DNA of 64,000 nucleotides from an uncultured Thermoproteaceae archaeon (GTDB lineage: Archaea; Thermoproteota; Thermoprotei; Thermoproteales; Thermocladiaceae), in contig CAZNTG010000006.1 of NCBI GenBank assembly GCA_964575955.1, positions 512,001 through 576,000 on the forward strand, read 5' to 3'. Each line of letters opens with the position of its first letter. Positions within the stretch are counted from its first letter, which is position 1. A program made the translations under genes and the position numbers. Of this stretch, positions 1-64,000 are shown piece after piece. The notes under the pieces were generated by a model, which was not told where the DNA came from, made no database searches, and saw only the letters and a list, made by a program, of their open reading frames with translations.

Positions 1-1088
1 AATTTGAAATACCATTACCAAATAGGAAGGTTTTAGACATATTAGAGGAAGGAGATATAGTTGTTCTTGGTGCAGGTAGTGTATGGCTTAGAGTTGAAGA
101 AGTTTTTCACGATCATGTAATATGTACAGTTCTTAACGACTCTACAATAAAGTCCGAGATGACTTTCGCAGTATTAGGAAAAGATTTACCATTACCAACA
201 ATAACAGAGAAGGATATTAGAGATTTAGAATTTGCTATAAAATCAGATATTGACTATATTGGACTATCATTTGTAAGATCTAGAGAAGATGTTAGAATAG
301 TTAGAGATTATTTACAAGATAGAGGTAAGTCTGATATAAAGATTATAGCAAAGATAGAAACTAGAAAAGCAGTAGAAAATCTGGACAGTATAATAAACGA
401 GTCTGATGCTGTATTAGTAGCACGTGGAGATCTTGCAATGTATTTTCCACTTGAGAAAATTCCTGAAATTCAACTTAAGATAATTAGGAGAAGTCTATAC
501 TATGCAAAGCCTGTAATAGTAGCAACACAGCTACTTGAATCTATGGTTGAAAAACCACTACCAACAAGATCAGAAGTTGTTGATGTAATGGTAGCTGTTA
601 GAGAAGGTGTTGATGCTCTAATGCTTGCAGATGAGACAGCAATAGGGAAATATCCTGTTGATGCTGTTAAATGGTTGAGGAAAATTATTGAAGAAGCTGA
701 GAGAGAGGTAAATATAGATGTAGAATATCCAAGAGGTAGTATATATGACAGATTTGCACATAGTGTTTCACATGTAGCAAATCTCCTAAATGCAAAAATA
801 CTAATCTACACTAGAGGTGGAACAACAGCTAGAAGAGTCAGTAGATTTAGACCAAAAACACAGATATATGCAGCAACAGGAAGTGTTAAAGTTAGAAGAC
901 AACTACAACTAATATGGGGAATAAAACCATACTTAATTGAAGATGTAGAAGATGTGTGGAATGCACTTAACAAGCTACTCGAGATATTGAAGAAAGAGGA
1001 AGAAATCTCTATTGGAGATATTGTAGTAATGACTGGAGGACTTAGAGAAGAGACAACAAACTTGATGAAGGTAATCATAGTTGACTAA
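1..1088 (+). CDS. pyk: Pyruvate kinase (5' end outside window)
   Basis: Motifs LSFVRS, IIAKIE, VARGDL, ATQLLESM, PTRSEVVDV. The frame is open from base 3 (FEIPLPNRKVLD...), so the gene starts before the window. Confidence 0.95.
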   Translation, partial: FEIPLPNRKVLDILEEGDIVVLGAGSVWLRVEEVFHDHVICTVLNDSTIKSEMTFAVLGKDLPLPTITEKDIRDLEFAIKSDIDYIGLSFVRSREDVRIVRDYLQDRGKSDIKIIAKIETRKAVENLDSIINESDAVLVARGDLAMYFPLEKIPEIQLKIIRRSLYYAKPVIVATQLLESMVEKPLPTRSEVVDVMVAVREGVDALMLADETAIGKYPVDAVKWLRKIIEEAEREVNIDVEYPRGSIYDRFAHSVSHVANLLNAKILIYTRGGTTARRVSRFRPKTQIYAATGSVKVRRQLQLIWGIKPYLIEDVEDVWNALNKLLEILKKEEEISIGDIVVMTGGLREETTNLMKVIIVD

Positions 1089-1581
1089 TCTTCTCAACAC
1101 ACTTATCATATATACAATTCTTAAAATAGTTCTTATCAATAGACATAACGTAGCAGTCAGAACCATCAATATAATATCTTGGAATTCTTCTAATAATCTT
1201 AAAACCATACTTAGAGTATAGAGATATAGCAATATGATTATTAACCTGAACTTCTAGAAATACTTCATCAACATTATATTCATTAAAAAACATGAGTAGT
1301 GTATAGCATAGAAGTTTACTACCAATACCACAACCTTGAAACTTCTTATCTACAGCTAGATATAGAATGTGACCTCTACCATACTCTAAATTTGATATTG
1401 AAAATCCAACAACATTATTATCAATACATGCAACAAGTGAATATTTACAAATTTTAGAATATATCTCACTTATATATCTACATATTAATATTGAATCTTC
1501 TGGAAATACCTCTCTAATAATCTTAAATATGCTATCTAAATCTTCATATCTTATTCTTCTAATCTTAACTTGCATCTTCAA
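1075..1581 (-). CDS. RimI/Ard1-family GNAT N-acetyltransferase
   Basis: GHILYLAV..FQGCGIGSKL acetyl-CoA motif; LEVQVNN..AISLY..YGF; RYYIDGSD. Confidence 0.85.
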   Translation of the reverse strand: MKMQVKIRRIRYEDLDSIFKIIREVFPEDSILICRYISEIYSKICKYSLVACIDNNVVGFSISNLEYGRGHILYLAVDKKFQGCGIGSKLLCYTLLMFFNEYNVDEVFLEVQVNNHIAISLYSKYGFKIIRRIPRYYIDGSDCYVMSIDKNYFKNCIYDKCVEKISQL

Positions 1582-2950
1582 CTAATATTTCAGATGTCTC
1601 TATCTTAGGTAGAACTGATGGTGGTAATACTATACTATTAACATCACCTATCAGATTTATATAATTTGCATCTTTTATATAAACATCGACTATTGAACTT
1701 AGGTATTTTCTATCAATATTCTTAACAATTACAGGCTTGTAATTATGTATTCTAACTACACATCCTGAACCTTTAACTTCTGGCGTACTGACAATTCCCT
1801 TAAATGTTTTTCCAATAAACTTCATATTTCTCCTTAGAGATACTCTATTACAAACTTCTACAAGTTTTCTACTTCTCTCCTTCTTTATCGGATCAGGAAT
1901 CTTATCAGGCATAAGTTCAGCTTCTGTAAATGGTCTTAAGCTAAATCTAGCAACATGAACTTTATCAAATTCTAACTCTTCTACAAGTTTTATACTTAAT
2001 TCGAAATCTTCATCAGTTTCTCCTGGAAAGCCTACAATAATATCAGTAACTATTGTACATTCAGGAATTTCTCTCCTAATCTTTCTAATAAGTTCTCTAT
2101 ACTCATCTACGGTATATTTTCTTCTCATTCTTTCAAGTACTCTATCACTACCTGACTGTACTGGAAGATGAAAGTACTTGTATATCCTATCATCATTCTT
2201 AACAATATCTAGTAATTGATCAACAATTTTACTAAATGCTTCAGGTTCTGACATACCAATCCTTATATAATACACACCTTCAACCTCTCTCAAGATTCTT
2301 TCTAATAAATCTACAAGTGTTACACCTCTATCAAAACCATAACATGCAACATCTTGACCTGTAAGATAGATCTCTCTAGCACCTCTCTCAACAGCTTTCT
2401 TAACATTTTCAACTATCTTATCAATAGGATAACTCTTAACCTTACCTTTAACATCTCTTGCAAATTTAGTAACACAAAATGTACATGAACATAGACATCC
2501 AACTTGGAGTGGTACTACATGTATATGTCCATGTATATCTGGATTATATTCAGGTAATATCTCCATCTTCCTATCATTGCTAAGATATATATTGAATACT
2601 CCCTTCTCAATATCTTCAATTATTTTATCAAAATTCTCAACATTATTAGGATCAACTATTACACACCTATTATTGAATATTCTTAATATCTCACTAATCT
2701 TAACCTTTGCTAAACATCCAGCTATTATATATGTCTTATCCGGATATTTTTGATATAGATATCTCATTCTCTTCAATTGTCTTATTTCTGAATCTTCTCT
2801 AACAGCACATGTATTTAATACTACTATTTCTGAATCTTCAACACTATTCGTAAGTCTATATCCTCTACTTAAAAATGATTGAATTATTATACTACTATCA
2901 GCCTTATTCAACCAACAACCATAAGTTTCAATATATACTTTTTTCATCAC
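1565..2950 (-). CDS. Radical SAM tRNA methylthiotransferase (MiaB/MtaB family, archaeal t6A37 type)
   Basis: N-terminal ETYGC..N, NTCAVR, AGC; CxxxCxxC (GCLCSCTFC); DIIVGFPGET; C-terminal TRAM-like region. Confidence 0.9.
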   Translation of the reverse strand: MMKKVYIETYGCWLNKADSSIIIQSFLSRGYRLTNSVEDSEIVVLNTCAVREDSEIRQLKRMRYLYQKYPDKTYIIAGCLAKVKISEILRIFNNRCVIVDPNNVENFDKIIEDIEKGVFNIYLSNDRKMEILPEYNPDIHGHIHVVPLQVGCLCSCTFCVTKFARDVKGKVKSYPIDKIVENVKKAVERGAREIYLTGQDVACYGFDRGVTLVDLLERILREVEGVYYIRIGMSEPEAFSKIVDQLLDIVKNDDRIYKYFHLPVQSGSDRVLERMRRKYTVDEYRELIRKIRREIPECTIVTDIIVGFPGETDEDFELSIKLVEELEFDKVHVARFSLRPFTEAELMPDKIPDPIKKERSRKLVEVCNRVSLRRNMKFIGKTFKGIVSTPEVKGSGCVVRIHNYKPVIVKNIDRKYLSSIVDVYIKDANYINLIGDVNSIVLPPSVLPKIETSEILVEDAS

Positions 2951-3005
2951 TTTTAAACTCAGTGAGACTTAACATCTTAAAAACCCTACCTATACAGGTC
3001 TAGTA

Positions 3006-3884
3006 ATGAGTACTAGCTTACTAATACCTGGAGTTGTAGTTATACAACCAATATCTTATGAAAGTTTTATGATTATGAAAGTTAGTAAAGTAGTAGTTCA
3101 AAAGAGAAGTAAATATCAAAATATTGAAGTTGTAGAACTTTCTGAATATGGTAAAGCACTAGTACTTGACGGTCTTGTACAATCTACAGAAGTTGACGAG
3201 TATATATATCATGAATCTCTTGTACATCCAGCAATGATAACACATCCAAATCCTAGGAAAGTACTAATCATAGGTGGTGGTGAAGGAGCAACATTGAGAG
3301 AAGTATTAAAACATTCAACTGTTGAAGAAGCAACTATGGTAGATATTGATGCCGATGTTGTAGAAATATGTAAACAATACTTACCAGAACTTCATAGTGG
3401 TTCATTCCTAAATACTAAGGCTAGAGTAGTAATTGCAGATGGTAAAGAGTTTGTTGAAAAGACATCAGATAAATATGATGTCATTATTCTAGATCTAACA
3501 GATCCATACGCATCTGAAATAGCTTATGAACTCTACACTGAGAAATTCTATAGAAGAATATTTGAAATACTTACAGATGATGGTATAATGGTTACACAGG
3601 CTGGATCATCATTCTACTATGAAGAAGTATATGATAGAGTATTGAGTTCTATAAAAAATGTATTTCCAATAGTTAAAGAATATAATGTGTGGATACCATC
3701 CTTTGGATATGCATGTAATTTCATAATTGGAAGTAAGAGATACAGTCCTGATGATCTAAATCCTGAGGTTGTTGATAAGAGATTGAGAGATAGGGGTGTA
3801 AGTACGAGATTTTACTCAGGTAGAACACATATAGCGTTGATGAATTTGCCAATATATAGGAGAAGGAGAAGTACTACCTCATAG
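3006..3884 (+). CDS. speE: Polyamine aminopropyltransferase (spermidine synthase family)
   Basis: [45 protein letters not shown]. Confidence 0.92.
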
Positions 3885-4317
3885 GTTTCTGTCTCTTACC
3901 TTCTAGAATAGCTTTTAAACTTACACCATTAACCATCACAACTCTAAATCTAACACCTGGTAAGTCTCCATAAGCTCTACCTTCAGGACCACCAATTCTC
4001 TCTATTATAACTTCGTCATGTTCATTAATTACGTTTAGACCACCGTCATATGGTACGAATGCTGTTACTATCTTACCATTCTTAACGAGTTGTACTCTAA
4101 CACACTTTCTAACTGCTGCATTTGGTTTTCTAGCTTCAACACCAACCTTTTCAAGAACTATACCTCTAGCCATTGGTGCACCTTCTAATGGGTCAAACTT
4201 CTTTGCAAATCTTAAGACTCTACGTTTATAGTGTAGATCACTCCATCTAAACTTCTTCCTCTTCAATCTTAATTTCCTAGCTGCAAAAAGTCCAACAGGA
4301 CTCTTCTTCCCTGGCAT
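3874..4317 (-). CDS. rps12: 30S ribosomal protein S12 (uS12)
   Basis: [27 protein letters not shown]. Confidence 0.98.
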
Positions 4318-4357
4318 GTCTTTTTTAAGCCTATTTTCAGATTTTTAAAACTTTGTC

Positions 4358-4792
4358 TTAGGATAGTATTACTTTCTCAATATCGAAATATCTCTTTGCT
4401 AGTAGTTTTGCTCTACTTATATTTCGCCCCTGTCTACCTATTGCTATCGCTTTATCATCAGGATGTACTGTTGCTATTGCTACAACTCCTGATGATGGTA
4501 ATTTAGTTATTTTTACTGCAAGTACACGTGCAGGATATAGACAGTTCTTTATTAACTCTTCAGGTGTATCACCCTTCTCTACAACTTCAACATCTCTACC
4601 TATCAACTCCTTCAATCTCTTAATATTTACACCACCTCGACCAACAGCTAGGGGTGCAAATCCCTTATCAACAACAAATATTATCCTGTTATAGGTCTCG
4701 TCTATTATAGTGTCGATTGGCACAATTCCAGTTATCTTTTCGAAGAGTGCTGCATATCTGAGCTCCTCATCTGTGAGTCTTATGTTGGGCAT
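4358..4792 (-). CDS. nusA: Archaeal NusA (two KH domains)
   Basis: AVGRGGVNI and AIGRQGRNI KH motifs; lies between rpl30e and rps12. Confidence 0.95.
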   Translation of the reverse strand: MPNIRLTDEELRYAALFEKITGIVPIDTIIDETYNRIIFVVDKGFAPLAVGRGGVNIKRLKELIGRDVEVVEKGDTPEELIKNCLYPARVLAVKITKLPSSGVVAIATVHPDDKAIAIGRQGRNISRAKLLAKRYFDIEKVILS

Positions 4793-4796
4793 AGTA

Positions 4797-5099
4797 TCAT
4801 CCTCTTGCGAGTTCTAGTATTGTACTTTCTCCTGGATCGATTATTGCTAATGTAGATACTTTAAAAGGCTTTCCACATGCTGCTCCAAGTTCCCAACTAG
4901 ATCCTGGATATACTATTACAGGTATTTGAGCTAGTTTCGCATAATACTCAACATCATTTTTAATCCATGCAGGTGCATTTGCAGCAATTACAACAGCTTT
5001 AGCCTCACCTCTAAGTATTGCTTTTATAGTTTGTCTAGAACCTAGAACTACCTTTCCTGTAGACATTGCAACTTTTAGTTCTCTAGCTAAGTCTACCAT
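4797..5099 (-). CDS. rpl30e: 50S ribosomal protein L30e
   Basis: TGKVVLGS, YYAKLA, ELGAACGKPF, IIDPGESTI. Confidence 0.97.
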   Translation of the reverse strand: MVDLARELKVAMSTGKVVLGSRQTIKAILRGEAKAVVIAANAPAWIKNDVEYYAKLAQIPVIVYPGSSWELGAACGKPFKVSTLAIIDPGESTILELARG

Positions 5100-5146
5100 A
5101 ACTATCGGCTAGCTTTTTGAAAATGTATTAAAATCTTTTCCTTAAG

Positions 5147-6313
5147 TTACAACTCCATCATTAAGTCAACCATTCCTGTTCCAATAGGTATGTACTTACC
5201 TGCAATAACACTCTCAACAACACTTCTAAATCTCTCAATCTCACCTTTCAAAGCTGCTTCTACAAGATTTCTAACAGTAACTTCAAATGCTGCTCTTGCA
5301 AGTGGACTTTCCTTCTCACCAGCAACTCCATGTCTACCAACCTGTTTAACTCTACCACTCCATGTCATTATATCTGCTACAAGCATTATATGCCTAATAT
5401 CTACAGATAGACCTTGCTCATCAAGAACCTTCTTCAACTCTCTCATAATTACTGTCCTAGCAGCTTCAATACCCAGAACATCAGCAACTTCATGAATATC
5501 GTTAGATATTGTTCTTCTATAATCAACACCATCTAACGTTAAGACAGCTTCAAGATTTGTACCTTCAGTTCTAATAATCCACTCATCTCCCTCCTTCTTA
5601 GCTAATGCCTTCTTAACATTCTTAATACCTGCAAGTCTTGTCTGAAGTACTTTATCACGAACCTTTCTCAACTTTATAGGATCAATCTCATGTAATGTTA
5701 TTACTATACTCTTACCCTCAATCTTAACATCAGCACCCTTACCCTTAATTCTATCTAATGCCTTCTTAACATCACTAATAGTTAAATTCCAATATCTTAA
5801 CTGTTCTTCATCAAGCTCTATAACTATAGTTCCAGATATGTAGTCAATATCTACAGACTTTGCAACATTTTCAATAGTTACAAGCTGAATCTTCTTCGCA
5901 ATTTCTAATGCCTTCTCACCATCTTTAGCATACTCATCCTTGAGATATATAGTCATCATTGGTCTAGATGGCTTTCTTCTAGCATCAACAATCTCAATCA
6001 TACGTGGAAGACCTAAAGCCATAGAGAATTCTCTAAGACCAGCATAGTGGAATGATCTCAAAACCATCTGTGTACTTGGTTCACCAATAGACTGTGCTGT
6101 AACAATACCAATAGCTTCTCCAGGATCAATCATAGTCTTATAGTATGTATTTATTGCTAACAAGATCAACTTCTCAAGTTGTTCACGAGTAATCTTCTTA
6201 TCACGAACCTTACTAATAATCTCATCAACATAAGATTTAGGAAGAATATTATACAACCTAGATAAGTATTGTACAATCTCTTCACTTGATAAGACTTGTG
6301 ATTGTGAAGACAT
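5147..6313 (-). CDS. rpoA2: DNA-directed RNA polymerase subunit Rpo1C (A'')
   Basis: PGEAIGIVTAQSIGEPSTQM, GLPRMIEIVDAR, RHIMLVADIMT, LARAAFE, IPIGTG. Confidence 0.98.
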   Translation of the reverse strand: MSSQSQVLSSEEIVQYLSRLYNILPKSYVDEIISKVRDKKITREQLEKLILLAINTYYKTMIDPGEAIGIVTAQSIGEPSTQMVLRSFHYAGLREFSMALGLPRMIEIVDARRKPSRPMMTIYLKDEYAKDGEKALEIAKKIQLVTIENVAKSVDIDYISGTIVIELDEEQLRYWNLTISDVKKALDRIKGKGADVKIEGKSIVITLHEIDPIKLRKVRDKVLQTRLAGIKNVKKALAKKEGDEWIIRTEGTNLEAVLTLDGVDYRRTISNDIHEVADVLGIEAARTVIMRELKKVLDEQGLSVDIRHIMLVADIMTWSGRVKQVGRHGVAGEKESPLARAAFEVTVRNLVEAALKGEIERFRSVVESVIAGKYIPIGTGMVDLMMEL

Positions 6314-6357
6314 AGCCGAGAAGTGTGAGAATGTTAGAGATTAAAAATCTAGCGGTT

Positions 6358-6433
6358 TGGTGCCCCCGCCGGGATTTGAACCCGGGACCTACCGGTCTTC
6401 AGCCGGTCGCTCTCCCCGCTGAGCTACGGGGGC
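6358..6433 (-). tRNA. tRNA-Phe (GAA), intronless, CCA encoded
   Basis: Minus strand GCCCCCGTAGCTCAGCGGGGAGAGCGACCGGCTGAAGACCGGTAGGTCCCGGGTTCAAATCCCGGCGGGGGCACCA folds as a cloverleaf with anticodon loop CT-GAA-GA. Confidence 0.97.
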
Positions 6434-6489
6434 TAACTTCTAGTATGGCAAATCTTCAAAGTATTTAAATACCTTACTCTATGGAGTTA

Positions 6490-6539
6490 TCAGTGAGAGG
6501 AAGATTCATCAATGTTCAGTGCGACCGAAAGTTCATCAT
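6490..6539 (-). ncRNA. Box C/D methylation guide sRNA
   Basis: ATGATGA-ACTTTCGGTCGCA-CTGA-ACAT-TGATGA-ATCTTCCTCTCA-CTGA gives C, D', C', D boxes with 12-13 nt guides; the C box overlaps the guaAA stop codon. Confidence 0.9.
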
Positions 6540-7102
6540 CTACGACATATCTTTACAAAATTTCTAAAAACCTGAATACCATTCTCAGTATGTTCAACCT
6601 CAGGATGAAACTGTACTGAGTATATAGGCTTAGAGATGTGTCTCATAGCTTGAACACGTACAAAATCACTATGTGCCAATACTTTAAATAATTCAGGTTC
6701 TTTAGAAACTTCAACATTATGACTTTCCCAAGCAATGAAACTCCTACCCATACCTTCAAGAATATCATCCTCATCATCAACATATACAACAACTTCACCA
6801 AACTCAGGATTTGATCTTGACAATGATCCACCAAAGACATAAGCAATTATGTGATGACCAAGACATATACCAAGTATAGGTTTTGTAAATTTCTTAACAT
6901 AATCTATAGAATTTCCAATCTTATCTAAATCATCAGGAATGTTAAACGATCCACCACTTAGAACAATACCATCATACTTCTTCTCAACTTCTTCAACAGG
7001 TAGTTCAGGTTTAAACATTTCAGCATCTACACCAACCTCTCTCAATCTCCTATATATCAGATGATTATATTGACCTCCAAAATCTACAACTCCAATCTTC
7101 AC
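6536..7102 (-). CDS. guaAA: GMP synthase subunit A (glutamine amidotransferase)
   Basis: DFGGQYNHLI, PILGICLGH, VQFHPEVEHT; GTG start. Confidence 0.93.
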   Translation of the reverse strand: MKIGVVDFGGQYNHLIYRRLREVGVDAEMFKPELPVEEVEKKYDGIVLSGGSFNIPDDLDKIGNSIDYVKKFTKPILGICLGHHIIAYVFGGSLSRSNPEFGEVVVYVDDEDDILEGMGRSFIAWESHNVEVSKEPELFKVLAHSDFVRVQAMRHISKPIYSVQFHPEVEHTENGIQVFRNFVKICRR

Positions 7103-7503
7103 GATTGTAGATACAGATCTTCTAAATACTTTAATAGCTTTCTAATCTTTCTAATTCTCCTTCTAATAAGTCTAAGCTGTCTAGATGCCTTATTAATCTC
7201 ATATAATGTTGCTCCTCTCCTCTTCAATTCAACTATAGTTTCTAAAATCCTTCTTTCATGATTTTTCAAATACTCTAACTTACTCCTTAATCTATCAATT
7301 TCAAACTTTAAAGATCTCTTAAAAGTACTACAGCTTGGACTTAGAGTATCATTACTATCATGTCTATACTCTAAGTAGTTTAGTAATCTCTCTTCAACAA
7401 TTTTCAATTTAGATTCTTCACTAGTTATTAAATTCATAACTTTATCACAATCAATACCTCCAAGATACTTACCATACCTCTTAATGATTTCAAACATTGT
7501 CAT
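7099..7503 (-). CDS. Hypothetical basic coiled-coil protein
   Basis: 134-aa ORF coupled to guaAA by a 4-bp overlap; no motif recognised. Confidence 0.6.
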   Translation of the reverse strand: MTMFEIIKRYGKYLGGIDCDKVMNLITSEESKLKIVEERLLNYLEYRHDSNDTLSPSCSTFKRSLKFEIDRLRSKLEYLKNHERRILETIVELKRRGATLYEINKASRQLRLIRRRIRKIRKLLKYLEDLYLQS

Positions 7504-7504
7504 A

Positions 7505-7894
7505 TTACCATTCTGATATTAATGCTTTCTCAATAATCTTCTGACCTAGATAATATTCCTCTATACTCTTTTCAACATTCTTAATCTCTACATAATCAAC
7601 ATCTAGGATAGACTCATCCTCAACTTTATAATGATCTTCAACTATTGGTCTATATCTAGATATGTCATCTACATTCACAACATCTATATCGTACATCTTA
7701 ACTATATTCTTAAGACTTTCATAATCTAGAGATCTTATCTCCTTTACAAATTCTGTAACTATACTCTTAATGTTGTGCTCAATTAGTAGAAGTTTATTAT
7801 ATAGTGATTCTTCAAGTTCTTCACTACTACTCTCTAAAACTTGTTGATATTGTACATGTCTTCTACGTATCTTTTTCTCCTCCTCTAGAGACAT
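7505..7894 (-). CDS. Hypothetical acidic helical protein
   Basis: 129-aa ORF 1 bp from the next gene; no motif recognised. Confidence 0.6.
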   Translation of the reverse strand: MSLEEEKKIRRRHVQYQQVLESSSEELEESLYNKLLLIEHNIKSIVTEFVKEIRSLDYESLKNIVKMYDIDVVNVDDISRYRPIVEDHYKVEDESILDVDYVEIKNVEKSIEEYYLGQKIIEKALISEW

Positions 7895-8035
7895 ATCATT
7901 AGTTATAGTCTAGCATCTAGTTAATAGAGGGTTTGTTTCATAACGTATACGTAGTGTTTATCAAAAGTTTTCCAGTTCTCTATTGTTTAGATATGTAGAA
8001 TCTCTATTTTCTAGGTTTTTACTATATTTTTAGAA

Positions 8036-8302
8036 TTATTCTTCTTCAACTGTTGGTAATCCTCCATTTGAGTTTAATATTGCTGGTCTATAACCACCAT
8101 TCATCTTATATTCTAAAAACTTGCGAAATAGCTCTGTCTTTCCTAGATGTTTAAGCTCTTCATCATCTATATTATCTACAAATTCTTGAAATTCTTTCCA
8201 CAACATTTCATGAGCTCTGTCAAATCTACTCTTCAATCTTATATGCTTTAATAGTGCTGTTGAGTTAGTGTAAGATTTACCACATACAGGACAACGTACC
8301 AT
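8036..8302 (-). CDS. C2H2-type zinc finger protein
   Basis: CPVCGKSY....ALLKH....H pattern at the N-terminus. Confidence 0.75.
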   Translation of the reverse strand: MVRCPVCGKSYTNSTALLKHIRLKSRFDRAHEMLWKEFQEFVDNIDDEELKHLGKTELFRKFLEYKMNGGYRPAILNSNGGLPTVEEE

Positions 8303-8422
8303 ATCCTTCTAATACTACTACTAAGGATTTTTAACAGTAGTCTACGAAGTTCTTAGACGTATATTCCAGCTATGTTTAAAAGTTTTTGAAAAGTAGTAAA
8401 ATAGTTCACATAGTGAAGAGTA

Positions 8423-10240
8423 ATGTCAGTACAAGCATCAAAACAGGAGACTGTAGATACTAGACCACCAATAGTTGTAGTTGTTGGTCATGTAGATGTT
8501 GGAAAGACATTACTACTAGACAAGATTAGAGGTACAGCTGTAGCATTTAGAGAACCTGGAATGATTACTCAACATATAGGACTATCATTCATACCATGGC
8601 CAGCTGTTGAGAAATTTACAGCTAGACTTTTAGAGAGATTTCGATTGAGAGGTAAGATCTGGATTAAAGGTTTTCTAATGGTTGATACTCCAGGACATGC
8701 AGCTTTCTCAAATTTGAGAAGGAGAGGTGGATCTGTTGCTGATATTGCAATACTAGTTATAGATATTATGAAGGGGTTTGAAGAACAGACTTATGAGAGT
8801 TTAGCATTGATAAGGTCTAAAGGTATACCTTTCGTAGTTGCTTTAAATAAGATTGATAGAATATATGGTTGGAAGCCAAATCCAAATGCACCATTCATAG
8901 AGACTATAGAGAAGCAGGATGAGATGGTACAGGCTAGATTTGAAGAACTTCTTGGTAGAGTTATTGATGAATTTCTAAAACTTGGAATTGAAGCTGATAG
9001 ATATGACAGAGTTACAGATTGGACAAGGCAAATACCTATAGTACCTACAAGTGCACTAACTGGTGAGGGCATTCCTGATCTTCTAGTAGTACTTGCAGGT
9101 CTAACTCAGAGATTCACAAAGGATAAATTGAAAATATCTACAGGACCTGGAAAAGGTGTAATTATGGAAGTTAAAGAAGAGAAAGGTTGGGGAACAACAA
9201 TAGATGTAGTACTTTATGATGGTGTAATTAAGAAAGGAGATACAATAGTCACAATGGGACTACAAGGACCGATAATTACTAAGGTGAAGATGTTAATTAT
9301 GCCAAAACCTCTAGATGAGATGAGAGATCCTGAAGATAGGTACATGTTTATGAATGAGGTAAAGGCTGCTGCAGGTGTTAAGATTGTTGCCGAAAATCTA
9401 GAACAGGTAATACCTGGAGCACCAGTACTTGTAGTTCCTGATGAGTCTAAGATTGATGAATATGTTAAGATTGTTAAAGAGGAGGTTGAAGAAGTGAAAA
9501 TTGAAACAGATAGAGAAGGTGTTATCGCTAAAGCAGATACATTAGGAACACTTGAAGCAATGGTAACATACCTCAAAAATCAGGGCATACCTGTAAGAAA
9601 GGCAGATATTGGACCTGTAAGTAGGAGAGATGTCATTGATGCATCAATAGTTAGAAAGAGAAACCCACTCTACGGTGTAATCTTAGCATTTAATGTAAAA
9701 GTTCCACATGATGTTGAAGTTGAAGCACAGCATCACGATGTTAAGATATTTAGAAGTGAAATATTGTATAGACTTGTTGAAGATTTCTTAAAATGGTTTA
9801 ATGAGGAGAAGCAGAGATTAATAGAGAGAGAACTTGATAAATTGATAAGACCAGGAAAGATTAGAATACTTCCAGGATGTGTATTTAGAAGAAGTGAACC
9901 AGCAATTGTAGGTGTTAGAGTTCTTGAAGGTATCATAAAGCCAGGATATCCACTTGTAAGACCTGACGGTAAGATGATTGGTAAGATAATGCAAATACAG
10001 GATAAGGGTAAGAATATTCCACAAGCTAGGAAAGGTATGGAAGTTGCAATATCTATAGAAGGTAAAGTTATCGTTGGTAGACATATCAAGGAGGGAGATG
10101 AACTATACGTATACGTACCTGAAGAACATGCAGTAAAGCTATTGACAGAGTATAGAAAATACTTGACAGATGATGAGGTAGAACTGTTGAAAGAATTTTT
10201 AAAACTTAGAAAGAAGTGGAAAGAGTCTGAAGCAACTTAA
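8423..10240 (+). CDS. infB: Translation initiation factor aIF5B (IF-2)
   Basis: [41 protein letters not shown]. Confidence 0.98.
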
Positions 10241-10280
10241 CTTAAGATTACTTTATAAATTCTAGACAGGTATAGTAAAT

Positions 10281-11162
10281 ATGAGTCTGTTTTGGGAACG
10301 TGTAGAGAAGAGGAGATTCAAAATTAAAGATATTGATCAATTGAAGAGTGTTGATGACGTATTTAACCAATACACAATAGAGGCACTATACGAACTAATG
10401 AATAGGGGAGTTATAGGTGATATTCATGGACCTGTAGCACAGGGTAAAGAAGCTAAAGTATTTTGGGGAGAGACACCTAAAGGTGAGGATATAGCAATAA
10501 AAATATTCTACACACTAACAGCACAGTTTATACGTGGTAGACAGAAGTACATAACCTACGATCATAGATTTGAAAATGTTAAAACTTCAAGCAAATTTAA
10601 ACTTATGGAAGTATGGTGTAGAAAGGAGTTTAGAAATTTAAAAATTGCATATGAAGCAGGTATTAGAGTACCAAGACCAATAGCATTCTACAGAAACATC
10701 CTAGTAATGGAATTCATATCTTACCAAGGTGAGAGAGGTGTACCAGCACCACTATTAAAAGAATGTCCACCAGACGATCCAGAAGAAGCATATAGAACAA
10801 TATTGAAATATGTAGAACGTGGATTTATACTCGGCAAGATAATTCACGCAGACTTAAGTGAATTTAACATAGTAAATACAGGTAAAGAATTAGTAATAAT
10901 TGATTGGGGATCTGCAATAAAAGTATCAGGACCTGAAACATACGAATTCCTACTTAGAGATATTAAAAATATTACAAGATACTTTGAAAAAGAACATGAA
11001 ATAAAAACATACGATCCTGATAAAGTCTTTAAAGTAATATTGAGAAGATTTGAATCATTTAAAAAACAGAGTAGAGACACTGTAGAAGAGAAAGATGGTT
11101 TTCTAATCATAGATGGTAAGACATTGATAGAAGAGTTAGAAGGTGAAGAGTCGAGTTCCTGA
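10281..11162 (+). CDS. rio1: RIO1 family Ser/Thr kinase
   Basis: GKEAKVF, AIKIF, WCRKEFRNL, IHADLSEFNI, IIDWG. Confidence 0.93.
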   Translation: MSLFWERVEKRRFKIKDIDQLKSVDDVFNQYTIEALYELMNRGVIGDIHGPVAQGKEAKVFWGETPKGEDIAIKIFYTLTAQFIRGRQKYITYDHRFENVKTSSKFKLMEVWCRKEFRNLKIAYEAGIRVPRPIAFYRNILVMEFISYQGERGVPAPLLKECPPDDPEEAYRTILKYVERGFILGKIIHADLSEFNIVNTGKELVIIDWGSAIKVSGPETYEFLLRDIKNITRYFEKEHEIKTYDPDKVFKVILRRFESFKKQSRDTVEEKDGFLIIDGKTLIEELEGEESSS

Positions 11163-11239
11163 TTTTTCTACGTTCTCTACATTCTTGGGGGGTGTTACCA
11201 AAAATTAGTAACACCCCCTGAGTTAATAGAGAAAAATCA
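11160..11239. repeat. Intergenic GC-rich inverted repeat (long hairpin)
   Basis: GGGGGTGTTAC (11188-11198) and GTAACACCCCC (11208-11218) form a perfect 11-bp stem, extendable to 15 bp with G-U pairs; outer arms TGATTTTTCT/AGAAAAATCA. Confidence 0.8.
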
Positions 11240-11257
11240 AAACCTGAAAAGATATGT

Positions 11258-11791
11258 ATGAGATGTATACTTAGAAAGGACGATGTTAAGATTGTTGTTG
11301 AGATTGGTGATCTTACAGAGTTTACTGGTGATGCTATTGTCAATCCTGCAAATACTAGACTATTGATGGGTGGTGGTGTTGCTGGTGTTATTAAGAGGAA
11401 AGGTGGTGATGAGATAGAGCGTGAAGCTATTAGTAAAGCTCCATGTCCTATCGGTAAGGCTGTTGTTACAGGAGCTGGTAAATTGAAGTGTAGATATGTT
11501 ATTCATGCACCAACTGTTGAAGAACCAGCTTCACCTTCAGATCCTGAAAAGACCTATCTAGCAACTAAGGCAGCACTTGAAGAAGCTAGAAGATTGAATA
11601 TTAGAAGCATAGCATTTCCACTCATGGGTGCTGGTGTTGGTGGTTTAACACCTGAAACATCTATAAGATCTATGGCTAAGGCATTTGTAGAATATGGTAG
11701 AGATATGGATATAAATGTCATAGTTTTGAATGAGGATGTTTTCAATAGGGTAATTAACGCACTTGTTGAAGATGGATGGATAAAAGAGTAA
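11258..11791 (+). CDS. Macro domain (ADP-ribose binding/hydrolase) protein
   Basis: GDLT, DAIVNPAN, MGGGVAG, VIHAPT, SIAFPLMGAGVGG. Confidence 0.93.
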   Translation: MRCILRKDDVKIVVEIGDLTEFTGDAIVNPANTRLLMGGGVAGVIKRKGGDEIEREAISKAPCPIGKAVVTGAGKLKCRYVIHAPTVEEPASPSDPEKTYLATKAALEEARRLNIRSIAFPLMGAGVGGLTPETSIRSMAKAFVEYGRDMDINVIVLNEDVFNRVINALVEDGWIKE

Positions 11792-11840
11792 TTGTGTAAT
11801 ATACCAAAGTTTAATAATCCTAATACCACTAAGTAGATAT

Positions 11841-12143
11841 GTGGGAGAGACAATAAGAATAAGACTACCTGCAGAAGGAGAAATGCTTGCTAAAGTACTA
11901 GAACTTCTAGGAGATGATCGTGTACGTGTCATATGTCCTGATGGTAAGATAAGGATTGCTAGAATACCTGGAAAGTATAGAAGAAAACTTTGGTTAAGAG
12001 TTGGAGATTACGTAATCATAGTACCATGGGACTTCCAACCTGACAAAGCAGATGTTATACATAAGTATGAGAAGAATGAGATACCAGAGTTGAGAAAGTA
12101 TTTAAAAGATCAAGTTGAAAAACTTGAAGAACTAACACTGTAG
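11841..12143 (+). CDS. eif1a: Translation initiation factor aIF-1A
   Basis: CPDGKIRIARIPGK, WLRVGDYVIIVPWDFQ. Confidence 0.96.
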   Translation: MGETIRIRLPAEGEMLAKVLELLGDDRVRVICPDGKIRIARIPGKYRRKLWLRVGDYVIIVPWDFQPDKADVIHKYEKNEIPELRKYLKDQVEKLEELTL

Positions 12144-12156
12144 TAAAATATCGAGA

Positions 12157-12681
12157 TTATTCACCACTTAAAGATTTTAGATATTCATCAATTAACCTTC
12201 TAAGTGTCTCAATACTAAATCCTAAATGTCTAGCAGCTTTTTCATAATCTTTATCATATATTTCCCAAACCTTATATGCAATATCTTGCATATATGTTAA
12301 TAATTCATCACTAAATTCATCATCAACATTACTAGATCTAAATCTATTCAAGATGTATGATAGATGTAGTATTGATATAGGTTTTTCATTAAAACTTTCT
12401 TCAACAAGTTTCAATATTGGTATAGGTTCAGGAATTTTAATATTAGCATTATACAACTCTCTAACTATAACATACCTCTTAACACCATCAATTATGTAGT
12501 AATCTCTATCAACGATTATTGGAGATATTATACCAATATTTTTAACACTCTCAACTAGATCTTTCAAGTTTTTAATAATATTTTCAAAATTATACCAATC
12601 TCTACGTCTTGTAGGTATTCTAGTCAACTTACACCTATTTAAGAAACCTTCGACATTCATAAGTTCAAACTCGAACTTCAT
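12157..12681 (-). CDS. ParB/Srx-like N-terminal domain protein with C-terminal HTH-like segment
   Basis: LVESVKNIGIISPIIVD...IIDGVKRY resembles ParB boxes; KAARHLGFS.ETL is HTH-like. Confidence 0.7.
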   Translation of the reverse strand: MKFEFELMNVEGFLNRCKLTRIPTRRRDWYNFENIIKNLKDLVESVKNIGIISPIIVDRDYYIIDGVKRYVIVRELYNANIKIPEPIPILKLVEESFNEKPISILHLSYILNRFRSSNVDDEFSDELLTYMQDIAYKVWEIYDKDYEKAARHLGFSIETLRRLIDEYLKSLSGE

Positions 12682-12764
12682 AATACTACATGATTTGAGA
12701 TGTGCTTAATATATTAATGCTTGAAGCACAATATCTAAATACTGAATAGTGTGATGTTAATGTT

Positions 12765-14150
12765 GTGAAAGAGGAAGTTATATCTATTGTAGATAAGTTA
12801 GAGAAGATTATTGAAAAATATTCAAAATCTGAGAAAGCTTTCATAGATATTCGTATTGAAGAGACATGGTTTAACTCTATTGAAAAAACTATAGAGGATT
12901 TAAGAGTTAGAGAGGGTGTTGATGTTGGTGCTGCTATTAGAGCATTTATAAATGGTTCTTGGGGTTTTATATCAACACAGAATCTAGATATTAAAAATAT
13001 TGAAGAATGTATAAAGAATGCTATAAAAATTGCAAAAGCTAGAAGTGGCGAATTGAAGATTGTTGAAGTTGATCCACTTAGAGATTATGTTAAATATCCA
13101 GTATCTATAAAGCCTGAAGATGTAGATCCTGAAGTTAAGGTTAGAGATATCTTAGAACTATTCAATACTATAAAATCTAGAGATTATGTTAAATCATGCA
13201 CAATAACATATACAGATGATAAGATTTGTAAGGTGTATATTAGTAGTGATGGTAGAGAGATAATACAGGAAATGTATTACTCATATATGAGAGTTAGCGT
13301 ATCAGGATTTAGAGAGGGTTTTCATACAACAGTTGTAGATTCTAAAGGATCTAGATATGGATATACAATATTTAAGAAGTGGAGTATTGAAAAGCTTTCA
13401 AATATAGTTCTTAAAAAACTTGAATGTCAACTATTTGGAACATTACCAAAAGGTGGTAGATTTACAGTCATAATGGCACCTGATGTAGTTGGAACATTTG
13501 TTCATGAAATATTTGGTCATCTTGCTGAAGCTGATATAACTATGAGTGGTAGTGTTGTTAAAGATTTGAAAAATTGTAAGATTGGCAGTGATCTTGTAAC
13601 TATAGTAGATAATTGTGATATTGATGATGGATTTGGAACATTTAAATATGATGATGAGGGAATAAGGACTAGAAATGCTATACTTGTTGAAAATGGAGTA
13701 TTTAGAGAGGTTATGGTTGATAGAGTATATGCAGCATCACTAAATCAAGAACCTACAGGTAATGCTAGAGCTGAAAGTTTTAGAGTTGCACCACTCATAA
13801 GGATGAGAAATACAATTCTACTACCTAGAGATTCAAAATTTGAAGAGATGATTAGAGATATCAAATTTGGATACTATCTAGTAAGTGCTAGAGGTGGTCA
13901 AGCAAATATTGATGGAACATTTCAGGTAGGTATTCAGGAAGCTTATGAGATAGTTAATGGTGAGATTGGTAGACCTGTAAGAAATATGTCAATATCTGGA
14001 AATGTTCTTGAAATATTGAAAAATATAACAATGGTTGGTAAAGATCTAGAAATTGACTATGGACTATGTGGTAAAGGTCAGATAGTGTATGTATCTGCTG
14101 GTGGTCCTCATATAAAGGTTGAAAATGTTCAAGTTGGTGGATATGTGTAG
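12765..14150 (+). CDS. tldD: TldD/PmbA family metalloprotease (TldD-like)
   Basis: FVHEIFGHLAEAD, YDDEG, TGNARA, IRMRNT, CGKGQ..VSAGGPH. Confidence 0.92.
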   Translation: MKEEVISIVDKLEKIIEKYSKSEKAFIDIRIEETWFNSIEKTIEDLRVREGVDVGAAIRAFINGSWGFISTQNLDIKNIEECIKNAIKIAKARSGELKIVEVDPLRDYVKYPVSIKPEDVDPEVKVRDILELFNTIKSRDYVKSCTITYTDDKICKVYISSDGREIIQEMYYSYMRVSVSGFREGFHTTVVDSKGSRYGYTIFKKWSIEKLSNIVLKKLECQLFGTLPKGGRFTVIMAPDVVGTFVHEIFGHLAEADITMSGSVVKDLKNCKIGSDLVTIVDNCDIDDGFGTFKYDDEGIRTRNAILVENGVFREVMVDRVYAASLNQEPTGNARAESFRVAPLIRMRNTILLPRDSKFEEMIRDIKFGYYLVSARGGQANIDGTFQVGIQEAYEIVNGEIGRPVRNMSISGNVLEILKNITMVGKDLEIDYGLCGKGQIVYVSAGGPHIKVENVQVGGYV

Positions 14151-14152
14151 GA

Positions 14153-14437
14153 TTATGCTAATCTATCTTCAGGTACTAGAATTTCACATCTAGTTCCAAG
14201 TGCCTGTCCTGGAAGTGGTCTTCTAAAGACTACTAGTAAATGTCCTCTCTCACTCCAAACTTTTCTAACAGTACCAATAATCTCCTTACCTGTCTTTGTT
14301 CTCCAAATAACTTTACAACCAACAAATTTTGACAATATTGCTCTATCTTCAACCCCCGGCACTACTACTATGACATTATCAGGATATGCATCTGCACCTC
14401 TCCTAAATGAGTATACTAGACCTATAACTTTACGCAT
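14153..14437 (-). CDS. rpl35ae: 50S ribosomal protein L35ae
   Basis: SFRRG, FVGCKVIW, G.VRKVW..RG.L.V.FRRPLPGQALG; the likely start is ATG 14437 (MRKVIG), not 14506. Confidence 0.9.
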   Translation of the reverse strand: MRKVIGLVYSFRRGADAYPDNVIVVVPGVEDRAILSKFVGCKVIWRTKTGKEIIGTVRKVWSERGHLLVVFRRPLPGQALGTRCEILVPEDRLA

Positions 14438-14462
14438 TGTTAATGTTGAAAGTTGAGTAAGT

Positions 14463-15152
14463 TTATAAGCTTTCACGTCTACAGGGTGGTCTTGTAACAT
14501 CTTCAACCTTTCTACCTAGTAGAAAGCAGTATCTTGTAGAAAATCCATAATATATACATTCTCCACAGTTTGTTGGCATTCCTCTACCAATTGTTGGAAT
14601 ATATACTGAAGGTCTACGTTGAACAGTCTCTACAGGTCTTTCAACCCTAAACTCTCTCCTCTCTCCTCTAATAACAGGCTTTGGTACTACGTGTTGAATT
14701 TCCTCAGTCTCATATGGCCTAACTTCAGGAACAACTTCACTAACTTTCTCTTCAGCTAAAATCTCCTTCTTAGGTTCCTCTCTAAGATCGATACCGAGAA
14801 CATTACGAACTTCCTCAATTATTATATTCTCCAACTCTCCAATCGGTATTAAATCACCTTCACATATCTTTCTACCATTTATAATAAGTGCTGGAAGTAC
14901 GTTTACATTGTCTAGTTTTAGATGTTCTATAAGACTTTTCAAATATTCGGGAGGCTCTGTCTCACCTTTAACATACTTATAGATTAAGTCTAGAGCTTCC
15001 TCCTTAACTTTAATCATTGTTAAGTTAATCTTATCAGGATCTCCACCTCTAACTCTAACCTGATCTCTAATACGTAACATCATCTCTCTTAACTTCTGTT
15101 CAAAATCTTCATACTTGCCTAAAATAGTGTAAAACTTGACTTGCACACTCAT
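14463..15152 (-). CDS. Hypothetical protein, thioredoxin-like fold plus C-terminal 4-Cys metal-binding motif
   Basis: LPALIING (Trx-fold cis-Pro-like motif); C-terminal CGECIYY...C...C. Confidence 0.55.
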   Translation of the reverse strand: MSVQVKFYTILGKYEDFEQKLREMMLRIRDQVRVRGGDPDKINLTMIKVKEEALDLIYKYVKGETEPPEYLKSLIEHLKLDNVNVLPALIINGRKICEGDLIPIGELENIIIEEVRNVLGIDLREEPKKEILAEEKVSEVVPEVRPYETEEIQHVVPKPVIRGERREFRVERPVETVQRRPSVYIPTIGRGMPTNCGECIYYGFSTRYCFLLGRKVEDVTRPPCRRESL

Positions 15153-15200
15153 TAATCAATATTTAATACTTGATGAATATATATCTCTACCTCTTAATCC

Positions 15201-15947
15201 TCAATAATTAGCTAAACTTTGAGTTAATACTACATCTTTCCTCTCCTTAGATATCTGCTTGAATATTCTATTAAGATATATCTTACGTTCAATAACTTCA
15301 CCATCTGGAACTACCTCATAAAATATTTGAGTTTCAAAAATTTGGATGTTGGTTACATTATTCTTCCCAACTCTATCCAAAATTTCATTAACTATATCTC
15401 CGATAGTTATACTAGACTTTTCCTGTAGTAGACTTTCAGCAATTTCAAGTTGCATATGTGGCATAACTATAAACTTACTGTCATTATTCAATGTTAGTAC
15501 TATCATATGATAACCAGGTATCAACACTCTACATAGTTCATCAATATCGACTTCTCTTCCTTCAGATATAAACATTATTTCTAAAACACAACTACCAAAT
15601 TCTGACTTATGTAATGGTGTTCTTCTAGGATCTCTAAGTGCTGCAGCTGTTGCAGCAGTCTTCAATGCTTCTAAAGTTGTTAATGTTGATGGTAGAATAC
15701 CCATAGAACCTCTAACAGTTCTTCTATACACACCATCCATTGTAGAATTTACAATCTTCTCAATAGTTACAAAAACTCCATATCTAGTAGACTTTAATTT
15801 ATATAAAACATCTTCAGGAAGATTGAAATCTTGATCATATTCAAACTCATTACCTTGTAAAGCCTTCTTTATAATACTTCTAGAGAATTGAATTATTGAA
15901 AAAGCTTCTCTAATATTGAAAGGTTTGAAAAATATCATCATCTTCAT
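15201..15947 (-). CDS. AMMECR1-domain protein (divergent)
   Basis: GVFVTIEK, RGSMG (canonical LRGCIG), AAALRDPR, FETQIFYE. Confidence 0.8.
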   Translation of the reverse strand: MKMMIFFKPFNIREAFSIIQFSRSIIKKALQGNEFEYDQDFNLPEDVLYKLKSTRYGVFVTIEKIVNSTMDGVYRRTVRGSMGILPSTLTTLEALKTAATAAALRDPRRTPLHKSEFGSCVLEIMFISEGREVDIDELCRVLIPGYHMIVLTLNNDSKFIVMPHMQLEIAESLLQEKSSITIGDIVNEILDRVGKNNVTNIQIFETQIFYEVVPDGEVIERKIYLNRIFKQISKERKDVVLTQSLANY

Positions 15948-16025
15948 GCATGTATACGTAACTAAGATTTAAAGCACAACATTCAAAACACTCACCTTAA
16001 TACTCTAATAAATATTCAGGTAAGT

Positions 16026-16628
16026 CTATAATAATCTAATCATGCATACTCTATCTAGAATACTAGTAACAATCCTGTCAACACTACACTTCATATTTAA
16101 CAACTTATTAATCCTATCTCTAATTTTAGCATGATGAGAACCTATCCAATAAACCTTACCACATCTAGTACATTCCCAAACATATCTAAACCTAGACGCA
16201 ACACTTCTAGGAATCTTATTTAAAACTTTAGAAACATCAACAAGTTTAAGAGATCCTCCACATGAAGTACAGTATTTAGGTACTGGTATAGTATCAGGAA
16301 TTCTATCTAAAACATCTAGTATAAATGTGAGTTGTATATCAAAATCATCACACGTAATCAATATTGACTTTAATTTTTTCCTAACTCTACATTTAAATAA
16401 TTCTACATCTCTAGTAATGACTATGTCCGTAATACTTAGGAGTGCTCTATCGTCAATGATGTTAAAAAATTCTGTCTTAACTCCAAGCATTCTTAACCAT
16501 TGAGCTAATTTTCCAAGCATTGAATCTACAATAATTTTAAAATCTTCACAATCTATACATATCTTCAAATTATGTGGATATGTTATACATATCTTATCAA
16601 TCTTTCTATTTAATATATCTATCTTCAA
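16026..16628 (-). CDS. Mut7-C PIN-like RNase domain protein (DUF82)
   Basis: VDSMLGKLAQWLRMLG, ITRD, CxxC...CxxCGKVYWIGSH. Confidence 0.9.
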   Translation of the reverse strand: MKIDILNRKIDKICITYPHNLKICIDCEDFKIIVDSMLGKLAQWLRMLGVKTEFFNIIDDRALLSITDIVITRDVELFKCRVRKKLKSILITCDDFDIQLTFILDVLDRIPDTIPVPKYCTSCGGSLKLVDVSKVLNKIPRSVASRFRYVWECTRCGKVYWIGSHHAKIRDRINKLLNMKCSVDRIVTSILDRVCMIRLL

Positions 16629-16639
16629 TATTTAATCAC

Positions 16640-18676
16640 CTACATCTTTACAATCTTCTTAATATCGTACCAATGTAGTACATTATTACTAGTATCTTCT
16701 TTAACTATTGTTGAATTTCCTGGAATATGAATTATTATATCTTCAGGTCTAACTTTTGGTGATATATTATACTTCTCTTTTATATATTTTATGATCTTTT
16801 CTCTAATTAATTCTGAACATCTATTTTTATCTATATTTCCTGGTTTTATAATTATGTAATATTCTGCTAGTCTAGATATTGCTTCTGGAGGTGCTGATAG
16901 TATTCTAATAATCTTCTTACTCTCATGCTCGTCTACTCTAACTCCAATTGCAAGTTCTAGAGGTACACCTCTAATCCATCTTCTCTCACCATATATCATG
17001 AAGCTTCCTTTAGATAGGTATTCTCCAGCAGGTGCTTCTTTACTAACCTGTTCTCCATTAACGTAGAATACGTCTATACTAGATGCACCTATAATCCAAG
17101 CTTTAGAATTTGCTGCAGCATATTTAGCAGCTTGATATACATCATCACTAGTTACATCACTACCGGTTGAGAATAGTATAACAACAGCACCTCCAGGTAT
17201 ATCAGCGTGAAAGAATAGGTCTCTCTTCCTCAAGTATCTCCTAACAATAGCTTCATTCTGTGAAGCATCTTTACCAGCAATAACGAGCTTATTGTTAGTA
17301 GTTATAAACCATTTAAATTTTTCAAACCATTCATAAACTCCATAAACAACTTCAACAGTCTTCTCTCTAATACTTTCTAAACTAATCTCAATTCTCTTCT
17401 TAAGCTCTTCATACTTTTTATACAAATCTTCAAGAGCCTTCTTAGCATTTTCAGCTTTCTTCTTAAGCTCTTTAGATTTATTAAACATACTCTCTATAAC
17501 ATCTCTAAGACTTTGATGTATAGGTATTTTAATATTTTCATTAAATATTTGAATAACTATTGACTTTTCCTGAGGTATGTATTGTATAATCTTTACATTT
17601 TCAAATACTATACCTCTAACAAGATCTTCAAAATCTTCTCTATAATTATTCCACAACTCTCTAATTTTTGTAAGTAGATCTTCTATAACATACTTATTTT
17701 CAAGTAGTATTCTACCTTTTCTTTGATATTCTTCAGCTTTCTCTAAATATTCATTTATAAGTTTTTGAACATCTTCGATACTCTTCTCAAGCTTTCTAAT
17801 CTCACTCTCAATCTTCGATATCTTCTCTTTCTCTCTTTCTTCAAACTCTATCTTTCTAAAATACTCATCTACTGCTTCATTAAAACTTTTGAATATTATT
17901 GGTCTATACTTTTCTTCATATATTAGAAGTTTTATTGGAGTTACAGTGATGTAATTACCACTACTTTCATCAATATATATTCTTGGTTCAATTTTTCTAT
18001 CAATAACCTCTCTAAATATTTCTCTAATTCTCTCTAAAATTTTTATATAGTCATATTTAGATTCTAGATTTTCTATACCCTCTCTCTTACATGCTTCTCT
18101 AACAATATCTACAGGTATTCCTAAAACTCTAGATATTGCTCTAATCTTATCCTTAACTTCACATCTCTCTAATTCAGCTAGATATGCCTCAATACTACAG
18201 TTAAATAGATCTAGGAAGTTTCTTGGTGGTGGTACGTATTTTAGACCTATATGAATTTTTCTATCTTTTCCTTCATACTTATGTAAACACCATCTTATCT
18301 TTCCTTCAGAATCTATGAGTATTATATTTGTTGGTTCTATAAGTTCAAATATTAATTCTTGACCTGAACTTAATTTTAGATGTATTATTCTATCTATTCT
18401 AGGCATGTATAAATCTTCTATTCTACATCTCTCAACTAGGTTCTTTAAAATAGGATCTCTTTTTCTATCTTCTTCAACTATGTATCTAGTAATTCCAATT
18501 CTATGTTTTGTAAAAATTAGAAAATACTTTTCAACCTCTGTCTTAATTCTTAGTAGAAGTCCTGTATCTTCTCTATATACCTTATCTATAAATTTTCCAA
18601 CTACAATATCTCTAAGTTCCTGTACTAGTGCTAGTATGTCGAGAATGTTTAGACTTTTCTTAGGTTTTAATGACAC
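16640..18676 (-). CDS. rqcH: Ribosome quality control protein Rqc2/NEMF (RqcH, NFACT)
   Basis: EWFEKFKWF, GKDASQNE, FHADIPGG, QVSKEAPAGEYL.KGSFMIYG; probable start GTG 18676, about 25 nt after TATA 18702-18709. Confidence 0.92.
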   Translation of the reverse strand: MSLKPKKSLNILDILALVQELRDIVVGKFIDKVYREDTGLLLRIKTEVEKYFLIFTKHRIGITRYIVEEDRKRDPILKNLVERCRIEDLYMPRIDRIIHLKLSSGQELIFELIEPTNIILIDSEGKIRWCLHKYEGKDRKIHIGLKYVPPPRNFLDLFNCSIEAYLAELERCEVKDKIRAISRVLGIPVDIVREACKREGIENLESKYDYIKILERIREIFREVIDRKIEPRIYIDESSGNYITVTPIKLLIYEEKYRPIIFKSFNEAVDEYFRKIEFEEREKEKISKIESEIRKLEKSIEDVQKLINEYLEKAEEYQRKGRILLENKYVIEDLLTKIRELWNNYREDFEDLVRGIVFENVKIIQYIPQEKSIVIQIFNENIKIPIHQSLRDVIESMFNKSKELKKKAENAKKALEDLYKKYEELKKRIEISLESIREKTVEVVYGVYEWFEKFKWFITTNNKLVIAGKDASQNEAIVRRYLRKRDLFFHADIPGGAVVILFSTGSDVTSDDVYQAAKYAAANSKAWIIGASSIDVFYVNGEQVSKEAPAGEYLSKGSFMIYGERRWIRGVPLELAIGVRVDEHESKKIIRILSAPPEAISRLAEYYIIIKPGNIDKNRCSELIREKIIKYIKEKYNISPKVRPEDIIIHIPGNSTIVKEDTSNNVLHWYDIKKIVKM

Positions 18677-18713
18677 TTCAACTATGTTGTATATATTCAA
18701 TTTTTAAAAGTTA

Positions 18714-18775
18714 GGTGACAAGGGGGACCTGACAAGCCTACTCATTCAGGGGTTTACACCCCTGTCGTAGGCCAT
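18714..18775 (-). ncRNA. K-turn hairpin sRNA (candidate atypical H/ACA-like pseudouridylation guide)
   Basis: GGCCUAC-GA-CAGGGGU-GUAA-ACCCCUG-AAU-GA-GUAGGCU forms a canonical K-turn capped by a GNRA loop; GC-rich 3' tail; own TATA box near 18799-18805. Confidence 0.75.
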
Positions 18776-18845
18776 TTCTATGATTCTCTTTCTAATGTTA
18801 AAAATCTTATTGCGTAAATAGTGTTTAAGATAGTTTGATATAGGT

Positions 18846-19394
18846 ATGGAGTATAGTGAAGCTCTTGATCTTGTTAAGAGGTATGTCAAGAATGAGAAGT
18901 TGATTAAGCATATGATTGCTGTTAGTGCAATTATGGAAAAGCTTGCAGAAGTTTTAAATGAAGATTCAAAACTTTGGAAGCTTGTAGGTCTTCTACACGA
19001 TATTGATTATGAGTTAACTCAAAATGACTTTTCAAAACATGGTATATTAGCTGTTGAAATTTTGAAAGATAAGCTTCCTGAAAATGCTCTAAGTGCTATA
19101 AAGGCTCATAATGAGATGACTGGTCATAAGGATGATTCTAAGCTAGCTATTGCACTTAGAGCTGCAGATGCTGTATCTGGACTTATAGTTGCAACTGCAC
19201 TAGTCATGCCTAATAAGAAGGTTAGTGAGGTTAAAGTTGAGACATTGTTAAAGAAGTTTAAGCAGAAAGATTTTGCTAGAGGTGTTAAGAGAGATAGAAT
19301 TTTAGAATGTGAAAAACTTGGAATTAGTCTTGAAGAATTTCTAAGAATAGCGTTAGAAGCTGTCAAAAATGTATCTCCTGAATTAGGACTCTAG
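18846..19394 (+). CDS. HD-domain (HDIG) metal-dependent phosphohydrolase
   Basis: KHMIAV, GLLHDIDYE, KHG, IKAHN, ADAVSGLI. Confidence 0.9.
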   Translation: MEYSEALDLVKRYVKNEKLIKHMIAVSAIMEKLAEVLNEDSKLWKLVGLLHDIDYELTQNDFSKHGILAVEILKDKLPENALSAIKAHNEMTGHKDDSKLAIALRAADAVSGLIVATALVMPNKKVSEVKVETLLKKFKQKDFARGVKRDRILECEKLGISLEEFLRIALEAVKNVSPELGL

Positions 19395-19473
19395 AATGAT
19401 GCTTTTAGTAGCATGAAATTCACCTAGCCTTGATTATTAAAAATGGGTACAACAAACTATAGGTCAAGAGACT

Positions 19474-20856
19474 ATGCCAAGAGGTCATGTTGCAGGTAAA
19501 ATACCACCACATGGAGGTAAGCTTGTTGAGAGAATAGTCAAGTTTAGAGAGAGAGCAGAGAGAATGATACAGGGATTACCAGCATACGAATTACAGCCAA
19601 CTAGAGATCCAAAGACAGGACTACCAATTAGACATGTAGCTCATGAAGTTGTAAGCATATGCTACGGCTTCTTCAGCCCACTCGAAGGCTTCATGACTAG
19701 AGAAGAGTTGGAAAGTGTACTCAAGGAGAGAAGACTACCAGATGGATGGCTATGGCCAATGCCAATACTATTCGACATACCTGAAGAAGATCTTAAGAAG
19801 CTTGGAATTAAGGAAGGTGACCAACTCCTACTCATGGTGCATGGAAAACCATTTGCAGTACTTGACGTAGATGAGATATACAAGTATGATCCAAAGGAGA
19901 TTGCAACAAAGACATTCGGTACTAAGGAGGCAGCACCAGGAATTGTACAGATGGACTTTGATGCTAAACACCCAGGATGGTTACAGTACTCATCAATGAC
20001 AGGAACATTCATTGGAGGTAAGGTAACTCTAGTAAATGAGCCAGTATTTGAAGAACCATATAGTAGACTTTGGACACCACCAAGAAAGGCTAGAGAAGAG
20101 ATTATTAAGAGAGGTTGGAGATTGGTAATTGCACACCAGACTAGAAATGTACCACATGTAGGTCATGAACATCTAATGAAGTTTGCAATGCTTAATGGAG
20201 ATATTGAACCATGTGATGCAGTTCTAGTAAATGCAATTATCGGTGTTAAGAGACTTGGAGACTATGTTGATGAAGCAATTTTAGAAGGTCATGAGATGGT
20301 TAACAAGGCTGGATACATAGCACCAGAACACCACATGGTAACATTCACACTATGGGACATGAAGTATGGTCATCCAGTAGAGGCAGTACTACACGCAATA
20401 ATTAGACAAAACATGGGATGTACACACCACATGTTCGGTAGAGATCACGCAGCAGTAGGAGACTACTACCATCCATATGCAGCACACACACTATGGAAAG
20501 AGGGTATTCCAGGACTTGGATTTCCAGAACCACCACACGAGACGTATAAGGGAGTACTCATAAAGCCTGTACTAATGAAAGAGATACTATACTGTAGAAA
20601 GTGTGGTGAATTAGTATACACTGGATGTTGGTGTAACCACAAGAGTGAGTGGTCTAAGTTCAGTGGAAGCTTCATTAGAAGCCTAATAATTGAAGGTGTA
20701 GAACCACCAGCACTAATAATGAGACCGGAAGTATTCCAAGTAGTAATGAAATGGTGGGAGAAGATTGGAACACCATTCGTAAACAAGACATACCTAACTA
20801 CTAGAAAGATACCCCCATTCGACTTAAAACCAATGGAGTACTCTCCAAAGAAGTAA
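19474..20856 (+). CDS. sat: Sulfate adenylyltransferase (ATP sulfurylase)
   Basis: PHGGKLV, GFFSPLEGFM, QTRNVPHVGHE, RQNMGCTH.MFGRDHA, C-terminal Zn CxxC, MRPEV. Confidence 0.96.
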   Translation: MPRGHVAGKIPPHGGKLVERIVKFRERAERMIQGLPAYELQPTRDPKTGLPIRHVAHEVVSICYGFFSPLEGFMTREELESVLKERRLPDGWLWPMPILFDIPEEDLKKLGIKEGDQLLLMVHGKPFAVLDVDEIYKYDPKEIATKTFGTKEAAPGIVQMDFDAKHPGWLQYSSMTGTFIGGKVTLVNEPVFEEPYSRLWTPPRKAREEIIKRGWRLVIAHQTRNVPHVGHEHLMKFAMLNGDIEPCDAVLVNAIIGVKRLGDYVDEAILEGHEMVNKAGYIAPEHHMVTFTLWDMKYGHPVEAVLHAIIRQNMGCTHHMFGRDHAAVGDYYHPYAAHTLWKEGIPGLGFPEPPHETYKGVLIKPVLMKEILYCRKCGELVYTGCWCNHKSEWSKFSGSFIRSLIIEGVEPPALIMRPEVFQVVMKWWEKIGTPFVNKTYLTTRKIPPFDLKPMEYSPKK

Positions 20857-20871
20857 CCTCGGGTGGGAGCC

Positions 20872-21225
20872 ATGTCCGCCCCCCAGACCTACAAGATCGA
20901 GCTTCCACTAGATAGAAGAAGAATGGAAAGAATAGAGAAAGAAGCACCAGAACTAAAGCAATACATCAAGGAAGCATTTGGAGGATTACTAAAGCTACTA
21001 GAAGTTGAAGTAACAGCAGAGCAGTGGAAGAAGATTCAGGAAGACTTTCCAGTAGCAAGAACAACACCACACGGAACAATTGAACAATTACCAAAAGCAT
21101 TTAAGGAAGCACTATTTGACGCTGTCGTAAGATTGAAGAAGCTTGATCCATCAGTGATAGACGAAGTATATAAGAATATTGAAGAGATAAAGAAGAAGGC
21201 ATACGAAGAACCACTCTTCAAGTAA
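20872..21225 (+). CDS. Hypothetical protein co-transcribed with sat
   Basis: SD-like GGGTGGGAG before ATG 20872; same codon style as sat. Confidence 0.75.
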   Translation: MSAPQTYKIELPLDRRRMERIEKEAPELKQYIKEAFGGLLKLLEVEVTAEQWKKIQEDFPVARTTPHGTIEQLPKAFKEALFDAVVRLKKLDPSVIDEVYKNIEEIKKKAYEEPLFK

Positions 21226-21278
21226 AAACTAAAATTATAGAAATTCAAAATATTTTAAATAATTCTCTTCTAAATTCT

Positions 21279-22061
21279 CTATTCTACTGTCGTTCTTCTA
21301 AATAGTATTGTACATATACTTATCATAGCTATTGCAAATATTATTAAAACTAGACTATCAACACCAAGTCCAATAGATGTGTAGTTTATTAATAATGTCC
21401 TTAATGCATCTGTACTATAGGTTATTGGGTTTAGTAATGTTAGTATTTTAAACCATGTTGGCATATATTTAAGTGGATAGAATATGTTGCTGAGGAAGTT
21501 TAATGGAAGTACTATAAAGCTTACTAATGCTTGAAATGTTTCAAAACTATTTACAACAAGTGCTATTATTGTTCCAAGTCCAGCACCTACAATTCCAATA
21601 AGTATGCAGTATAGTAATGCTAGTGGTATATTCACATAGTTTAGATAACCTGTCATTACTAGTCCAAGTATCATTATTATAGATGCTTGTATTAGTGCTG
21701 TTGATACATCACCAATAATTCTACCTACAATAATACATGTTCTAGATGCAGGTGCTACAAGAACTTCTTTTAGAAATCCAAATTGTCTATCCCATATAAC
21801 GGATACACCTGCCATAAATGAAGATGTGAACATTGTCATACATACAATTCCAGGAACTAGAAATGATAGATATGAAGTTCCTAAAATTTGTCTAAATGGT
21901 AATGTTCTAAATGTTGTTGAAAATCCAACACCAAACAATACAAGCCACATAATTGGCATTAGTATAGTACTTATAGCTCTCGCTCTAGCTCTGAAAAATC
22001 TCTTAATTTGTCTAAGAGCAATTGCAGATATTATTGATAGAGAATTGTAAATACTCTTCAT
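21279..22061 (-). CDS. ABC-2 type exporter permease (DrrB-like)
   Basis: YLSFLVPG, IWDRQFGFLKEVLVAP, NPITY..DALR; about six TM segments. Confidence 0.92.
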   Translation of the reverse strand: MKSIYNSLSIISAIALRQIKRFFRARARAISTILMPIMWLVLFGVGFSTTFRTLPFRQILGTSYLSFLVPGIVCMTMFTSSFMAGVSVIWDRQFGFLKEVLVAPASRTCIIVGRIIGDVSTALIQASIIMILGLVMTGYLNYVNIPLALLYCILIGIVGAGLGTIIALVVNSFETFQALVSFIVLPLNFLSNIFYPLKYMPTWFKILTLLNPITYSTDALRTLLINYTSIGLGVDSLVLIIFAIAMISICTILFRRTTVE

Positions 22062-23050
22062 AATACTCTCCTCCTATGAATCATCCTTATATGATCAAAG
22101 AATGTACCTTCCTCTTCTCTTAACTCTCTACCTGTCAAATATATAAATACGTCATTTAGCGTAGGCTTCTTATAACTAATTTCCTCAATCTGTATACCAT
22201 ACTTATGACATAGTTCAAAAATTTCAGGTAGTGCTTTTGAAGCATTTTCAACAATAATTTTAACCTTCCTATCAGATATTGGTTTAATATCTTTAACATC
22301 TTTCAAATTCTTAAAGATTCCTAATGGTGGTATATCTACAAACTTGATATAAACTACCTCTCTACCCAACGTAGATTTCAAAGATTCAGGTGTACCTTCA
22401 GCAACAATTTCACCTCTATCAATTATAGCTATCCTATCACATAGTTGTTCTGCCTCCTCCATGTAGTGTGTTGTTAGTAGTATAGTTATCTTATACTCAT
22501 CTCTAAGCATCTTAATGTAATTCCAAATCTTAACTCTACTAGCTGGATCAAGACCAAGAGTTGGCTCATCTAGAAATAGTATCTCAGGATTGTGTAATAA
22601 TGCTCTAGCAATTTCAACCCTCCTCTTCATACCACCTGATAGAGATTTTACAAGTCTATTAGCACAGTGTTTTAATTCAACAAGTTCAAGCATTTCATTT
22701 ATCCTCTTCTTAAGTTCTATAGTACTCATATTGTATATCTTACCATGAAGCCATAGATTTTCATAAACTGTTAAATTTAGATCTAGAGTAATATCTTGAA
22801 AAACTACACCAATCTTCTTTCTAACATCATCAGGATTCTTAACAACATCGAAACCAGCAACAATAGCTTTACCTGATGTTGGTTTAATAACTGTCGTTAA
22901 GATGTGTATTGTAGTTGACTTACCAGCACCGTTAGGTCCTAGAAGTCCAAATATTTCACCTCTCCTAACATTAAAGCTAATACCTCTTAATGCAACTATA
23001 TTTCCAAACTTCTTTACAAGATTTTCAACAATAATACTATGGTCTATCAT
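22058..23050 (-). CDS. ABC exporter ATP-binding subunit (DrrA-like)
   Basis: GPNGAGKST, LSGGMKRR, LFLDEPT, TTHYMEEA. Confidence 0.95.
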   Translation of the reverse strand: MIDHSIIVENLVKKFGNIVALRGISFNVRRGEIFGLLGPNGAGKSTTIHILTTVIKPTSGKAIVAGFDVVKNPDDVRKKIGVVFQDITLDLNLTVYENLWLHGKIYNMSTIELKKRINEMLELVELKHCANRLVKSLSGGMKRRVEIARALLHNPEILFLDEPTLGLDPASRVKIWNYIKMLRDEYKITILLTTHYMEEAEQLCDRIAIIDRGEIVAEGTPESLKSTLGREVVYIKFVDIPPLGIFKNLKDVKDIKPISDRKVKIIVENASKALPEIFELCHKYGIQIEEISYKKPTLNDVFIYLTGRELREEEGTFFDHIRMIHRRRVL

Positions 23051-23058
23051 ATCAACAC

Positions 23059-23546
23059 CTACCTATACTTATCAACTATCTCATTTATTCTTCTTGATGT
23101 TTCATTTAAAATTTCTCTAATTTTGGCAAGATCATTATCATCTAGTTTATCTATATTTGATACGAGGTATTTAATACTTCTTACAAGTTCTATACCTCCA
23201 ATTTTAAGGAATTTTGATATTTTACTTGCTACTTTCATACATTCTTCAATTTCTTCTCTATGATTTTCAATATATTCAAGACCTTTCTTAGTTATCTTAT
23301 AGACTTTCAATTTTCTTTCACCAATCTCGGAGACTTCAACAAGCCCTTCCTTAACTAGCTTTTTTAAATGTGGATATATTACACCACTACTAACTCTATA
23401 TCCTATTATTTTTCTAACTCTTTAATAATTGCATATCCATGAGCCTCCTTTTCTTGCAGTATTTTTAATATTAAATTTCTAATTAATCCTCTCATAACTC
23501 TCTTGCATAATGTTCCTGTTCTCTCTATAGATATGTCTAGAGACAT
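23059..23546 (-). pseudogene. PadR family transcriptional regulator, frameshifted
   Basis: ATG 23546 reads ...MRGLIRNLILKILQEKEAHGYAIIKELEK*. The protein continues in another frame as IIGYRVSSGVIYPHLKKLVKEGLV...RKLKVYKITKKG. The break is at an A5 run (23409-23413). Confidence 0.85.
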
Positions 23547-23573
23547 GTCTAGAGCTACTTTCTAGGATTTAAA
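23533..23573 (-). promoter_or_regulatory. padR promoter with palindromic putative operator over the start site
   Basis: TATA TTTTAAAT about 20-28 nt upstream of ATG 23546; ATGTCT-AG-AGACAT and AGACATGTCT palindromes; direct repeat ATGTCTAGAG x2. Confidence 0.5.
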
Positions 23574-23705
23574 AGTCGTTCTCTAGAAGTTCATAATTTT
23601 TCTATATTGATCATATGTGTCAAATGTACTTCACATTGAGTCTATATATTGAGGTTGTTAGAGTAGGATGATTTTTATTCTAGTCACAGATATACTATGT
23701 GAGGT

Positions 23706-24644
23706 ATGATCTGGAAATTTGAGGAGGAGGAGAGAAGTGAGGAAGTTGTTGAAGAAGGTGAGAGTGGAGAAGTATCTTCAGAAGAGGCTAGTGAGGAGAT
23801 AGAAGTTAGAGAGGAGAAGCTTGAGGAAGAGATTGAAAAATCTGCAATAGCTGAAGAGGAGGTTTCTGAAGAAGCTGTATGTCAAGTAATGTTTCCAAAA
23901 GGTAAAGACGTTAAATATCTATTTACAGCTCTTGCAAATCTTCTACATGAAGCAAATCTAGTATTCACTCCTGATGGTATTAAGATGAAGTCTATAGATC
24001 CTTCAAAAGTCTCACTACTAATACTTGATATTCCAAGTATAAATCTTGAAGAAGTTCATGTAACTAGCGAGGTCAAGGTTGGTGTTGTATTTGATATCTT
24101 GAAGAAGATTGTCAAGAGAATAAAAGCTAGAGATAAGATAGAGTTCATGGTAAAACCGGGTGTAGGTAGATTCTACCTCACAATATATAGTAAGAAGGGT
24201 AAGGAAGCTGGAATATATAGAAGATTTGGAATACCAATCATAGCTGTTGCAGAAGAAGAAATACCTGAACCAAACATATCATATTCAGCACGTGTTAGAA
24301 TGGACATTGACACATTTACAGATATTGTAGCAGCAGCTGATGAGATAAGTGATGCTGTGACATTCATAATAAAGCCAGACACATTCATAATTAAGGCAGT
24401 TGGTGAAGGTGGTAAAGGACTAGAAGCAGAATACTCTAGAACAGATGAAGCAATATACGAGTTAGAGGCTGAGGAAACATCTGAAGCAACATTCTCAACA
24501 GAGTACATACTAGACTGTACAAGACAGATGAGGCAGATATGTGAGTATGTAATTATTGAATTATCAACAAATAAGCCATTAAAATTAACATATGAGTTCT
24601 CAGTAGGGAAATTACAGTTCTACCTAGCACCAAGAGCAGTATAG
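23706..24644 (+). CDS. pcn: PCNA sliding clamp with acidic N-terminal extension
   Basis: IDPSKVSL, ATFSTEYI, KPLKLTY...GKLQFYLAPR; first ~55 aa are Glu-rich. Confidence 0.92.
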   Translation: MIWKFEEEERSEEVVEEGESGEVSSEEASEEIEVREEKLEEEIEKSAIAEEEVSEEAVCQVMFPKGKDVKYLFTALANLLHEANLVFTPDGIKMKSIDPSKVSLLILDIPSINLEEVHVTSEVKVGVVFDILKKIVKRIKARDKIEFMVKPGVGRFYLTIYSKKGKEAGIYRRFGIPIIAVAEEEIPEPNISYSARVRMDIDTFTDIVAAADEISDAVTFIIKPDTFIIKAVGEGGKGLEAEYSRTDEAIYELEAEETSEATFSTEYILDCTRQMRQICEYVIIELSTNKPLKLTYEFSVGKLQFYLAPRAV

Positions 24645-24656
24645 TTATTTAAAAGT

Positions 24657-24705
24657 TCAGCTGTTCCAGCGTTCTTCACTTATCTGACAAATGCCTCTTC
24701 ATCAT
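24657..24705 (-). ncRNA. Box C/D methylation guide sRNA (probable 23S rRNA targets)
   Basis: ATGATGA-AGAGGCATTTGT-CAGA-TAA-GTGAAGA-ACGCTGGAACAG-CTGA. Confidence 0.88.
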
Positions 24706-24712
24706 CTAGAAT

Positions 24713-25318
24713 TTAGATATTTAGCATTTTTATAACATCTCCTATTCCCTGTATTATCAATGACACAGACCAACCTGCAACTATCAAGCTCATAAATCTT
24801 CCAATAAATTTCAACATATCCTGCCCTAGCCTTCTCAATATTTGTTGTGAAAATTTTATTATTAAATATGTAACTCCTGAAGCTATTAATATACTTAAAA
24901 TAACTTGCCATAATGGGTATGTACTTCTCATAACTAGTACAGCTGTTATTGCTCCAGGACCAACAAGCATTGGTGTAACTATTGGAACAAATACAAACTC
25001 TTCAACATTTATACTTGCAGTTTTTGGATAACCTTCTCTTAAAATATCTATAGATACTACAAGTAGTATTATCCCACCTGCAATTTCCAAATCAGGTGTT
25101 TTTATTGAAAATACTTCAAGAATATACTGACCAGCAAGTGCAAATATTATCAATATTGAAGGAACACCAATACCAACAAGCTTATCTATCTTCTTCAAAG
25201 TCTTCTCATCTGCTTGAGATATTACAGGAGCTAGTAGTGGTATTGCACCTGTAGGATCTATAATAGCTAATAATTGAAAAGCCATGAATAGAGTATTCAT
25301 TAATGCCTTCTCAATCAT
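24713..25318 (-). CDS. MarC family membrane protein
   Basis: IIDPTGAIP, IAGGIILL, VPIVTPMLVGPGAIT, RFMSLIV. Confidence 0.92.
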   Translation of the reverse strand: MIEKALMNTLFMAFQLLAIIDPTGAIPLLAPVISQADEKTLKKIDKLVGIGVPSILIIFALAGQYILEVFSIKTPDLEIAGGIILLVVSIDILREGYPKTASINVEEFVFVPIVTPMLVGPGAITAVLVMRSTYPLWQVILSILIASGVTYLIIKFSQQILRRLGQDMLKFIGRFMSLIVAGWSVSLIIQGIGDVIKMLNI

Positions 25319-25378
25319 GATCTAGGAAATGAGAGTAGATATTTAACTATCTCATTTAAATCTTTGAATAAGTGAAAT

Positions 25379-26665
25379 ATGGATACAATACTTGAAAAAG
25401 CATTAAAAGCAATAGAAAAATACAACCTTTGTAATCATTGTCTAGGTAGACTCTTCGCAAGACTTGGATATGGAATGGAAAATTATGAACGTGGAAAAGC
25501 AATAAAAGATACACTATTCATGATATTACACTCACGGATTGATGAGAAAGAAGAAAATTTAGAATATATTAAAAAACTTGCAAAATCAGGACATGAACCA
25601 TCTATAAGATTTCTAAAGGAAGTATATAATATTGATATAGAAGTAGATAAATGCTACATATGTAGAAATGAGATTTTCAATAGAATAGAAGAAATATCAA
25701 ACAAAGTTCTAGAATTTATAAATAGTATAGATGTAGAATTCAAAACATATCATATAGGTACAAGAATTCCAAAAGAATACATAATGAGAGATATTGAAGT
25801 ATCTACAGATATAGGATCAATATGGTCTGAATCTATTAAAAGAGAGTTAAATAGAATAATTGGTAAGAAGATTAAAAATGCTTTAGGAAATTCAAAGATA
25901 TTTGAAAGATTAAATCCTGATGTTGAAATAATTGTAGATGTGTTAAGTGGAGATGTTTCTATAGAAATTAAACCAATATACGTATATTCTAGATATAGAA
26001 AGCTTATTAGAGGTGTTTCACAGGTACAGCTTAGACTTAATGTAATATCATCACTTCAAAAAATACTAAATGAACATCTATGTCCTAAGTTTAATTGTGA
26101 AGAAGTTATTGTACATGCTTCAGGACGTGAAGATGTTGATGTTAGAATGCTTGGTAATGGTAGACCTCTAATAATATCTATAGTAAGACCAAGAAAGAGA
26201 CCTAGTATAGATATTGTTAAGAATATGTTAAATATTGATAATGAACCTGTGGAGATTATTACAGAATTCTTAAAATTTAGCACAAGGTCAGATATTAAGA
26301 AGTTGAAAAGTCAAGCTACTAGACATGCAAAAATCTATAGAGCACTTGTACTATTTGATAAAGATGTTGACGATTTAAAATTAAAATCTTTAGAAGAGTA
26401 TTTTCATAATAGACAGATTATTCAATATACTCCTAGAAGAATTAAGAGAAAGTCTCCAAAGAAGAAGAGAGTTAGGATTGTGTATGAATTAAAAACTTTC
26501 AAAATTAATAGTAGACTTGTAGAGTTCTATATTAAATGTCAAGGTGGTCTATATGTTAAGGAATTTATAACAGGTGATGAAGGTAGAACTAGTCCAAGTA
26601 TTAGTGATACTCTTGGTATTAATGCAATTCCACTAACTTTAGATGTACTTGATGTTTTAGATTAA
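25379..26665 (+). CDS. pus10: tRNA pseudouridine(54/55) synthase Pus10
   Basis: N-terminal LCNHCLGR Zn site, THUMP region, GREDVDVRMLGNGRP, GGLYVKEFI.GD.GRT.PS. Confidence 0.95.
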   Translation: MDTILEKALKAIEKYNLCNHCLGRLFARLGYGMENYERGKAIKDTLFMILHSRIDEKEENLEYIKKLAKSGHEPSIRFLKEVYNIDIEVDKCYICRNEIFNRIEEISNKVLEFINSIDVEFKTYHIGTRIPKEYIMRDIEVSTDIGSIWSESIKRELNRIIGKKIKNALGNSKIFERLNPDVEIIVDVLSGDVSIEIKPIYVYSRYRKLIRGVSQVQLRLNVISSLQKILNEHLCPKFNCEEVIVHASGREDVDVRMLGNGRPLIISIVRPRKRPSIDIVKNMLNIDNEPVEIITEFLKFSTRSDIKKLKSQATRHAKIYRALVLFDKDVDDLKLKSLEEYFHNRQIIQYTPRRIKRKSPKKKRVRIVYELKTFKINSRLVEFYIKCQGGLYVKEFITGDEGRTSPSISDTLGINAIPLTLDVLDVLD

Positions 26666-27126
26666 TCTAAGACTTCTGCAATAATTATCATGTATTTTCT
26701 ATTATTGCATTCTACAGTATTTAATATTTTTAATACTTTTATCTTTGTTCCACTTTTAATAGCATTGTAGTCTTCTGATAATCTACTTTGACATTTTTCA
26801 TCTATTACTGTGTATGTTGTTATAACTCCCTCAATTATGTTTGGACTATATGGTACTGCTATTTTTATTGGTAATTCCTCAACTACTACAGGTATTAGTG
26901 CTTCACCTGTTAGTAAACATTTTTCAATTCTTGGAAGATTTACTTTTCTAACTTCTACGATTCTATATCTTCTACCTATCTTAAGTTTAGACATACATGC
27001 TTGATATAGTGGACATCTTCTACATTCTTCAGGTATTGAATATATTTTAAATATATGTCCTATCTTTGCCTGTCCTTCTCCAATTAGTGTTAATATTAGT
27101 TTTCTAGTATCAGTCTTAATCTGCAC
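26662..27126 (-). CDS. UPF0179 family protein
   Basis: LTLIG..QAKIG, ECRRCPLYQACM..L..GRRYRI.EVR. Confidence 0.85.
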   Translation of the reverse strand: MQIKTDTRKLILTLIGEGQAKIGHIFKIYSIPEECRRCPLYQACMSKLKIGRRYRIVEVRKVNLPRIEKCLLTGEALIPVVVEELPIKIAVPYSPNIIEGVITTYTVIDEKCQSRLSEDYNAIKSGTKIKVLKILNTVECNNRKYMIIIAEVLD

Positions 27127-27183
27127 CCTTCTACTCTCTTTAGACTAGTGTTTAAGTGTTTTTCAGATAGGTAAATTAACAAC

Positions 27184-28206
27184 ATGGAGAGTATTGTTGA
27201 AGGTATGGAGAAGGTTGAGATATTGTATAAGATTGATAATGAAGAGACAAATCCAGAATGGGGATGTCCACCATATAAGAGACCTATAGATAAATATATA
27301 AAGTATGGATTTGTTGTACTTGATAAGCCTAGAGGACCTACAAGTCATGAAGTTGTTGCATGGTTGAAAAGATTGTTAAATTTGAAGAAGGCTGGTCATG
27401 CGGGTACTCTAGATCCTGGTGTTTCAGGAGTTCTTCCTGTAGCTCTTGAAGAATCTACAAAAGCTCTTCAAGCAATTGCACATAGTGTTAAGGAGTATAT
27501 TGCTGTTATGAAGCTTCATGAAGATGTTCCTGAAGATAAGATCATTGAAGTATTTAAGATGTTTGAAGGTGAGATATATCAAAAACCACCACTTAGATGT
27601 GCTGTTAAGAGACAGTTAAGAACTAAGAGAGTGTACAAACTTGAACTTCTAGAAAAGAGTGGTAAGTACTGTATTGTTAGGATGGTTGTTGAAGCTGGAA
27701 CATATGCTAGAAAATTGATTCATGATATTGGCGAGGTATTGGGATGTGGTGCTAATATGAGAGAACTTAGAAGAGTTAGAGCAGGTATTTGGACTGAGAA
27801 TGATGCTGTAACACTTAATGAGATTAGAGAAGCATATGTAATATGGAAAGAGACTGGATATGAAGATCTACTTAGAAGATATATAAGACCTGTTGAAGAG
27901 ATGGTAAAACACCTACCCAAGATATGGGTTAGAGATTCTGCAGTAGATGCACTATGCCATGGTGCTGCACTTGCAGCTCCTGGAGTTGTAAAACTTACAA
28001 ATAATATTGAGAAAGGTTGTATGGTTGCAATATTCACACTTAAAGATGAGTTAATATGTCTTGCAAGAGCTGAGATGAATTCTAAAGAAATACTTTCAGC
28101 AAGTAAGGGTATTGTTGCTAGAGTTAGTAGAGTTGTAATGCCTAGAGGAACATATCCAAAACTTTGGAAAAGTGCTAGAGAGAAAGGTGAAGTTAAGTTT
28201 CAATAG
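27184..28206 (+). CDS. cbf5: H/ACA RNA-guided pseudouridine synthase Cbf5 (with PUA domain)
   Basis: [34 protein letters not shown]; C-terminal PUA domain. Confidence 0.96.
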
Positions 28207-28209
28207 TAC

Positions 28210-30204
28210 TTAAGAACTTCCAAGTAGTCTACTAAACTCCTCGTAAGCTCTCTTAACTTCTTCAACACTAGCCTCATCCTCCAATGTTGATACATCTCCA
28301 AGTGGTTGACCTAGTAGTACTGCCTTTATTAGTCTCCTCATAATCTTTCCACTTCTAGTTTTTGGTAATTTAGTTACGAAGTATACTTCTGATGGTTCTG
28401 CTACAGGTCCAATAGTCTTTCTAACCCACATTTTCAACTCTTTTGCAAGTTCTGGTGATGGTGTATATCCTTGCTTAAGTACTACAAATGCTACAGGTAC
28501 CTCACCCTTCACGGGGTCTGGCTTACCTACAACAGCTGATTCTGCAACTGCTGGATGTTGTATTAATGCTGACTCTATCTCTGCAGTTCCAATTCTATGA
28601 CCAGCAACTTTCAAAACTTCATCAGCTCTACCTAGAACCCATATATACCCATCTTCATCTTTAATAGCGAAGTCACCACTATAGTATAGTAGTACTGGGA
28701 ATTTACTCCAGTAAGTCTTTATGTATCTGTCAGGATCTTTATATATTGTCAATAACATTCCTGGCCATGGTGTCTTAATTACTAGATAGCCCTTAACTCC
28801 AGGTGGGCATGGTTCACCTTTCTCATTTACAACATCTGCATCAACTCCTGGTATTGGCATTGCGTTTGTTCCTGGCTTTAGTGGAATTAGCTTTAGTCCT
28901 GGTGTGTGTGATATTAGTATTATTCCTGTCTCAGTCATCCACCATGTTGATGATGCTGCACAATCTTCATTACATAGATTCTTGAAATACCATCTCCATG
29001 CTTCTGGATTTATTGGTTCACCAACTGTGTGAGCTATTCTAAGTGTTGATAAGTCATGCTTCTTTATCCAATCTTCACCATATCTCATGAACATTCTAAT
29101 TGCTGTTGGTGATGTGTAGAATATTGTTACTCCGTATCTCTCAATTATTGACCACCACCTATCTGGTGCTGGATAGTCAGGTGCACCTTCATACCATATG
29201 AATGTTAATCCTACTAGTAGTGGTCCATATAGATTATATGAGTGTCCTGTTATCCATCCAATATCTGCAGTATTGAAGAATATGTCATCATCACGTACAT
29301 CAAATATCCACTTCATTGTTGCGTATAGACCTACAGCATATCCGCCAATATCATGTACTATTCCTTTTGGCTTACCTGTAGTTCCTGATGTGTATAGTAT
29401 GAATAGCATATCTTCACTCTTCATTCTTTCAGGTTCTACATACACGTTCTTTGGCACGTCTGCCATTAGTTCATCGAAGAAGTAGTCTCTTCCCTGAACC
29501 ATGTTTATATCTTTCAATCCTACCCTCCTTATCACTATAACTTTCTCAACTGTTGGACACTGTTTTACTGCTTCATCAACAATATCTTTCAATCTTAAAA
29601 TCTTTCCTCTCCTATACATTCCATCTGCAGTAACTACAATTCTAGATTCTGCATCTCTAATGCGTTCAGCAAGTGCTTGTGAACTAAATCCACTAAATAC
29701 TACACTATGTGCAGCACCTATTCTAACAGTCGCTAGTAGAAATGCTGCTAGTTCAGGAATCATTGGACAGTAGAATGTTATTATCTCACCTTTTCTAACT
29801 CCAAGCTTATTCTTCAACATGTATGCAATTCTATTAGTCTCTCTCCAAAGTTCGTAATATGTTAACTTCCTAACTTCTAGAGGCTCGCCCTTATCATCTA
29901 CAGGCTCTCCCTCCCATATTAATGCAATCTTATTCTTCCTACCCTGCTGAATTTGCCAATCAAGACATAGATAACTCATGTTTGTCTCAGCACCAACAAA
30001 CCACTTGTAGAATGGTGGATTTGAAGCATCTAGAACCTTATCCCACTTCTTAAACCATGGTAATTGTTCTGCTATTTTTGCCCAAAACTCTTCAATATTC
30101 TTAAGACTTTCTTCTCGTAGTTTCTTAAACTCTTCAATACTTACAGCTCTATCTCTCCAGCTCTTAGGTATGATCTTCTCACCAAATGGTAATGCTTCAG
30201 ACAT
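28210..30204 (-). CDS. acsA: Acetyl-CoA synthetase (AMP-forming)
   Basis: YTSGTTGKPKG, TADIGWITGHSY, VGEPINPEAW, WWMTETG, LPKTRSGKIMRR. Confidence 0.96.
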   Translation of the reverse strand: MSEALPFGEKIIPKSWRDRAVSIEEFKKLREESLKNIEEFWAKIAEQLPWFKKWDKVLDASNPPFYKWFVGAETNMSYLCLDWQIQQGRKNKIALIWEGEPVDDKGEPLEVRKLTYYELWRETNRIAYMLKNKLGVRKGEIITFYCPMIPELAAFLLATVRIGAAHSVVFSGFSSQALAERIRDAESRIVVTADGMYRRGKILRLKDIVDEAVKQCPTVEKVIVIRRVGLKDINMVQGRDYFFDELMADVPKNVYVEPERMKSEDMLFILYTSGTTGKPKGIVHDIGGYAVGLYATMKWIFDVRDDDIFFNTADIGWITGHSYNLYGPLLVGLTFIWYEGAPDYPAPDRWWSIIERYGVTIFYTSPTAIRMFMRYGEDWIKKHDLSTLRIAHTVGEPINPEAWRWYFKNLCNEDCAASSTWWMTETGIILISHTPGLKLIPLKPGTNAMPIPGVDADVVNEKGEPCPPGVKGYLVIKTPWPGMLLTIYKDPDRYIKTYWSKFPVLLYYSGDFAIKDEDGYIWVLGRADEVLKVAGHRIGTAEIESALIQHPAVAESAVVGKPDPVKGEVPVAFVVLKQGYTPSPELAKELKMWVRKTIGPVAEPSEVYFVTKLPKTRSGKIMRRLIKAVLLGQPLGDVSTLEDEASVEEVKRAYEEFSRLLGSS

Positions 30205-30332
30205 CGTCTACATATCTCAAGATGAGCTTTATTTACAATATTCGAAATCTATAATGAAAAAATGCTGTAATTATGACAGATGTTTAAGTTTATTAGGAAC
30301 AAAATTTAAACTAGAAAACACATATAACCTGC

Positions 30333-30881
30333 ATGCTAATACAGGCTGATGATTCAATACTAGTAATAATAGACGTTCAGGAAAAGCTGTTTAACGTAGT
30401 TCTAAATAGAGAAATAATGCTTAAAAATATACTAAAGCTAGTCAAAGTGTGTAAGATACTTAACATACCTATAGTAATTACAGAACAATATCCAAAAGGT
30501 ATGGGTAAGACAGTTAGAGAACTTGTTGAAGAACTCGGTCAATACTATAGACCTATAGAGAAGACAACTTTCAGCTGTTTTAGAACTGAAACATTTGTAA
30601 AAGAGCTGGAGCGTATTGGTAGAAAAACACTACTACTAGTAGGAATAGAACTTCACATATGTGTCTACCAGACAGCTATAGATGCTCTAGAAAGAGGATA
30701 TCATCCAGTAGTTATTTATGATGCAACATCATCAAGATTGGAGAAAGATTATGAAATATGTCTAAACAGGTTAATTATGAAGAATGTAGATGTAGCAACA
30801 ACAGATATGATAATCTTCGAACTTTTAAAAGATGCTTCAGATCCAAGATTTAAAGAGATCTTAAAAATAGTTAAAGAATAG
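30333..30881 (+). CDS. Isochorismatase-family cysteine hydrolase
   Basis: IIDVQEKL, TEQYPKGMG, EKTTFSC, GIELHICVYQT. Confidence 0.92.
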   Translation: MLIQADDSILVIIDVQEKLFNVVLNREIMLKNILKLVKVCKILNIPIVITEQYPKGMGKTVRELVEELGQYYRPIEKTTFSCFRTETFVKELERIGRKTLLLVGIELHICVYQTAIDALERGYHPVVIYDATSSRLEKDYEICLNRLIMKNVDVATTDMIIFELLKDASDPRFKEILKIVKE

Positions 30882-30902
30882 TAAAATCAATAGCAGTAAG
30901 GT

Positions 30903-31967
30903 ATGAATATACTTGACATAATTAGAAACTACTCACTAAAAGATATATCAATAGCAGTACTTGCAAGTCATTCAGCATTACAAATATTGAAAGGTGCTAG
31001 AGATGAAAATTTAAGAACTCTATTAATAGTTGAGAAAGATAGACTTGAATTATATGAAGAATTTAGTAATCTAGTTGATAAGTTTTTTATAGTTGAAAAA
31101 TTTAGAGATATTACGAAGATAGTAGATTTATTGAGAAAAGAAAATGCAATACTTATACCACATGGAAGCTCTGTCGAATATGTAGGCTCTGAAACATTTC
31201 TAAACATGCCAATACCAGTATTCGGAAATAGAAAGTTGATGATCTGGGAGAGTAGTCAGAAATTGAAGATGAAATTGCTTAGAGAAGCTGGAATTAAAGT
31301 TCCTAAAGAGTATAGTATAGAGGATGAGATTGATAGACCTGTAATTGTAAAACTTCCAGGAGCTAAAGGTGGTAAATATTTCTTTATAACAAACTCTAGA
31401 GAAGAGATTATTAGAAGAATTGAGAATTATGTTAAAAGTGGTATAGTTAACAATATTGAAGATGTATTAATACAGGAATATGTTATTGGAGTTCCAATGT
31501 ATTTTCACTACTTCTATAGTCCAATGTTTAACAGAGTTGAGATTTTGGGTATAGATATTAGATATGAGACAAATATTGATGGTCTTAAGAGATTTCCACT
31601 AATAGACAAGGTTAGTGTAGAACCAACATTTATAGTTGTTGGTAACATACCTGTAGTTATTAGAGAGAAGATGCTTCAAATAGTATTGAAGTATGGTAAG
31701 ATGTTTGTTGAAAAGAGTAGAGAACTTATACCACCAGGAGCTATAGGTCCATTTTGTCTTGAGAGTATTGTTGTTGATGATAATAATGTAGTTGTATTTG
31801 AGTTTAGTGGTAGAATTGTTGCAGGTACAAACATATACATTGGTTATGGTAGTCCTTATGGTTGGCTTTATTGGAATGAGCCTATGTACATGGGTAGGAG
31901 AATATGTAGAGAGATTAAGATAGCGTGTGAGAGAGGAATAAGGAATCTCGAGCTAATTCTTACATAG
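30903..31967 (+). CDS. purP: Formate--phosphoribosylaminoimidazolecarboxamide ligase (PurP family, ATP-grasp)
   Basis: ASHSALQI..GA, PHGS, GAKGG, RYETNIDG, GPFCLE, FEFSGRIVAGTN. Confidence 0.92.
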   Translation: MNILDIIRNYSLKDISIAVLASHSALQILKGARDENLRTLLIVEKDRLELYEEFSNLVDKFFIVEKFRDITKIVDLLRKENAILIPHGSSVEYVGSETFLNMPIPVFGNRKLMIWESSQKLKMKLLREAGIKVPKEYSIEDEIDRPVIVKLPGAKGGKYFFITNSREEIIRRIENYVKSGIVNNIEDVLIQEYVIGVPMYFHYFYSPMFNRVEILGIDIRYETNIDGLKRFPLIDKVSVEPTFIVVGNIPVVIREKMLQIVLKYGKMFVEKSRELIPPGAIGPFCLESIVVDDNNVVVFEFSGRIVAGTNIYIGYGSPYGWLYWNEPMYMGRRICREIKIACERGIRNLELILT

Positions 31968-31974
31968 CATAGTC

Positions 31975-31982
31975 TTTATATT
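31975..31982 (+). promoter_or_regulatory. TATA box of the nitrogenase-like operon (leaderless)
   Basis: TTTATATT about 24 nt upstream of ATG 32006, the same spacing as other leaderless genes here. Confidence 0.55.
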
Positions 31983-32005
31983 TTTTCTAAAAGAAACCTA
32001 CCTAT

Positions 32006-32878
32006 ATGAAGAAGATAGCTATATATGGCAAGGGTGGTATTGGTAAATCTACAATATCTACAAACATTGCAGCTGCACTCGCAGAAATGGGTCTCAAGGT
32101 GATGGTTGTAGGATGCGATCCTAAGACTGACTGCACCAGAAATCTCCATGGTGGTAAGATGATTAAACCACTACTTGAATATATGAGAGAGCTTGGTCTT
32201 TCTGAAGTTGATGTTTCAGAAATTATCACAGGTAAACAGATAACTCTAGAAGGATTGATTGAGAATAATGTTATTGTTAGAGGTTATAGAGATGTTATAT
32301 GTATAGAGGTTGGAGGCCCTGAACCAGGAATTGGATGTGCAGGTCGTGGAATAATACTTGGAATAGAAACATTGCAAAAAGTTGGAATATTCAACTACTT
32401 CAAACCTGACATAACAATATTTGACGTTCCCGGAGATATTGTATGTGGAGGTCTTGCGATGCCATTAAGAAGAGGATTTGCAGATCAGGTTTACATAGTT
32501 ACAAGTGCTGAATATCTACCACTACACGCAGCTAACAATCTACTCAAAGCTATTAAGAGATTTGCAAATAGAGGAGGTTCAAAACTTGGAGGTATAATAT
32601 ACAATGCTCGTGGACATATTGATAGACCTGAAATTGTAGAAAAATTTGCAGAAATTACAGGAACATCAGTAATATATAAGATACCAAAACTTCCAGAAAT
32701 TGTAGAGGCTGAAAGTAAGGCTAAGACAGTTATAGAGTATGCACCTGAAAGTTATGCAGCTAAAATTTTCAGAGAGCTAGCATATAAAATAGTGAACAAC
32801 AATAGACAAGATATTCCAAGACCATTAAAAAGTGAGGAACTTCATAAACTATATGTACAATATGTTGAACAACTATGA
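32006..32878 (+). CDS. Nitrogenase Fe protein homolog (NifH/NflH-like)
   Basis: YGKGGIGKST, GCDPK.D, EVGGPEPGIGCAGRGI (Cys97/Arg100 equivalents), DVPGDIVCGGLAMP (Cys132 equivalent), AANN, KLGGIIYN. Confidence 0.97.
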   Translation: MKKIAIYGKGGIGKSTISTNIAAALAEMGLKVMVVGCDPKTDCTRNLHGGKMIKPLLEYMRELGLSEVDVSEIITGKQITLEGLIENNVIVRGYRDVICIEVGGPEPGIGCAGRGIILGIETLQKVGIFNYFKPDITIFDVPGDIVCGGLAMPLRRGFADQVYIVTSAEYLPLHAANNLLKAIKRFANRGGSKLGGIIYNARGHIDRPEIVEKFAEITGTSVIYKIPKLPEIVEAESKAKTVIEYAPESYAAKIFRELAYKIVNNNRQDIPRPLKSEELHKLYVQYVEQL

Positions 32879-34320
32879 AAATCATAAACATACCATACGT
32901 ATCAGAAATTGCAAGTAAGATAACAGAAGCATTTCCATTTCACAATGCAGCATGTATAGATGGTAAAATACTTGGAGCATTATGGGCAATATACCAAATC
33001 CGTAATGTTTTACCTATAATTCATGGACCTATAGGATGTAGTTGGCAGAGAAAGTTTGCATTAATGGGTTCAGAAATACATTATTGGACTCCATGTACTG
33101 CATGGTCAGAAACTGAAGTTGTTTATGGTGGTGAGGAGAAACTTTACAAAGCTATAGTTGAAGCTTATGAAAAATTTAAACCAAAGATGATAGTTGTATT
33201 GACTACATGTGCATCAGACATGGTTGGTGATGATGTTGAATATGTTGTAGATAGAGCTAGAAAAGTTGTAAAATGTCCAATAGTATACTCAACAGGAGAT
33301 AAAGTTGGAAAAACTAGACAAGTAGGTTCACAAGACGTTCTATATAGCATAGTTGAACAATACGTAGTACCAAACTGTGAAAATGTAGAAATTGAAGATG
33401 GTACAGTGAACTTGATGACTATAGGTGGTGAGTATAGTAGAAGTATTGTTACAGAGCTAGAGGGAGTTTTAAAAGCTGCTGGATTGAGAGTAAACAAGAT
33501 ATATTTCGAAGATAGAGAAGTTGAAGAATTGTTAGAACTTGCTAAAGTTAGGGTTAACGTTGTACCATACTACCAAGTATGGGCTAGATATCTATCAGAT
33601 GTTAAAGGAGTTAGAGATTTTGTATTGATAAACTTTGAAGAGTACGATCTCGAAAAAGCATATCCATTAGGTTATGAAGCAGCAATAAATAAGATATTTG
33701 AAATATGTAAATTAGCTAATGTAGAACCTGACGAGAAATCTCTAGAAAGATTTTATAAACCAATGTTAGATAGATTTGAGAAAATTAAGCGTAGAGTTAG
33801 TGGATTGAAAGTATGTATTGAAAATGATTGGGGTACATGTATGTTATTTGCACTTAAACTTGGATTAAAGATTGAAGCATTAGTATTTTGGACAGAGCAG
33901 TATAGAGGTCATGGATATAGTGAATCTAGTATAAAAATGATGATTGATGGATATGTACAATACTTGAGACAGTATGGTCAAGATCCTGAAGTTATAGTAG
34001 ATGAGAAATTTGAAAATGTTATAGATAAAATTAAGAGGAGAAATATTGATCTAGTAATTACAGGATGGTGGAGCAAACCATTTAAATATCATAAAAATGG
34101 TGTAGTTGCAATATCTTCAAGAAATCTAAAACTATTCTTTGAATTTGGCCTAACACCACTCATAAATGCTGGAGAAGTTTTAATAAAGAAGATAGAGAAA
34201 GGAATACCAACAAATCCTGTAGTAGATATTGAAATTAATGAGAAACTTCCATATCTATCAAAAAGATGGGGTGAGCTAACACTACTATTTCACTTGAATA
34301 GATATGAAAAACCTGAGTGA
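32875..34320 (+). CDS. Nitrogenase component 1 alpha-like subunit (NifD/NifE/NflD-like)
   Basis: IHGPIGC, E.EVVYGGEEKL..AI, TTCASDMVGDDV; ATGA overlap with the nifH-like gene. Confidence 0.92.
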   Translation: MKIINIPYVSEIASKITEAFPFHNAACIDGKILGALWAIYQIRNVLPIIHGPIGCSWQRKFALMGSEIHYWTPCTAWSETEVVYGGEEKLYKAIVEAYEKFKPKMIVVLTTCASDMVGDDVEYVVDRARKVVKCPIVYSTGDKVGKTRQVGSQDVLYSIVEQYVVPNCENVEIEDGTVNLMTIGGEYSRSIVTELEGVLKAAGLRVNKIYFEDREVEELLELAKVRVNVVPYYQVWARYLSDVKGVRDFVLINFEEYDLEKAYPLGYEAAINKIFEICKLANVEPDEKSLERFYKPMLDRFEKIKRRVSGLKVCIENDWGTCMLFALKLGLKIEALVFWTEQYRGHGYSESSIKMMIDGYVQYLRQYGQDPEVIVDEKFENVIDKIKRRNIDLVITGWWSKPFKYHKNGVVAISSRNLKLFFEFGLTPLINAGEVLIKKIEKGIPTNPVVDIEINEKLPYLSKRWGELTLLFHLNRYEKPE

Positions 34321-35638
34321 GAATATGAATCTTATAGATCCAGTTCATGATTGTAGACTTGTTGGTGTTGTTCGTGCTGTGACTGGTATTCATGATTGTG
34401 CATTGATAATTCATGGAAGACCTGGATGCCATAGCGGACCTCTAGGACTTCAATCACAAACTTCAAGTCAAAGATATGTAAATGTTGTATATAGTGGACT
34501 TAGAAGTGAAGAGATGGTTACAGGAGGTGAAAAGAGGTTAAAGTTAGCTATTGAAAATGTGTATAAAGTTATGAAACCCAAACTCATAGTTGTTGCATCA
34601 GCATCTGCTGCAGGTATTATGGGTGATGATGTTGATGGAGTTATAGGCGAAATATCTAGTAGTGTAAAATGTAGAATAGTTCACATATCTGCATGTGGAT
34701 ATTCAGGTCCTGAATGGACGGGATATGAAGATGCGCTAGTGAAAATAGTTGAAACAGTTTTGGAAGAGTATAAATCTAGACAAAGTTTTGAGAAGACTAA
34801 GAATAGAATATCAATAGTCGGCTTCCATCCTGATGAACCATTCTGGAGAGGTGATCTACAGGAACTTATAAATATACTTAAAGAAATACTCAATGTAGAT
34901 ATTAGTGTAGTCTTAAATTGGTGTTCTATAGAAGAAATATCAAATATAGTAAATAGCGATCTTGTAGTAGTTCTTGGTGGTGATGGTTTGAGTGTTGCAG
35001 ATTATTTAAAGAAAAATTTCAACATAGAATACATAGTAACACCATACCCAATAGGAATTAAGAATACTATAGACATGATATATAGTATAAGCTCTAAACT
35101 AGGTATTGATATTAATACAAAGAAGTTAGAAGCTTATGAAAAATATGTTAGAGACATTATAGAAGATTTTCAAACATATGTTGAAGGTATTTACGGAAAT
35201 GTTAGGTGTGTCATAGTTGGTGAAAGCTCTAGAGCATTTAGTTTAGCAAATTTCTTACTAAATGAGTTAGATTTCGATATTGAATATATCGGTATTAGAA
35301 GTAGAAACTATGTAACAGATAGTGAATTGTTAAAATGGAAGAATTCAGAAATTCTAAATGATAGATATGAACTTTATAAAAAGATCTTGGAAATATCTCC
35401 AGAGGTAGTATATGGTTCAACATTTGAGAGAGATATAGCATTGAGATGTGGATGTGCACTAGTTAGATATTGCTACCCAACTCTAGATAGAGTATACATG
35501 AGTGATAGAACTATAGTTGGATTTAGAGGAGCAATAACATTAATAGAAGAAACTATAAATGAGATGTTAAATATGCAAGAAAAGACAGAACTTGCATATC
35601 TATCAAAGATGAATGATACAAAACTACTTGAGAGATGA
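34304..35638 (+). CDS. Nitrogenase component 1 beta-like subunit (NifK/NifN-like)
   Basis: DP..DC...G, IHGRPGC, EMVTGGEKRL..AI, IMGDDV, PYPIGIKNT, GSTFE, YP..DR...RTIVGFRGA. Confidence 0.92.
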   Translation: MKNLSENMNLIDPVHDCRLVGVVRAVTGIHDCALIIHGRPGCHSGPLGLQSQTSSQRYVNVVYSGLRSEEMVTGGEKRLKLAIENVYKVMKPKLIVVASASAAGIMGDDVDGVIGEISSSVKCRIVHISACGYSGPEWTGYEDALVKIVETVLEEYKSRQSFEKTKNRISIVGFHPDEPFWRGDLQELINILKEILNVDISVVLNWCSIEEISNIVNSDLVVVLGGDGLSVADYLKKNFNIEYIVTPYPIGIKNTIDMIYSISSKLGIDINTKKLEAYEKYVRDIIEDFQTYVEGIYGNVRCVIVGESSRAFSLANFLLNELDFDIEYIGIRSRNYVTDSELLKWKNSEILNDRYELYKKILEISPEVVYGSTFERDIALRCGCALVRYCYPTLDRVYMSDRTIVGFRGAITLIEETINEMLNMQEKTELAYLSKMNDTKLLER

Positions 35639-35684
35639 TGTAAAATCCGGTTCGCTGATATATGACGAAAAGGCCCGTATCTGA
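35635..35684 (+). ncRNA. Box C/D methylation guide sRNA (probable 16S rRNA targets)
   Basis: ATGATGT-AAAATCCGGTTCG-CTGA-TAT-ATGACGA-AAAGGCCCGTAT-CTGA; the first guide is complementary to conserved 16S CGAACCGGAUU. Confidence 0.88.
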
Positions 35685-36026
35685 CTAAAATTCTACCTCT
35701 ATACTCACTAATGTATATAGTCCAAATCTTATGAGTGTGTTTTTCATCAATGTTATCTCACTAATTCTGTAGGGTATGCCATTTTCTATTATGTATGTAC
35801 CATTTTTACTTCCAAGATCTTTCAATACTATGTTACTACCTTCCTGAAATATAGATGCGTGTTTTCTAGATACTGATGGGTCTGGTATTATTATTGTATT
35901 TTCTGGACTTCTACCTATAGTTATTTCTCTAAATGATTGTATATGTATATAGAGTTCGTATCCACATAGTTTTTGTAGGGTTGTTTCTATAAACTTAATT
36001 TTGAGTAGTGGTTTTGGTATATGCAT
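35685..36026 (-). CDS. Stand-alone FHA domain protein
   Basis: TIGRS..N, VSRKHA, DLGSKNGT. Confidence 0.92.
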   Translation of the reverse strand: MHIPKPLLKIKFIETTLQKLCGYELYIHIQSFREITIGRSPENTIIIPDPSVSRKHASIFQEGSNIVLKDLGSKNGTYIIENGIPYRISEITLMKNTLIRFGLYTLVSIEVEF

Positions 36027-36043
36027 ACTTAATCTTGATTATT

Positions 36044-38059
36044 CTATGTTGGTGTTGTTATTTGTCTTCTACGTCTTCTAGCTCTTGCTATAGCTATGGC
36101 TATTATTGCTATTATTGCAAATATTACACATATTATCTCAGGTAGGTGTTTATACATTATTGTTGTCATTGTTTCACCAATCTTTATATTTAGAGTTATC
36201 GATTTTACTAGTGTTGGTATGCTGTTAAGTCCATAGATTATGAATGGTTTTGGTGAGTATAATAACATCAATGTTGCATGATATATACCTACAGGTGTTG
36301 AACTATCTATCTCTAACAGATATGTCAATACTATAGTATCTCCTGGTCTTACCTCTCCAACATATATTTGATTTGCTGTCATTGCAGCTAGTGGATTGTT
36401 TTGTGGTACATGAAATGTCAATACTTTAGGTATTGATAATATTGCTTTAACATTTTCAAGAGTTGGCCCTCTAACATACTTTAGATATATTCTAAGTATT
36501 GCTCTACTAGATCCAGGGTAAAATCCTATCTCTTCAATTTTAACAACCTTGAACTCCGGTTTTGGAATTACTTTGAAAGTTACATAATAATCTTCATCAA
36601 CATCACAGTAATGTACGTTAATCTTCAAAATATATGTTCTAGGTGTAACATTATCAGGTACATTAAACATGAACTGTATTGGTATTGGCTTTCCAGGTGG
36701 TACTGCTGGTAATGTTATACTAGTCATATTTGGTGTATATGTTGAAAATTCTCTAGGCAATACTAGTCTAATAGTTACATTTTTTGCAATAACACTTCCA
36801 ACATTTACAATACTTACATTAAGTCTAATACCATTCATTCCGGGTGTTGCTATTGGTGGCATTGGTATTGCATATGCTACTCTAATCTTTGGTGAATATA
36901 TTACAATCTTCACAGTATGGACTTCTCTAACATGATCATACATGAATATAACCTGTATTGGATACTTACCTCCAGATATGTTCTGCAATGTCGATACTAT
37001 AAACGTTACCGGTATCTCTCTACCAGCAGTTACAACACCAATATTCTTACATAGAAGACCTGAACCTTTAAGTGGCTTTTCAAGTCTTATACATACGGTT
37101 AAGTTATCTATAGCTGATGTTGGTATAAACATTACTGTTAGAGGAATTTTACTATATCCAGGACCTACAGAAAATACCTTTCCTGGAAATCCCCAATATG
37201 CTGTGACAGCACTAAACTTAACCTCAGGAATACATAATCTAAATGATGTATTTAAAGTCCATGTAACACCAATACCATACTTAACAAATAGTTTTTCAGA
37301 ATAACAACCACCAGTAACATTATTGTAGAGATTTACTAGGTATGTTAATGTTATTGGTTTTCCTGGAGGTAATGCAGGTAGTGTAATGTTTAGATATTTA
37401 ACAATCTTCCCATTCTTAGTTGCATAGATTGGATATGATAATTTTAGTTGTATTGTCACATTTTCTAGAATTGATGTACCACTATTCATAACTATGATTG
37501 TTAATGGTATATTCTTCATTCCCGGTCCAACAATTTGATAGTTTTTATATCCGAGATATGCACCTAGAACCTGTATTCCTGAAGTTCCTATTATTGGAAG
37601 CTTTTGTGTATATTCTAAATGTTCATGTGTACAGTATTGACCTCTTTGAGTAACTATGCATATGTAGTAGTATGTTTCAATTTTGAAATCTTTAAATCCT
37701 GTAGATACTGTTGGAGGAATTCTCAAGTAGAATATACATGTACTATTCATTCCTGGAGCCATATATGGTATTTTACATATCTGTACACCACTAAACCACT
37801 CAATATTATCTGGAAGTTCTAACCATACTCTAACATCTTTGAAATAGAATTTTACACCTGATATGTTAGGTATGACTATTCCTACCTTGAGAATTGCAAG
37901 ACTTGTTCCTGGGCTTGGAACTTTAGGTTCTAGCCAATATGCGTAGACTATTGGAGTTATCTCACTCGTACTAACTGTCTGACAATGTACAACTTCAAGC
38001 CCTACCACTGATATTATCAGTGTAAGTGTTATAAGCAATATCTTGACTACTCTACTCAT
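36044..38059 (-). CDS. Surface-anchored protein with repeated Ig-like domains (COG1361/S-layer-domain-like)
   Basis: Signal peptide; repeated N.G...NVTI.L and LPA.PPGKPI motifs; many NxT sequons; C-terminal TM helix plus RRRRR tail. Confidence 0.8.
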   Translation of the reverse strand: MSRVVKILLITLTLIISVVGLEVVHCQTVSTSEITPIVYAYWLEPKVPSPGTSLAILKVGIVIPNISGVKFYFKDVRVWLELPDNIEWFSGVQICKIPYMAPGMNSTCIFYLRIPPTVSTGFKDFKIETYYYICIVTQRGQYCTHEHLEYTQKLPIIGTSGIQVLGAYLGYKNYQIVGPGMKNIPLTIIVMNSGTSILENVTIQLKLSYPIYATKNGKIVKYLNITLPALPPGKPITLTYLVNLYNNVTGGCYSEKLFVKYGIGVTWTLNTSFRLCIPEVKFSAVTAYWGFPGKVFSVGPGYSKIPLTVMFIPTSAIDNLTVCIRLEKPLKGSGLLCKNIGVVTAGREIPVTFIVSTLQNISGGKYPIQVIFMYDHVREVHTVKIVIYSPKIRVAYAIPMPPIATPGMNGIRLNVSIVNVGSVIAKNVTIRLVLPREFSTYTPNMTSITLPAVPPGKPIPIQFMFNVPDNVTPRTYILKINVHYCDVDEDYYVTFKVIPKPEFKVVKIEEIGFYPGSSRAILRIYLKYVRGPTLENVKAILSIPKVLTFHVPQNNPLAAMTANQIYVGEVRPGDTIVLTYLLEIDSSTPVGIYHATLMLLYSPKPFIIYGLNSIPTLVKSITLNIKIGETMTTIMYKHLPEIICVIFAIIAIIAIAIARARRRRRQITTPT

Positions 38060-38157
38060 ACAGCTTACGTTAGCATTTCCATATTATAAACATTACTTGT
38101 TAGACATGTACTACATGTCCTATACGTACTACATATATACCTCTACACTGTACTGTA

Positions 38158-39591
38158 GTGAAGATGAGTAAAATTAAGGTAACTAGAGGCTACATGATCA
38201 GGATTACCATAGTCCTATCATTGTTAGCTATGTTAGCTATGTATACTGAAACTATGATTCTTCCAGCATTTCCAAGATTGATGCATGAATTTCATGTTAG
38301 AGAATCAGACATAGCTTGGATACTTACAGCATATCTACTCAGTGGTGTAGCATCTACGCCACTAATGGGAAAATTTAGCGATATTTATGGTAGAAAGAAG
38401 ATTCTACTGATAGTATTGACAATATACGCTATTGGACTTACAGCATGTGGATTATCACACTCATTTCCATCACTAATACTCTCAAGAGCTATCCAAGGCT
38501 TTGGAATGGCAATGTTTCCAATAGCGTTTAGCATTGTTAGAGAACAACTTCCAATGGAGATGGTTCCATTAGCACAAGGTATGATTAGTGCTATGTTTGG
38601 TATTGGTGCAATTATTGGTCTTGTGATAGGTTCACATATAATTCAGTGGTACGGTTGGAGAACACTATTTCACACAGCTGCAATACTTGCATGGACTTTA
38701 ATACCTGTAGAACACTTTCTCATAGAGGAGAAGTATAGACCTCCAATAAAGGCTAAAGTTGACTATGTAGGAATAATGTTGATATCTGTAGGAACAACAT
38801 TACTATGCTACGCTTTTGAATCAGCAGCACATTATGGATGGACTAGCAGTTCTGTAATTGCATCAATAATTTCAGGATTAATATGCTATATAGCATTCAT
38901 AGAGTGGGAAAGATATACACCAGAACCTGTAGTACCACTATCAAGACTTAGAGAAATAAACGTTCTAGTTAGTAATCTTGCAGGTGCTGTTGCTGGACTT
39001 GGAATGTTCATGTTCTTTCAAGTATTTGTAATATATCTACAACTACCAAAACCTGCTGGTCTAGGCTTAACAATAGTAGAGACAGGGTACTACATGACAT
39101 TACCATCACTAGTCATGTTACTGACATCAGGAATGGTCGGCAGGATAATTCCAAAGATTGGTGTTAAAAAATCACTACTAATATCAGCAATATACTTATC
39201 AATTGCAGGTGCAATATTTCAACTAGTAAATCTATCAAGTCTATGGCAAGTAATTGCTGCATCATGTATTGTCATGTCAGCTATTGGAGCTCTACTAGTA
39301 AGTTTGATAAACCTACTAGTACTATCAGTACCTGTAGAAGAAGTTGGATTATTAACAGGAATAAACATGATTCTCAGATATGTAGGTGGTTCATTAGGAA
39401 CAGCACTTGGAGGATATCTTCAATCAACAATAACAACAACAGTACTATTCTACATGTTTGGAAAATTCATACCTATAACATTTGCATCACCAACAGTCGT
39501 TAAAATATCTATGCTAGTAGTAACAGGACTTGGAATACTAATATTCCTACTCTGCATTAAAGCAAAAGAGATATTTCAAAGAAGAGTTTGA
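38158..39591 (+). CDS. MFS transporter (EmrB/QacA-like)
   Basis: WILTAYLL, GKFSDIYGRK motif A, RAIQGFG, GWR..F; many TM segments. Confidence 0.93.
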   Translation: MKMSKIKVTRGYMIRITIVLSLLAMLAMYTETMILPAFPRLMHEFHVRESDIAWILTAYLLSGVASTPLMGKFSDIYGRKKILLIVLTIYAIGLTACGLSHSFPSLILSRAIQGFGMAMFPIAFSIVREQLPMEMVPLAQGMISAMFGIGAIIGLVIGSHIIQWYGWRTLFHTAAILAWTLIPVEHFLIEEKYRPPIKAKVDYVGIMLISVGTTLLCYAFESAAHYGWTSSSVIASIISGLICYIAFIEWERYTPEPVVPLSRLREINVLVSNLAGAVAGLGMFMFFQVFVIYLQLPKPAGLGLTIVETGYYMTLPSLVMLLTSGMVGRIIPKIGVKKSLLISAIYLSIAGAIFQLVNLSSLWQVIAASCIVMSAIGALLVSLINLLVLSVPVEEVGLLTGINMILRYVGGSLGTALGGYLQSTITTTVLFYMFGKFIPITFASPTVVKISMLVVTGLGILIFLLCIKAKEIFQRRV

Positions 39592-40115
39592 ATTCTAGAT
39601 TTTACAGAATTTAAAATATTTATACAAAAACCATAGCCATAATCTCTAATACAGTCACAATATAGTTGTAGTCTAGTAATTATATCAGTAAGTATAGAAA
39701 TTTCAACATCTTTAACAACATCTGAAGAACTTCTCAAAGAATTCTTAATAACATTCTCAATATAGATATTAAATACATCATTTAGAAGATTACATATTTT
39801 ATCAACATTCTCTAAAATAAACCTTAACATTCTTAAAATATCTTCACTAATCTTAAAACATCTCTTAACATTAACATACATAAGGTAGTGATGTAGTGAT
39901 GTACATATATCTTTATTACGAATATCTCTTAAATATTTCTCAAACTCTTCACAAGAATTAATCATTCTAACTATGAAACTCCTTAAATCTCCATGACATT
40001 TATCTAAACATTTTATAAATGATTCATATAGATTTAAACCATTCTCAACACCATCTTCAACACATCTACAAAACTCTTCCTCATTTACAATATCCATACT
40101 AGATTTATAATTCAC
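39576..40115 (-). CDS. Hypothetical Cys-rich helical protein
   Basis: 179-aa ORF with genome-typical codon use; no motif recognised. Confidence 0.55.
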   Translation of the reverse strand: MNYKSSMDIVNEEEFCRCVEDGVENGLNLYESFIKCLDKCHGDLRSFIVRMINSCEEFEKYLRDIRNKDICTSLHHYLMYVNVKRCFKISEDILRMLRFILENVDKICNLLNDVFNIYIENVIKNSLRSSSDVVKDVEISILTDIITRLQLYCDCIRDYGYGFCINILNSVKSRIQTLL

Positions 40116-40130
40116 AGTTTTTAGTTAAAT

Positions 40131-40646
40131 TTGATATCTATGACTTATGAAGAGTTGAAGTATAGGATATGTAGAGAGTGTGGTGCTAGATGTTGTAAAA
40201 GATTTGATTACAAAAATTGGTTTGTAACACTATCATTGAGAGATATAGTTAGAATATCTGAAGGATTAGGTAAGGATTTAGAATATGTATTAAATAACTA
40301 TATAGAAATAATAAGAATCGGTAGTAGCATAATCTTAACATTGAAAGTTATTAATAGAGTATGCATATTTCTGAGAGAAGATAGATGTACAATTCAGAAG
40401 TTTAAACCAATAGCGTGTAGAGTATATCCAGTATACATACCTGGAATGTACATAGATCCACAATGTCCACTATCGAAATATCCAGAGCTACTCAAAGATG
40501 AAGAAATGTACGTATATCAATACGTTAAAGAACATTTAGAAACTCAGAAAATATTAGAAGAATATTCACCAAAAAGTATTAGAGATATAGCATGGATAAT
40601 TAGAGAAACCCTTAAAGACCTAGATAAAAACATAGAAACTAGCTAG
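40131..40646 (+). CDS. YkgJ/FliB family cysteine-cluster protein
   Basis: CRECGARCC...CIFL....CTI...KPIACRVYP. Confidence 0.88.
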   Translation: MISMTYEELKYRICRECGARCCKRFDYKNWFVTLSLRDIVRISEGLGKDLEYVLNNYIEIIRIGSSIILTLKVINRVCIFLREDRCTIQKFKPIACRVYPVYIPGMYIDPQCPLSKYPELLKDEEMYVYQYVKEHLETQKILEEYSPKSIRDIAWIIRETLKDLDKNIETS

Positions 40647-40735
40647 CCGGGGTGGCCGAGCCAGGCCCAAGGCGCGGGACTGGAGATCCCGTCCCCGTAC
40701 AGGGGGCGTGGGTTCAAATCCCACCCCCGGCGCCA
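40646..40735 (+). tRNA. tRNA-Ser (GGA), intronless, CCA encoded
   Basis: GCCGGGG...CGGGA-CT-GGA-GA-TCCCG, long variable arm, GGTTCAAATCCC, ...CCCCGGCGCCA. Confidence 0.97.
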
Positions 40736-40872
40736 ACATTCTTCAGGATTTTAAACAGTTTAACATGCTAAGATTCATGTTGGAGAATAGGATTATTGTT
40801 AAACACTTAGGTTCAATTTCTCGCAATTATGTAGAGGTTTTCTTTTATGAAGTTTTTTAAGGTATGTAAAAT

Positions 40873-40946
40873 GTAGATGTTTGGGGCGGGACCTCGACTG
40901 GTCCGGTTGGACCTGGATGAGAAGGTCCTCCCTGCTGGGGCGTCTA
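40873..40946 (+). ncRNA. K-turn hairpin sRNA (candidate H/ACA-like pseudouridylation guide)
   Basis: GGGACCUC-GA-CUGGUCC-GGUU-GGACCUG-GAU-GA-GAAGGUCCU forms a K-turn hairpin; GC-rich island; TATA near 40854-40860; possible lower stem UAGAUGUU/GGCGUCUA. Confidence 0.7.
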
Positions 40947-40958
40947 TGTTCTATTTTT

Positions 40959-41010
40959 ATGATGAGTCCAGCCCACTGATGATTTGATGATTTGGTTACG
41001 CCTATGCTGA
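40959..41010 (+). ncRNA. Box C/D methylation guide sRNA
   Basis: ATGATGA-GTCCAGCCCA-CTGA-TGATT-TGATGA-TTTGGTTACGCCTATG-CTGA. Confidence 0.82.
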
Positions 41011-41013
41011 TTT

Positions 41014-41063
41014 TCAGCCGAGAACCGAGTCTTCATTTATTCTGTGCCCGTTATACTCATCAT
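41014..41063 (-). ncRNA. Box C/D methylation guide sRNA
   Basis: ATGATGA-GTATAACGGGCA-CAGA-ATAA-ATGAAGA-CTCGGTTCTCGG-CTGA; the C box overlaps the enolase stop codon. Confidence 0.88.
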
Positions 41064-42322
41064 TTCTTTACTTGTGCCATTTTTGCTGCTTTTCCTAAGT
41101 AATCCCATATTCTTATTAGTTCATTAAGTTTTGCTACTCTTTCTCCTCCTGTAACTCCTGTCTTTATGAATGGTGCTCCAAAGCCAACTGCTATATGTGC
41201 AAGTAGTGGATATTCTGTCTCTCCTGATCTATGAGATACTACTAGTGTATATCCATGTGTTACTGCTACTTCTGCTGTTCTTCTAGCTCTTGTTAATGTA
41301 CCTATCTGGTCTGGTTTTATTATTATTGCATTTGCAGCTTTCATCTGTATTCCTTTTCTTAATCTCTCTTCATTTGTTACAAATATATCATCACCAACGA
41401 TTATTCTATCTGGAAACATTGATGTTAATTCTGCAAAGCTTTCATAATCTTCTTCATGAAATGGATCTTCTATATAGTATATGTCATACTTCTCTATTAG
41501 ATACTTCATATATTCTATCTGTTGTCTAGTATCTCTTTCAACTCCCTCATTCTTGTATATGTACTTCTTCTTCTCCTCATTCCATAGTGATGATGCTGCG
41601 ACATCAATACCAATCCTAATTTCTATTCCAAGTTTCTCTCCAACTTCCTTAACAGCTTTTGAAAGTATTTGAAGTGCTTTTTCTGTAGATATTCTAGGTG
41701 TCCATGCACCTTCATCATTTCTACCACCTGTAAATGATGGATCTTCTTTCATAAGTTCTTTCAAGACTGTCTTATGAACTTCAAAATTAGCTTTAACAGC
41801 TGTGTATGCATCTGGAGCACCTATAGGTATTGATAAAAATTCTTGAACATCAGGTCCTAGACCTCTACTATGTTTACCACCACCAATAACATTACCTACA
41901 GGATATGGTATGTATCTTGCAGATGTTCCACCAAGATGTTGAAATAGTGGTATTCCAAGCGCTTCAGATGCAGCTTTTGCAACAGCCATAGATGTTGCAA
42001 TTGCAACAGCACCACCAATTCTTGAGAAGTTTTCAGTACCATCAATCTCCTCAAGCTTTATATCTATGACAGCTTGTTTAGAAGCATCAAGACCTACAAG
42101 TTCAGGAACTACAAATCTCTCAAACGCTTCAATACCAGCATCAACACTATCATTAGGGAAGTACACAACCTCATGCTTACCTCTAGAAGCACCTGCAGGT
42201 GCTGCAGCTCTACCTACAGCACCTTCAAGCTCAACTTCAACTTCTACAGTCTCTTCACCTCTAGAATTGAATATCTTACGTATAGATAAGTCTCGTATAG
42301 ATGTAAGCTCTTCAATACTCAT
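41060..42322 (-). CDS. eno: Enolase
   Basis: NSRGEETVEVEV, PAGAS.G.HE, IEDPF, VGDD.FVTN, IKPDQIGT, VSHRSGET, AKLNELIRI. Confidence 0.97.
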   Translation of the reverse strand: MSIEELTSIRDLSIRKIFNSRGEETVEVEVELEGAVGRAAAPAGASRGKHEVVYFPNDSVDAGIEAFERFVVPELVGLDASKQAVIDIKLEEIDGTENFSRIGGAVAIATSMAVAKAASEALGIPLFQHLGGTSARYIPYPVGNVIGGGKHSRGLGPDVQEFLSIPIGAPDAYTAVKANFEVHKTVLKELMKEDPSFTGGRNDEGAWTPRISTEKALQILSKAVKEVGEKLGIEIRIGIDVAASSLWNEEKKKYIYKNEGVERDTRQQIEYMKYLIEKYDIYYIEDPFHEEDYESFAELTSMFPDRIIVGDDIFVTNEERLRKGIQMKAANAIIIKPDQIGTLTRARRTAEVAVTHGYTLVVSHRSGETEYPLLAHIAVGFGAPFIKTGVTGGERVAKLNELIRIWDYLGKAAKMAQVKK

Positions 42323-42346
42323 CTAAATTACAAAACTGTTAAGTAA

Positions 42347-42988
42347 TTATAATGTTTTATCAAGTATAGCTTTAACAATATTGACAACAGGATACATATC
42401 TAAACTATAAACAACAAATTTAGCAACTTTACCAACCTCATCATCTAGAGGATTGAAAGCTATAGAATATCTAGCTCTAGCTAAAATTGGAATATCAATA
42501 CGACTATCACCAATAGCTATAGTCCTACTCCAATCAATATTTATAATATTTTCCAAAATTTTAGCAATACAATCTTTAGAACATACTCTAACAGAAATTG
42601 AATATACTTTACCATCTCTATATACGATACTGTTAGATATGTATAGATCGACATAATCTCTAACAAGTTCATAAGCAAGTTCAAGACCGCCACTAACCAT
42701 TACAATCCACACCCTATACTTCTTAAGAATTTTTAATAAATCTAAAACTCCAGGAATTAAATCATCAAACTTCATCTTTATACTATCTCTAGAATATCCT
42801 CTCCATAGAAAAGTATCAATAAAAGCCCAATCTTTATAATTAATCAATTTTCTAAATGCTGCCTCTCTATGCATATCTGCAATATCTTTACAACCTAAAA
42901 TTTCATGAATATATTGCCAAGAACTTCTATACTTAACAACAACACCATCAACATCTAGTACAGCATACTTAACTATACTTGAACACAT
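42347..42988 (-). CDS. HAD-IB family phosphatase (phosphoserine phosphatase-like)
   Basis: DVDGVV, VSGG, AIGDSRID, IAFNP. Confidence 0.85.
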   Translation of the reverse strand: MCSSIVKYAVLDVDGVVVKYRSSWQYIHEILGCKDIADMHREAAFRKLINYKDWAFIDTFLWRGYSRDSIKMKFDDLIPGVLDLLKILKKYRVWIVMVSGGLELAYELVRDYVDLYISNSIVYRDGKVYSISVRVCSKDCIAKILENIINIDWSRTIAIGDSRIDIPILARARYSIAFNPLDDEVGKVAKFVVYSLDMYPVVNIVKAILDKTL

Positions 42989-43046
42989 TTAAAATTACTA
43001 AGAAGATAGATATATTTAAAAATATGTAATACAGACTACCTACAAT

Positions 43047-43388
43047 ATGCATAAAGACCAGATAGTTGGTGTAGGATTGATAGTATTGAGTATAGTCGTA
43101 ATAATCATATATGCATTACTGATGTTTGGACCATATATACCAATTTCTGCTATAAACTCGATATTTAATATGAATGTCTCAATAGCTGCACTACAGGTTA
43201 CAGCGTTTATAGGTATTGCTGTAATATTTGGAATACTTGCATGGGTTGGCTACACATTAGCAACAACACCACCTCCAAAGCCAATAGAGGAGATAGAGAA
43301 AGAGATTGAGGAAGAGTTGAAGAAGCTTGAAGAAGAGCTTAAGAAAGAACAGGAGAAGGAACAGAAAGCAGAACAGAAGTCTAGCTAG
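43047..43388 (+). CDS. Small archaeal membrane protein (2 TM plus charged tail)
   Basis: Two hydrophobic helices, then WVGYTLATTPPPKPIEEIEKE and an E/K coiled coil. Confidence 0.75.
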   Translation: MHKDQIVGVGLIVLSIVVIIIYALLMFGPYIPISAINSIFNMNVSIAALQVTAFIGIAVIFGILAWVGYTLATTPPPKPIEEIEKEIEEELKKLEEELKKEQEKEQKAEQKSS

Positions 43389-44479
43389 GTATTGAATATT
43401 TTTAAAAGATTACCATCAATTCTACCAACGCATCTACCTGTCATGAATATTCTATAAAGTATTTTTTCTAAGTTATCACTATAAACAAGTTCGGAACTGA
43501 CAATTTGAAATTTAGCAATGTTACAAACTTCTAAATTTTCTAAAAATACCATATTGAATATATATACAGGATTAATATTGATGTTTAATAGAGTTCTAAC
43601 TTCACACCACATATCTGGATCAACAAGACCAACATTGTCCGTACCTACTAAAATCTTTTTACAATAATTTTTCAATAATTTTAAATTACATATCCTACCT
43701 ATAAACTTCATATTAGATCTTGGAGTTACTACAACAAGTTTATCTCTAAGTAATTCATAATTATTTACAAATATACAGTGTACTAATATATCTGCCTTTA
43801 ATATCTTAGTGGCAATTTCTAAATCACCTTCCTCTGCTGTATCTTGAGTTTCTGAAACATGTGTCATGATTAGTCTACCTTTTGAATGTACTATCTTCTC
43901 AATCTCTTTCAATTCATAGTCTGTATAGTTTAGTGGTGATATAAGCTCAATATTATAACCTTTATCAACAATCTTCTTAACTTCATCAATAATTTCATAA
44001 TTTGAATCATAATCTCTAACTATATGAAAGTATTCAGGTTCTAGAAATGGTATTGTATTGATAGGATATTTTGAACATACATCTTCAAGTATTTTAATAT
44101 TCTTAAGACCATACTCCAATACTACATATGCTTCTCCTACTCCTGTTCTATACATTATTTCATATGTCTTCTTAATACTTTGTCTAATTGTACATTCATC
44201 AACTTTCTTCAATAGTACATACTTTATTCCGAATGGTGCACCAACAACATCATCTATATACATACTTTGAAAGTATTTTCTTAAGAATAGGTCTTGTACA
44301 TGTATGTGCGCATTTATGAATTGTGGTAGTATTAGATTATCTATTTCTAATCCTGTTATTGATGTCTGTCTTCCTAAACCTACTATTTTTCCATCTTCTA
44401 TCTCTATCTGAGCTTTATGTACTATCCTTATTGAGCTATCACTATCTTTGTATATTAATGCTTTTGCCTTAACTATCAC
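43385..44479 (-). CDS. Amidohydrolase superfamily metal-dependent hydrolase
   Basis: INAHIH, THVSET, LVHC, TPRSN, VGTDN. Confidence 0.85.
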
Positions 44480-44934
44480 TCTACTATGACTGTCTTATCT
44501 ACATATTTAACTTCTCTCAATTGTTTAAGTCTTCTTGCAAGTTTTACAGCTGCTTCGACAGCTCTTCTAGAGTATTCTTCAGCTCTTTCAAGTGCTTGTA
44601 ATCTTGTTGCTCCTGGACCTATAATTCCTAGTGTTACAGGTTTTCTAAATTGTATTGATATGTCTAGTAGTTTTCTAGCTGCTTGATTTGCAACAACCTC
44701 ATCATGTTTAGTCTCTCCCTGTACTACTGCTCCAAGTACTACTACTGCATCAACATCATCTCTTTGAGCAAGCTCATATGCTGCTAGTGGTGTATCAAAT
44801 GTTCCAGGTACTTTAACTATGTACGCTACTTCTGCTCCAAGAAATTTTGCATGATTTATAGCTTTTTGAAGCATTATGAATGTTATATCATAGTTAAATT
44901 CTGAAACTACTATTCCAATCCTAATTTTTTCCAT
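44476..44934 (-). CDS. ribH: 6,7-dimethyl-8-ribityllumazine synthase
   Basis: [41 protein letters not shown]; likely start ATG 44934. Confidence 0.95.
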
Positions 44935-45022
44935 ACTCTCTTTCGACTGTTCAAAATGCTTATCAGTGTTACCTAAGATCTTTGGTAACATTTAATTTCT
45001 ATAACCAAATCTACATGTAGTT

Positions 45023-46087
45023 ATGACTGTTAGAGTTGGTATTGTTGGAGCATCTGGATTTGTTGGTGGTGAACTACTTAGAATATTGTTAAACCATCCT
45101 CATGTAGATGTTAGAGTTGCTACAAGTAGAGAATTTAAGGGTGAGTATGTGTTTAGAGTTCATCCACATCTACGTGGTCGTACAATGTTGAAGTTTGTTG
45201 AACCAAGCATAGATATAATATCTAGAGAGTGTGATTATGTTTTTCTAGCAGTACCTCATGGTCAAAGTGTTAATCTTGTACCTAAACTACTTGAAGTTGG
45301 TATTAAAGTTCTAGATTTAAGTGCTGACTATAGATTGAAAGATCCTGAAGCATATGTCAAATGGTATGGTTGGGAAAAACCTCATCCATATCCTGATATT
45401 TTGAAGAAGGCTGTATATGGACTACCTGAAATTCATAGAGATGATATTAGAAATGCTCAACTTGTAGCAGTTCCTGGATGTATGGCAACTGCAGGAATAC
45501 TATCACTACTACCACTAGTCAAGTATGGTATTATTGAGTTGAGTAGAATTGTCATAGATGTTAAGATTGGTAGTAGTGGTGCAGGTGCACATGCACCAAG
45601 ACTAGACTTACACTCATATAGAACATACGTTGTAAGACCTTACGAAGTTGTTGAACATAGACATATTGCAGAGATTGAACAAGAATTATCATATGTAGCT
45701 AATAGACCTGTACAGGTAGCATTTACACCACATGCAGTAGATATTGTACGTGGTATATTAGCAACATCGCATAGTTGGGCTATAAAGCCAATATCAGAAC
45801 CTGAATTATGGAAAATATTTAGAGCTGTATATGGTAACGAGCCATTTATAAGAATAGCTAAAGATAAGTCAGGACTTCACAGATATCCAGATGTTAAATA
45901 TGTCATAGGTAGTAACTACTGTGATGTAGGTTTTGAAATAGATAAGAGAACTGGTAGAATTGTAACATTTGCAGCAATAGACAATCTTATGAAAGGTGCA
46001 GCAGGACAGGCAGTACAATGTTTTAACATAATGTTAAAAATTGATGAGAAAACAGCACTAGATATCACACCACTATTCCCAGTGTAG
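45023..46087 (+). CDS. argC: N-acetyl-gamma-glutamyl-phosphate / LysW-phosphate reductase (ArgC/LysY)
   Basis: GASGFVGGEL, DLSADYRL, YGLPE, VPGCMAT, HRHIAEIEQEL, IDNLMKGAAGQAVQ. Confidence 0.93.
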   Translation: MTVRVGIVGASGFVGGELLRILLNHPHVDVRVATSREFKGEYVFRVHPHLRGRTMLKFVEPSIDIISRECDYVFLAVPHGQSVNLVPKLLEVGIKVLDLSADYRLKDPEAYVKWYGWEKPHPYPDILKKAVYGLPEIHRDDIRNAQLVAVPGCMATAGILSLLPLVKYGIIELSRIVIDVKIGSSGAGAHAPRLDLHSYRTYVVRPYEVVEHRHIAEIEQELSYVANRPVQVAFTPHAVDIVRGILATSHSWAIKPISEPELWKIFRAVYGNEPFIRIAKDKSGLHRYPDVKYVIGSNYCDVGFEIDKRTGRIVTFAAIDNLMKGAAGQAVQCFNIMLKIDEKTALDITPLFPV

Positions 46088-46129
46088 ATCAGACAAAGTT
46101 TTTTAGATAGATCAAAAACTCTCCACAGC

Positions 46130-46615
46130 ATGGGTTGGGGAGGAGGTGGATGGGGAAGAGGTAGAGGAGGCGGTTGGGGTGGTGGCGGAGGATGGGGTGG
46201 AGGTTGGGGTAGAGGACGTGGTGGATGGGGTTGGGCACAGCCAATACCTCAAATGCCAACACTACCTCCACCACCTCCAGGTACTACTCGTGTTGTAGTA
46301 TCTGTTGAAAATAATGCAGGTCTTGACAGTGTTGTAGGTCCTAGATTTGGTAGATCTCCATACTTTGCTATAGTTGATATTTCTAATGGTAGAGTTGCAA
46401 ATGTGCAAATAATTCCTAATCCCTGTATAGACATGCCTCATGGTGTTGGTGTAGCTGTAGCACAGTGGATTTTGAGTATAGGTGCTAGATGCGTAATTGG
46501 TGCACACTTCGGACCTAACGTTCTCATGGTTCTACAACAGGCAGGTATTAGAGTATGTAATGTTCAGCCAGGTATTAGAGTTCAAGATGCGTTGAAAATA
46601 TGTGGACTACTATGA
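46130..46615 (+). CDS. NifB/NifX-family FeMo-cofactor-binding-domain protein with Gly/Trp/Arg-rich N-terminus
   Basis: RFGRSPYFAIVD, NP......GVG...AQ, HFGPN....LQQAGI; N-terminal GWG repeats and a poly-Pro linker. Confidence 0.85.
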   Translation: MGWGGGGWGRGRGGGWGGGGGWGGGWGRGRGGWGWAQPIPQMPTLPPPPPGTTRVVVSVENNAGLDSVVGPRFGRSPYFAIVDISNGRVANVQIIPNPCIDMPHGVGVAVAQWILSIGARCVIGAHFGPNVLMVLQQAGIRVCNVQPGIRVQDALKICGLL

Positions 46616-46649
46616 TAAACTTTTAGACATATCTAAAACTTGTTAAATT

Positions 46650-47522
46650 GTGATTAGAGAGATAGCAGTAGCAAGTGGTAAAGGTGGTACAGGGAAGACA
46701 TTCATAGCGTCAAACCTGCTATACTACATATCTAAGTATGTAGATGAGAAATGTGTTGGTGTTGATGCTGATGCAGAAGCACCAGACTTAGCATTAGCAC
46801 TTGGAGACTACGTTGAGATATATTCTAGAGATGATGTATATGAATCTAAGAAAGCAGTAATAGATTATGAAAAATGTAATCTATGTTTAAACTGCTACAA
46901 CACATGTAGATTCTATGCAATAAACATAGATTCTCAAGGAAGACCAACAATAGTTGAAGAATATTGTGAAGGATGTGGTGCATGTAGTCTAGTATGTACT
47001 TCAGATGCCATAAATTATAGAGTTGTAAAAACAGGAACTGTAATATTTGGAAAAACTAGACATGGACAGAAAGTAGTAACTGCAGATTTAGAAGTTTCAG
47101 GTAGAAATACAGGACATCTAGTGTATATTGCTAGAGAAAAAGCAAAATCAATACCTGAATTGAAATATGTGATAATAGATTCAGCACCTGGAATTGGATG
47201 TCCTGTAATATCTAGCATTGTAGGTTCAAACCTACTTATAATATGTGTAGAACCAACAGAACAATCATATAATGGTTGTAGAAGATTAATACAGGTAGCA
47301 CAGATATTGAAAGTAGATTATAGAGTAATTATAAATAAGTATGATATGAATATTGAAATGAGTAATAGAATTGAGAAAGAGATAGGAAATAATGTAATCG
47401 GAAGAATACCATATAGTAGAGATATAGTTAAATCATATGCAGATATGATACCTATAATGGCTACAAATTCAAAAATTAGAAAAGATTTAGAAGAAATATT
47501 TGAAGAAATTTTGAAACTATGA
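46650..47522 (+). CDS. MinD-superfamily P-loop ATPase with inserted ferredoxin domain (COG1149)
   Basis: SGKGGTGKT, DADAEAPD, two CxxCxxCxxxC, DSAPGIGCPV, INKYD. Confidence 0.92.
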   Translation: MIREIAVASGKGGTGKTFIASNLLYYISKYVDEKCVGVDADAEAPDLALALGDYVEIYSRDDVYESKKAVIDYEKCNLCLNCYNTCRFYAINIDSQGRPTIVEEYCEGCGACSLVCTSDAINYRVVKTGTVIFGKTRHGQKVVTADLEVSGRNTGHLVYIAREKAKSIPELKYVIIDSAPGIGCPVISSIVGSNLLIICVEPTEQSYNGCRRLIQVAQILKVDYRVIINKYDMNIEMSNRIEKEIGNNVIGRIPYSRDIVKSYADMIPIMATNSKIRKDLEEIFEEILKL

Positions 47523-48391
47523 TAATAGCAGTTGCAGGAGGTAAAGGTGGTGTTGGAAAGACAATAATTGCAAGTAATATAGCAATACTACTATCTAGAA
47601 TTGGAAAAACTATGATAATTGATGCTGATGTTGATAATCCATGTATTGAAAATACATTAAAAGTATTAAATATACAAGTATTGAAGATAGAGGAAGTATA
47701 TAGATTCAAACCTAGAATAATTATTGAAAAATGTGATCTCTGTAAGAAGTGTGTTGATACATGTCCTGAAAATGCTATAGTGATTATACCACAGATGAGA
47801 AATATATTCATAATAGATACACTATGTGCTGGATGTGGATGTTGTAAACTTGTATGTGATAGAGAAGCCATAGTTGAGGATAGGGAAATTGAAGGTACTG
47901 TGAAGATCTGTAAAGCGGGAACTATCGATCTAATTGTTGGAGAATTGAAACCAGGAGAAAAGAGGAGCTACATTGTCATGACAAAGATAATTGAAGGTTA
48001 TAGAGATCTATATAGAAATTATGACTATACAATAATTGATGCACCACCTGGAACAGGTGCTGGAGTATTTTCAATATTGAAAAATAGTGATATTCATATA
48101 ATAGTTACTGAAGCTACAAGATTAGGTTTTTCAGATTTTATGAAGATAATGAAGTTGAAGATTAGTAAAAATCTAAATCAGAAAACTATAGTTGTCATTA
48201 ATAAGTATGATCTCAATGTTGAGATTTCTAGAGAAATTGAAAATGAGGCTAGGAAAATTACAAACTACGTAGTCAGGATTCCATACTCTGATAATATTGC
48301 TAGAAGTTATATGATTGGAAAACCTATAGTTCTTGAAGATTTACCTGAAAAGAAGTATTTTGAAGATATTACTAAGATTATACTAAGCTAG
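47519..48391 (+). CDS. MinD-superfamily P-loop ATPase with inserted ferredoxin domain (second paralog)
   Basis: GGKGGVGKT, DADVDNP, two CxxCxxCxxxC, DAPPGTG, INKYD; ATGA overlap. Confidence 0.92.
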   Translation: MIIAVAGGKGGVGKTIIASNIAILLSRIGKTMIIDADVDNPCIENTLKVLNIQVLKIEEVYRFKPRIIIEKCDLCKKCVDTCPENAIVIIPQMRNIFIIDTLCAGCGCCKLVCDREAIVEDREIEGTVKICKAGTIDLIVGELKPGEKRSYIVMTKIIEGYRDLYRNYDYTIIDAPPGTGAGVFSILKNSDIHIIVTEATRLGFSDFMKIMKLKISKNLNQKTIVVINKYDLNVEISREIENEARKITNYVVRIPYSDNIARSYMIGKPIVLEDLPEKKYFEDITKIILS

Positions 48392-48392
48392 C

Positions 48393-48941
48393 TTACTCTT
48401 TCTTACCCTCCTTCTTATATCTCTCAATTGCGTCCATTATCATCTTTCTAGCTTCATCAGCACTCTTAAATCCTCTAACCTTAGTCCACTTTCCTGGCTC
48501 TAGCTCTTTGTAATGTTCGAAGAAGTGCTTTATCTTGTTTAATATTGCTTCTGGTAGATCATTTACATCCTTAACCTTTGACCATGTTGGGTCAACCTTG
48601 TCTATTGGTACTGCAATTATCTTATGATCTACACCTTCCTCATCTTCCATCTCAAGTACTCCAATTGGTCTTACTCTAATTACTGATCCAGGTGCTAGTG
48701 AGTAGTTACTTATTACGAGTACGTCTGCTGGATCACCATCAGGCATCAATGTCTGTGGTACTGTACCATAGTTGAATGGGTAGAACATTGCTGTATATAG
48801 TACTCTATCAACCATTATTGCTCCAGTATCCTCATCTATTTCATACTTTATGTTTGAGAATGCTGGTATCTCAATAATTACATATATGTCATCTGGTGGA
48901 TTCTTACCTGGTGGTAGTTTTTCGAAGAGTGTGCTCATCAT
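48393..48941 (-). CDS. ppa: Inorganic pyrophosphatase (family I)
   Basis: [39 protein letters not shown]. Confidence 0.97.
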
Positions 48942-49062
48942 TATGTAAGTTTCAAAATCATTATTAAAGTATTAAGGTTTAGAGATTTTGTACATTTTTA
49001 AAACTTGTTTATATATTTTGCAGATATAGTACTTAAATATCTGATATAGTTAGTACATCTCC

Positions 49063-49752
49063 ATGGTTAAAGGATACTTAAGATGGCTTGGACATGCAGC
49101 ATTTGAATTAAATATATATGGAAAAACTATACTCATAGATCCATGGATTACTAATCCAAAATCTCCAATAACTTTAGAAGATTTGAAGAATGTAGATTTC
49201 ATATTAGTGACTCATGACCATGCTGATCATCTTGGTGAGACTGTAGAGATAGCTAAGAAGACTAATGCAACTGTTGTTGGAGTATATGAGTTAACACTCT
49301 ACATCTCTGAGCAAGGTGTTAAGAATACTATACCTCTAAATGTTGGTGGCTCTATAAAACTTACAAGTGAGATTGAAGTCTTTGCAGTACCTGCAGTACA
49401 TAGCTCAGGTAGGGGTGTTCCTGTTGGGTATGTCATAACTACTCCAGACGTAACAATATACCATGCTGGTGATACAGGACTCTTCTCAGATATGGAATTG
49501 ATAGGTAGGTTATTCAATATCGATATAGCTCTACTGCCTATAGGTGGTATATTTACAATGAGTCCTAGAGAAGCAGCAATAGCTGTAACATTACTAAGAC
49601 CTAGATATGTAATACCAATGCACTATAATACATTTCCAGAAATTAGACAAGATCCAGAATACTTCAAAGATCTTGTGGAGAGAGTAGCTCCACATGTTAA
49701 AGTATTAATAATAAATCCAGGCGATAAAATCGATATACCTCTAAAAATTTAA
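49063..49752 (+). CDS. Metallo-beta-lactamase fold hydrolase (UPF0173)
   Basis: WLGHAAF, THDHADH, YHAGDT, LPIGG, IPMHYNTF. Confidence 0.92.
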   Translation: MVKGYLRWLGHAAFELNIYGKTILIDPWITNPKSPITLEDLKNVDFILVTHDHADHLGETVEIAKKTNATVVGVYELTLYISEQGVKNTIPLNVGGSIKLTSEIEVFAVPAVHSSGRGVPVGYVITTPDVTIYHAGDTGLFSDMELIGRLFNIDIALLPIGGIFTMSPREAAIAVTLLRPRYVIPMHYNTFPEIRQDPEYFKDLVERVAPHVKVLIINPGDKIDIPLKI

Positions 49753-49763
49753 CTTAATAAAAT

Positions 49764-51002
49764 TTAGAATAGTGGTATACTCAACTTCTCACTCACTATA
49801 AGATCTGTAAGTCTCACAATATTGTCAAGCTCTTCTTTAACAATACTTTCAATCTCATTTCTCATCTCACCTGTAATTTCCTGTTTTGGAGTTATTACAT
49901 CTACACTAACACTTAAAGGCTCATTTATAGGTCTACCAATCTGACTTAGAAGATATACATGAACTTCCTCAATATCACGAACTTCTTCATATATCTTATC
50001 TGCAATCATGTTTGCAAGTATGTTATATAGTTTTCCAATATGGTTAACAGGATTCTTACCTGCAGCAGCCTCCATACTCATTGGTCTCATAGGCGTTATC
50101 AATCCTCTAACTCTATTACCTCTACCTGTACATCCATCATCACCACACTCTGCAGATGTTCCTGTTATTGTTAGATAGTATATTCCATGATCAGGATCGT
50201 CTGCAGTATTTACATAAACTTCAACATCAAGCTCAGGAACCACCTTACTAGCATAATCTTCTATATGTCTCTTAATTTCCTCCTTAAGATTTAGATATTC
50301 ATCTTTATCACGTACATGTCTACTAATTAATGCACATGCAACTGTCAGTAGTACCTTACTGCCCTGTCTAAATGCCATAACTTTAACATCTTCACCTGCT
50401 GCTGGAATCTTCATCTTAAATTCTCTAGAATTTATCAATCTCTCAACACCGTATACCAATCTCTCTGTTGGTGTTAGTGGTGCTATACCTACACCAAGAC
50501 TAGTATCATTTGCATGTGGTACTCTTCTAGTTAAACCCTTCTTAAATAGACCAACTAGATCTACACTACCTGAGCCTAATGCACATTCAATAATTACATG
50601 ATTTTCAGGATCTAGATATCTGAAGTTTTGTTGAATCCACTTCTTAGCTGATGATACTATAATCTCCTCAACAGGTACAATATCAATCTCCTTCTTACCA
50701 TTACGCTCAAGCTCTACTGTCATTGTTACTCTACCAGCAATTATGATCCTTATAGGTCTAATTATCTCGCCACCACCAAACTCTGGCTTAGCTTGACCAC
50801 CAACAACTAGTACTTTATCAACATTGTGGTGAAGTATTGTACCATACTTCTCTCTATAGTATTTACATAATCCGAGACTTGCAGCTTCAGCAACAGCATC
50901 AGCAATATAGTCAGGATGTCCAGTACCTTTCCTCTCTACAAATTCTACATCTCTCTTATATACAGGTATTGAGTCTATCTTAGTTATTGATATGGTTGTC
51001 AT
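49764..51002 (-). CDS. mat: S-adenosylmethionine synthetase (archaeal type)
   Basis: VERKGTGHPD, HHNVDK, ANDTS, GEDVKVM, GRGNR, GKNPVNHIGKLYN. Confidence 0.97.
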   Translation of the reverse strand: MTTISITKIDSIPVYKRDVEFVERKGTGHPDYIADAVAEAASLGLCKYYREKYGTILHHNVDKVLVVGGQAKPEFGGGEIIRPIRIIIAGRVTMTVELERNGKKEIDIVPVEEIIVSSAKKWIQQNFRYLDPENHVIIECALGSGSVDLVGLFKKGLTRRVPHANDTSLGVGIAPLTPTERLVYGVERLINSREFKMKIPAAGEDVKVMAFRQGSKVLLTVACALISRHVRDKDEYLNLKEEIKRHIEDYASKVVPELDVEVYVNTADDPDHGIYYLTITGTSAECGDDGCTGRGNRVRGLITPMRPMSMEAAAGKNPVNHIGKLYNILANMIADKIYEEVRDIEEVHVYLLSQIGRPINEPLSVSVDVITPKQEITGEMRNEIESIVKEELDNIVRLTDLIVSEKLSIPLF

Positions 51003-51006
51003 CGCA

Positions 51007-51285
51007 CTACCCTAATACTACATCTGTTGTTGATATGAAGAGTATCTGATTACCTCTAATATAGACTCTACCATATTTAACAACAGTTTGACTAGTTTTA
51101 GGATCTATCTCTTCAGCATCATCAAGAACAACATTCATACAGCTATCATATGCAGTTAATATTCCTCTTATAGCCTTGTTATTTTTCAACCTTATAATCA
51201 CATTCTTACCTAGCAGCTTTTGAAATATTTTTAGAGGTTGTATCATCTGAGCTGTGGACATTACAAATTCAACTATCCTAACCAT
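51007..51285 (-). CDS. Sm-like archaeal protein (SmAP/Lsm)
   Basis: V.IRLKN...IRG.L..YD..MNVVL.DAEE; IRGNQILFIS; the true start may be the second Met (51261). Confidence 0.93.
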   Translation of the reverse strand: MVRIVEFVMSTAQMIQPLKIFQKLLGKNVIIRLKNNKAIRGILTAYDSCMNVVLDDAEEIDPKTSQTVVKYGRVYIRGNQILFISTTDVVLG

Positions 51286-51458
51286 TATTTAACATTACGC
51301 TATTCATCAAGACTTTGAGAGTACTCCATGAGAATGTTTTTTAAGTAGGTATAAAAAGTAGGCTCAATACGTATATAAGTCCTTAACTCTCAAAGCTTTA
51401 AAAACCCAGAGAAAGATTTAAAAAGGGTTGAATAGATAAAAATTATGGGTGGGAGTTC

Positions 51459-51635
51459 ATGACAAGAAAAGTAAAGGCTATCGCCCTAATAGTAGCAGGA
51501 GCAATATTAACAGCACTACCTGAACCAATAACAACACCAATAGGAATAGCACTGATAAGCAAGGGGATAAAAATGCTTAAAGGAGCTCTAGAAGAGAGAG
51601 AAGTTAAAAAAGAGGATTTAAAAGAGGAAATTTAA
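51459..51635 (+). CDS. Small membrane protein (58 aa), missed by the ORF track
   Basis: MTRKVKAIALIVAGAILTALPEPITTPIGIALISKGIKMLKGALEEREVKKEDLKEEI; SD-like GGGTGGGAG; TATA TTTAAAAA near 51417-51424. Confidence 0.75.
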   Translation: MTRKVKAIALIVAGAILTALPEPITTPIGIALISKGIKMLKGALEEREVKKEDLKEEI

Positions 51636-51710
51636 ATTTTTCCAATAATAACATCCATATTCTCAACATTTACAATATAGCATTAATATTTAACATAGCT
51701 TGATATAGAT

Positions 51711-52559
51711 GTGAAAAATGTAGTTAAACTTGGACATACACCAGATCCTGATGATGCATTTCTAACATATGCAATAGTTAAGAATAAGATAGGTTTAAAA
51801 GATGTAGATATAGTAGAGGTAGTACTAGATATAGAAACTTTAAATAAATTAGTAATATTGAAAAAACTTGAAATATCTGCAATTAGTGTAGCGACATACC
51901 TACTAGTTTCTAAAGATTACATAATAATTCCATATGGAGCAAGTGTTGGATATAGTTATGGTCCAAAATTAATCATAAATAGAAGATATGTAGATAGAGG
52001 AAAGATTACTGTAGCTGTTCCTGGTCTCTATACAACAGCTAGAGTATTAACAGAAGCATATCTAAGAGAAAATGGTAGGGAGTATGAGATAGTTGATGTA
52101 CAATTCGATAAAATATTAACATTATTAAATAATGATGTTGTTGAATGTGGAGTTTTAATACATGAAGAACAGATACTAGATATTGGAGATAGATACATTA
52201 AAATTGATCTAGGAGAGTGGTGGTTTAATAAATTTAAACTACCAATACCGTTAGGAATAAATGTAATTCGTAGAGATGTTGATAATAATATAGTTCAAAC
52301 AATTGTTGAAGCATTTAGAAAATCTATAGAGTATGCATATAAGAATATTGATGAAGTATTAACATACTCTCTAAACTTCTCAAGAATAAGAGATAGAGAT
52401 AAAGTACTTAACTTCATAAAAATGTATGTAAATGATAGAGAATTAAACTATAGATCAGATGAGATTAAATCTATAGAAAAACTACATGAAATATGTAGAG
52501 ATTACAGAATAGAACCATTCTATAAACATTATTTAGATATTAAGATTGCAACAATTTAA
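51711..52559 (+). CDS. mqnD: 1,4-dihydroxy-6-naphthoate synthase (futalosine pathway)
   Basis: GHTPDPDDAF, DIETLN, GASVG..YGP, VPG..TTA, LIHE, DLGEWW....LPIPLG, MYVN. Confidence 0.92.
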   Translation: MKNVVKLGHTPDPDDAFLTYAIVKNKIGLKDVDIVEVVLDIETLNKLVILKKLEISAISVATYLLVSKDYIIIPYGASVGYSYGPKLIINRRYVDRGKITVAVPGLYTTARVLTEAYLRENGREYEIVDVQFDKILTLLNNDVVECGVLIHEEQILDIGDRYIKIDLGEWWFNKFKLPIPLGINVIRRDVDNNIVQTIVEAFRKSIEYAYKNIDEVLTYSLNFSRIRDRDKVLNFIKMYVNDRELNYRSDEIKSIEKLHEICRDYRIEPFYKHYLDIKIATI

Positions 52560-53309
52560 ATTTAATAATTTAAGTTCAAAAATGATCGATTCATAGATAT
52601 CATCAATATCTAGTATGTATATAAGATTTCTTGAGAAGTATGTATATATTAAATCTTTTGGGAGAGTTTTAGATAGGTAGTGAGAACTTCTACATTCTAT
52701 ATCATCTATCCAATACTTATGTCTTAACATAGTTTCAATATCTTCAACAACTTTTCTAACATTACTATAATCTCTATATATTAGTATTGAAAATATGAGT
52801 GGTCTTTTAAATATTCTATACCAAACGTCTCCAATATCAACTATTTCATAATATTTTAAATATGCTTCAAGTGCCATATCTCCAATTAGTAATGTTGGTC
52901 TTCTATTTAATACATGTTCTATATTGTCTTTAGATATCTTTATATTTTCTATATCTATACTCCTATTTAATATTCTTTTGAATAGTATATCTATAATCTT
53001 GATAGATACTGAAGATTCCTCTATTGCATATATCTTATCTATAGCTTCAATATTTATAGGCTCTTTATAGAATATTCCAACACTTCTTACAGGTCCTCTA
53101 CATGCAATACATATGTTTGATACTGTATAATCATATTTACATATTTTGCATATGGATGTTATGGGTATCATACATATGTGAGGCTTAATGTTCTTAACTA
53201 TGTCTAATGTATCTCTTGGTGTTGTCTCTATTATCTTCACATCTTTCATATCTTTAAAAAATATTCTAAATGGTTCACAGTTGAAGTATTTGAATATTTG
53301 TACTATCAT
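52533..53309 (-). CDS. mqnA: Chorismate dehydratase (futalosine pathway), divergent
   Basis: YFN..P, IAC.GPVRSV, S.VS, LLIGD.AL, DIG..W.....PLIF; clustered with mqnD and mqnE. Confidence 0.8.
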   Translation of the reverse strand: MIVQIFKYFNCEPFRIFFKDMKDVKIIETTPRDTLDIVKNIKPHICMIPITSICKICKYDYTVSNICIACRGPVRSVGIFYKEPINIEAIDKIYAIEESSVSIKIIDILFKRILNRSIDIENIKISKDNIEHVLNRRPTLLIGDMALEAYLKYYEIVDIGDVWYRIFKRPLIFSILIYRDYSNVRKVVEDIETMLRHKYWIDDIECRSSHYLSKTLPKDLIYTYFSRNLIYILDIDDIYESIIFELKLLNLNCCNLNI

Positions 53310-53311
53310 TA

Positions 53312-54376
53312 CTATAAGACCCTTATAATATTTCCAAATGAATCTCTTAATACAGGTTGTTTTCCTGTCTCTCTTATTAGTTTAGTTAATTCCTCTATAG
53401 ATGTTGTCTCTAGTCTACCTGTCTCTCTAAATACTTTCTCATTTATCATTGTTCCAACTAGATCATTTGCACCTGACCTGATAGCAATTTGAGCTAGTTT
53501 TTTACCAATAGATATCCAGTATGCTGATATATTTCTCACATAGTCTCTCAATATTATTCTTGATATCGCTATTACTCTAAGTACATATTCGCTAGAACAT
53601 TCAGACTTTACTAAACCTCTCCTATACAATTCTGTGTTTTGTGGATTGTATTTTAATGGTATAAATGTTATTATAGATCTAGTCTTTTCTTGAAATTCTC
53701 TAATTTTCAATAGATGTTCAATTATGTGTTCAGGTCTTTCTACATGTCCAAATAGCATTGTTGCATTTGTAAGTACGTTATGTTTTGAAGCTATATATGC
53801 AATATTAAACCACTCCTCTGCAGATATTTTATTTGGAGTTATTATCTTTCTAATATCTCTATTATATATTTCTAGACAACCACCACTAAGTATGTCTAAT
53901 CCAGCATTTCTCAATCTATCAATAACTTCTTCATATGACATTCTCCAAATTTTTGAATAATAAGCAATTTCACAACATGTTAAACCTTTTATAGTTATTT
54001 TAGGAACTCTACTCTTTATTAGTTTAAACATCTTTTCAAAATATTCTATATCTAACTCAGGATTTAGACCGCCATTGAGATGAACTTCAGATACTCTATA
54101 TTTTAAATATGCATCTTCAACAATCTTACAAACTTCTTCAGGAGTTAATGTATATGCATCTTTATCATTGAATGATCTAGAGAATGCACATATTGGACAT
54201 CTTGCAACACATATATTTGTGTAGTTCACAACTACGTTATTTACAAATGATACATAATTTCCACAGTATTTAGAACATAGCTTATCTGCAAGTGAGAGTA
54301 GTTCATGTAGAGGCAGTTCAGTAAACATGTAGAGATAGTCTCGATAGTTCAACTCTTCAATGCTTAATCTTGTCAC
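53312..54376 (-). CDS. mqnE: CofH-family radical SAM, aminofutalosine synthase MqnE-like
   Basis: NYTNICVARCPICAF, TNATMLFGHVE, FIPL.Y.P.NT, AYW..IG.KLAQ, GANDL.GT..EK; probable start GTG 54376. Confidence 0.8.
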   Translation of the reverse strand: MTRLSIEELNYRDYLYMFTELPLHELLSLADKLCSKYCGNYVSFVNNVVVNYTNICVARCPICAFSRSFNDKDAYTLTPEEVCKIVEDAYLKYRVSEVHLNGGLNPELDIEYFEKMFKLIKSRVPKITIKGLTCCEIAYYSKIWRMSYEEVIDRLRNAGLDILSGGCLEIYNRDIRKIITPNKISAEEWFNIAYIASKHNVLTNATMLFGHVERPEHIIEHLLKIREFQEKTRSIITFIPLKYNPQNTELYRRGLVKSECSSEYVLRVIAISRIILRDYVRNISAYWISIGKKLAQIAIRSGANDLVGTMINEKVFRETGRLETTSIEELTKLIRETGKQPVLRDSFGNIIRVL

Positions 54377-54411
54377 GATCCTCAAGTGTAGACAGATCTG
54401 AGCTTTTAAAT

Positions 54412-55620
54412 ATGTACGTTCTAATACATATAGTGAATGTAGAAGAATTAGAAAGACCGAGATATGATGGAGAAAGTATTGTAAATATACCAAACTCAAT
54501 ATTGAGAATATTTGGAATACCTGTAAGATTTAAATCTCTTAAAAAAGAAATATATTCACAAATACAGACAGAAAAAATACTACTAATACTTATAGATGGA
54601 TTAAGGCTTGATATAGTTAGAGAAGTACTGTCTGAACATGAAGACTTGAAGAAGCTTTATAAAAACATGTATATAATAACATCAACATTTCCATCAACAA
54701 CACCTACAGCATTAGTATCAATAAGCATGGGACAACCTCCAGGAATTCATGGTATTTTGGGAACAGTAATCTATGTTAGAGAGGTTGGACTTATAATAAA
54801 TACATTAAATCTAAGTCCACACTTTAGATCTGAAGAAAGAGATTCACTATTTAGGATGGGTATAGATTTAACAAAAATATTACCAACAGAATACACAATA
54901 TTTGAAGAGTTGTCTGAAAATGGTGTTAGAAGTTTAACATTAATACCTAAAGGATTGAGAAGTGGTATAAGTAGAATAATTTATAGAGGTTCAGAAATTC
55001 AGGAATATGCATATCTGACAGAGGCAATAATAGAAGGTTTGAGATTTCTAGAGATGAATGATAGAGCACTTGTATACATATACAATCCAGCACCAGATGA
55101 GATTGCACATAAGAGAGGTGTAGATTCAGAACACTATAGAGAAACTGTGGTAGAGATGTTTAGACTAATTATGAAGTGTATTGAAAAGAGAGTCAGAGTA
55201 CCTATAACTTTAATATTAACTACAGATCATGGTCTAATTAATACAGATGAGAGAGATTATATAGAAATGAATAAATTTGAAAAATTAATATCAAGATTAG
55301 CAGCACCACCCTATGGTGAATCTAGAGCTTCATTTCTAATAACTAGAGAAGAGTTAGAAAATTGTGAAGATTTAAACTATATACTTGACAACGGATTTAT
55401 ACTAATTAGGAAGAATGATAAAATGATGATTGATTTATTAGGATGTGATGATATTACAAAAGCTAAAAATGTTGGAGATTATCTACTAGTATCAACATCA
55501 TCAAAATGTTTAAGATATAGCTATAATCTACAGGAACGTGAGAGAGAAGTTCTACATGCAATGCACGGATCTATAACACCTGAAGAGTTAAATATACCTC
55601 TCATAATATTGAACTTCTAA
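54412..55620 (+). CDS. Alkaline phosphatase superfamily / nucleotide pyrophosphatase-type protein
   Basis: LIDGL, STFPSTT..A, HGILG, D..AH, TTDHG, MHGS; start uncertain (54412 or 54433). Confidence 0.88.
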   Translation: MYVLIHIVNVEELERPRYDGESIVNIPNSILRIFGIPVRFKSLKKEIYSQIQTEKILLILIDGLRLDIVREVLSEHEDLKKLYKNMYIITSTFPSTTPTALVSISMGQPPGIHGILGTVIYVREVGLIINTLNLSPHFRSEERDSLFRMGIDLTKILPTEYTIFEELSENGVRSLTLIPKGLRSGISRIIYRGSEIQEYAYLTEAIIEGLRFLEMNDRALVYIYNPAPDEIAHKRGVDSEHYRETVVEMFRLIMKCIEKRVRVPITLILTTDHGLINTDERDYIEMNKFEKLISRLAAPPYGESRASFLITREELENCEDLNYILDNGFILIRKNDKMMIDLLGCDDITKAKNVGDYLLVSTSSKCLRYSYNLQEREREVLHAMHGSITPEELNIPLIILNF

Positions 55621-55621
55621 C

Positions 55622-56278
55622 TCAAATACTACTACTAAACTTACTCCTAATTATATCAACCCAAACATTATCCTTTATAAAGCTAGGTATATCACATTCT
55701 TTAACATTTCCCACTTCTGAACTAACATCATGTCTATAATTATTCGAAATTTCATTTATAGTTAATCTACTACCTATACTATCAACTACTTTCAATAATG
55801 TTGAATTTATACTTTCTAAAACATTTATTAACATATTCATCTTCTCTTCAATTTTATTAAGTATAAGTTCAAGTATTTGAGTTGTAGTTTTCATGATATC
55901 ATCATTGAGAACTCTATCCTTACTCTCAAATTCATTACTATTCTTAATGTATTGTGGTATTGTGTATGGTAAGTTTATTGATAATGATATTTTAAATGAT
56001 AATACCTTGCTATATGTCATATTTTTAACATCTACTCTACTAGTACTCTCTCTAGTTCTCTCCTGTACATACTCTCTATCATCTCTATTACCTTCTCTGT
56101 TGTTATTATTATTTCTACTATTTTGATCTTTTAGAAATGCTGATCTATATTTTGATATTGCTTTATATACTGTATTTATTGAAAGACCTAAAATTTCGGC
56201 AATTTCTTTAGGTTTCTTTCCCTGTTCGAAGTATAGTTTACCAACTTCAATTTCTGTCTTGGATAGTTTTATAGACAC
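55622..56278 (-). CDS. HTH (sigma70 region 4-like) DNA-binding protein with coiled-coil region
   Basis: LYF.QGKKPKEIAEILGLSINTVYKAISK. Confidence 0.75.
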   Translation of the reverse strand: MSIKLSKTEIEVGKLYFEQGKKPKEIAEILGLSINTVYKAISKYRSAFLKDQNSRNNNNNREGNRDDREYVQERTRESTSRVDVKNMTYSKVLSFKISLSINLPYTIPQYIKNSNEFESKDRVLNDDIMKTTTQILELILNKIEEKMNMLINVLESINSTLLKVVDSIGSRLTINEISNNYRHDVSSEVGNVKECDIPSFIKDNVWVDIIRSKFSSSI

Positions 56279-56338
56279 GTTAGGTAAATTACTTACTAGC
56301 TTTATAAGCAGTGTATGGTAAGTAGCTTAGTATATATC

Positions 56339-57571
56339 CTATAATAGTTTTCTAGCTATTGTAAGTATGTTTCTTGCTAGTTCTCTCTTATGTATATTTT
56401 CAAACTTTCTTATTACTCCATTTCTATCTATGAGCAATACTGTATCTTTCTCAGTTTCAAAACCTAGACCTTTAGAAACGTCATGTGCTATTACCATGTC
56501 TAGATCTAGGTCAAACATCCTTACTAGACTTCTCTTAACTAGATCTCTTTCTTCAACATTCCACTCAGCTTTGAATGCAATTTTCAATTTTACATTATCT
56601 GCAGCCTCTATTACTTTTGGAGCTTTTCTTAATTTTAATTCAATAGAATCTACAACATCACTATCAATCTTTTTATCAAATCTAGTCTCAAGTTCATAGT
56701 CTAGTGGTGCTGCTGTAAATATTGCAATATCAATTTTAACATTTCTACATATTTCACGAACTGTATTATACATATCTCTAGTTGTCTTAACTCTATATAT
56801 ATGTACATTGTATACATCTTTAATTAAATCTTCACACTTCTTTGATATATATCCACATACCAGGTATACCTCAGCACCTCTACATGATGCTTCTCTAGCA
56901 AAGTATATACCTGTAAGTCCACTACTCGGTGTAGATATGTATTTTATAGGATCAATATACTCTCTTGTAGAACCTGCAGTTATTAAAATTTTCAAATTTT
57001 CAAGATCAGGTTGAGCTGATAAATCTATAATTTTCTCAATAACTCTCTCAGGACTTGGAAGTTTTGCCTTATCTTCAACAATGTCAGGTTCTATAATATG
57101 TATATTTGATATTATTTTTAATTCTCTCAATACTTTCCTAGTTATAGCATTATTCCATAATGAGATATTCATTGCAGGTACAATCAACACTTTCTTATTA
57201 AATCCTAGACAGGACAATGCACATAGTGTTACTGGTGTATCACATATTCCAGAAGCTATCTTACTCATAGTATTTAATGTACATGGATATATGCAGTATA
57301 TATTACACCAATCTGCAAATTCTATATGTAATGCTCTCCCTCTTTCACAATTAGGGTAGTATACATCATTATTAGAAGCCCATTTAAGTAAGTCTAAAGT
57401 TACAAATCTTAACCCACTTCTAGATACTACAAATCTAACATTAGCTCCATGCTTTCTAGCTATTCTACATAGATCAACCGCTCTATATGCAGAACAGCTA
57501 CCTGAAATTCCTATAAGTATGTTCGTATTTGATAATAAATTACTTAACCTCTCAATTTTCTCAACATGCAC
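56339..57571 (-). CDS. coaBC: Phosphopantothenoylcysteine decarboxylase / ligase
   Basis: GISGS.SAY, HIE, P.T.NT.SKIA.GI.D, PAMN, TAGST.EYIDP, SSG.TG, FKAE. Confidence 0.93.
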   Translation of the reverse strand: MHVEKIERLSNLLSNTNILIGISGSCSAYRAVDLCRIARKHGANVRFVVSRSGLRFVTLDLLKWASNNDVYYPNCERGRALHIEFADWCNIYCIYPCTLNTMSKIASGICDTPVTLCALSCLGFNKKVLIVPAMNISLWNNAITRKVLRELKIISNIHIIEPDIVEDKAKLPSPERVIEKIIDLSAQPDLENLKILITAGSTREYIDPIKYISTPSSGLTGIYFAREASCRGAEVYLVCGYISKKCEDLIKDVYNVHIYRVKTTRDMYNTVREICRNVKIDIAIFTAAPLDYELETRFDKKIDSDVVDSIELKLRKAPKVIEAADNVKLKIAFKAEWNVEERDLVKRSLVRMFDLDLDMVIAHDVSKGLGFETEKDTVLLIDRNGVIRKFENIHKRELARNILTIARKLL

Positions 57572-57593
57572 ACTATGTAGTTAGTAATGATGT

Positions 57594-58625
57594 TTATAAC
57601 ATTTTAGGTATTTTAATTCCAGGTCTAACTTTCCAGAATTTATATAACATCTTACCAATTTTAACAAGACCTTCATATGTCATTTTCTTAATTTCAGAAC
57701 TACTCTCTTTACTTATTGGATCGTAGTATGGCTTTTCTATATTTAACAGACCTGCTAGAAAGTTTGAAAATGCTTTCTCAATAGATTTTTTAGAAGATAC
57801 ACATTCTATCAAGATTATCAACTTTTTAATATATATTGACTGTAATAACATAGATAACATTTTACCAACATCATATATAGCATCACAAGATATCATAAAT
57901 TCTCCAATAAGATCTTCTCTATATATGTCTAATCCAAGTAAGAAAATTAATACTTCAGGATTGTATCTTTGAACTATTCTAAATGCGTAGTCTAATGTTG
58001 GAATTAAAATATCATCTCTAGAACCTGGAGGTATTATTATTGGAAGAACTTTCCATGGATTTTTCTTAATTCTCCTATATATTTTAGTATCAATATCACT
58101 CATACTGCATATTGATATGAAGAATATTTCTCTACCAAGATCTCTCTCATACATAACCTCATCATGAATACCAATACCATAATGAACATCTAGAGATACT
58201 ATACATGTCTTACCATTAAGCTTCTTAGCTATGTATGTTGTTAATGAAAATATGCTACACTTTCTTAAGAATGTTCTACCTGCCCATAAGTCTGGTGGAT
58301 ATGCGATACTTAGTACAATGTTTGTATCACTATTCAATATTGAGTAAACTTGACTATATATTATCGACATGTACTTCTTGAAGTATTGTCTAGATTTTGC
58401 AGATATGTATAGATCTTCAGAATGAACTTCAGTGTATAGATTTCTTAATATTTTTAAATCTTGTTCTTCAACATTTTCAATCTTCTTAATATTTAATTCA
58501 ACATTTTTAAACGATCTTACCTTAAGTATTGATTCTTCAAACCAGGATATCTTTGGTCTACTAGATATTATGTATGGTAAGTCTAGATTATCTAAATCTG
58601 ATGGTAAGACTATACTAATACTCAT
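57594..58625 (-). CDS. Degenerate histone deacetylase (HDAC/AcuC)-fold protein
   Basis: SLDVHYGIG (cf. DVHHGDG), P..PG..D, GLD....D.IG; the HHA and EGGY catalytic motifs are missing. Confidence 0.7.
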   Translation of the reverse strand: MSISIVLPSDLDNLDLPYIISSRPKISWFEESILKVRSFKNVELNIKKIENVEEQDLKILRNLYTEVHSEDLYISAKSRQYFKKYMSIIYSQVYSILNSDTNIVLSIAYPPDLWAGRTFLRKCSIFSLTTYIAKKLNGKTCIVSLDVHYGIGIHDEVMYERDLGREIFFISICSMSDIDTKIYRRIKKNPWKVLPIIIPPGSRDDILIPTLDYAFRIVQRYNPEVLIFLLGLDIYREDLIGEFMISCDAIYDVGKMLSMLLQSIYIKKLIILIECVSSKKSIEKAFSNFLAGLLNIEKPYYDPISKESSSEIKKMTYEGLVKIGKMLYKFWKVRPGIKIPKML

Positions 58626-59902
58626 AATTTCATACTACATAGTGATGACTCAATCTTACCCTTATATATTTCTGTAAGCTTATCTACAAGTCTAGATGTT
58701 GTATAGCTTAGTAAGAATTCTCTAGCTCTTTCTCTAGCATTCTTACTCATCTCATCTCTAACATCAGGATGGTCTAGTAGATATTCTACACGTTTAGCAG
58801 CTCCATCAATATCTTCAGGACCGTTTACGTGAAATCCATCAATTCCATCTCTAACAACCCATCTCTGACCATATACTGCAGATGTTATTATTGGTACACC
58901 ACCATACATAAACTCTATCTGTGTTAATCCTAGAGCTTCCATCTTACTCATTATGATGTTTAGGTAGCTCTCTTTGATTAGCTTAATCTTATCAATATCA
59001 TCTAACTCACCTGTAATTGTAACATTTGGAAGATCTTTACTTTCTTCAACAACATCTCTCCACTGATTACCAGGTCTTCCAGCAATTACGAAATGTACAT
59101 CTTTTCTATGTTTTAACTTTCTAGCAACTTTAACTACAGCTAGTGGATTTTTCCTCTTCTCAACTGTTCCAAGGTATGATACTATTTTAACATTTTCAGG
59201 AATACCAAACTTCTTTCTAAAATCTGAAGAATCTATCTCTTCAAGCTTCTTAACTTCATCATCATCAACACCTGTAGGGTAGATAAATATCTGATCTTTC
59301 TTAGCACCCATCATTATCATATCCATAGCCTCTATAGGTGTTACACATAGTATTAGATCTGCAACATTGAAAATTATTGGAAGAATAAGTCTATTCCACG
59401 CAATTCTATAAGACCTCTCATATACTCCATAGTATGTTGGATCTGGAGGTTGATAATGACTCATATGACAGAAAATGAAATCTCTACAAGAGCCAGATAG
59501 TATTGATTCAGTTCTTCTCCACTGAACAAATTTTGCAACATCTTCAGGACCATTCCAAAGTGTTGAGTGTGTTATTAATGTGTTTATATTAAACTTATCA
59601 ACAATCTCTATTAAAGCATGTATAAAGTCTTTAAACATTATTCTTCTAGGAGGCCAATTTACTGAATATGCCTTAACTCTTATAGTTGGAAGTTTTATAT
59701 ATGGGTCAGATTCAAAATAGATATAATTCCTATCTTCAAATTCTCCATCCTTAATTATAGGCTCATTATCATGATAGTTACTAGTTATCAAATATGCATC
59801 ACATCCAAGACGTCTAAGCCACTTAACCATTCTCTGAGCTGCAAGTTCCTGTCCTTTTGAGTTGCTAGTTTGATACATTATTACTCCAATTGATAAATTC
59901 AT
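58622..59902 (-). CDS. GT4 (GT-B) glycosyltransferase
   Basis: YLG....RKN, EALGLTQIEFMYGGVPII, V.DG.DG. Confidence 0.9.
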   Translation of the reverse strand: MNLSIGVIMYQTSNSKGQELAAQRMVKWLRRLGCDAYLITSNYHDNEPIIKDGEFEDRNYIYFESDPYIKLPTIRVKAYSVNWPPRRIMFKDFIHALIEIVDKFNINTLITHSTLWNGPEDVAKFVQWRRTESILSGSCRDFIFCHMSHYQPPDPTYYGVYERSYRIAWNRLILPIIFNVADLILCVTPIEAMDMIMMGAKKDQIFIYPTGVDDDEVKKLEEIDSSDFRKKFGIPENVKIVSYLGTVEKRKNPLAVVKVARKLKHRKDVHFVIAGRPGNQWRDVVEESKDLPNVTITGELDDIDKIKLIKESYLNIIMSKMEALGLTQIEFMYGGVPIITSAVYGQRWVVRDGIDGFHVNGPEDIDGAAKRVEYLLDHPDVRDEMSKNARERAREFLLSYTTSRLVDKLTEIYKGKIESSLCSMKL

Positions 59903-60112
59903 AAATTATCTACAACATTTTAATTATAGGGTTTATATATTCTTACCCATGAATATGTTAATTATTATTTTTCATAACTGCAATACAATTCACAAATATG
60001 AGACATATGTAAAATATTAGAAACATGTATAACATATCTGTAATCTTGAATAGTCATACTTCAGACTTAGCTAGCTTATAAATTATCTAAGTCTACTATT
60101 GTTAGGTAGCAT

Positions 60113-62398
60113 GTGAAGATTGAAGAATTACCAATATCTGATAAATTGAAGAAGTTGATTATTGAGGAGAGAGGGATAGTAGAACTATATCCTCCTCAAG
60201 CTGATGCTATACGTGCAGGTATTTTAAATGGTGAAAATGTTGTTTTAGCAACATCAACAGCAACAGGAAAGACATTTATTGCAGAGTTAGTGCTAGTTCA
60301 TTCAGTATTATCGAGAAGATGTAAAGGCGTTCTTTTAGTACCACTAAAAGCTTTAGCACATGAGAAATGTGAAGATTTGAAAATATATGAAAAGCTTGGT
60401 ATAAAGATTGCTGTAACAACAGGAGATTACGAATCTCAAGATACGTGGCTTGAGAAATATGACATAATTGTAGCTACATATGAAAAATTTGATAGTCTTC
60501 TTAGACATAGAGCATCATGGTTGAAAGATGTTGATGTTGTAGTTATAGATGAGATACACTACATATCTGATGATAAGAGAGGACCTATAATTGAGTCTAT
60601 TATTGCAAAGTTGAGAATGTTGAATATGAATCCTCAAATTGTAGCTTTAAGTGCTACAATTGATAATGCTGAAGAGATTGCTGAGTGGCTAGATGCTAGA
60701 CTTGTAAGATCTAGTTGGAGACCTGTAAAACTTAGAGAGGGAGTGTATTATGATGGTACGATATATTTTAAAGATGGTGAAAATGTCAGTGTTAGAAAGA
60801 TTAGAGATCCTGTAACTGACTTAGTGATTGATGTTCTTGAAGATGAAGGTCAAGCATTAGTATTTACTAACTCTAGAGCAAACACTGTAAAACTTGCAAA
60901 TAGTATTGCACAGTTCATAGCTAGTTATAGTAAGAGATTGATAGATGTTGATGAAACTTTGAAAGTGTGTTCTAAAATTGATGAAGTTTCATCATCTAGA
61001 CTCATAGCTGAAGAATTGAAGAGAGTTGTTAAGTATGGTGTAGCATTTCATCATGCTGGTCTTGAACATGATGTTAGGAAGGTTATAGAGAGAGCATTTA
61101 GAGATAGAATTTTGAAAGTTGTTATAGCTACAACAACACTTGCAGCAGGTGTTAATCTTCCAGCTAGGAGAGTAATAATTCATGACTATAGAAGATATGA
61201 ACCAGGTATAGGGTATGAACCAATACCAGTATCAGAGTATAAGCAGATGGCTGGAAGAGCAGGAAGACCTAGATTAGACCCATATGGTGAAGCTATTCTG
61301 ATAGCTAGGAGAGAAGACGAGATTGAGAAATTGATGGATTTCTACATAAATTCAAATCCTGAACCTGTAATTTCAAAATTTTACAACGATAAAGCACTAT
61401 CAACACACATATTAGCAGCAATTGCAGGTAGATATGTTGAAAATATTGAAGATATTTTAAAATTTGTAGAATATACACTAGCAGCAAAACAGAAAAATCT
61501 AACTAGTGGTATATCATTAAGATTTCTAAAGGATAGAATTGAAAGGATTGTAAAGATGTTAGAAGATAGTGAATTAATAATTAATAAAGATGGTAAAATT
61601 AGACCAACAAAACTTGGATTAACAGCAGCATTAAACTATCTAGATCCAGAAACTGCTAAACTATTTATAACAGGTATAAAGAATATAAGAAGTAATGTAG
61701 ATATAGCATATCTATATGTTGTTATAAAATCTAGTGAAGTTCCAAAATTACGAATTAAGAAGAATGAAGTTGAAAAATATATTTCAATATTGAAAGATTG
61801 GCATAAGATATTGCCATTTAATGTAGATATGGATGAGTTAGATAGAGATGAGATTAATCCAATATTAGAAGAATTGAAAACTCTATGCATGATACTTGAC
61901 TGGATATCTGAATATCCTGAAGATACTATAGTAATGAAGTATGAAGTTGGACCTGGAGATTTAAGAATGTACTCAGATACTCTAGAATGGTTATTGTCAG
62001 CTGCAAGTCAGCTAGCTAAGGTATTGGGATTGAAAGATGTTGCAGAGAGATTTGAAATATTGAGAATTAGAGTTAGATATGGTATCAAGACAGAACTTGT
62101 AGAACTTGTACAAATTGAAGGTATTGGTAGAGCTAGAGCAAGGGCACTCTACGATGCAGGATTTAGAACTGTTGAAGATATAGCAATGTCAGATCCTAGA
62201 GAAATCTCTAGAAGAGTTAGAGGTATTGGTGAAAAACTTGCTAAATTGATAGTAGAGTCTGCTAGAGAATTACTAAAGAGAGGTTATATAAAAATACCAA
62301 GAGAGTATATAGATATTCAAATATCTAAAAGTGATAATGTGAAGATTGAGGATAAAACAAAAAGAAGAACAATACTAGATTACTTCAATGAAATTTAA
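60113..62398 (+). CDS. hel308: Hel308/Hjm Ski2-like DNA helicase
   Basis: LYPPQ, TATGKT, DEIH, LSAT, FHHAGL, TLAAGVNLPA, QMAGRAGRP, GIGRARAR.L. Confidence 0.96.
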   Translation: MKIEELPISDKLKKLIIEERGIVELYPPQADAIRAGILNGENVVLATSTATGKTFIAELVLVHSVLSRRCKGVLLVPLKALAHEKCEDLKIYEKLGIKIAVTTGDYESQDTWLEKYDIIVATYEKFDSLLRHRASWLKDVDVVVIDEIHYISDDKRGPIIESIIAKLRMLNMNPQIVALSATIDNAEEIAEWLDARLVRSSWRPVKLREGVYYDGTIYFKDGENVSVRKIRDPVTDLVIDVLEDEGQALVFTNSRANTVKLANSIAQFIASYSKRLIDVDETLKVCSKIDEVSSSRLIAEELKRVVKYGVAFHHAGLEHDVRKVIERAFRDRILKVVIATTTLAAGVNLPARRVIIHDYRRYEPGIGYEPIPVSEYKQMAGRAGRPRLDPYGEAILIARREDEIEKLMDFYINSNPEPVISKFYNDKALSTHILAAIAGRYVENIEDILKFVEYTLAAKQKNLTSGISLRFLKDRIERIVKMLEDSELIINKDGKIRPTKLGLTAALNYLDPETAKLFITGIKNIRSNVDIAYLYVVIKSSEVPKLRIKKNEVEKYISILKDWHKILPFNVDMDELDRDEINPILEELKTLCMILDWISEYPEDTIVMKYEVGPGDLRMYSDTLEWLLSAASQLAKVLGLKDVAERFEILRIRVRYGIKTELVELVQIEGIGRARARALYDAGFRTVEDIAMSDPREISRRVRGIGEKLAKLIVESARELLKRGYIKIPREYIDIQISKSDNVKIEDKTKRRTILDYFNEI

Positions 62399-63152
62399 CA
62401 TACTTGGACTAGGTGGATGGATATCACATCCTGCCTTAGATACAGTATCCATAGTTGTAGAGATTGAAAATTTTAAAATATTGATAGATTGTGGAGAAGC
62501 AATATTGAAAAGATTGCATACTGCAGGTCTCAATATTGAAGATATAGATATACTAGTAGTGACTCATAGTCATGGAGATCATTCATTAGGATTTCCAAGT
62601 ATAGTATTGTGGTCTGCATATAGACAGAAGAAGATTAAATTAATAACACTTGAAGACACTTATAAAGATCTATTAAAACTTCTTGAAGCAACACATATAG
62701 AACATCATAAAGATACTATTGAGTCAATATGTATAAAATCTGCTAAAGAACCTGTAGAAATATTCTCAAATGAGAAGGTGAGAATTAAAGTTGTTGAAGT
62801 AGATCATACAATACCATGTATAGCAATTAGAGTAGAAGATACTCATGGTAGATCCATTGTCTATAGTGGAGATACAAGACCTTGTGAAAGTATTGTAAAG
62901 TTAGCAAAGAACTGTGATGTATTGATATATGAAACATCTACAAAAAATTTAAAATGTAGAGAACATGGTCATTCAACAGTTGATGATAGTCTTGAAATAG
63001 CATTGAAATGTGGATGTAAAATTCTAATACCAATACACTACTACACAACTTTCGACATAGTGTATAAAATTCGTGATGATAATGGTGTTAATGTGTTAAT
63101 ACCTACACAATATGTTTGGTATGATGTTGATAAATTGTTAGAATCTATATAG
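62388..63152 (+). CDS. RNase Z-like metallo-beta-lactamase fold hydrolase
   Basis: LIDCGE, THSHGDH, DH, YSGDTRP, GHST, PIH. Confidence 0.88.
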   Translation: MKFNILGLGGWISHPALDTVSIVVEIENFKILIDCGEAILKRLHTAGLNIEDIDILVVTHSHGDHSLGFPSIVLWSAYRQKKIKLITLEDTYKDLLKLLEATHIEHHKDTIESICIKSAKEPVEIFSNEKVRIKVVEVDHTIPCIAIRVEDTHGRSIVYSGDTRPCESIVKLAKNCDVLIYETSTKNLKCREHGHSTVDDSLEIALKCGCKILIPIHYYTTFDIVYKIRDDNGVNVLIPTQYVWYDVDKLLESI

Positions 63153-64000
63153 GTCTTACTGATACATTCATGCTAAATTTTGTAGGTATTTGTCTTCTAA
63201 CTTCACTAATAACTTTATCAAATACTTGTGTAGGTGTTAACAATATTACTCTATCAATAATGTTTAATCTCAATAATTTTGAAATTTTCTTAAGAGTTTT
63301 TGATAATATTGTTGGCATTATTGTTGCAGATTTTCTAATCTTCTTAACACCTATCTTTGAAAAACCTACTAGGAATAAGTCGAAGACTGTGCTATATTCT
63401 ATATGATTTCTTAAAGCTAGGTAACCTCTATCAACATATTTTCTCCATATTTCATATAGAGTTTCTTCATATATATTACATCTCATATTTATTCTATATC
63501 TAGCATGTTTGTGAAAGTAGTATTCTAAGTCATTTATGTCTAATATATTTAACAACTTATTATTCTTCCATGACAATCTATCAATCTCTAGAAAGTATGC
63601 ATTTAGACCTGTAGATTTAAGTCTACTCCATATATGGTATGCTACTTTATCATTTCTATTTGTTGTTAATATTAGAGGTAGGTACTTACCATATTGTTCA
63701 AGAACTAGATCTACTAAAACGCCATTAACAATAGGTTTAAAATGTACTGAATATCCTACTTTTGATAAATATTTACCTATTAGGAAATGTATTTGACGTT
63801 CTATTTGACCCCAACCTAGCATCTTCTCATACTTTCTAACATTTTCATAATATGTTCTATTTAGATCGGGTATTACTATCTGTGTGATATATCTTTCTAA
63901 AAATTCTCTACTAATCTTCAACTCCTGTATCTCTGATAGTATATTTTGTAGAATTGATCTCGGTATATCATCAAGCTTTATACTATACTTCTCTTCTAGT
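63145..64000 (-). CDS. Hypothetical protein with two restriction-endonuclease-like segments (5' end outside window)
   Basis: The frame is open to the window end (LEEKYSIKLDD...). Two E....YL...GY.V.......VDL/FDL patterns resemble PD-(D/E)XK cores. Confidence 0.5.
   Translation of the reverse strand, partial: LEEKYSIKLDDIPRSILQNILSEIQELKISREFLERYITQIVIPDLNRTYYENVRKYEKMLGWGQIERQIHFLIGKYLSKVGYSVHFKPIVNGVLVDLVLEQYGKYLPLILTTNRNDKVAYHIWSRLKSTGLNAYFLEIDRLSWKNNKLLNILDINDLEYYFHKHARYRINMRCNIYEETLYEIWRKYVDRGYLALRNHIEYSTVFDLFLVGFSKIGVKKIRKSATIMPTILSKTLKKISKLLRLNIIDRVILLTPTQVFDKVISEVRRQIPTKFSMNVSVRPI

What the first reader, a model, noticed from the sequence alone, without database searches (positions are those of the whole stretch)
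32006..35638. Complete nitrogenase-like HDK operon in a Thermoproteales-type crenarchaeon: candidate undescribed reductase
Seen: three translationally coupled genes (ATGA overlap, then a 17-bp overlap) behind their own TATA box. They encode an intact NifH-type Fe protein (P-loop, both [4Fe-4S] Cys, Arg100 equivalent) and two different component-1 subunits. Known: characterised nitrogenase-fold systems are Nif/Vnf/Anf, DPOR/COR (BchLNB, BchXYZ), CfbCD (F430 synthesis, one D-type subunit) and MarBHDK. In archaea they are associated mainly with methanogens and their relatives, and I know of none described in Thermoproteales. This window has no nifB/EN, cfb, bch or mcr context. Inference: a group IV-like, ATP-driven low-potential reductase with a heteromeric catalytic component and a new substrate (tetrapyrrole, organosulfur or nitrile-type). 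Its AT-rich codon style matches the neighbouring housekeeping genes and no mobility genes flank it, which suggests long residence.
Basis: partly seen in the sequence, partly recalled or inferred. Interest (0 to 1): 0.95.

Follow-up and report, generated by a model that had tools for sequence, protein, structure and literature searches.

The report
Uncharacterised nitrogenase-like reductase operon in Thermoproteales
An uncultured hot-vent archaeon carries an intact three-gene operon for a nitrogenase-like, ATP-driven reductase that belongs to a small, unstudied branch of that enzyme family otherwise seen mainly in methane-oxidising archaea, so its substrate is unknown but is probably not nitrogen gas.

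Summary
Window 32006-35638 encodes three overlapping genes: an intact NifH-type Fe protein (H) and two different component-1 subunits (D, K). A TATA-like box lies 25 bp upstream.

The operon is native. Its codon use matches its neighbours. Both flanks are syntenic in another species of the genus. Contigs from a second study bridge the purP/H and H/D junctions.

D and K fall far below the cut-offs for Nif, Vnf, Anf, NifEN, DPOR, COR and CfbD, and they are remote from solved MarDK. The genome (94.7% complete) shows no nifB, no mcrA and no second copy.

D belongs to a small clade: 23 hits at E<=1e-30 among 1.84 billion representatives. Its sister group is from ANME/Methanosarcinales MAGs. In the order Thermoproteales the family was found in 6 of 6 other genomes of the window's genus and in 0 of 55 genomes of other genera.

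Conserved Cys are D55, D74 and D112 and K17 and K42. No conserved Cys or His marks a second cofactor site. I therefore infer a simple inter-subunit Fe-S cluster that reduces an organic substrate directly, as in DPOR, COR and CfbCD.

Relatives sit beside FecBCD-type importers and SAM methyltransferases. That hints at a tetrapyrrole or metal-chelate substrate, but the hint is weak. I rate it a new variant of a known kind, of moderate to high interest.

The parts
31975..31981 (+). TATA-like box (TTTATAT) 25 bp upstream of the H start codon, consistent with a leaderless archaeal transcript
   Evidence: Sequence read. No transcript data are available (one search lists no RNA run), so promoter function is inferred.
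32006..32878 (+). H: NifH-type Fe protein (290 aa). P-loop at residues 8-15; cluster ligands Cys111 and Cys147; Arg114
   Evidence: PF00142 at 300.8 bits. NF009701 at 358.4 bits against a cut-off of 350. Best PDB match is MarH 9fmg_D at 245.7 bits, with NifH 1cp2 at 239 bits. Motif positions.
32875..34320 (+). D: alpha-type component-1 subunit (481 aa). Family-conserved Cys55, Cys74 and Cys112; Cys27 occurs only in the window's subclade
   Evidence: PF00148 at 153.4 bits. All NCBIfam equivalogs are far below their cut-offs. Cys conservation. Tree placement. AlphaFold model has pLDDT 84.5.
34304..35638 (+). K: beta-type component-1 subunit (444 aa, or 437 aa if it starts at 34325). Invariant Cys17 and Cys42; Ala100 where NifK has Cys153
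   Evidence: PF00148 at 241.8 bits. Alignment A1 has invariant C10 and C35 in P0001 numbering. The offset to A. vinelandii NifK comes (query 10-115 aligned to chain 63-167).

Best explanation
This is a functional, natively encoded operon for a two-component nitrogenase-like (NFL) reductase. It belongs to a small, uncharacterised clade.

Shown:
- H has every sequence feature of an ATP-hydrolysing Fe protein with a subunit-bridging [4Fe-4S] cluster.
- D and K are two different PF00148 subunits.
- The family conserves D-Cys55, D-Cys74, D-Cys112, K-Cys17 and K-Cys42.
- No further Cys or His is conserved in D.
- No nifB was found in the genome.

Inferred mechanism:
- An H2 dimer docks on a D2K2 tetramer.
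- ATP hydrolysis drives single electrons from the H cluster to one Fe-S cluster at the D/K interface. That cluster is [4Fe-4S]-like, or at most P-like.
- The electrons then pass directly to an organic substrate bound in the cavity that holds FeMo-co in nitrogenase. This is how DPOR, COR and CfbCD work.
- N2 is not the substrate.

Most likely substrate class (weak inference, about 0.35-0.4): a metallated tetrapyrrole or another metal-chelate or cofactor precursor, possibly tailored further by a class I SAM methyltransferase.

Origin: the operon was gained by, or kept only in, one uncultured Thermoproteales genus. It shares ancestry with multi-copy NFL clusters of ANME archaea.
For: Intact genes and motifs.

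Native locus:
- Codon use matches the neighbours.
- Genome G406 has isochorismatase-purP-H-D' at 70-80% identity.
- Loci L006 and L020 have D-K-FHA-secreted protein-MFS.
- A 19.9-kb contig of run X1 spans 30800-36200 with no differences.
- 12 contigs of run X2, from another study, match at >=99%. They include pieces across purP/H (31923-32127) and H/D (32780-32971).

Distinct clade:
- D has 970 hits at E<=1e-3 but only 23 at E<=1e-30 among 1.84 billion representatives.
- The family is a 35-row clade with SH-aLRT 100. The Thermoproteota subclade (10 rows, 100) is sister to an ANME/Methanosarcinales subclade (15 rows, 88).
- True CfbD (463 bits against a cut-off of 268) sits on a branch of length 3.0, away from the family.
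- Of 20 neighbouring representatives, 1 passes any NCBIfam cut-off.

Simple cluster:
- Invariant or near-invariant residues of D include C55, C74 and C112, with no Cys or His after residue 134.
- K keeps C17 and C42 and has Ala at the position of NifK Cys153.
- The nifB model TIGR01290 gives 0 matches in the genome.

Context in relatives:
- 7 of 11 ANME/Methanosarcinales loci hold Peripla_BP_2 and/or FecCD genes.
- 7 of 11 hold the same class I methyltransferase cluster (Pfam checked on representatives only).
- One paralogue of the window's genus (L008) has all of these.

Own genome: it encodes HemB, CbiC, CobS and a Peripla_BP_2/FecCD/ABC set. The methyltransferase is present in 6 of 6 other genomes of the genus and in 0 of 24 genomes of the family's other genera.
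Against: - The window's own operon has no transporter, methyltransferase or tetrapyrrole gene beside it. Its neighbours are purP, an isochorismatase, an FHA protein, a secreted protein and an MFS transporter.
- FecBCD-type importers also carry siderophores. The methyltransferases are class I, not the TP_methylase type used on tetrapyrrole carbons.
- Other paralogues sit beside CODH/hydrogenase/nitroreductase genes, or beside CDF plus Dpp-type ABC genes. The context is therefore heterogeneous.
- The genus-level co-occurrence with the methyltransferase reflects one lineage, so it counts as one event.
- ISR, a sulfonate reductase, also has a reduced Cys set (review section 9.4). 'Few ligands' does not by itself imply a tetrapyrrole.
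- The window's subclade has six Cys near the interface (D27, D55, D74, D112, K17, K42), so a P-like cluster is not excluded.
- No expression data exist.
- I could not place the clade against named reference sequences of groups IV-A, IV-D, IV-E, IV-F and VI.
Confidence: 0.6

Rival explanations
1. It is a Mar- or Isr-like organosulfur reductase. It would cleave C-S bonds of methylthio-alkanes or sulfonates to obtain sulfur or carbon.
For: The best solved matches of H and K are R. rubrum MarH (245.7 bits) and MarK (86.8 bits) (PDB identities from the review). Like Isr, the system lacks some P-cluster Cys and the L-cluster ligands (review section 9.4).
Against: - D scores only 43.4 bits against MarD. 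That is below all 150 listed hits of the exhaustive search, which score >=61 bits.
- MarK barely beats AnfK, 86.8 against 86.4 bits.
- No nifB/marB was found.
- The Cys pattern differs from Isr. Isr has D88 plus K70, K95 and K153. This system has D88, D154 and a family-specific D74, plus K70 and K95.
- No sulfur-metabolism genes lie beside any of the 22 related loci that I clustered.
- The source is labelled a hydrothermal vent metagenome, where I would not expect sulfur to be limiting (my assumption).
Confidence: 0.12
2. It processes an imported metal chelate that is not a tetrapyrrole, such as a siderophore or metallophore. It might release the metal reductively or help build such a compound.
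For: Peripla_BP_2/FecCD/ABC importers flank relatives in 7 of 11 ANME loci and in L008. A CDF exporter and a Dpp/Nik-type ABC system flank paralogue L009.
Against: No NFL enzyme with such a role appears in the 2026 review that I read in part. No metallophore-synthesis genes were recognised in the loci. The window's operon has no transporter beside it.
Confidence: 0.15
3. It is a true or alternative nitrogenase (Nfa-like) that fixes N2.
For: H scores 348.6 bits on the NifH model, and the genes come as an HDK set.
Against: - NifH is below its cut-off (348.6 against 394).
- The nifD model gives 67 bits against 654, and nifK gives 83 bits against 427.
- No nifB, nifE or nifN was found.
- No Cys or His is conserved where a cofactor would bind.
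Confidence: 0.02
4. It is a CfbCD-type enzyme of F430 synthesis, or a remnant of one.
For: H scores 315 bits on the CfbC model. The relatives are in methane-metabolising archaea.
Against: - CfbC scores 315 against a cut-off of 402, and CfbD scores 64-66 against 268.
- There are two different catalytic subunits, not one.
- No mcrA was found.
- True CfbD of other Thermoproteota lies on a separate long branch.
Confidence: 0.03
5. It is an assembly or binning artefact, or a decaying relic without function.
For: The genome is a 15-contig draft, and no RNA run is listed.
Against: - The window's contig (C6) is 621,363 bp long.
- The frames are intact, and the family is conserved in all 7 genomes of the genus.
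- Both flanks are syntenic in another species.
- Contigs from an independent study bridge two junctions.
- Codon use is native.
Confidence: 0.03

Closest known systems
DPOR (BchLNB/ChlLNB) and COR (BchXYZ), group V nitrogenase-like tetrapyrrole reductases
   Same: Both have three genes: one Fe protein and two different component-1 subunits. Both appear to have an inter-subunit cluster with fewer than six Cys, no cofactor site and no NifB. The inferred mechanism is the same, with direct reduction of a bound organic substrate.
   Different: H is much closer to NifH, MarH and CfbC than to BchL or BchX (349 bits against 176-188 bits). D and K score 37-117 bits on BchN, BchB, BchY and BchZ models whose cut-offs are 324-529. 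The host is not phototrophic. D has a family-specific Cys74.
CfbCD (group IV-B, F430 synthesis)
   Same: Both are archaeal, have a group-IV-type Fe protein, appear to use a simple [4Fe-4S] cluster and do not depend on NifB.
   Different: CfbD is a homodimer of about 360 aa. This system has two different subunits of 481 and 444 aa. Scores are far below the cut-offs. No mcrA was found. The two lie on separate long branches of the tree.
Methylthio-alkane reductase MarBHDK (group IV-C; PDB 9D9U, 9FMG)
   Same: Both have an HDK architecture. MarH and MarK are the best-scoring solved relatives of H and K.
   Different: MarD scores only 43 bits. Mar has a full P-cluster, an L-like cluster and MarB (review). 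This system has no nifB-like gene and no conserved cofactor ligands.
Unnamed NFL gene clusters of ANME-1/ANME-2 MAGs (Methanophagales and Methanosarcinales records, loci L012-L018, L021-L023, L027)
   Same: They belong to the same D, K and H family. K is 35-37% identical. D forms the sister subclade. The one ANME H tested (L018) passes NF009701, as the window's H does.
   Different: Their gene order is D-K-H, not H-D-K. They often have 2-3 tandem sets of two types. They are flanked by FecBCD-type importers and class I methyltransferases. The window has one set with unrelated housekeeping or uncharacterised neighbours. I found no paper that describes these clusters.
Group VI NFL of Elusimicrobia (Meheust et al. 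2020)
   Same: Both lack NifB and cofactor ligands, keep only part of the P-cluster Cys set, and are proposed to act on a tetrapyrrole or cofactor.
   Different: Group VI NifH branches next to group V and is about 40% identical to NifH. The window's H scores as a group-IV/NifH-like protein. No radical-SAM genes flank the window's operon or the related loci. I had no group VI sequences for a direct test.

Membership tests
Nitrogenase superfamily / NFL two-component reductases | Fe protein of family PF00142 with a P-loop and two cluster Cys | tested here: met
   300.8 bits. GKGGIGKS at residues 8-15, Cys111 and Cys147.
Nitrogenase superfamily / NFL two-component reductases | One or two PF00148 component-1 subunits encoded beside the Fe protein | tested here: met
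   D scores 153.4 bits and K 241.8 bits. The genes overlap.
NF009701 (PRK13230) 'nitrogenase reductase-like protein' subfamily | Score at or above the curated cut-off of 350 bits | tested here: met
   H scores 358.4 bits. The ANME relative L018 H scores 421.8 bits.
Nif/Vnf/Anf nitrogenase | D and K pass the nifD/vnfD/anfD and nifK/vnfK/anfK equivalog cut-offs | tested here: not met
   nifD 67 against 654; nifK 83 against 427; vnfK 112 against 874; NifH 348.6 against 394.
Nif/Vnf/Anf nitrogenase | Cofactor ligands (NifD Cys275 and His442) and NifB in the genome | tested here: not met
   No Cys or His is invariant or near-invariant in D after residue 134. TIGR01290 gives 0 matches in a genome that is 94.7% complete. 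The mapping to A. vinelandii numbering is inferred.
CfbCD (group IV-B) | Passes TIGR03282 (CfbD) and NF033200 (CfbC); single catalytic subunit; occurs with mcr | tested here: not met
   CfbD scores 64-66 against 268, and CfbC 315 against 402. There are two different subunits. PF02249 gives 0 matches.
DPOR/COR (group V) | Passes the BchL/BchX, BchN/BchY and BchB/BchZ equivalog cut-offs | tested here: not met
   BchL 176 against 345; BchX 188 against 331; BchB 117 against 490; BchN 39 against 420.
MAR (group IV-C) | Close kinship to MarD and MarK; MarB; P-cluster and L-cluster ligands | tested here: not met
   MarD 43.4 bits and MarK 86.8 bits. No nifB-like match. K lacks the Cys153 equivalent. 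D has no conserved C-terminal Cys or His.
ISR (group IV-F) | IsrB present. Cys pattern of NifD-88 plus NifK-70, 95 and 153 (review section 9.4) | tested here: inconclusive
   The Cys pattern differs: D has the 88 and 154 equivalents plus Cys74, and K has the 70 and 95 equivalents. I had no Isr sequence to test kinship. IsrB is too unlike NifB for the nifB model to exclude it.
Group VI NFL | NifH branch next to group V; radical-SAM neighbours | tested here: inconclusive
   H scores like NifH and CfbC, not like BchL. No radical-SAM genes were recognised nearby. No group VI reference sequences were available.
Groups IV-A (Nfa), IV-D and IV-E as drawn in published trees | Placement inside the named clade on a tree with the published reference set | not testable with these tools
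The review names the groups but gives no member that I could fetch.

The most novel reading that the evidence does not exclude
The operon is one copy of a previously unrecognised nitrogenase-like family. The family uses a simple Fe-S cluster with a family-specific Cys (D-Cys74) and needs no NifB. It would reduce a metal-tetrapyrrole or other cofactor-like metal chelate.

The module, perhaps together with a class I methyltransferase, would have moved between ANME-type methane oxidisers and a non-methanogenic Thermoproteales genus. If so, an undescribed modified cofactor or metallophore exists in both.
Probability: 0.25. Interest if true: 0.85.

Novelty: new variant of a known kind. Interest (0 to 1): 0.6.

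Why it matters
Nitrogenase-like enzymes do chemically hard, ATP-driven reductions. Each branch characterised so far has revealed a new reaction: chlorophyll ring reduction, F430 ring closure, and C-S cleavage that releases ethylene and methane.

The 2026 review by North and Shafaat names the many uncharacterised branches as the field's main open problem. It also notes that genome context has helped little.

This operon gives that problem a compact test case.
- It is a single H-D-K set in a small 1.5-Mb genome.
- The genome has no nifB, no methanogenesis genes and no paralogues to confuse genetics or biochemistry.
- The proteins come from a likely thermophile, so they may be stable.

It also links a Thermoproteales genus to the multi-copy clusters of ANME archaea. 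There the same family sits with importers and methyltransferases, so an answer here would carry over to uncultured methane oxidisers.

Tried and rejected
I could therefore not get names for P0002-P0014. I used the record titles from the search for related loci instead.

Searches that told nothing either way:
- Expression: the look-up of sequencing runs listed no RNA holder.
- Fold search: the AlphaFold model of D (pLDDT 84.5) matches NifD, NifK, MarD, VnfK, ChlN, BchB and NifE chains all at TM 0.51-0.59 and 13-19% identity. Structure does not discriminate between the families.
- The ESM Atlas returned only generic 'nitrogenase component 1' clusters.

Reads:
- Bins 35506-35867 had no cover in run X2, so the K/FHA junction has no independent contig support.
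- Run X3 covers 4 of 30 bins.
- One 'joint' in run X1 has 21-letter sides and 11 kb of other sequence between them. I treat it as a chance match.

Own-genome context:
- The regions around the methyltransferase (C6:172k), the O-methyltransferase with a Peripla_BP_2 fragment (C7:40-42k) and the FecBCD-type set (C3:40-44k) showed nothing related to cofactors.
- The NifX-like gene with two MinD-ferredoxin ATPases, 10.5 kb downstream, looked like a possible accessory set. However, PF02579 occurs in 60 of 62 genomes of the order, so I do not link it to the operon.
- An 'empty site' test failed. In genomes G411 and G410 purP lies beside Cbf5 in a rearranged context. In other genera the two purP paralogues are in tandem. 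No clean insertion site can therefore be read.

Methyltransferase homologues: the word-based search reached only 8 close relatives. It cannot say whether the ANME methyltransferases are the nearest outgroup.

Not done:
- I did not run complex prediction. D with K is a textbook pair that would pass by likeness to solved structures.
- I built no H tree and no concatenated HDK tree. K was treed only within the FastTree run.
- The scan for sigma-70 promoters was not used, because the organism is an archaeon.
- Supplementary files of papers were not opened. The reference sets of North 2020, Meheust 2020 and Dong 2022 that define groups IV-A to F and VI may already contain members of this clade.

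Literature, and what I saw of each paper:
- PMC13474568: outline, passages, and sections 58 and 59.
- 10.1101/765248: passages.
- PMC9012536, PMC9391474, PMC13274591, PMC3512248 and PMC11237513: passages.
- All others: search listings only.
- The claim that no NFL system is described in Thermoproteales rests on searches. The claim about the ANME clusters rests on searches.

Full report
**What is there**

Window 32006-35638 holds three co-oriented ORFs: H (32006-32878, 290 aa), D (32875-34320, 481 aa) and K (34304-35638, 444 aa).
- H matches PF00142 at 300.8 bits. D and K match PF00148 at 153.4 and 241.8 bits.
- The H stop and the D start share ATGA.
- K can start at 34304, which gives a 17-bp overlap with D. 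It can also start at the in-frame ATG at 34325, 4 nt after the D stop, which is the start of the public gene call (P0001, 437 aa). Relatives have N-termini of either length, so I leave this open.
- purP ends at 31967. In the 38-bp gap, TTTATAT lies at 31975-31981, 25 bp before the H start. That spacing is expected for a leaderless archaeal mRNA. Promoter use is inferred.
- H carries the P-loop GKGGIGKS (residues 8-15), Cys111 in GCAGRG, Arg114, and Cys147 in VCGG.

**Is it native and real?**
- GC3 of H, D and K is 0.18-0.19, against 0.14-0.26 for ten neighbouring genes. Codon-frequency correlation with those neighbours is 0.90-0.92, the same as between the housekeeping genes.
- The genome (G000) has 1.52 Mb in 15 contigs and is 94.7% complete. 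The window lies on contig C6, which is 621,363 bp long.
- In another species of the genus (G406), one contig reads isochorismatase-purP-H-D', with 70%, 71%, 79% and 64% protein identity.
- A second contig of G406 (L006) continues D-K-FHA protein-secreted protein-MFS-two further genes. L020, from a third species, shows the same downstream order.
- One 19,861-nt contig of run X1 spans 30800-36200 without a difference. X1 may be the source sample.
- Run X2, from another study, gives 12 contigs at >=99% identity over 26 of 30 bins. They include pieces across the purP/H gap (31923-32127) and the H/D junction (32780-32971).

A chimeric join is therefore very unlikely. The K/FHA junction has no independent contig, but it is supported by synteny.

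**What it is not**

Scores on the curated models:
- H reaches 358.4 bits on NF009701 ('nitrogenase reductase-like protein', cut-off 350).
- H misses NifH (348.6 against 394), CfbC (315 against 402), BchX (188 against 331) and BchL (176 against 345).
- D and K miss every equivalog by a wide margin: nifD 67 against 654, nifE 81-97 against 505, nifK 83 against 427, BchB 74-117 against 490, BchN 37-39 against 420, CfbD 33-64 against 268.

Whole-genome searches:
- PF00148 finds only D and K.
- PF00142 finds H plus two weak P-loop matches of 32 and 19.5 bits.
- mcrA (PF02249) gives 0 matches.
- nifB (TIGR01290) gives 0 matches.
- The CfbD model hits only D and K, both below its cut-off.

Solved structures:
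- H matches R. rubrum MarH best (245.7 bits). Classical NifH chains follow closely at 239 bits.
- K matches MarK (86.8), AnfK (86.4) and VnfK (83.9) about equally.
- D matches a NifEN fusion best (97.5 bits, N-terminal 200 residues). It matches MarD at only 43.4 bits.
- The identities of 9D9U and 9FMG come from the review.
- A good AlphaFold model of D (pLDDT 84.5) is equally similar to Nif, Vnf, Mar, DPOR and NifEN chains, at TM 0.51-0.59.

**What family it is**
- An exhaustive HMMER search of 1.84 billion representatives with D gives 970 hits at E<=1e-3, 185 at 1e-10 and only 23 at 1e-30. Scores drop from about 124 bits to about 100 bits, where NifEN-like and other NFL proteins begin.
- A word-based search with K finds 13 relatives at 36-55% identity, besides the gene's own record and two matches at 25%.
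- I scanned 20 representatives spread over the first tree against NCBIfam. One passes a cut-off: P0207, in the nitrogenase alpha subfamily.
- Two members of the neighbouring clade reach at most 72 bits on any solved structure.
- In an IQ-TREE of 54 D-type proteins (quick search, LG+C20, SH-aLRT), the window's D lies in a 35-row clade with support 100.
- Inside that clade, ten Thermoproteota rows form a clade (100). It is sister to fifteen rows that include 11 sequences from ANME/Methanosarcinales/Methanophagales MAG records plus unnamed representatives (88).
- The next clade out (8 rows) holds a second NFL type, which is also encoded in the same ANME loci.
- Proteins that I verified as true CfbD (463 and 444 bits against 268) sit on a branch of length 3.0.
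- H tells the same story. Its nearest relatives are Thermoproteota proteins (62-80% identity). Methanophagales proteins follow (53-57%), then Methanococcales 'nitrogenase iron protein' paralogues (51-52%).
- An ANME H also passes NF009701, at 421.8 bits.

The system is therefore a member of a small, coherent and uncharacterised NFL clade with a group-IV-type Fe protein. I could not test whether this clade equals one of the published but uncharacterised subgroups (IV-D, IV-E). Reference sequences and supplements were not available.

**Distribution**
- In a sample of 401 Thermoproteota genomes, 13 have a match to the K profile at E<=1e-10, counting G000.
- Six of the 13 are weak matches in family f19. 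The two that I checked are CfbD.
- Four are a more distant NFL pair in family f22.
- One (G374, family f43) is a close relative, and one (G248) is fragmentary.
- Within the order, with all 62 genomes searched, the family is in 6 of 6 other genomes of the window's genus. It is in 0 of 24 genomes of the other four genera of the family, and in 0 of 31 genomes of the two other families. Of the 62 genomes, 37 are >=90% complete.
- All eleven Thermoproteota loci found in the named collection appear to be contigs of those same six genomes. Their ORF lengths and HMM scores are identical.
- Several of these genomes hold two or three D-K pairs.

The pattern fits a gain at the base of the genus, with later duplications, or repeated loss elsewhere. 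The tree does not give the direction of transfer relative to ANME archaea.

**Cluster ligands**

In D:
- Across 17-21 family members, Cys55 (in HGPxGC) and Cys74 (in PCT) are invariant.
- Cys112 (in TTCxSDxxGDD) is near-invariant.
- Cys134 is present in 16 of 20.
- Cys27 is present in only 5 of 19, including the window's subclade.
- HMMER alignments put Cys55 and Cys112 on the cluster Cys of NifE and NifD-type chains.
- The offset of the A. vinelandii NifD alignment (query 32 aligned to chain 67) puts Cys27 at position 62.

In K:
- Cys17 and Cys42 are invariant.
- With the A. vinelandii NifK offset (query 10 aligned to chain 63) they fall on Cys70 and Cys95.
- The Cys153 position is Ala100 in the window, and Ala or Ser in 11 of 14 relatives.

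No Cys or His is invariant or near-invariant in D after residue 134. I therefore see no ligand pair for an M- or L-type cofactor. This agrees with the absence of nifB.

The mapping to nitrogenase numbering is partly inference. It rests on alignment offsets and on motif context that I recalled. The role of Cys74 is unknown. One solved 'nitrogenase alpha chain' (9p1x_A) also has Cys there.

**Mechanism (inferred)**
- An H2 dimer binds MgATP and docks on D2K2.
- It passes one electron per cycle to an inter-subunit Fe-S cluster.
- That cluster reduces a substrate held in the cavity that houses FeMo-co in nitrogenase.
- This is the DPOR/COR/CfbCD scheme (review PMC13474568, passages).
- The window's subclade has six Cys near the interface, so a P-like cluster cannot be excluded.

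**Substrate**

The window itself gives no clue. The neighbours are PCNA, Pus10, Cbf5, acetyl-CoA synthetase, an isochorismatase-family protein, PurP, an FHA protein, a 671-aa secreted protein, an MFS transporter and enolase.

Relatives give hints:
- I clustered 228 ORFs of 22 related loci and the window.
- 7 of 11 ANME/Methanosarcinales loci carry Peripla_BP_2 and/or FecCD genes, and 7 of 11 carry one cluster of class I SAM methyltransferases. Pfam was checked on representatives only.
- Several of these loci hold two or three NFL sets in the order D-K-H.
- In the window's genus, paralogue L008 lies beside a double Peripla_BP_2 protein, FecCD and an ABC ATPase, with the same methyltransferase 6 kb away.
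- Paralogue L007 follows CODH, Ech-like hydrogenase subunits, a ferredoxin and a nitroreductase.
- Paralogue L009 lies beside a CDF exporter and a Dpp/Opp-type ABC system.

The window's own genome:
- It encodes HemB, CbiC, CobS and a Peripla_BP_2/FecCD/ABC set elsewhere.
- It also encodes that methyltransferase, at 51% identity to the L008 copy.
- The methyltransferase is found in 6 of 6 other genomes of the genus, in 0 of 24 genomes of the family's other genera, and in 2 of 29 genomes of family f2 at 28% identity.
- This co-occurrence reflects one lineage and is weak evidence.

Together these points favour a metal-tetrapyrrole or other metal-chelate or cofactor substrate. I put that at about 0.35-0.4. 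Against it stand three points: the contexts are heterogeneous, the methyltransferases are of the general class I type, and Isr shows that a reduced Cys set also occurs in a sulfonate reductase.

**Comparison and novelty**

The system works like DPOR, COR and CfbCD, but it fails the membership tests for all of them and for Nif, Vnf, Anf and Mar. Kinship to Isr, Nfa, group VI and the unnamed subgroups could not be tested with reference sequences.

Literature searches:
- Searches for nitrogenase-like genes together with Thermoproteota, Crenarchaeota or Thermoproteales found no description of such a system there.
- Searches for the ANME clusters found only general statements. These were that group IV nifH homologues abound in seeps and are poorly characterised, and that ANME-1 group IV genes were assumed to serve F430 synthesis.

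I rate it a new variant of a known kind. Interest is moderate to high because it offers a clean, single-copy, nifB-free model for an unstudied NFL branch that is shared with uncultured methane oxidisers. Uncharacterised NFL clades are already recognised as common, and nothing here establishes a new reaction.

Noticed in passing
window 46130-48391: A PF02579 (NifX/'dinitrogenase FeMo-cofactor' domain) protein is followed by two MinD/CbiA-type ATPases with an inserted 2x[4Fe-4S] ferredoxin domain. The set lies 10.5 kb downstream of K. PF02579 occurs in 60 of 62 genomes of the order, so it is not tied to the operon.
   Followed up: yes
L013, L016, L018, L021, L023, L027 (ANME/Methanosarcinales/Methanophagales MAG records): These loci hold two or three tandem NFL gene sets in the order D-K-H, of two different types. 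They are flanked by Peripla_BP_2 proteins (one with a dockerin domain), FecCD permeases, ABC ATPases, class I SAM methyltransferases, an O-methyltransferase and a PNPOx-like protein. I found no paper describing these clusters.
   Followed up: partly
L007 8533-11293; L008 8550-11290; L009 1-2393 (other species of the window's genus): These are extra D-K pairs without an adjacent Fe-protein gene. One follows CODH, Ech-like hydrogenase subunits, a ferredoxin and a nitroreductase. One lies beside a Peripla_BP_2/FecCD/ABC importer. One lies beside a CDF exporter and a Dpp/Opp-type ABC system. One H may serve several DK pairs.
   Followed up: partly
G000:C6:172122-172973 (outside the window) and its homologues: A class I SAM methyltransferase of the same BLAST cluster as those beside ANME NFL sets. 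It is present in 6 of 6 other genomes of the genus and in 0 of 24 genomes of the family's other genera. This is the same phyletic pattern as the NFL genes.
   Followed up: partly
L030-L033 (four genomes of Thermoproteota family f22, genus g65): A more distant NFL pair (K-profile E about 1e-51 to 1e-56). Its D-like match lies in an open frame of 720-740 aa, so it may be a fusion. It is not in the window's clade on the D tree.
   Followed up: no
L021 7520-8368: The second-type Fe protein of one ANME-related MAG has Gly where the first cluster-ligand Cys should be (GVGGAGRG). This may be a sequencing error or an inactive copy.
   Followed up: no
window 35685-39591: An FHA-domain protein, a 671-aa secreted or membrane-anchored protein with an NPCBM_assoc domain and an MFS transporter lie directly downstream of K. 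Their order is conserved in two other species. The MFS protein is 88% identical, far more than D and K at about 52%.
   Followed up: partly
window 30903-31967 and G000:C7:32111-33136: There are two purP paralogues (43% identical). They lie in tandem in the other genera of the family but on different contigs in this genus.
   Followed up: partly

What the first reader, a model, noticed from the sequence alone, without database searches (positions are those of the whole stretch)
32875..35638. Atypical metallocluster ligand set in the D/K-like subunits
Seen, alpha-like subunit: Cys55 (HGPIGC) and Cys112 (TTC) are present. The first ligand position, 25 residues before Cys55, is Gly30 (GGT, 32962-32964), with Cys27 and Asp29 just upstream (ACIDGKILGA). 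The region matching the NifD Cys275 loop reads VNVVPYYQ, and I find no His442-type MHSW motif. Seen, beta-like subunit: Cys17 and Cys42 are present, the third position is Ser (ASASAAGIMGDD), and there is an extra Cys in SACGY near the NifK Ser188 loop. Known: P-clusters need 3+3 Cys, FeMo-co needs Cys275 and His442, and DPOR uses 3 Cys plus Asp for one [4Fe-4S]. Inference: no FeMo-co and a non-standard interface cluster, so not N2 fixation. The alignment was done by eye.
Basis: partly seen in the sequence, partly recalled or inferred. Interest (0 to 1): 0.8.

Follow-up and report, generated by a model that had tools for sequence, protein, structure and literature searches.

The report
Nitrogenase-like enzyme with reduced cysteine set
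A heat-vent archaeon carries a three-gene relative of nitrogenase whose two large subunits keep only four of the six usual iron-sulfur-cluster cysteines and none of the nitrogen-fixing cofactor ligands, so it most likely does some other, still unknown, reduction.

Summary
The window encodes a tightly coupled nifH-like / alpha-like / beta-like operon (32006-35638, + strand). A MAFFT alignment with annotated NifD/K/E/N, BchY/Z and a CfbD puts alpha Gly30 at NifD Cys62, Cys55 at Cys88, Cys112 at Cys154, beta Cys17 at NifK Cys70, Cys42 at Cys95 and Ser101 at Cys153. No Cys275 or His442 equivalent exists. The pattern is conserved, not an error: Gly/Ala at position 30 in 39 of 39 relatives, Ser101 in 25 of 31, and independent metagenome contigs carry the same codons. 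The genome (94.7% complete) showed no NifB, no further PF00148 gene (so no NifEN) and no MCR.

Cys27/Asp29 are confined to the closest subclade (7 and 6 of 39). The SACGY Cys is variable (8 of 35). An invariant alpha Cys74 (39 of 39) and a near-invariant beta His43 were missed.

Best reading: an uncharacterised archaeal nitrogenase-like reductase, shared with ANME/Methanosarcinales-type genomes. It carries a simple interfacial Fe-S cluster on a 2+2 canonical Cys set, a permutation I did not find among the described families. Substrate unknown; a tetrapyrrole-type cofactor is the leading guess. Not N2 fixation.

The parts
32006..32878 (+). nifH-like ATP-dependent reductase (290 aa), the only PF00142 gene found in the genome
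   Evidence: PF00142 300.8 bits. NCBIfam NF009701 'nitrogenase reductase-like protein' 358.4 bits against a cut-off of 350; below the cut-offs of nifH, CfbC, BchL and BchX. 42% identical to Rahnella NifH, with GKGGIGKST, GGPEPGIGCAGRG and DVPGDIVCGG aligned to the NifH P-loop and the two cluster-Cys motifs, and a roughly 15-residue insertion. One match in the genome. Its stop overlaps the alpha start by 4 nt.
32875..34320 (+). alpha-like (NifD/NifE-side) subunit, 481 aa
   Evidence: PF00148 153.4 bits. Best NCBIfam match is NifE at 80.9 bits against a cut-off of 505. Groups with NifD+NifE in the tree, SH-aLRT 83. AF2 model pLDDT 79.8. Foldseek TM 0.5-0.58 to NifD/K, MarD and BchB.
32953..32964 (+). 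alpha codons 27-30 (Cys-Ile-Asp-Gly); Gly30 sits at the NifD Cys62 position
   Evidence: Sequence read; alignment. Position 30 is Gly 38/39 and Ala 1/39, Cys 0/39; Cys27 7/39; Asp29 6/39. An independent contig of X3 covers it with 0 differences.
33037..33039 (+). alpha Cys55 (HGPIGC), NifD Cys88 position
   Evidence: 39/39 Cys; alignment; in the predicted alpha/beta interface.
33094..33096 (+). alpha Cys74 (TPCT), a non-canonical invariant Cys; NifD, NifE and CfbD have Thr here
   Evidence: 39/39 Cys. Aligned to Thr in Rahnella NifD/NifE and in the G043 CfbD. Named in the predicted interface, touching beta residue 12. Also present in related clades that keep the first Cys.
33208..33210 (+). 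alpha Cys112 (LTTCASD), NifD Cys154 position
   Evidence: 40/40 Cys; alignment; interface residues 111-113.
34304..35638 (+). beta-like subunit, 444 aa (or 437 aa from 34325)
   Evidence: PF00148 241.8 bits. Best NCBIfam match is BchB at 116.6 bits against a cut-off of 490. Best PDB sequence match is chain C of the methylthio-alkane reductase entries 9d9u/9fmg, 86.8 bits (entry titles). AF2 pLDDT 84.8. The database copy covers 98% of the ORF.
34352..34354 (+). beta Cys17 (HDCRL), NifK Cys70 position
   Evidence: 27/31 Cys; alignment; interface residues 8-17. Coordinates computed from the ORF start.
34427..34432 (+). beta Cys42-His43 (PGCHS); Cys42 is at the NifK Cys95 position
   Evidence: Cys42 31/31, His43 27/31; alignment. 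Coordinates computed from the ORF start.
34604..34606 (+). beta Ser101 (ASASAAGIMGDD), NifK Cys153 position
   Evidence: Ser 25/31; alignment. An X2 contig over 34360-35163 has 0 differences. Interface residues 101-102.
34694..34696 (+). beta Cys131 (SACGY), variable, one residue before the NifK 'TPSF' Ser position
   Evidence: Cys 8/35; otherwise Gly 12, His 5, Tyr 4, Ala 4, Ser 1, Pro 1; interface residues 131-136.

Best explanation
The three genes encode a two-component nitrogenase-like (NFL) reductase of an uncharacterised archaeal clade.

Shown:
- A NifH-type ATPase with intact P-loop and both cluster cysteines, translationally coupled to two different PF00148 subunits that are predicted to pair.
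- The pair keeps Cys at four of the six P-cluster positions: the alpha NifD-88 and -154 types, and the beta NifK-70 and -95 types.
- An invariant Gly sits at the 62-type position and a conserved Ser at the 153-type position.
- An invariant extra alpha Cys74 and a near-invariant beta His43 lie in the same interface.
- There are no FeMo-co ligands, and the genome showed no NifB, NifEN or MCR.

Inferred:
- The H dimer delivers low-potential electrons, at ATP cost, to one simple Fe-S cluster that bridges alpha and beta. Most likely this is a [4Fe-4S] held by two Cys from each subunit.
- From there the electrons go to an organic substrate bound in the alpha/beta body, not to a metal cofactor.
- The substrate is unknown. 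The leading guess is reduction of a tetrapyrrole-type cofactor or intermediate.
- In the window's own subclade, Cys27/Asp29 next to Gly30 may add a further ligand.

It does not fix N2.
For: Operon and domains. H motifs.

Ligand mapping against annotated NifD/K/E/N, verified BchY/Z (702 and 806 bits) and a bona fide CfbD (509 bits). Conservation counts; also 18 of 18 full-length 50%-cluster representatives of the core family lack Cys at position 30 (15 Gly, 3 Ala; my reading).

Not an assembly error. No NifB, only two PF00148 genes, one PF00142 gene, no MCR alpha, in a 94.7% complete genome.

Alpha/beta pairing: ipSAE 0.83 against a best control of 0.00. That mark was reached by 58 of 80 solved complexes and 2 of 110 mismatched pairs. 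The three runs agree in at least 95% of contacts and the partner pLDDT is 90. All candidate ligand residues lie in or next to the listed interface. This is a textbook pair, so the pass may reflect likeness to solved NifDK-type complexes.

Precedent for 4-Cys [4Fe-4S] sites in NFL enzymes, from review PMC13474568 (sections 16, 43, 46, 59 read): CfbD 2+2 (the Cys88/Cys154 types from each monomer), DPOR 3 Cys + Asp, ISR 1+3 predicted, Group VI at most four of six.

Tetrapyrrole lead. The characterised simple-cluster NFLs DPOR, COR and CfbCD all reduce tetrapyrroles (same review). The genome has ALAD and six TP_methylase genes over cut-off. Of the 21 related loci, 7 carry a SAM methyltransferase family, 5 a FecCD permease and 5 a BtuF-type binding protein beside the genes; a radical-SAM gene lies in locus L023 (annotation).
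Against: - Five, not four, Cys are conserved at the interface, plus Ser101 and His43. A larger or double cluster, such as a P-like 8Fe cluster with a relocated alpha ligand and a Ser ligand, is not excluded.
- No model coordinates were available, so no Cys-to-cluster distances could be measured. The AF2 monomer has pLDDT under 50 for alpha residues 1-29 and about 55 around Cys74.
- Cys74 also occurs in related clades that keep the first Cys (at least 9 representatives with an 'I-D/N-C-K' motif). It therefore need not replace the lost ligand and may have another role.
- The transporter and methyltransferase neighbourhood is seen almost only in the ANME/Methanosarcinales-type loci and in one Thermoproteota locus (L005). 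In the window the neighbours are a PurP paralog, an isochorismatase-family gene and an FHA gene. In L004 they are CODH, Ech-like genes and a SagB-like nitroreductase.
- ISR shows that a 4-Cys NFL can cleave C-S bonds instead of reducing tetrapyrroles.
- No expression data were found.
Confidence: 0.6

Rival explanations
1. The interface holds a P-cluster-like 8Fe cluster or a pair of [4Fe-4S] clusters. It would be ligated by five Cys (alpha 55, 74, 112; beta 17, 42) plus beta Ser101 and/or His43, with alpha Cys74 (or Cys27 in the window's subclade) standing in for the missing Cys62-type ligand.
For: Five invariant or near-invariant Cys plus conserved Ser101 and His43 all lie in the predicted interface. 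P-cluster formation needs NifH but not NifB (recalled, not checked here). MAR shows that an NFL can hold a true P-cluster and can swap Cys ligands between redox states (review section 8.2.2, passage seen).
Against: Every system known to hold a P-cluster keeps all six canonical Cys (review section 2.4). Cys74 coexists with a canonical first Cys in sister clades, so it is not obviously a replacement. Its position relative to the cluster could not be measured.
Confidence: 0.2
2. It is a C-S bond-cleaving, sulfur-acquisition enzyme in the manner of isethionate reductase (ISR) or methylthio-alkane reductase (MAR), not a tetrapyrrole reductase.
For: ISR is predicted to use a 4-Cys [4Fe-4S] site. Radical-SAM genes lie near some family loci (L004, L023). 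The best PDB sequence match of the beta-like subunit is chain C of the methylthio-alkane reductase entries 9d9u/9fmg, at 86.8 bits.
Against: No NifB or IsrB-like gene is next to the operon and no NifB was found in the genome. No sulfur-metabolism genes flank it in the window. The ligand set differs from ISR (1+3) and from MAR (six Cys plus Cys/His). That PDB match is far below any family cut-off and ties with AnfK/VnfK.
Confidence: 0.15
3. It is a decayed or misassembled nitrogenase or CfbCD copy with no function.
For: Loss of canonical ligands could be read as decay; no RNA evidence was obtainable.
Against: All three ORFs are intact and coupled. The same substitutions are fixed in relatives that are only 29-55% identical. 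The genes are in 6 of 6 other genomes of the genus. Independent contigs agree. There are 49 invariant alpha columns across 15 diverse members. An ANME-type genome has a separate bona fide CfbD beside this family.
Confidence: 0.02
4. It is a working nitrogenase of an unusual kind (Nfa-like).
For: HDK gene order; the H protein scores 348.6 bits on the nifH model.
Against: That score is below the nifH cut-off of 394. There are no Cys275/His442 equivalents, only 4 of 6 P-cluster Cys, and no NifB or NifEN was found.
Confidence: 0.02

Closest known systems
[quoted passage not shown]
   Same: A NifH-like reductase plus a PF00148 catalytic component with no FeMo-co ligands. The alpha-like subunit keeps exactly the two Cys that CfbD uses (the NifD Cys88 and Cys154 types) and lacks the Cys62 type (review section 6.2).
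   Different: CfbD is a homodimer with a symmetric 2+2 site. Here two different subunits give an asymmetric 2+2 (beta supplies the Cys70 and Cys95 types). TIGR03282 scores only 64 bits against a cut-off of 268. No MCR was found in the genome. An ANME-type genome has this family in addition to a real CfbD.
Group VI NFL of Elusimicrobia (Meheust et al. 2020; review section 7)
   Same: HDK or HD systems without NifB and without FeMo-co ligands, with at most four of the six P-cluster Cys, proposed to act on a tetrapyrrole.
   Different: Group VI is bacterial, and its loci are rich in radical-SAM genes, which the window's locus is not. Whether this archaeal clade is related to Group VI could not be tested, because no Group VI sequences were on hand and their alignment figures and supplements were not visible.
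Isethionate reductase IsrHDK (Group IV-F)
   Same: A heteromeric D/K pair with only four canonical Cys and no L/M-cluster ligands; a [4Fe-4S] is predicted.
   Different: ISR keeps NifD Cys88 plus NifK Cys70/95/153 (1+3). Here the set is 2+2 with Ser at the 153 position. ISR works with a radical-SAM IsrB, and none is adjacent here.
NifEN, DPOR (BchNB) and COR (BchYZ)
   Same: The same fold and a single interfacial [4Fe-4S] in place of a P-cluster. NifE is the best sequence match of the alpha-like subunit.
   Different: These use three Cys from the alpha-type subunit plus one ligand (Cys or Asp) from the beta-type subunit; the Cys patterns are seen and the ligand assignments come. All equivalog cut-offs are missed by a wide margin.
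NifDK / MarDK (P-cluster enzymes)
   Same: HDK operon, predicted heteromer, cluster site at the same interface.
   Different: Six Cys plus Cys/His cofactor ligands and NifB dependence define them. None of these features is met here.

Membership tests
Nitrogenase component 1 (NifDK/VnfDK/AnfDK) | Three P-cluster Cys in each subunit (NifD 62/88/154; NifK 70/95/153) | tested here: not met
   Gly30 and Ser101 occupy the 62 and 153 positions; this is conserved in the family.
Nitrogenase component 1 (NifDK/VnfDK/AnfDK) | FeMo-co ligands Cys275 and His442 | tested here: not met
   The Cys falls on a gap next to Pro; no His is aligned.
Nitrogenase component 1 (NifDK/VnfDK/AnfDK) | NifB (and usually NifEN) in the genome; equivalog score cut-offs | tested here: not met
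   No TIGR01290 match. Only two PF00148 genes. nifD 67 bits against 654 and nifK 83 bits against 427. Genome 94.7% complete.
Nitrogenase-like (NFL) superfamily | NifH-family ATPase with P-loop and two cluster Cys, encoded together with PF00148 subunits | tested here: met
   overlapping genes.
CfbCD (Group IV-B) | Single homodimeric CfbD over the TIGR03282 cut-off; CfbC over the NF033200 cut-off; occurs with MCR/F430 | tested here: not met
   64 bits against 268 and 315 bits against 402. Two distinct subunits. No MCR alpha found.
DPOR / COR (Group V) | Three Cys in N/Y plus Asp/Cys in B/Z; equivalog cut-offs | tested here: not met
   The pattern is 2+2. BchB 117 bits against 490, BchN 39 against 420, BchZ 36 against 529.
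Group IV-A/C/D/E (Nfa, MAR and relatives) | Six P-cluster Cys plus Cys/His for an L/M-like cluster; nflB in the cluster (passages of PMC13753814) | tested here: not met
ISR (Group IV-F) | Cys at NifD 88 and at NifK 70/95/153 only (review section 9.4) | tested here: not met
   The alpha subunit also keeps the 154-type Cys and the beta subunit has Ser at 153.
Group VI NFL | At most four of six P-cluster Cys; no FeMo-co ligands; no NifB | tested here: met
   definition.
Group VI NFL | Phylogenetic placement with the Elusimicrobia/Myxococcales/Gracilibacteria sequences | not testable with these tools
   No Group VI sequences could be fetched. Supplements and figures are closed, and cluster names were unavailable.

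The most novel reading that the evidence does not exclude
A NifB-less, non-methanogenic hyperthermophile builds a new kind of interfacial cluster: 8Fe or double-cubane, on five Cys plus Ser/His, with the alpha ligand relocated to Cys74 (or Cys27). It uses this cluster, at ATP cost, to reduce a metallo-tetrapyrrole that is either imported or drawn from its own corrinoid pathway. That would be a fourth tetrapyrrole-reducing nitrogenase-like enzyme, after DPOR, COR and CfbCD, and a living intermediate between [4Fe-4S] and P-cluster sites.
Probability: 0.12. Interest if true: 0.85.

Novelty: new variant of a known kind. Interest (0 to 1): 0.55.

Why it matters
Nitrogenase-like enzymes are a small set of ATP-driven, very low-potential reductases, and each newly characterised branch (DPOR, COR, CfbCD, MAR, ISR) has revealed new chemistry. 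This clade adds a ligand permutation not listed among the characterised ones: alpha 88/154-type plus beta 70/95-type Cys, with an invariant extra Cys.

It sits in a vent-dwelling Thermoproteota genus in which neither MCR nor NifB was found, and in ANME/Methanosarcinales-type archaea that carry it in several copies beside BtuF/FecCD-type transporters and methyltransferases.

It gives a compact, thermostable HDK system in which to ask two questions: how cluster nuclearity follows the Cys pattern in this fold, and what these archaea reduce with it. The wider profile search found about 99 cluster representatives at E <= 1e-30 with several different Cys patterns, which suggests a larger unexplored radiation.

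Tried and rejected
- Structure-based distances. Neither structure prediction nor complex prediction gave coordinates, and /data held none. Cys-to-cluster distances could therefore not be measured; only the interface residue list was usable.
- Foldseek on the alpha model gave near-equal TM scores (0.5-0.58) to NifD, NifK, MarD, BchB and NifEN, so it did not discriminate.
- Sigma-70 promoter and terminator scan: counts equal to the shuffles, and not suited to an archaeon.
- Rfam scan of the window: only two tRNAs.
- RNA evidence: no RNA holder was listed by the look-up of sequencing runs, so nothing can be said on expression.
- Group label. Five literature searches and passages or sections of five papers found no description of a Thermoproteota or ANME HDK clade with this Cys pattern. 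In one search, none of the 15 listed papers held 'nitrogenase-like' together with a Thermoproteota term. Dong et al. 2022 name a 'group VIII' of nifH-like genes from cold seeps without details; I cannot tell whether it is this clade. Figures and supplements (the alignment figures of the review, Fig. S5 of Meheust et al., the sequence lists of North et al.) were not visible and may bear on the novelty claim.
- PurP link. The ATP-grasp PurP paralog upstream is also adjacent in a same-genus genome, but the whole neighbourhood is syntenic there, so this is no evidence of a functional link.
- Pseudogene and sequencing-error readings are rejected (see rivals).
- One search failed through my own wrong coordinates and was not repeated.

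Full report
WHAT IS THERE. Three + strand ORFs follow one another with overlapping ends: a nifH-like gene (32006-32878, 290 aa), an alpha-like gene (32875-34320, 481 aa) and a beta-like gene (34304-35638, 444 aa). The database copy of the beta-like protein begins at Met8, i.e. 34325, four bases after the alpha stop. Pfam gives Fer4_NifH (300.8 bits) and Oxidored_nitro for both large subunits (153.4 and 241.8 bits). In NCBIfam the H protein passes only the subfamily model NF009701, 'nitrogenase reductase-like protein' (358.4 against 350). It stays below the cut-offs for nifH, CfbC, BchL and BchX. The two large subunits reach no equivalog cut-off at all: the best are NifE at 81 bits for alpha and BchB at 117 bits for beta. 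The best PDB sequence matches are a NifEN fusion for alpha (97.5 bits) and chain C of the methylthio-alkane reductase entries 9d9u/9fmg, AnfK and VnfK for beta (84-87 bits) (entry titles).

THE OBSERVATION. The DNA reads TGT ATA GAT GGT at 32953-32964 (Cys27-Ile-Asp29-Gly30), TGT at 33037-33039 (Cys55) and TGT at 33208-33210 (Cys112). For reference sequences I used three sources:
- the annotated nifD, nifK, nifE and nifN of a Rahnella plasmid, whose NifD numbering matches the usual one at Cys62 and Cys88;
- BchY and BchZ of a Methylobacterium plasmid (ORFs picked, verified at 702 and 806 bits);
- a bona fide CfbD from an ANME-type genome (509 bits).

MAFFT L-INS-i with family members gives these equivalences:
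- NifD Cys62 = alpha Gly30, Cys88 = Cys55, Cys154 = Cys112.
- NifK Cys70 = beta Cys17, Cys95 = Cys42, Cys153 = Ser101.
- The NifD 'LVHCYRS' Cys falls on a gap beside the Pro of 'VNVVPYYQ'.
- The 'QMHSWDY' His has no His opposite it.
- Beta Cys131 lies one residue before the NifK 'TPSF' Ser position.

IS IT AN ERROR OR A DECAYED COPY? No. I pooled the database homologs with proteins translated from 21 related loci, removed duplicates, and classed them by BLAST.
- In the alpha family (42 sequences, 39 with an N-terminus) position 30 is Gly in 38 and Ala in 1, never Cys. Cys55 is 39/39, Cys112 40/40.
- In the beta family (35 sequences, 31 with an N-terminus) Cys17 is 27/31, Cys42 31/31 and Ser101 25/31 (Asp 3, Thr 1, Asn 1, Cys 1). 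The three Gly-at-17 / Asp-at-101 rows are a second, more distant paralog pair of the ANME-type loci.
- Contigs of two other sequencing runs cover codon 30 (X3, 0 differences) and the Ser101 codon (X2, 0 differences). A third run, possibly the source, is identical over the whole operon.
- X2 shows two T>C differences, at 33467 and 34106, away from any ligand codon. One further X2 difference in 32780-32971 was not located by the tool.

Cys27 and Asp29 occur only in the window's closest subclade (7/39 and 6/39); most members have Pro at 29, in an 'IPGK' motif. The SACGY Cys is variable (8/35). Two conserved features were not noticed. One is alpha Cys74 in a 'TPCT' motif, 39/39, where NifD, NifE and CfbD have Thr. 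The other is beta His43, directly after Cys42 (27/31).

In a predicted alpha/beta complex, with a [4Fe-4S] riding along, the median score is 0.83 against a best control of 0.00. That mark was reached by 58 of 80 solved complexes and 2 of 110 mismatched pairs. The runs agree in at least 95% of contacts and the partner pLDDT is 90. The listed interface holds alpha 26-30, 51-61, 70-79 and 111-113 and beta 8-17, 38-41, 43-49, 101-102 and 131-136. Listed contacts include alpha 27 and 33 with beta 44, alpha 57 with beta 16, and alpha 74 with beta 12.

This pair resembles solved NifDK-type complexes, so the pass shows likeness rather than independent proof. It does place all candidate residues at the expected cluster site. 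No coordinates were returned, so distances to the cluster are unknown. In the AF2 monomer, alpha residues 1-29 are below pLDDT 50.

GENOME AND DISTRIBUTION. The window lies in a 1.52 Mb, 15-contig genome that is 94.7% complete. That genome has just these two PF00148 genes and one PF00142 gene. It showed no NifB match and no MCR alpha. It does have ALAD and six TP_methylase genes over cut-off, so it makes tetrapyrroles.

Among 40 relatives, the beta-like profile hits all 6 other genomes of the same genus and none of the 34 genomes in 7 other genera of the same family or order at E <= 1e-20. Those are samples, not proof of absence. Three of the five same-genus genomes searched show the nifH-like gene, two of them at contig ends; all five are 69-88% complete. 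The two labelled runs that hold the DNA (X1, a possible source, and X3) are marked hydrothermal vent metagenome.

The remaining relatives, 29-37% identical, come from MAGs titled Methanosarcinales or Methanobacteriota, and one protein is named by NCBI as from an ANME-1 cluster archaeon. In a quick ML tree the alpha family (with a second ANME-type paralog) is sister to NifD+NifE with weak support (SH-aLRT 83). The beta family is a clade of its own (93). CfbD and BchY/Z are long separate branches. This patchy distribution suggests transfer between ANME-type archaea and this one Thermoproteota genus; that is an inference.

NEIGHBOURHOODS. In the window the operon is preceded by an isochorismatase-family gene and a PurP-family ATP-grasp gene, and followed by a convergent FHA gene and a large membrane protein. 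The genome has a second PurP paralog, and the adjacency recurs in a same-genus genome (71% identity), but so does the rest of the local gene order.

In the ANME-type loci the picture differs. Two or three D/K/H sets sit together with BtuF-type binding proteins (Peripla_BP_2), FecCD permeases, ABC ATPases, SAM methyltransferases, a PNPOx-like protein and a radical-SAM gene. Within the stretches fetched, the methyltransferase family is in 7 of the 21 loci, and FecCD and the binding protein are in 5 each. Many loci are short contigs. Only one Thermoproteota locus (L005) shares this. Another (L004) has CODH, Ech-like subunits and a SagB-like nitroreductase upstream. One ANME-type genome has a bona fide CfbD elsewhere, so this family is not simply its CfbD.

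COMPARISON WITH KNOWN SYSTEMS. From the 2026 review by North and Shafaat (PMC13474568; outline, sections 2.4, 6.2, 7 and 9.4, and passages read):
- True nitrogenases and MAR keep six Cys plus Cys/His.
- CfbD uses the Cys88 and Cys154 types from each monomer, a symmetric 2+2 [4Fe-4S].
- DPOR uses three Cys plus an Asp.
- ISR is predicted to use NifD Cys88 with NifK Cys70/95/153.
- Group VI of Elusimicrobia has at most four of the six.
- Groups IV-A, C, D and E keep nearly all the nitrogenase residues and travel with nflB (passages of PMC13753814).

The present family keeps the alpha 88/154 types and the beta 70/95 types. That is an asymmetric 2+2, not among the arrangements the sections I read describe. 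It fails the defining tests of nitrogenase, CfbCD, DPOR/COR, MAR-type Group IV and ISR. It fits the loose description of Group VI, but its relationship to those bacterial sequences could not be tested.

THE WIDER RADIATION. A profile of 15 alpha-family members, searched against 1.84 billion cluster representatives, found 1981 proteins at E <= 0.001, 872 at <= 1e-10 and 99 at <= 1e-30. I aligned the listed ones of at least 330 residues. By my reading of that table:
- The 18 full-length core-family representatives have Gly (15) or Ala (3) at position 30. Cys55 and Cys74 are present in 18/18 and Cys112 in 17/18.
- A neighbouring clade of at least 9 representatives has Cys at position 30 (an 'I-D/N-C-K' motif) as well as Cys74.
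- Another clade keeps Gly30 but lacks Cys112.

The Gly30 state thus looks derived. Cys74 is older than the loss of the first ligand, which weakens the idea that Cys74 simply replaces it. The taxonomy of these clusters could not be obtained.

MECHANISM. Shown: an intact H-type ATPase, two distinct partner subunits, a conserved non-canonical ligand set at their interface, and no sign of FeMo-co ligands or of its assembly genes.

Inferred: H transfers electrons, with ATP hydrolysis, to one simple bridging Fe-S cluster, most probably a [4Fe-4S] on alpha Cys55/Cys112 and beta Cys17/Cys42. The cluster in turn reduces an organic substrate bound in the protein. Cys74, His43 and Ser101 may tune or extend the site, or serve in proton delivery. 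Cys27/Asp29 may add a ligand in the window's own subclade. A tetrapyrrole-type substrate is the leading guess, from the precedent of DPOR, COR and CfbCD, from the organism's own tetrapyrrole pathway, and from the transporter and methyltransferase context in the ANME-type loci. The context is not conserved in the Thermoproteota, and ISR shows that other chemistry is possible.

VERDICT. The finding is real and correctly interpreted in outline. It is a conserved, functional-looking, uncharacterised nitrogenase-like reductase with a new permutation of cluster ligands, and not a nitrogenase.

Noticed in passing
window 30903-31967 (+): A PurP-family ATP-grasp gene (DUF1246 + DUF1297) ends 38 nt before the nifH-like gene. 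The genome has a second paralog on another contig, and the same adjacency occurs in a same-genus genome at 71% identity. This is probably plain synteny.
   Followed up: partly
L023 1-21257; L010 1-18921; L017 1-11779: ANME/Methanosarcinales-type loci carry two or three D/K/H sets in a row. They are embedded among up to four BtuF-type binding-protein genes, FecCD permeases, ABC ATPases, SAM methyltransferases, a PNPOx-like gene and a radical-SAM gene. One set (L010 4880-7631) is a more distant D/K pair whose K-type subunit has Gly at the Cys70 position and Asp at the 153 position.
   Followed up: partly
P0155, P0157, P0158, P0161, P0162, P0171, P0172, P0182, P0184 and P0170-type representatives: Neighbouring unnamed clades of the alpha-like family show other Cys patterns. 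One keeps the first Cys (an 'I-D/N-C-K' motif) together with the Cys74-type Cys. Another keeps Gly30 but has lost the Cys154-type Cys. Their sources could not be looked up.
   Followed up: partly
L004 3307-8291: In a same-genus MAG, one alpha/beta pair is preceded by a CO-dehydrogenase (Prismane family), Ech/complex-I-like hydrogenase subunits, a ferredoxin and a SagB-family nitroreductase-like gene. No nifH-like gene is adjacent.
   Followed up: partly
window 32006-32878, residues about 64-78 of the H protein: The nifH-like protein has an insertion of about 15 residues relative to Rahnella NifH, between switch I and the first cluster Cys.
   Followed up: no
window 35685-40646: A convergent FHA-domain gene, a 671-aa membrane or surface protein, a 477-aa multi-helix membrane protein (not scanned against any family library) and two small genes follow the operon. 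They are syntenic in loci L003 and L016 of same-genus MAGs.
   Followed up: no
window 33467 and 34106: Contigs of run X2 differ from the window by T>C at these two places inside the alpha-like ORF, at depth 7.4 and 4.8. Neither is at a candidate ligand codon.
   Followed up: no
window 34304 vs 34325: The beta-like start is ambiguous. The longest ORF overlaps the alpha gene by 17 nt, while the database copy starts at Met8, four bases after the alpha stop.
   Followed up: no
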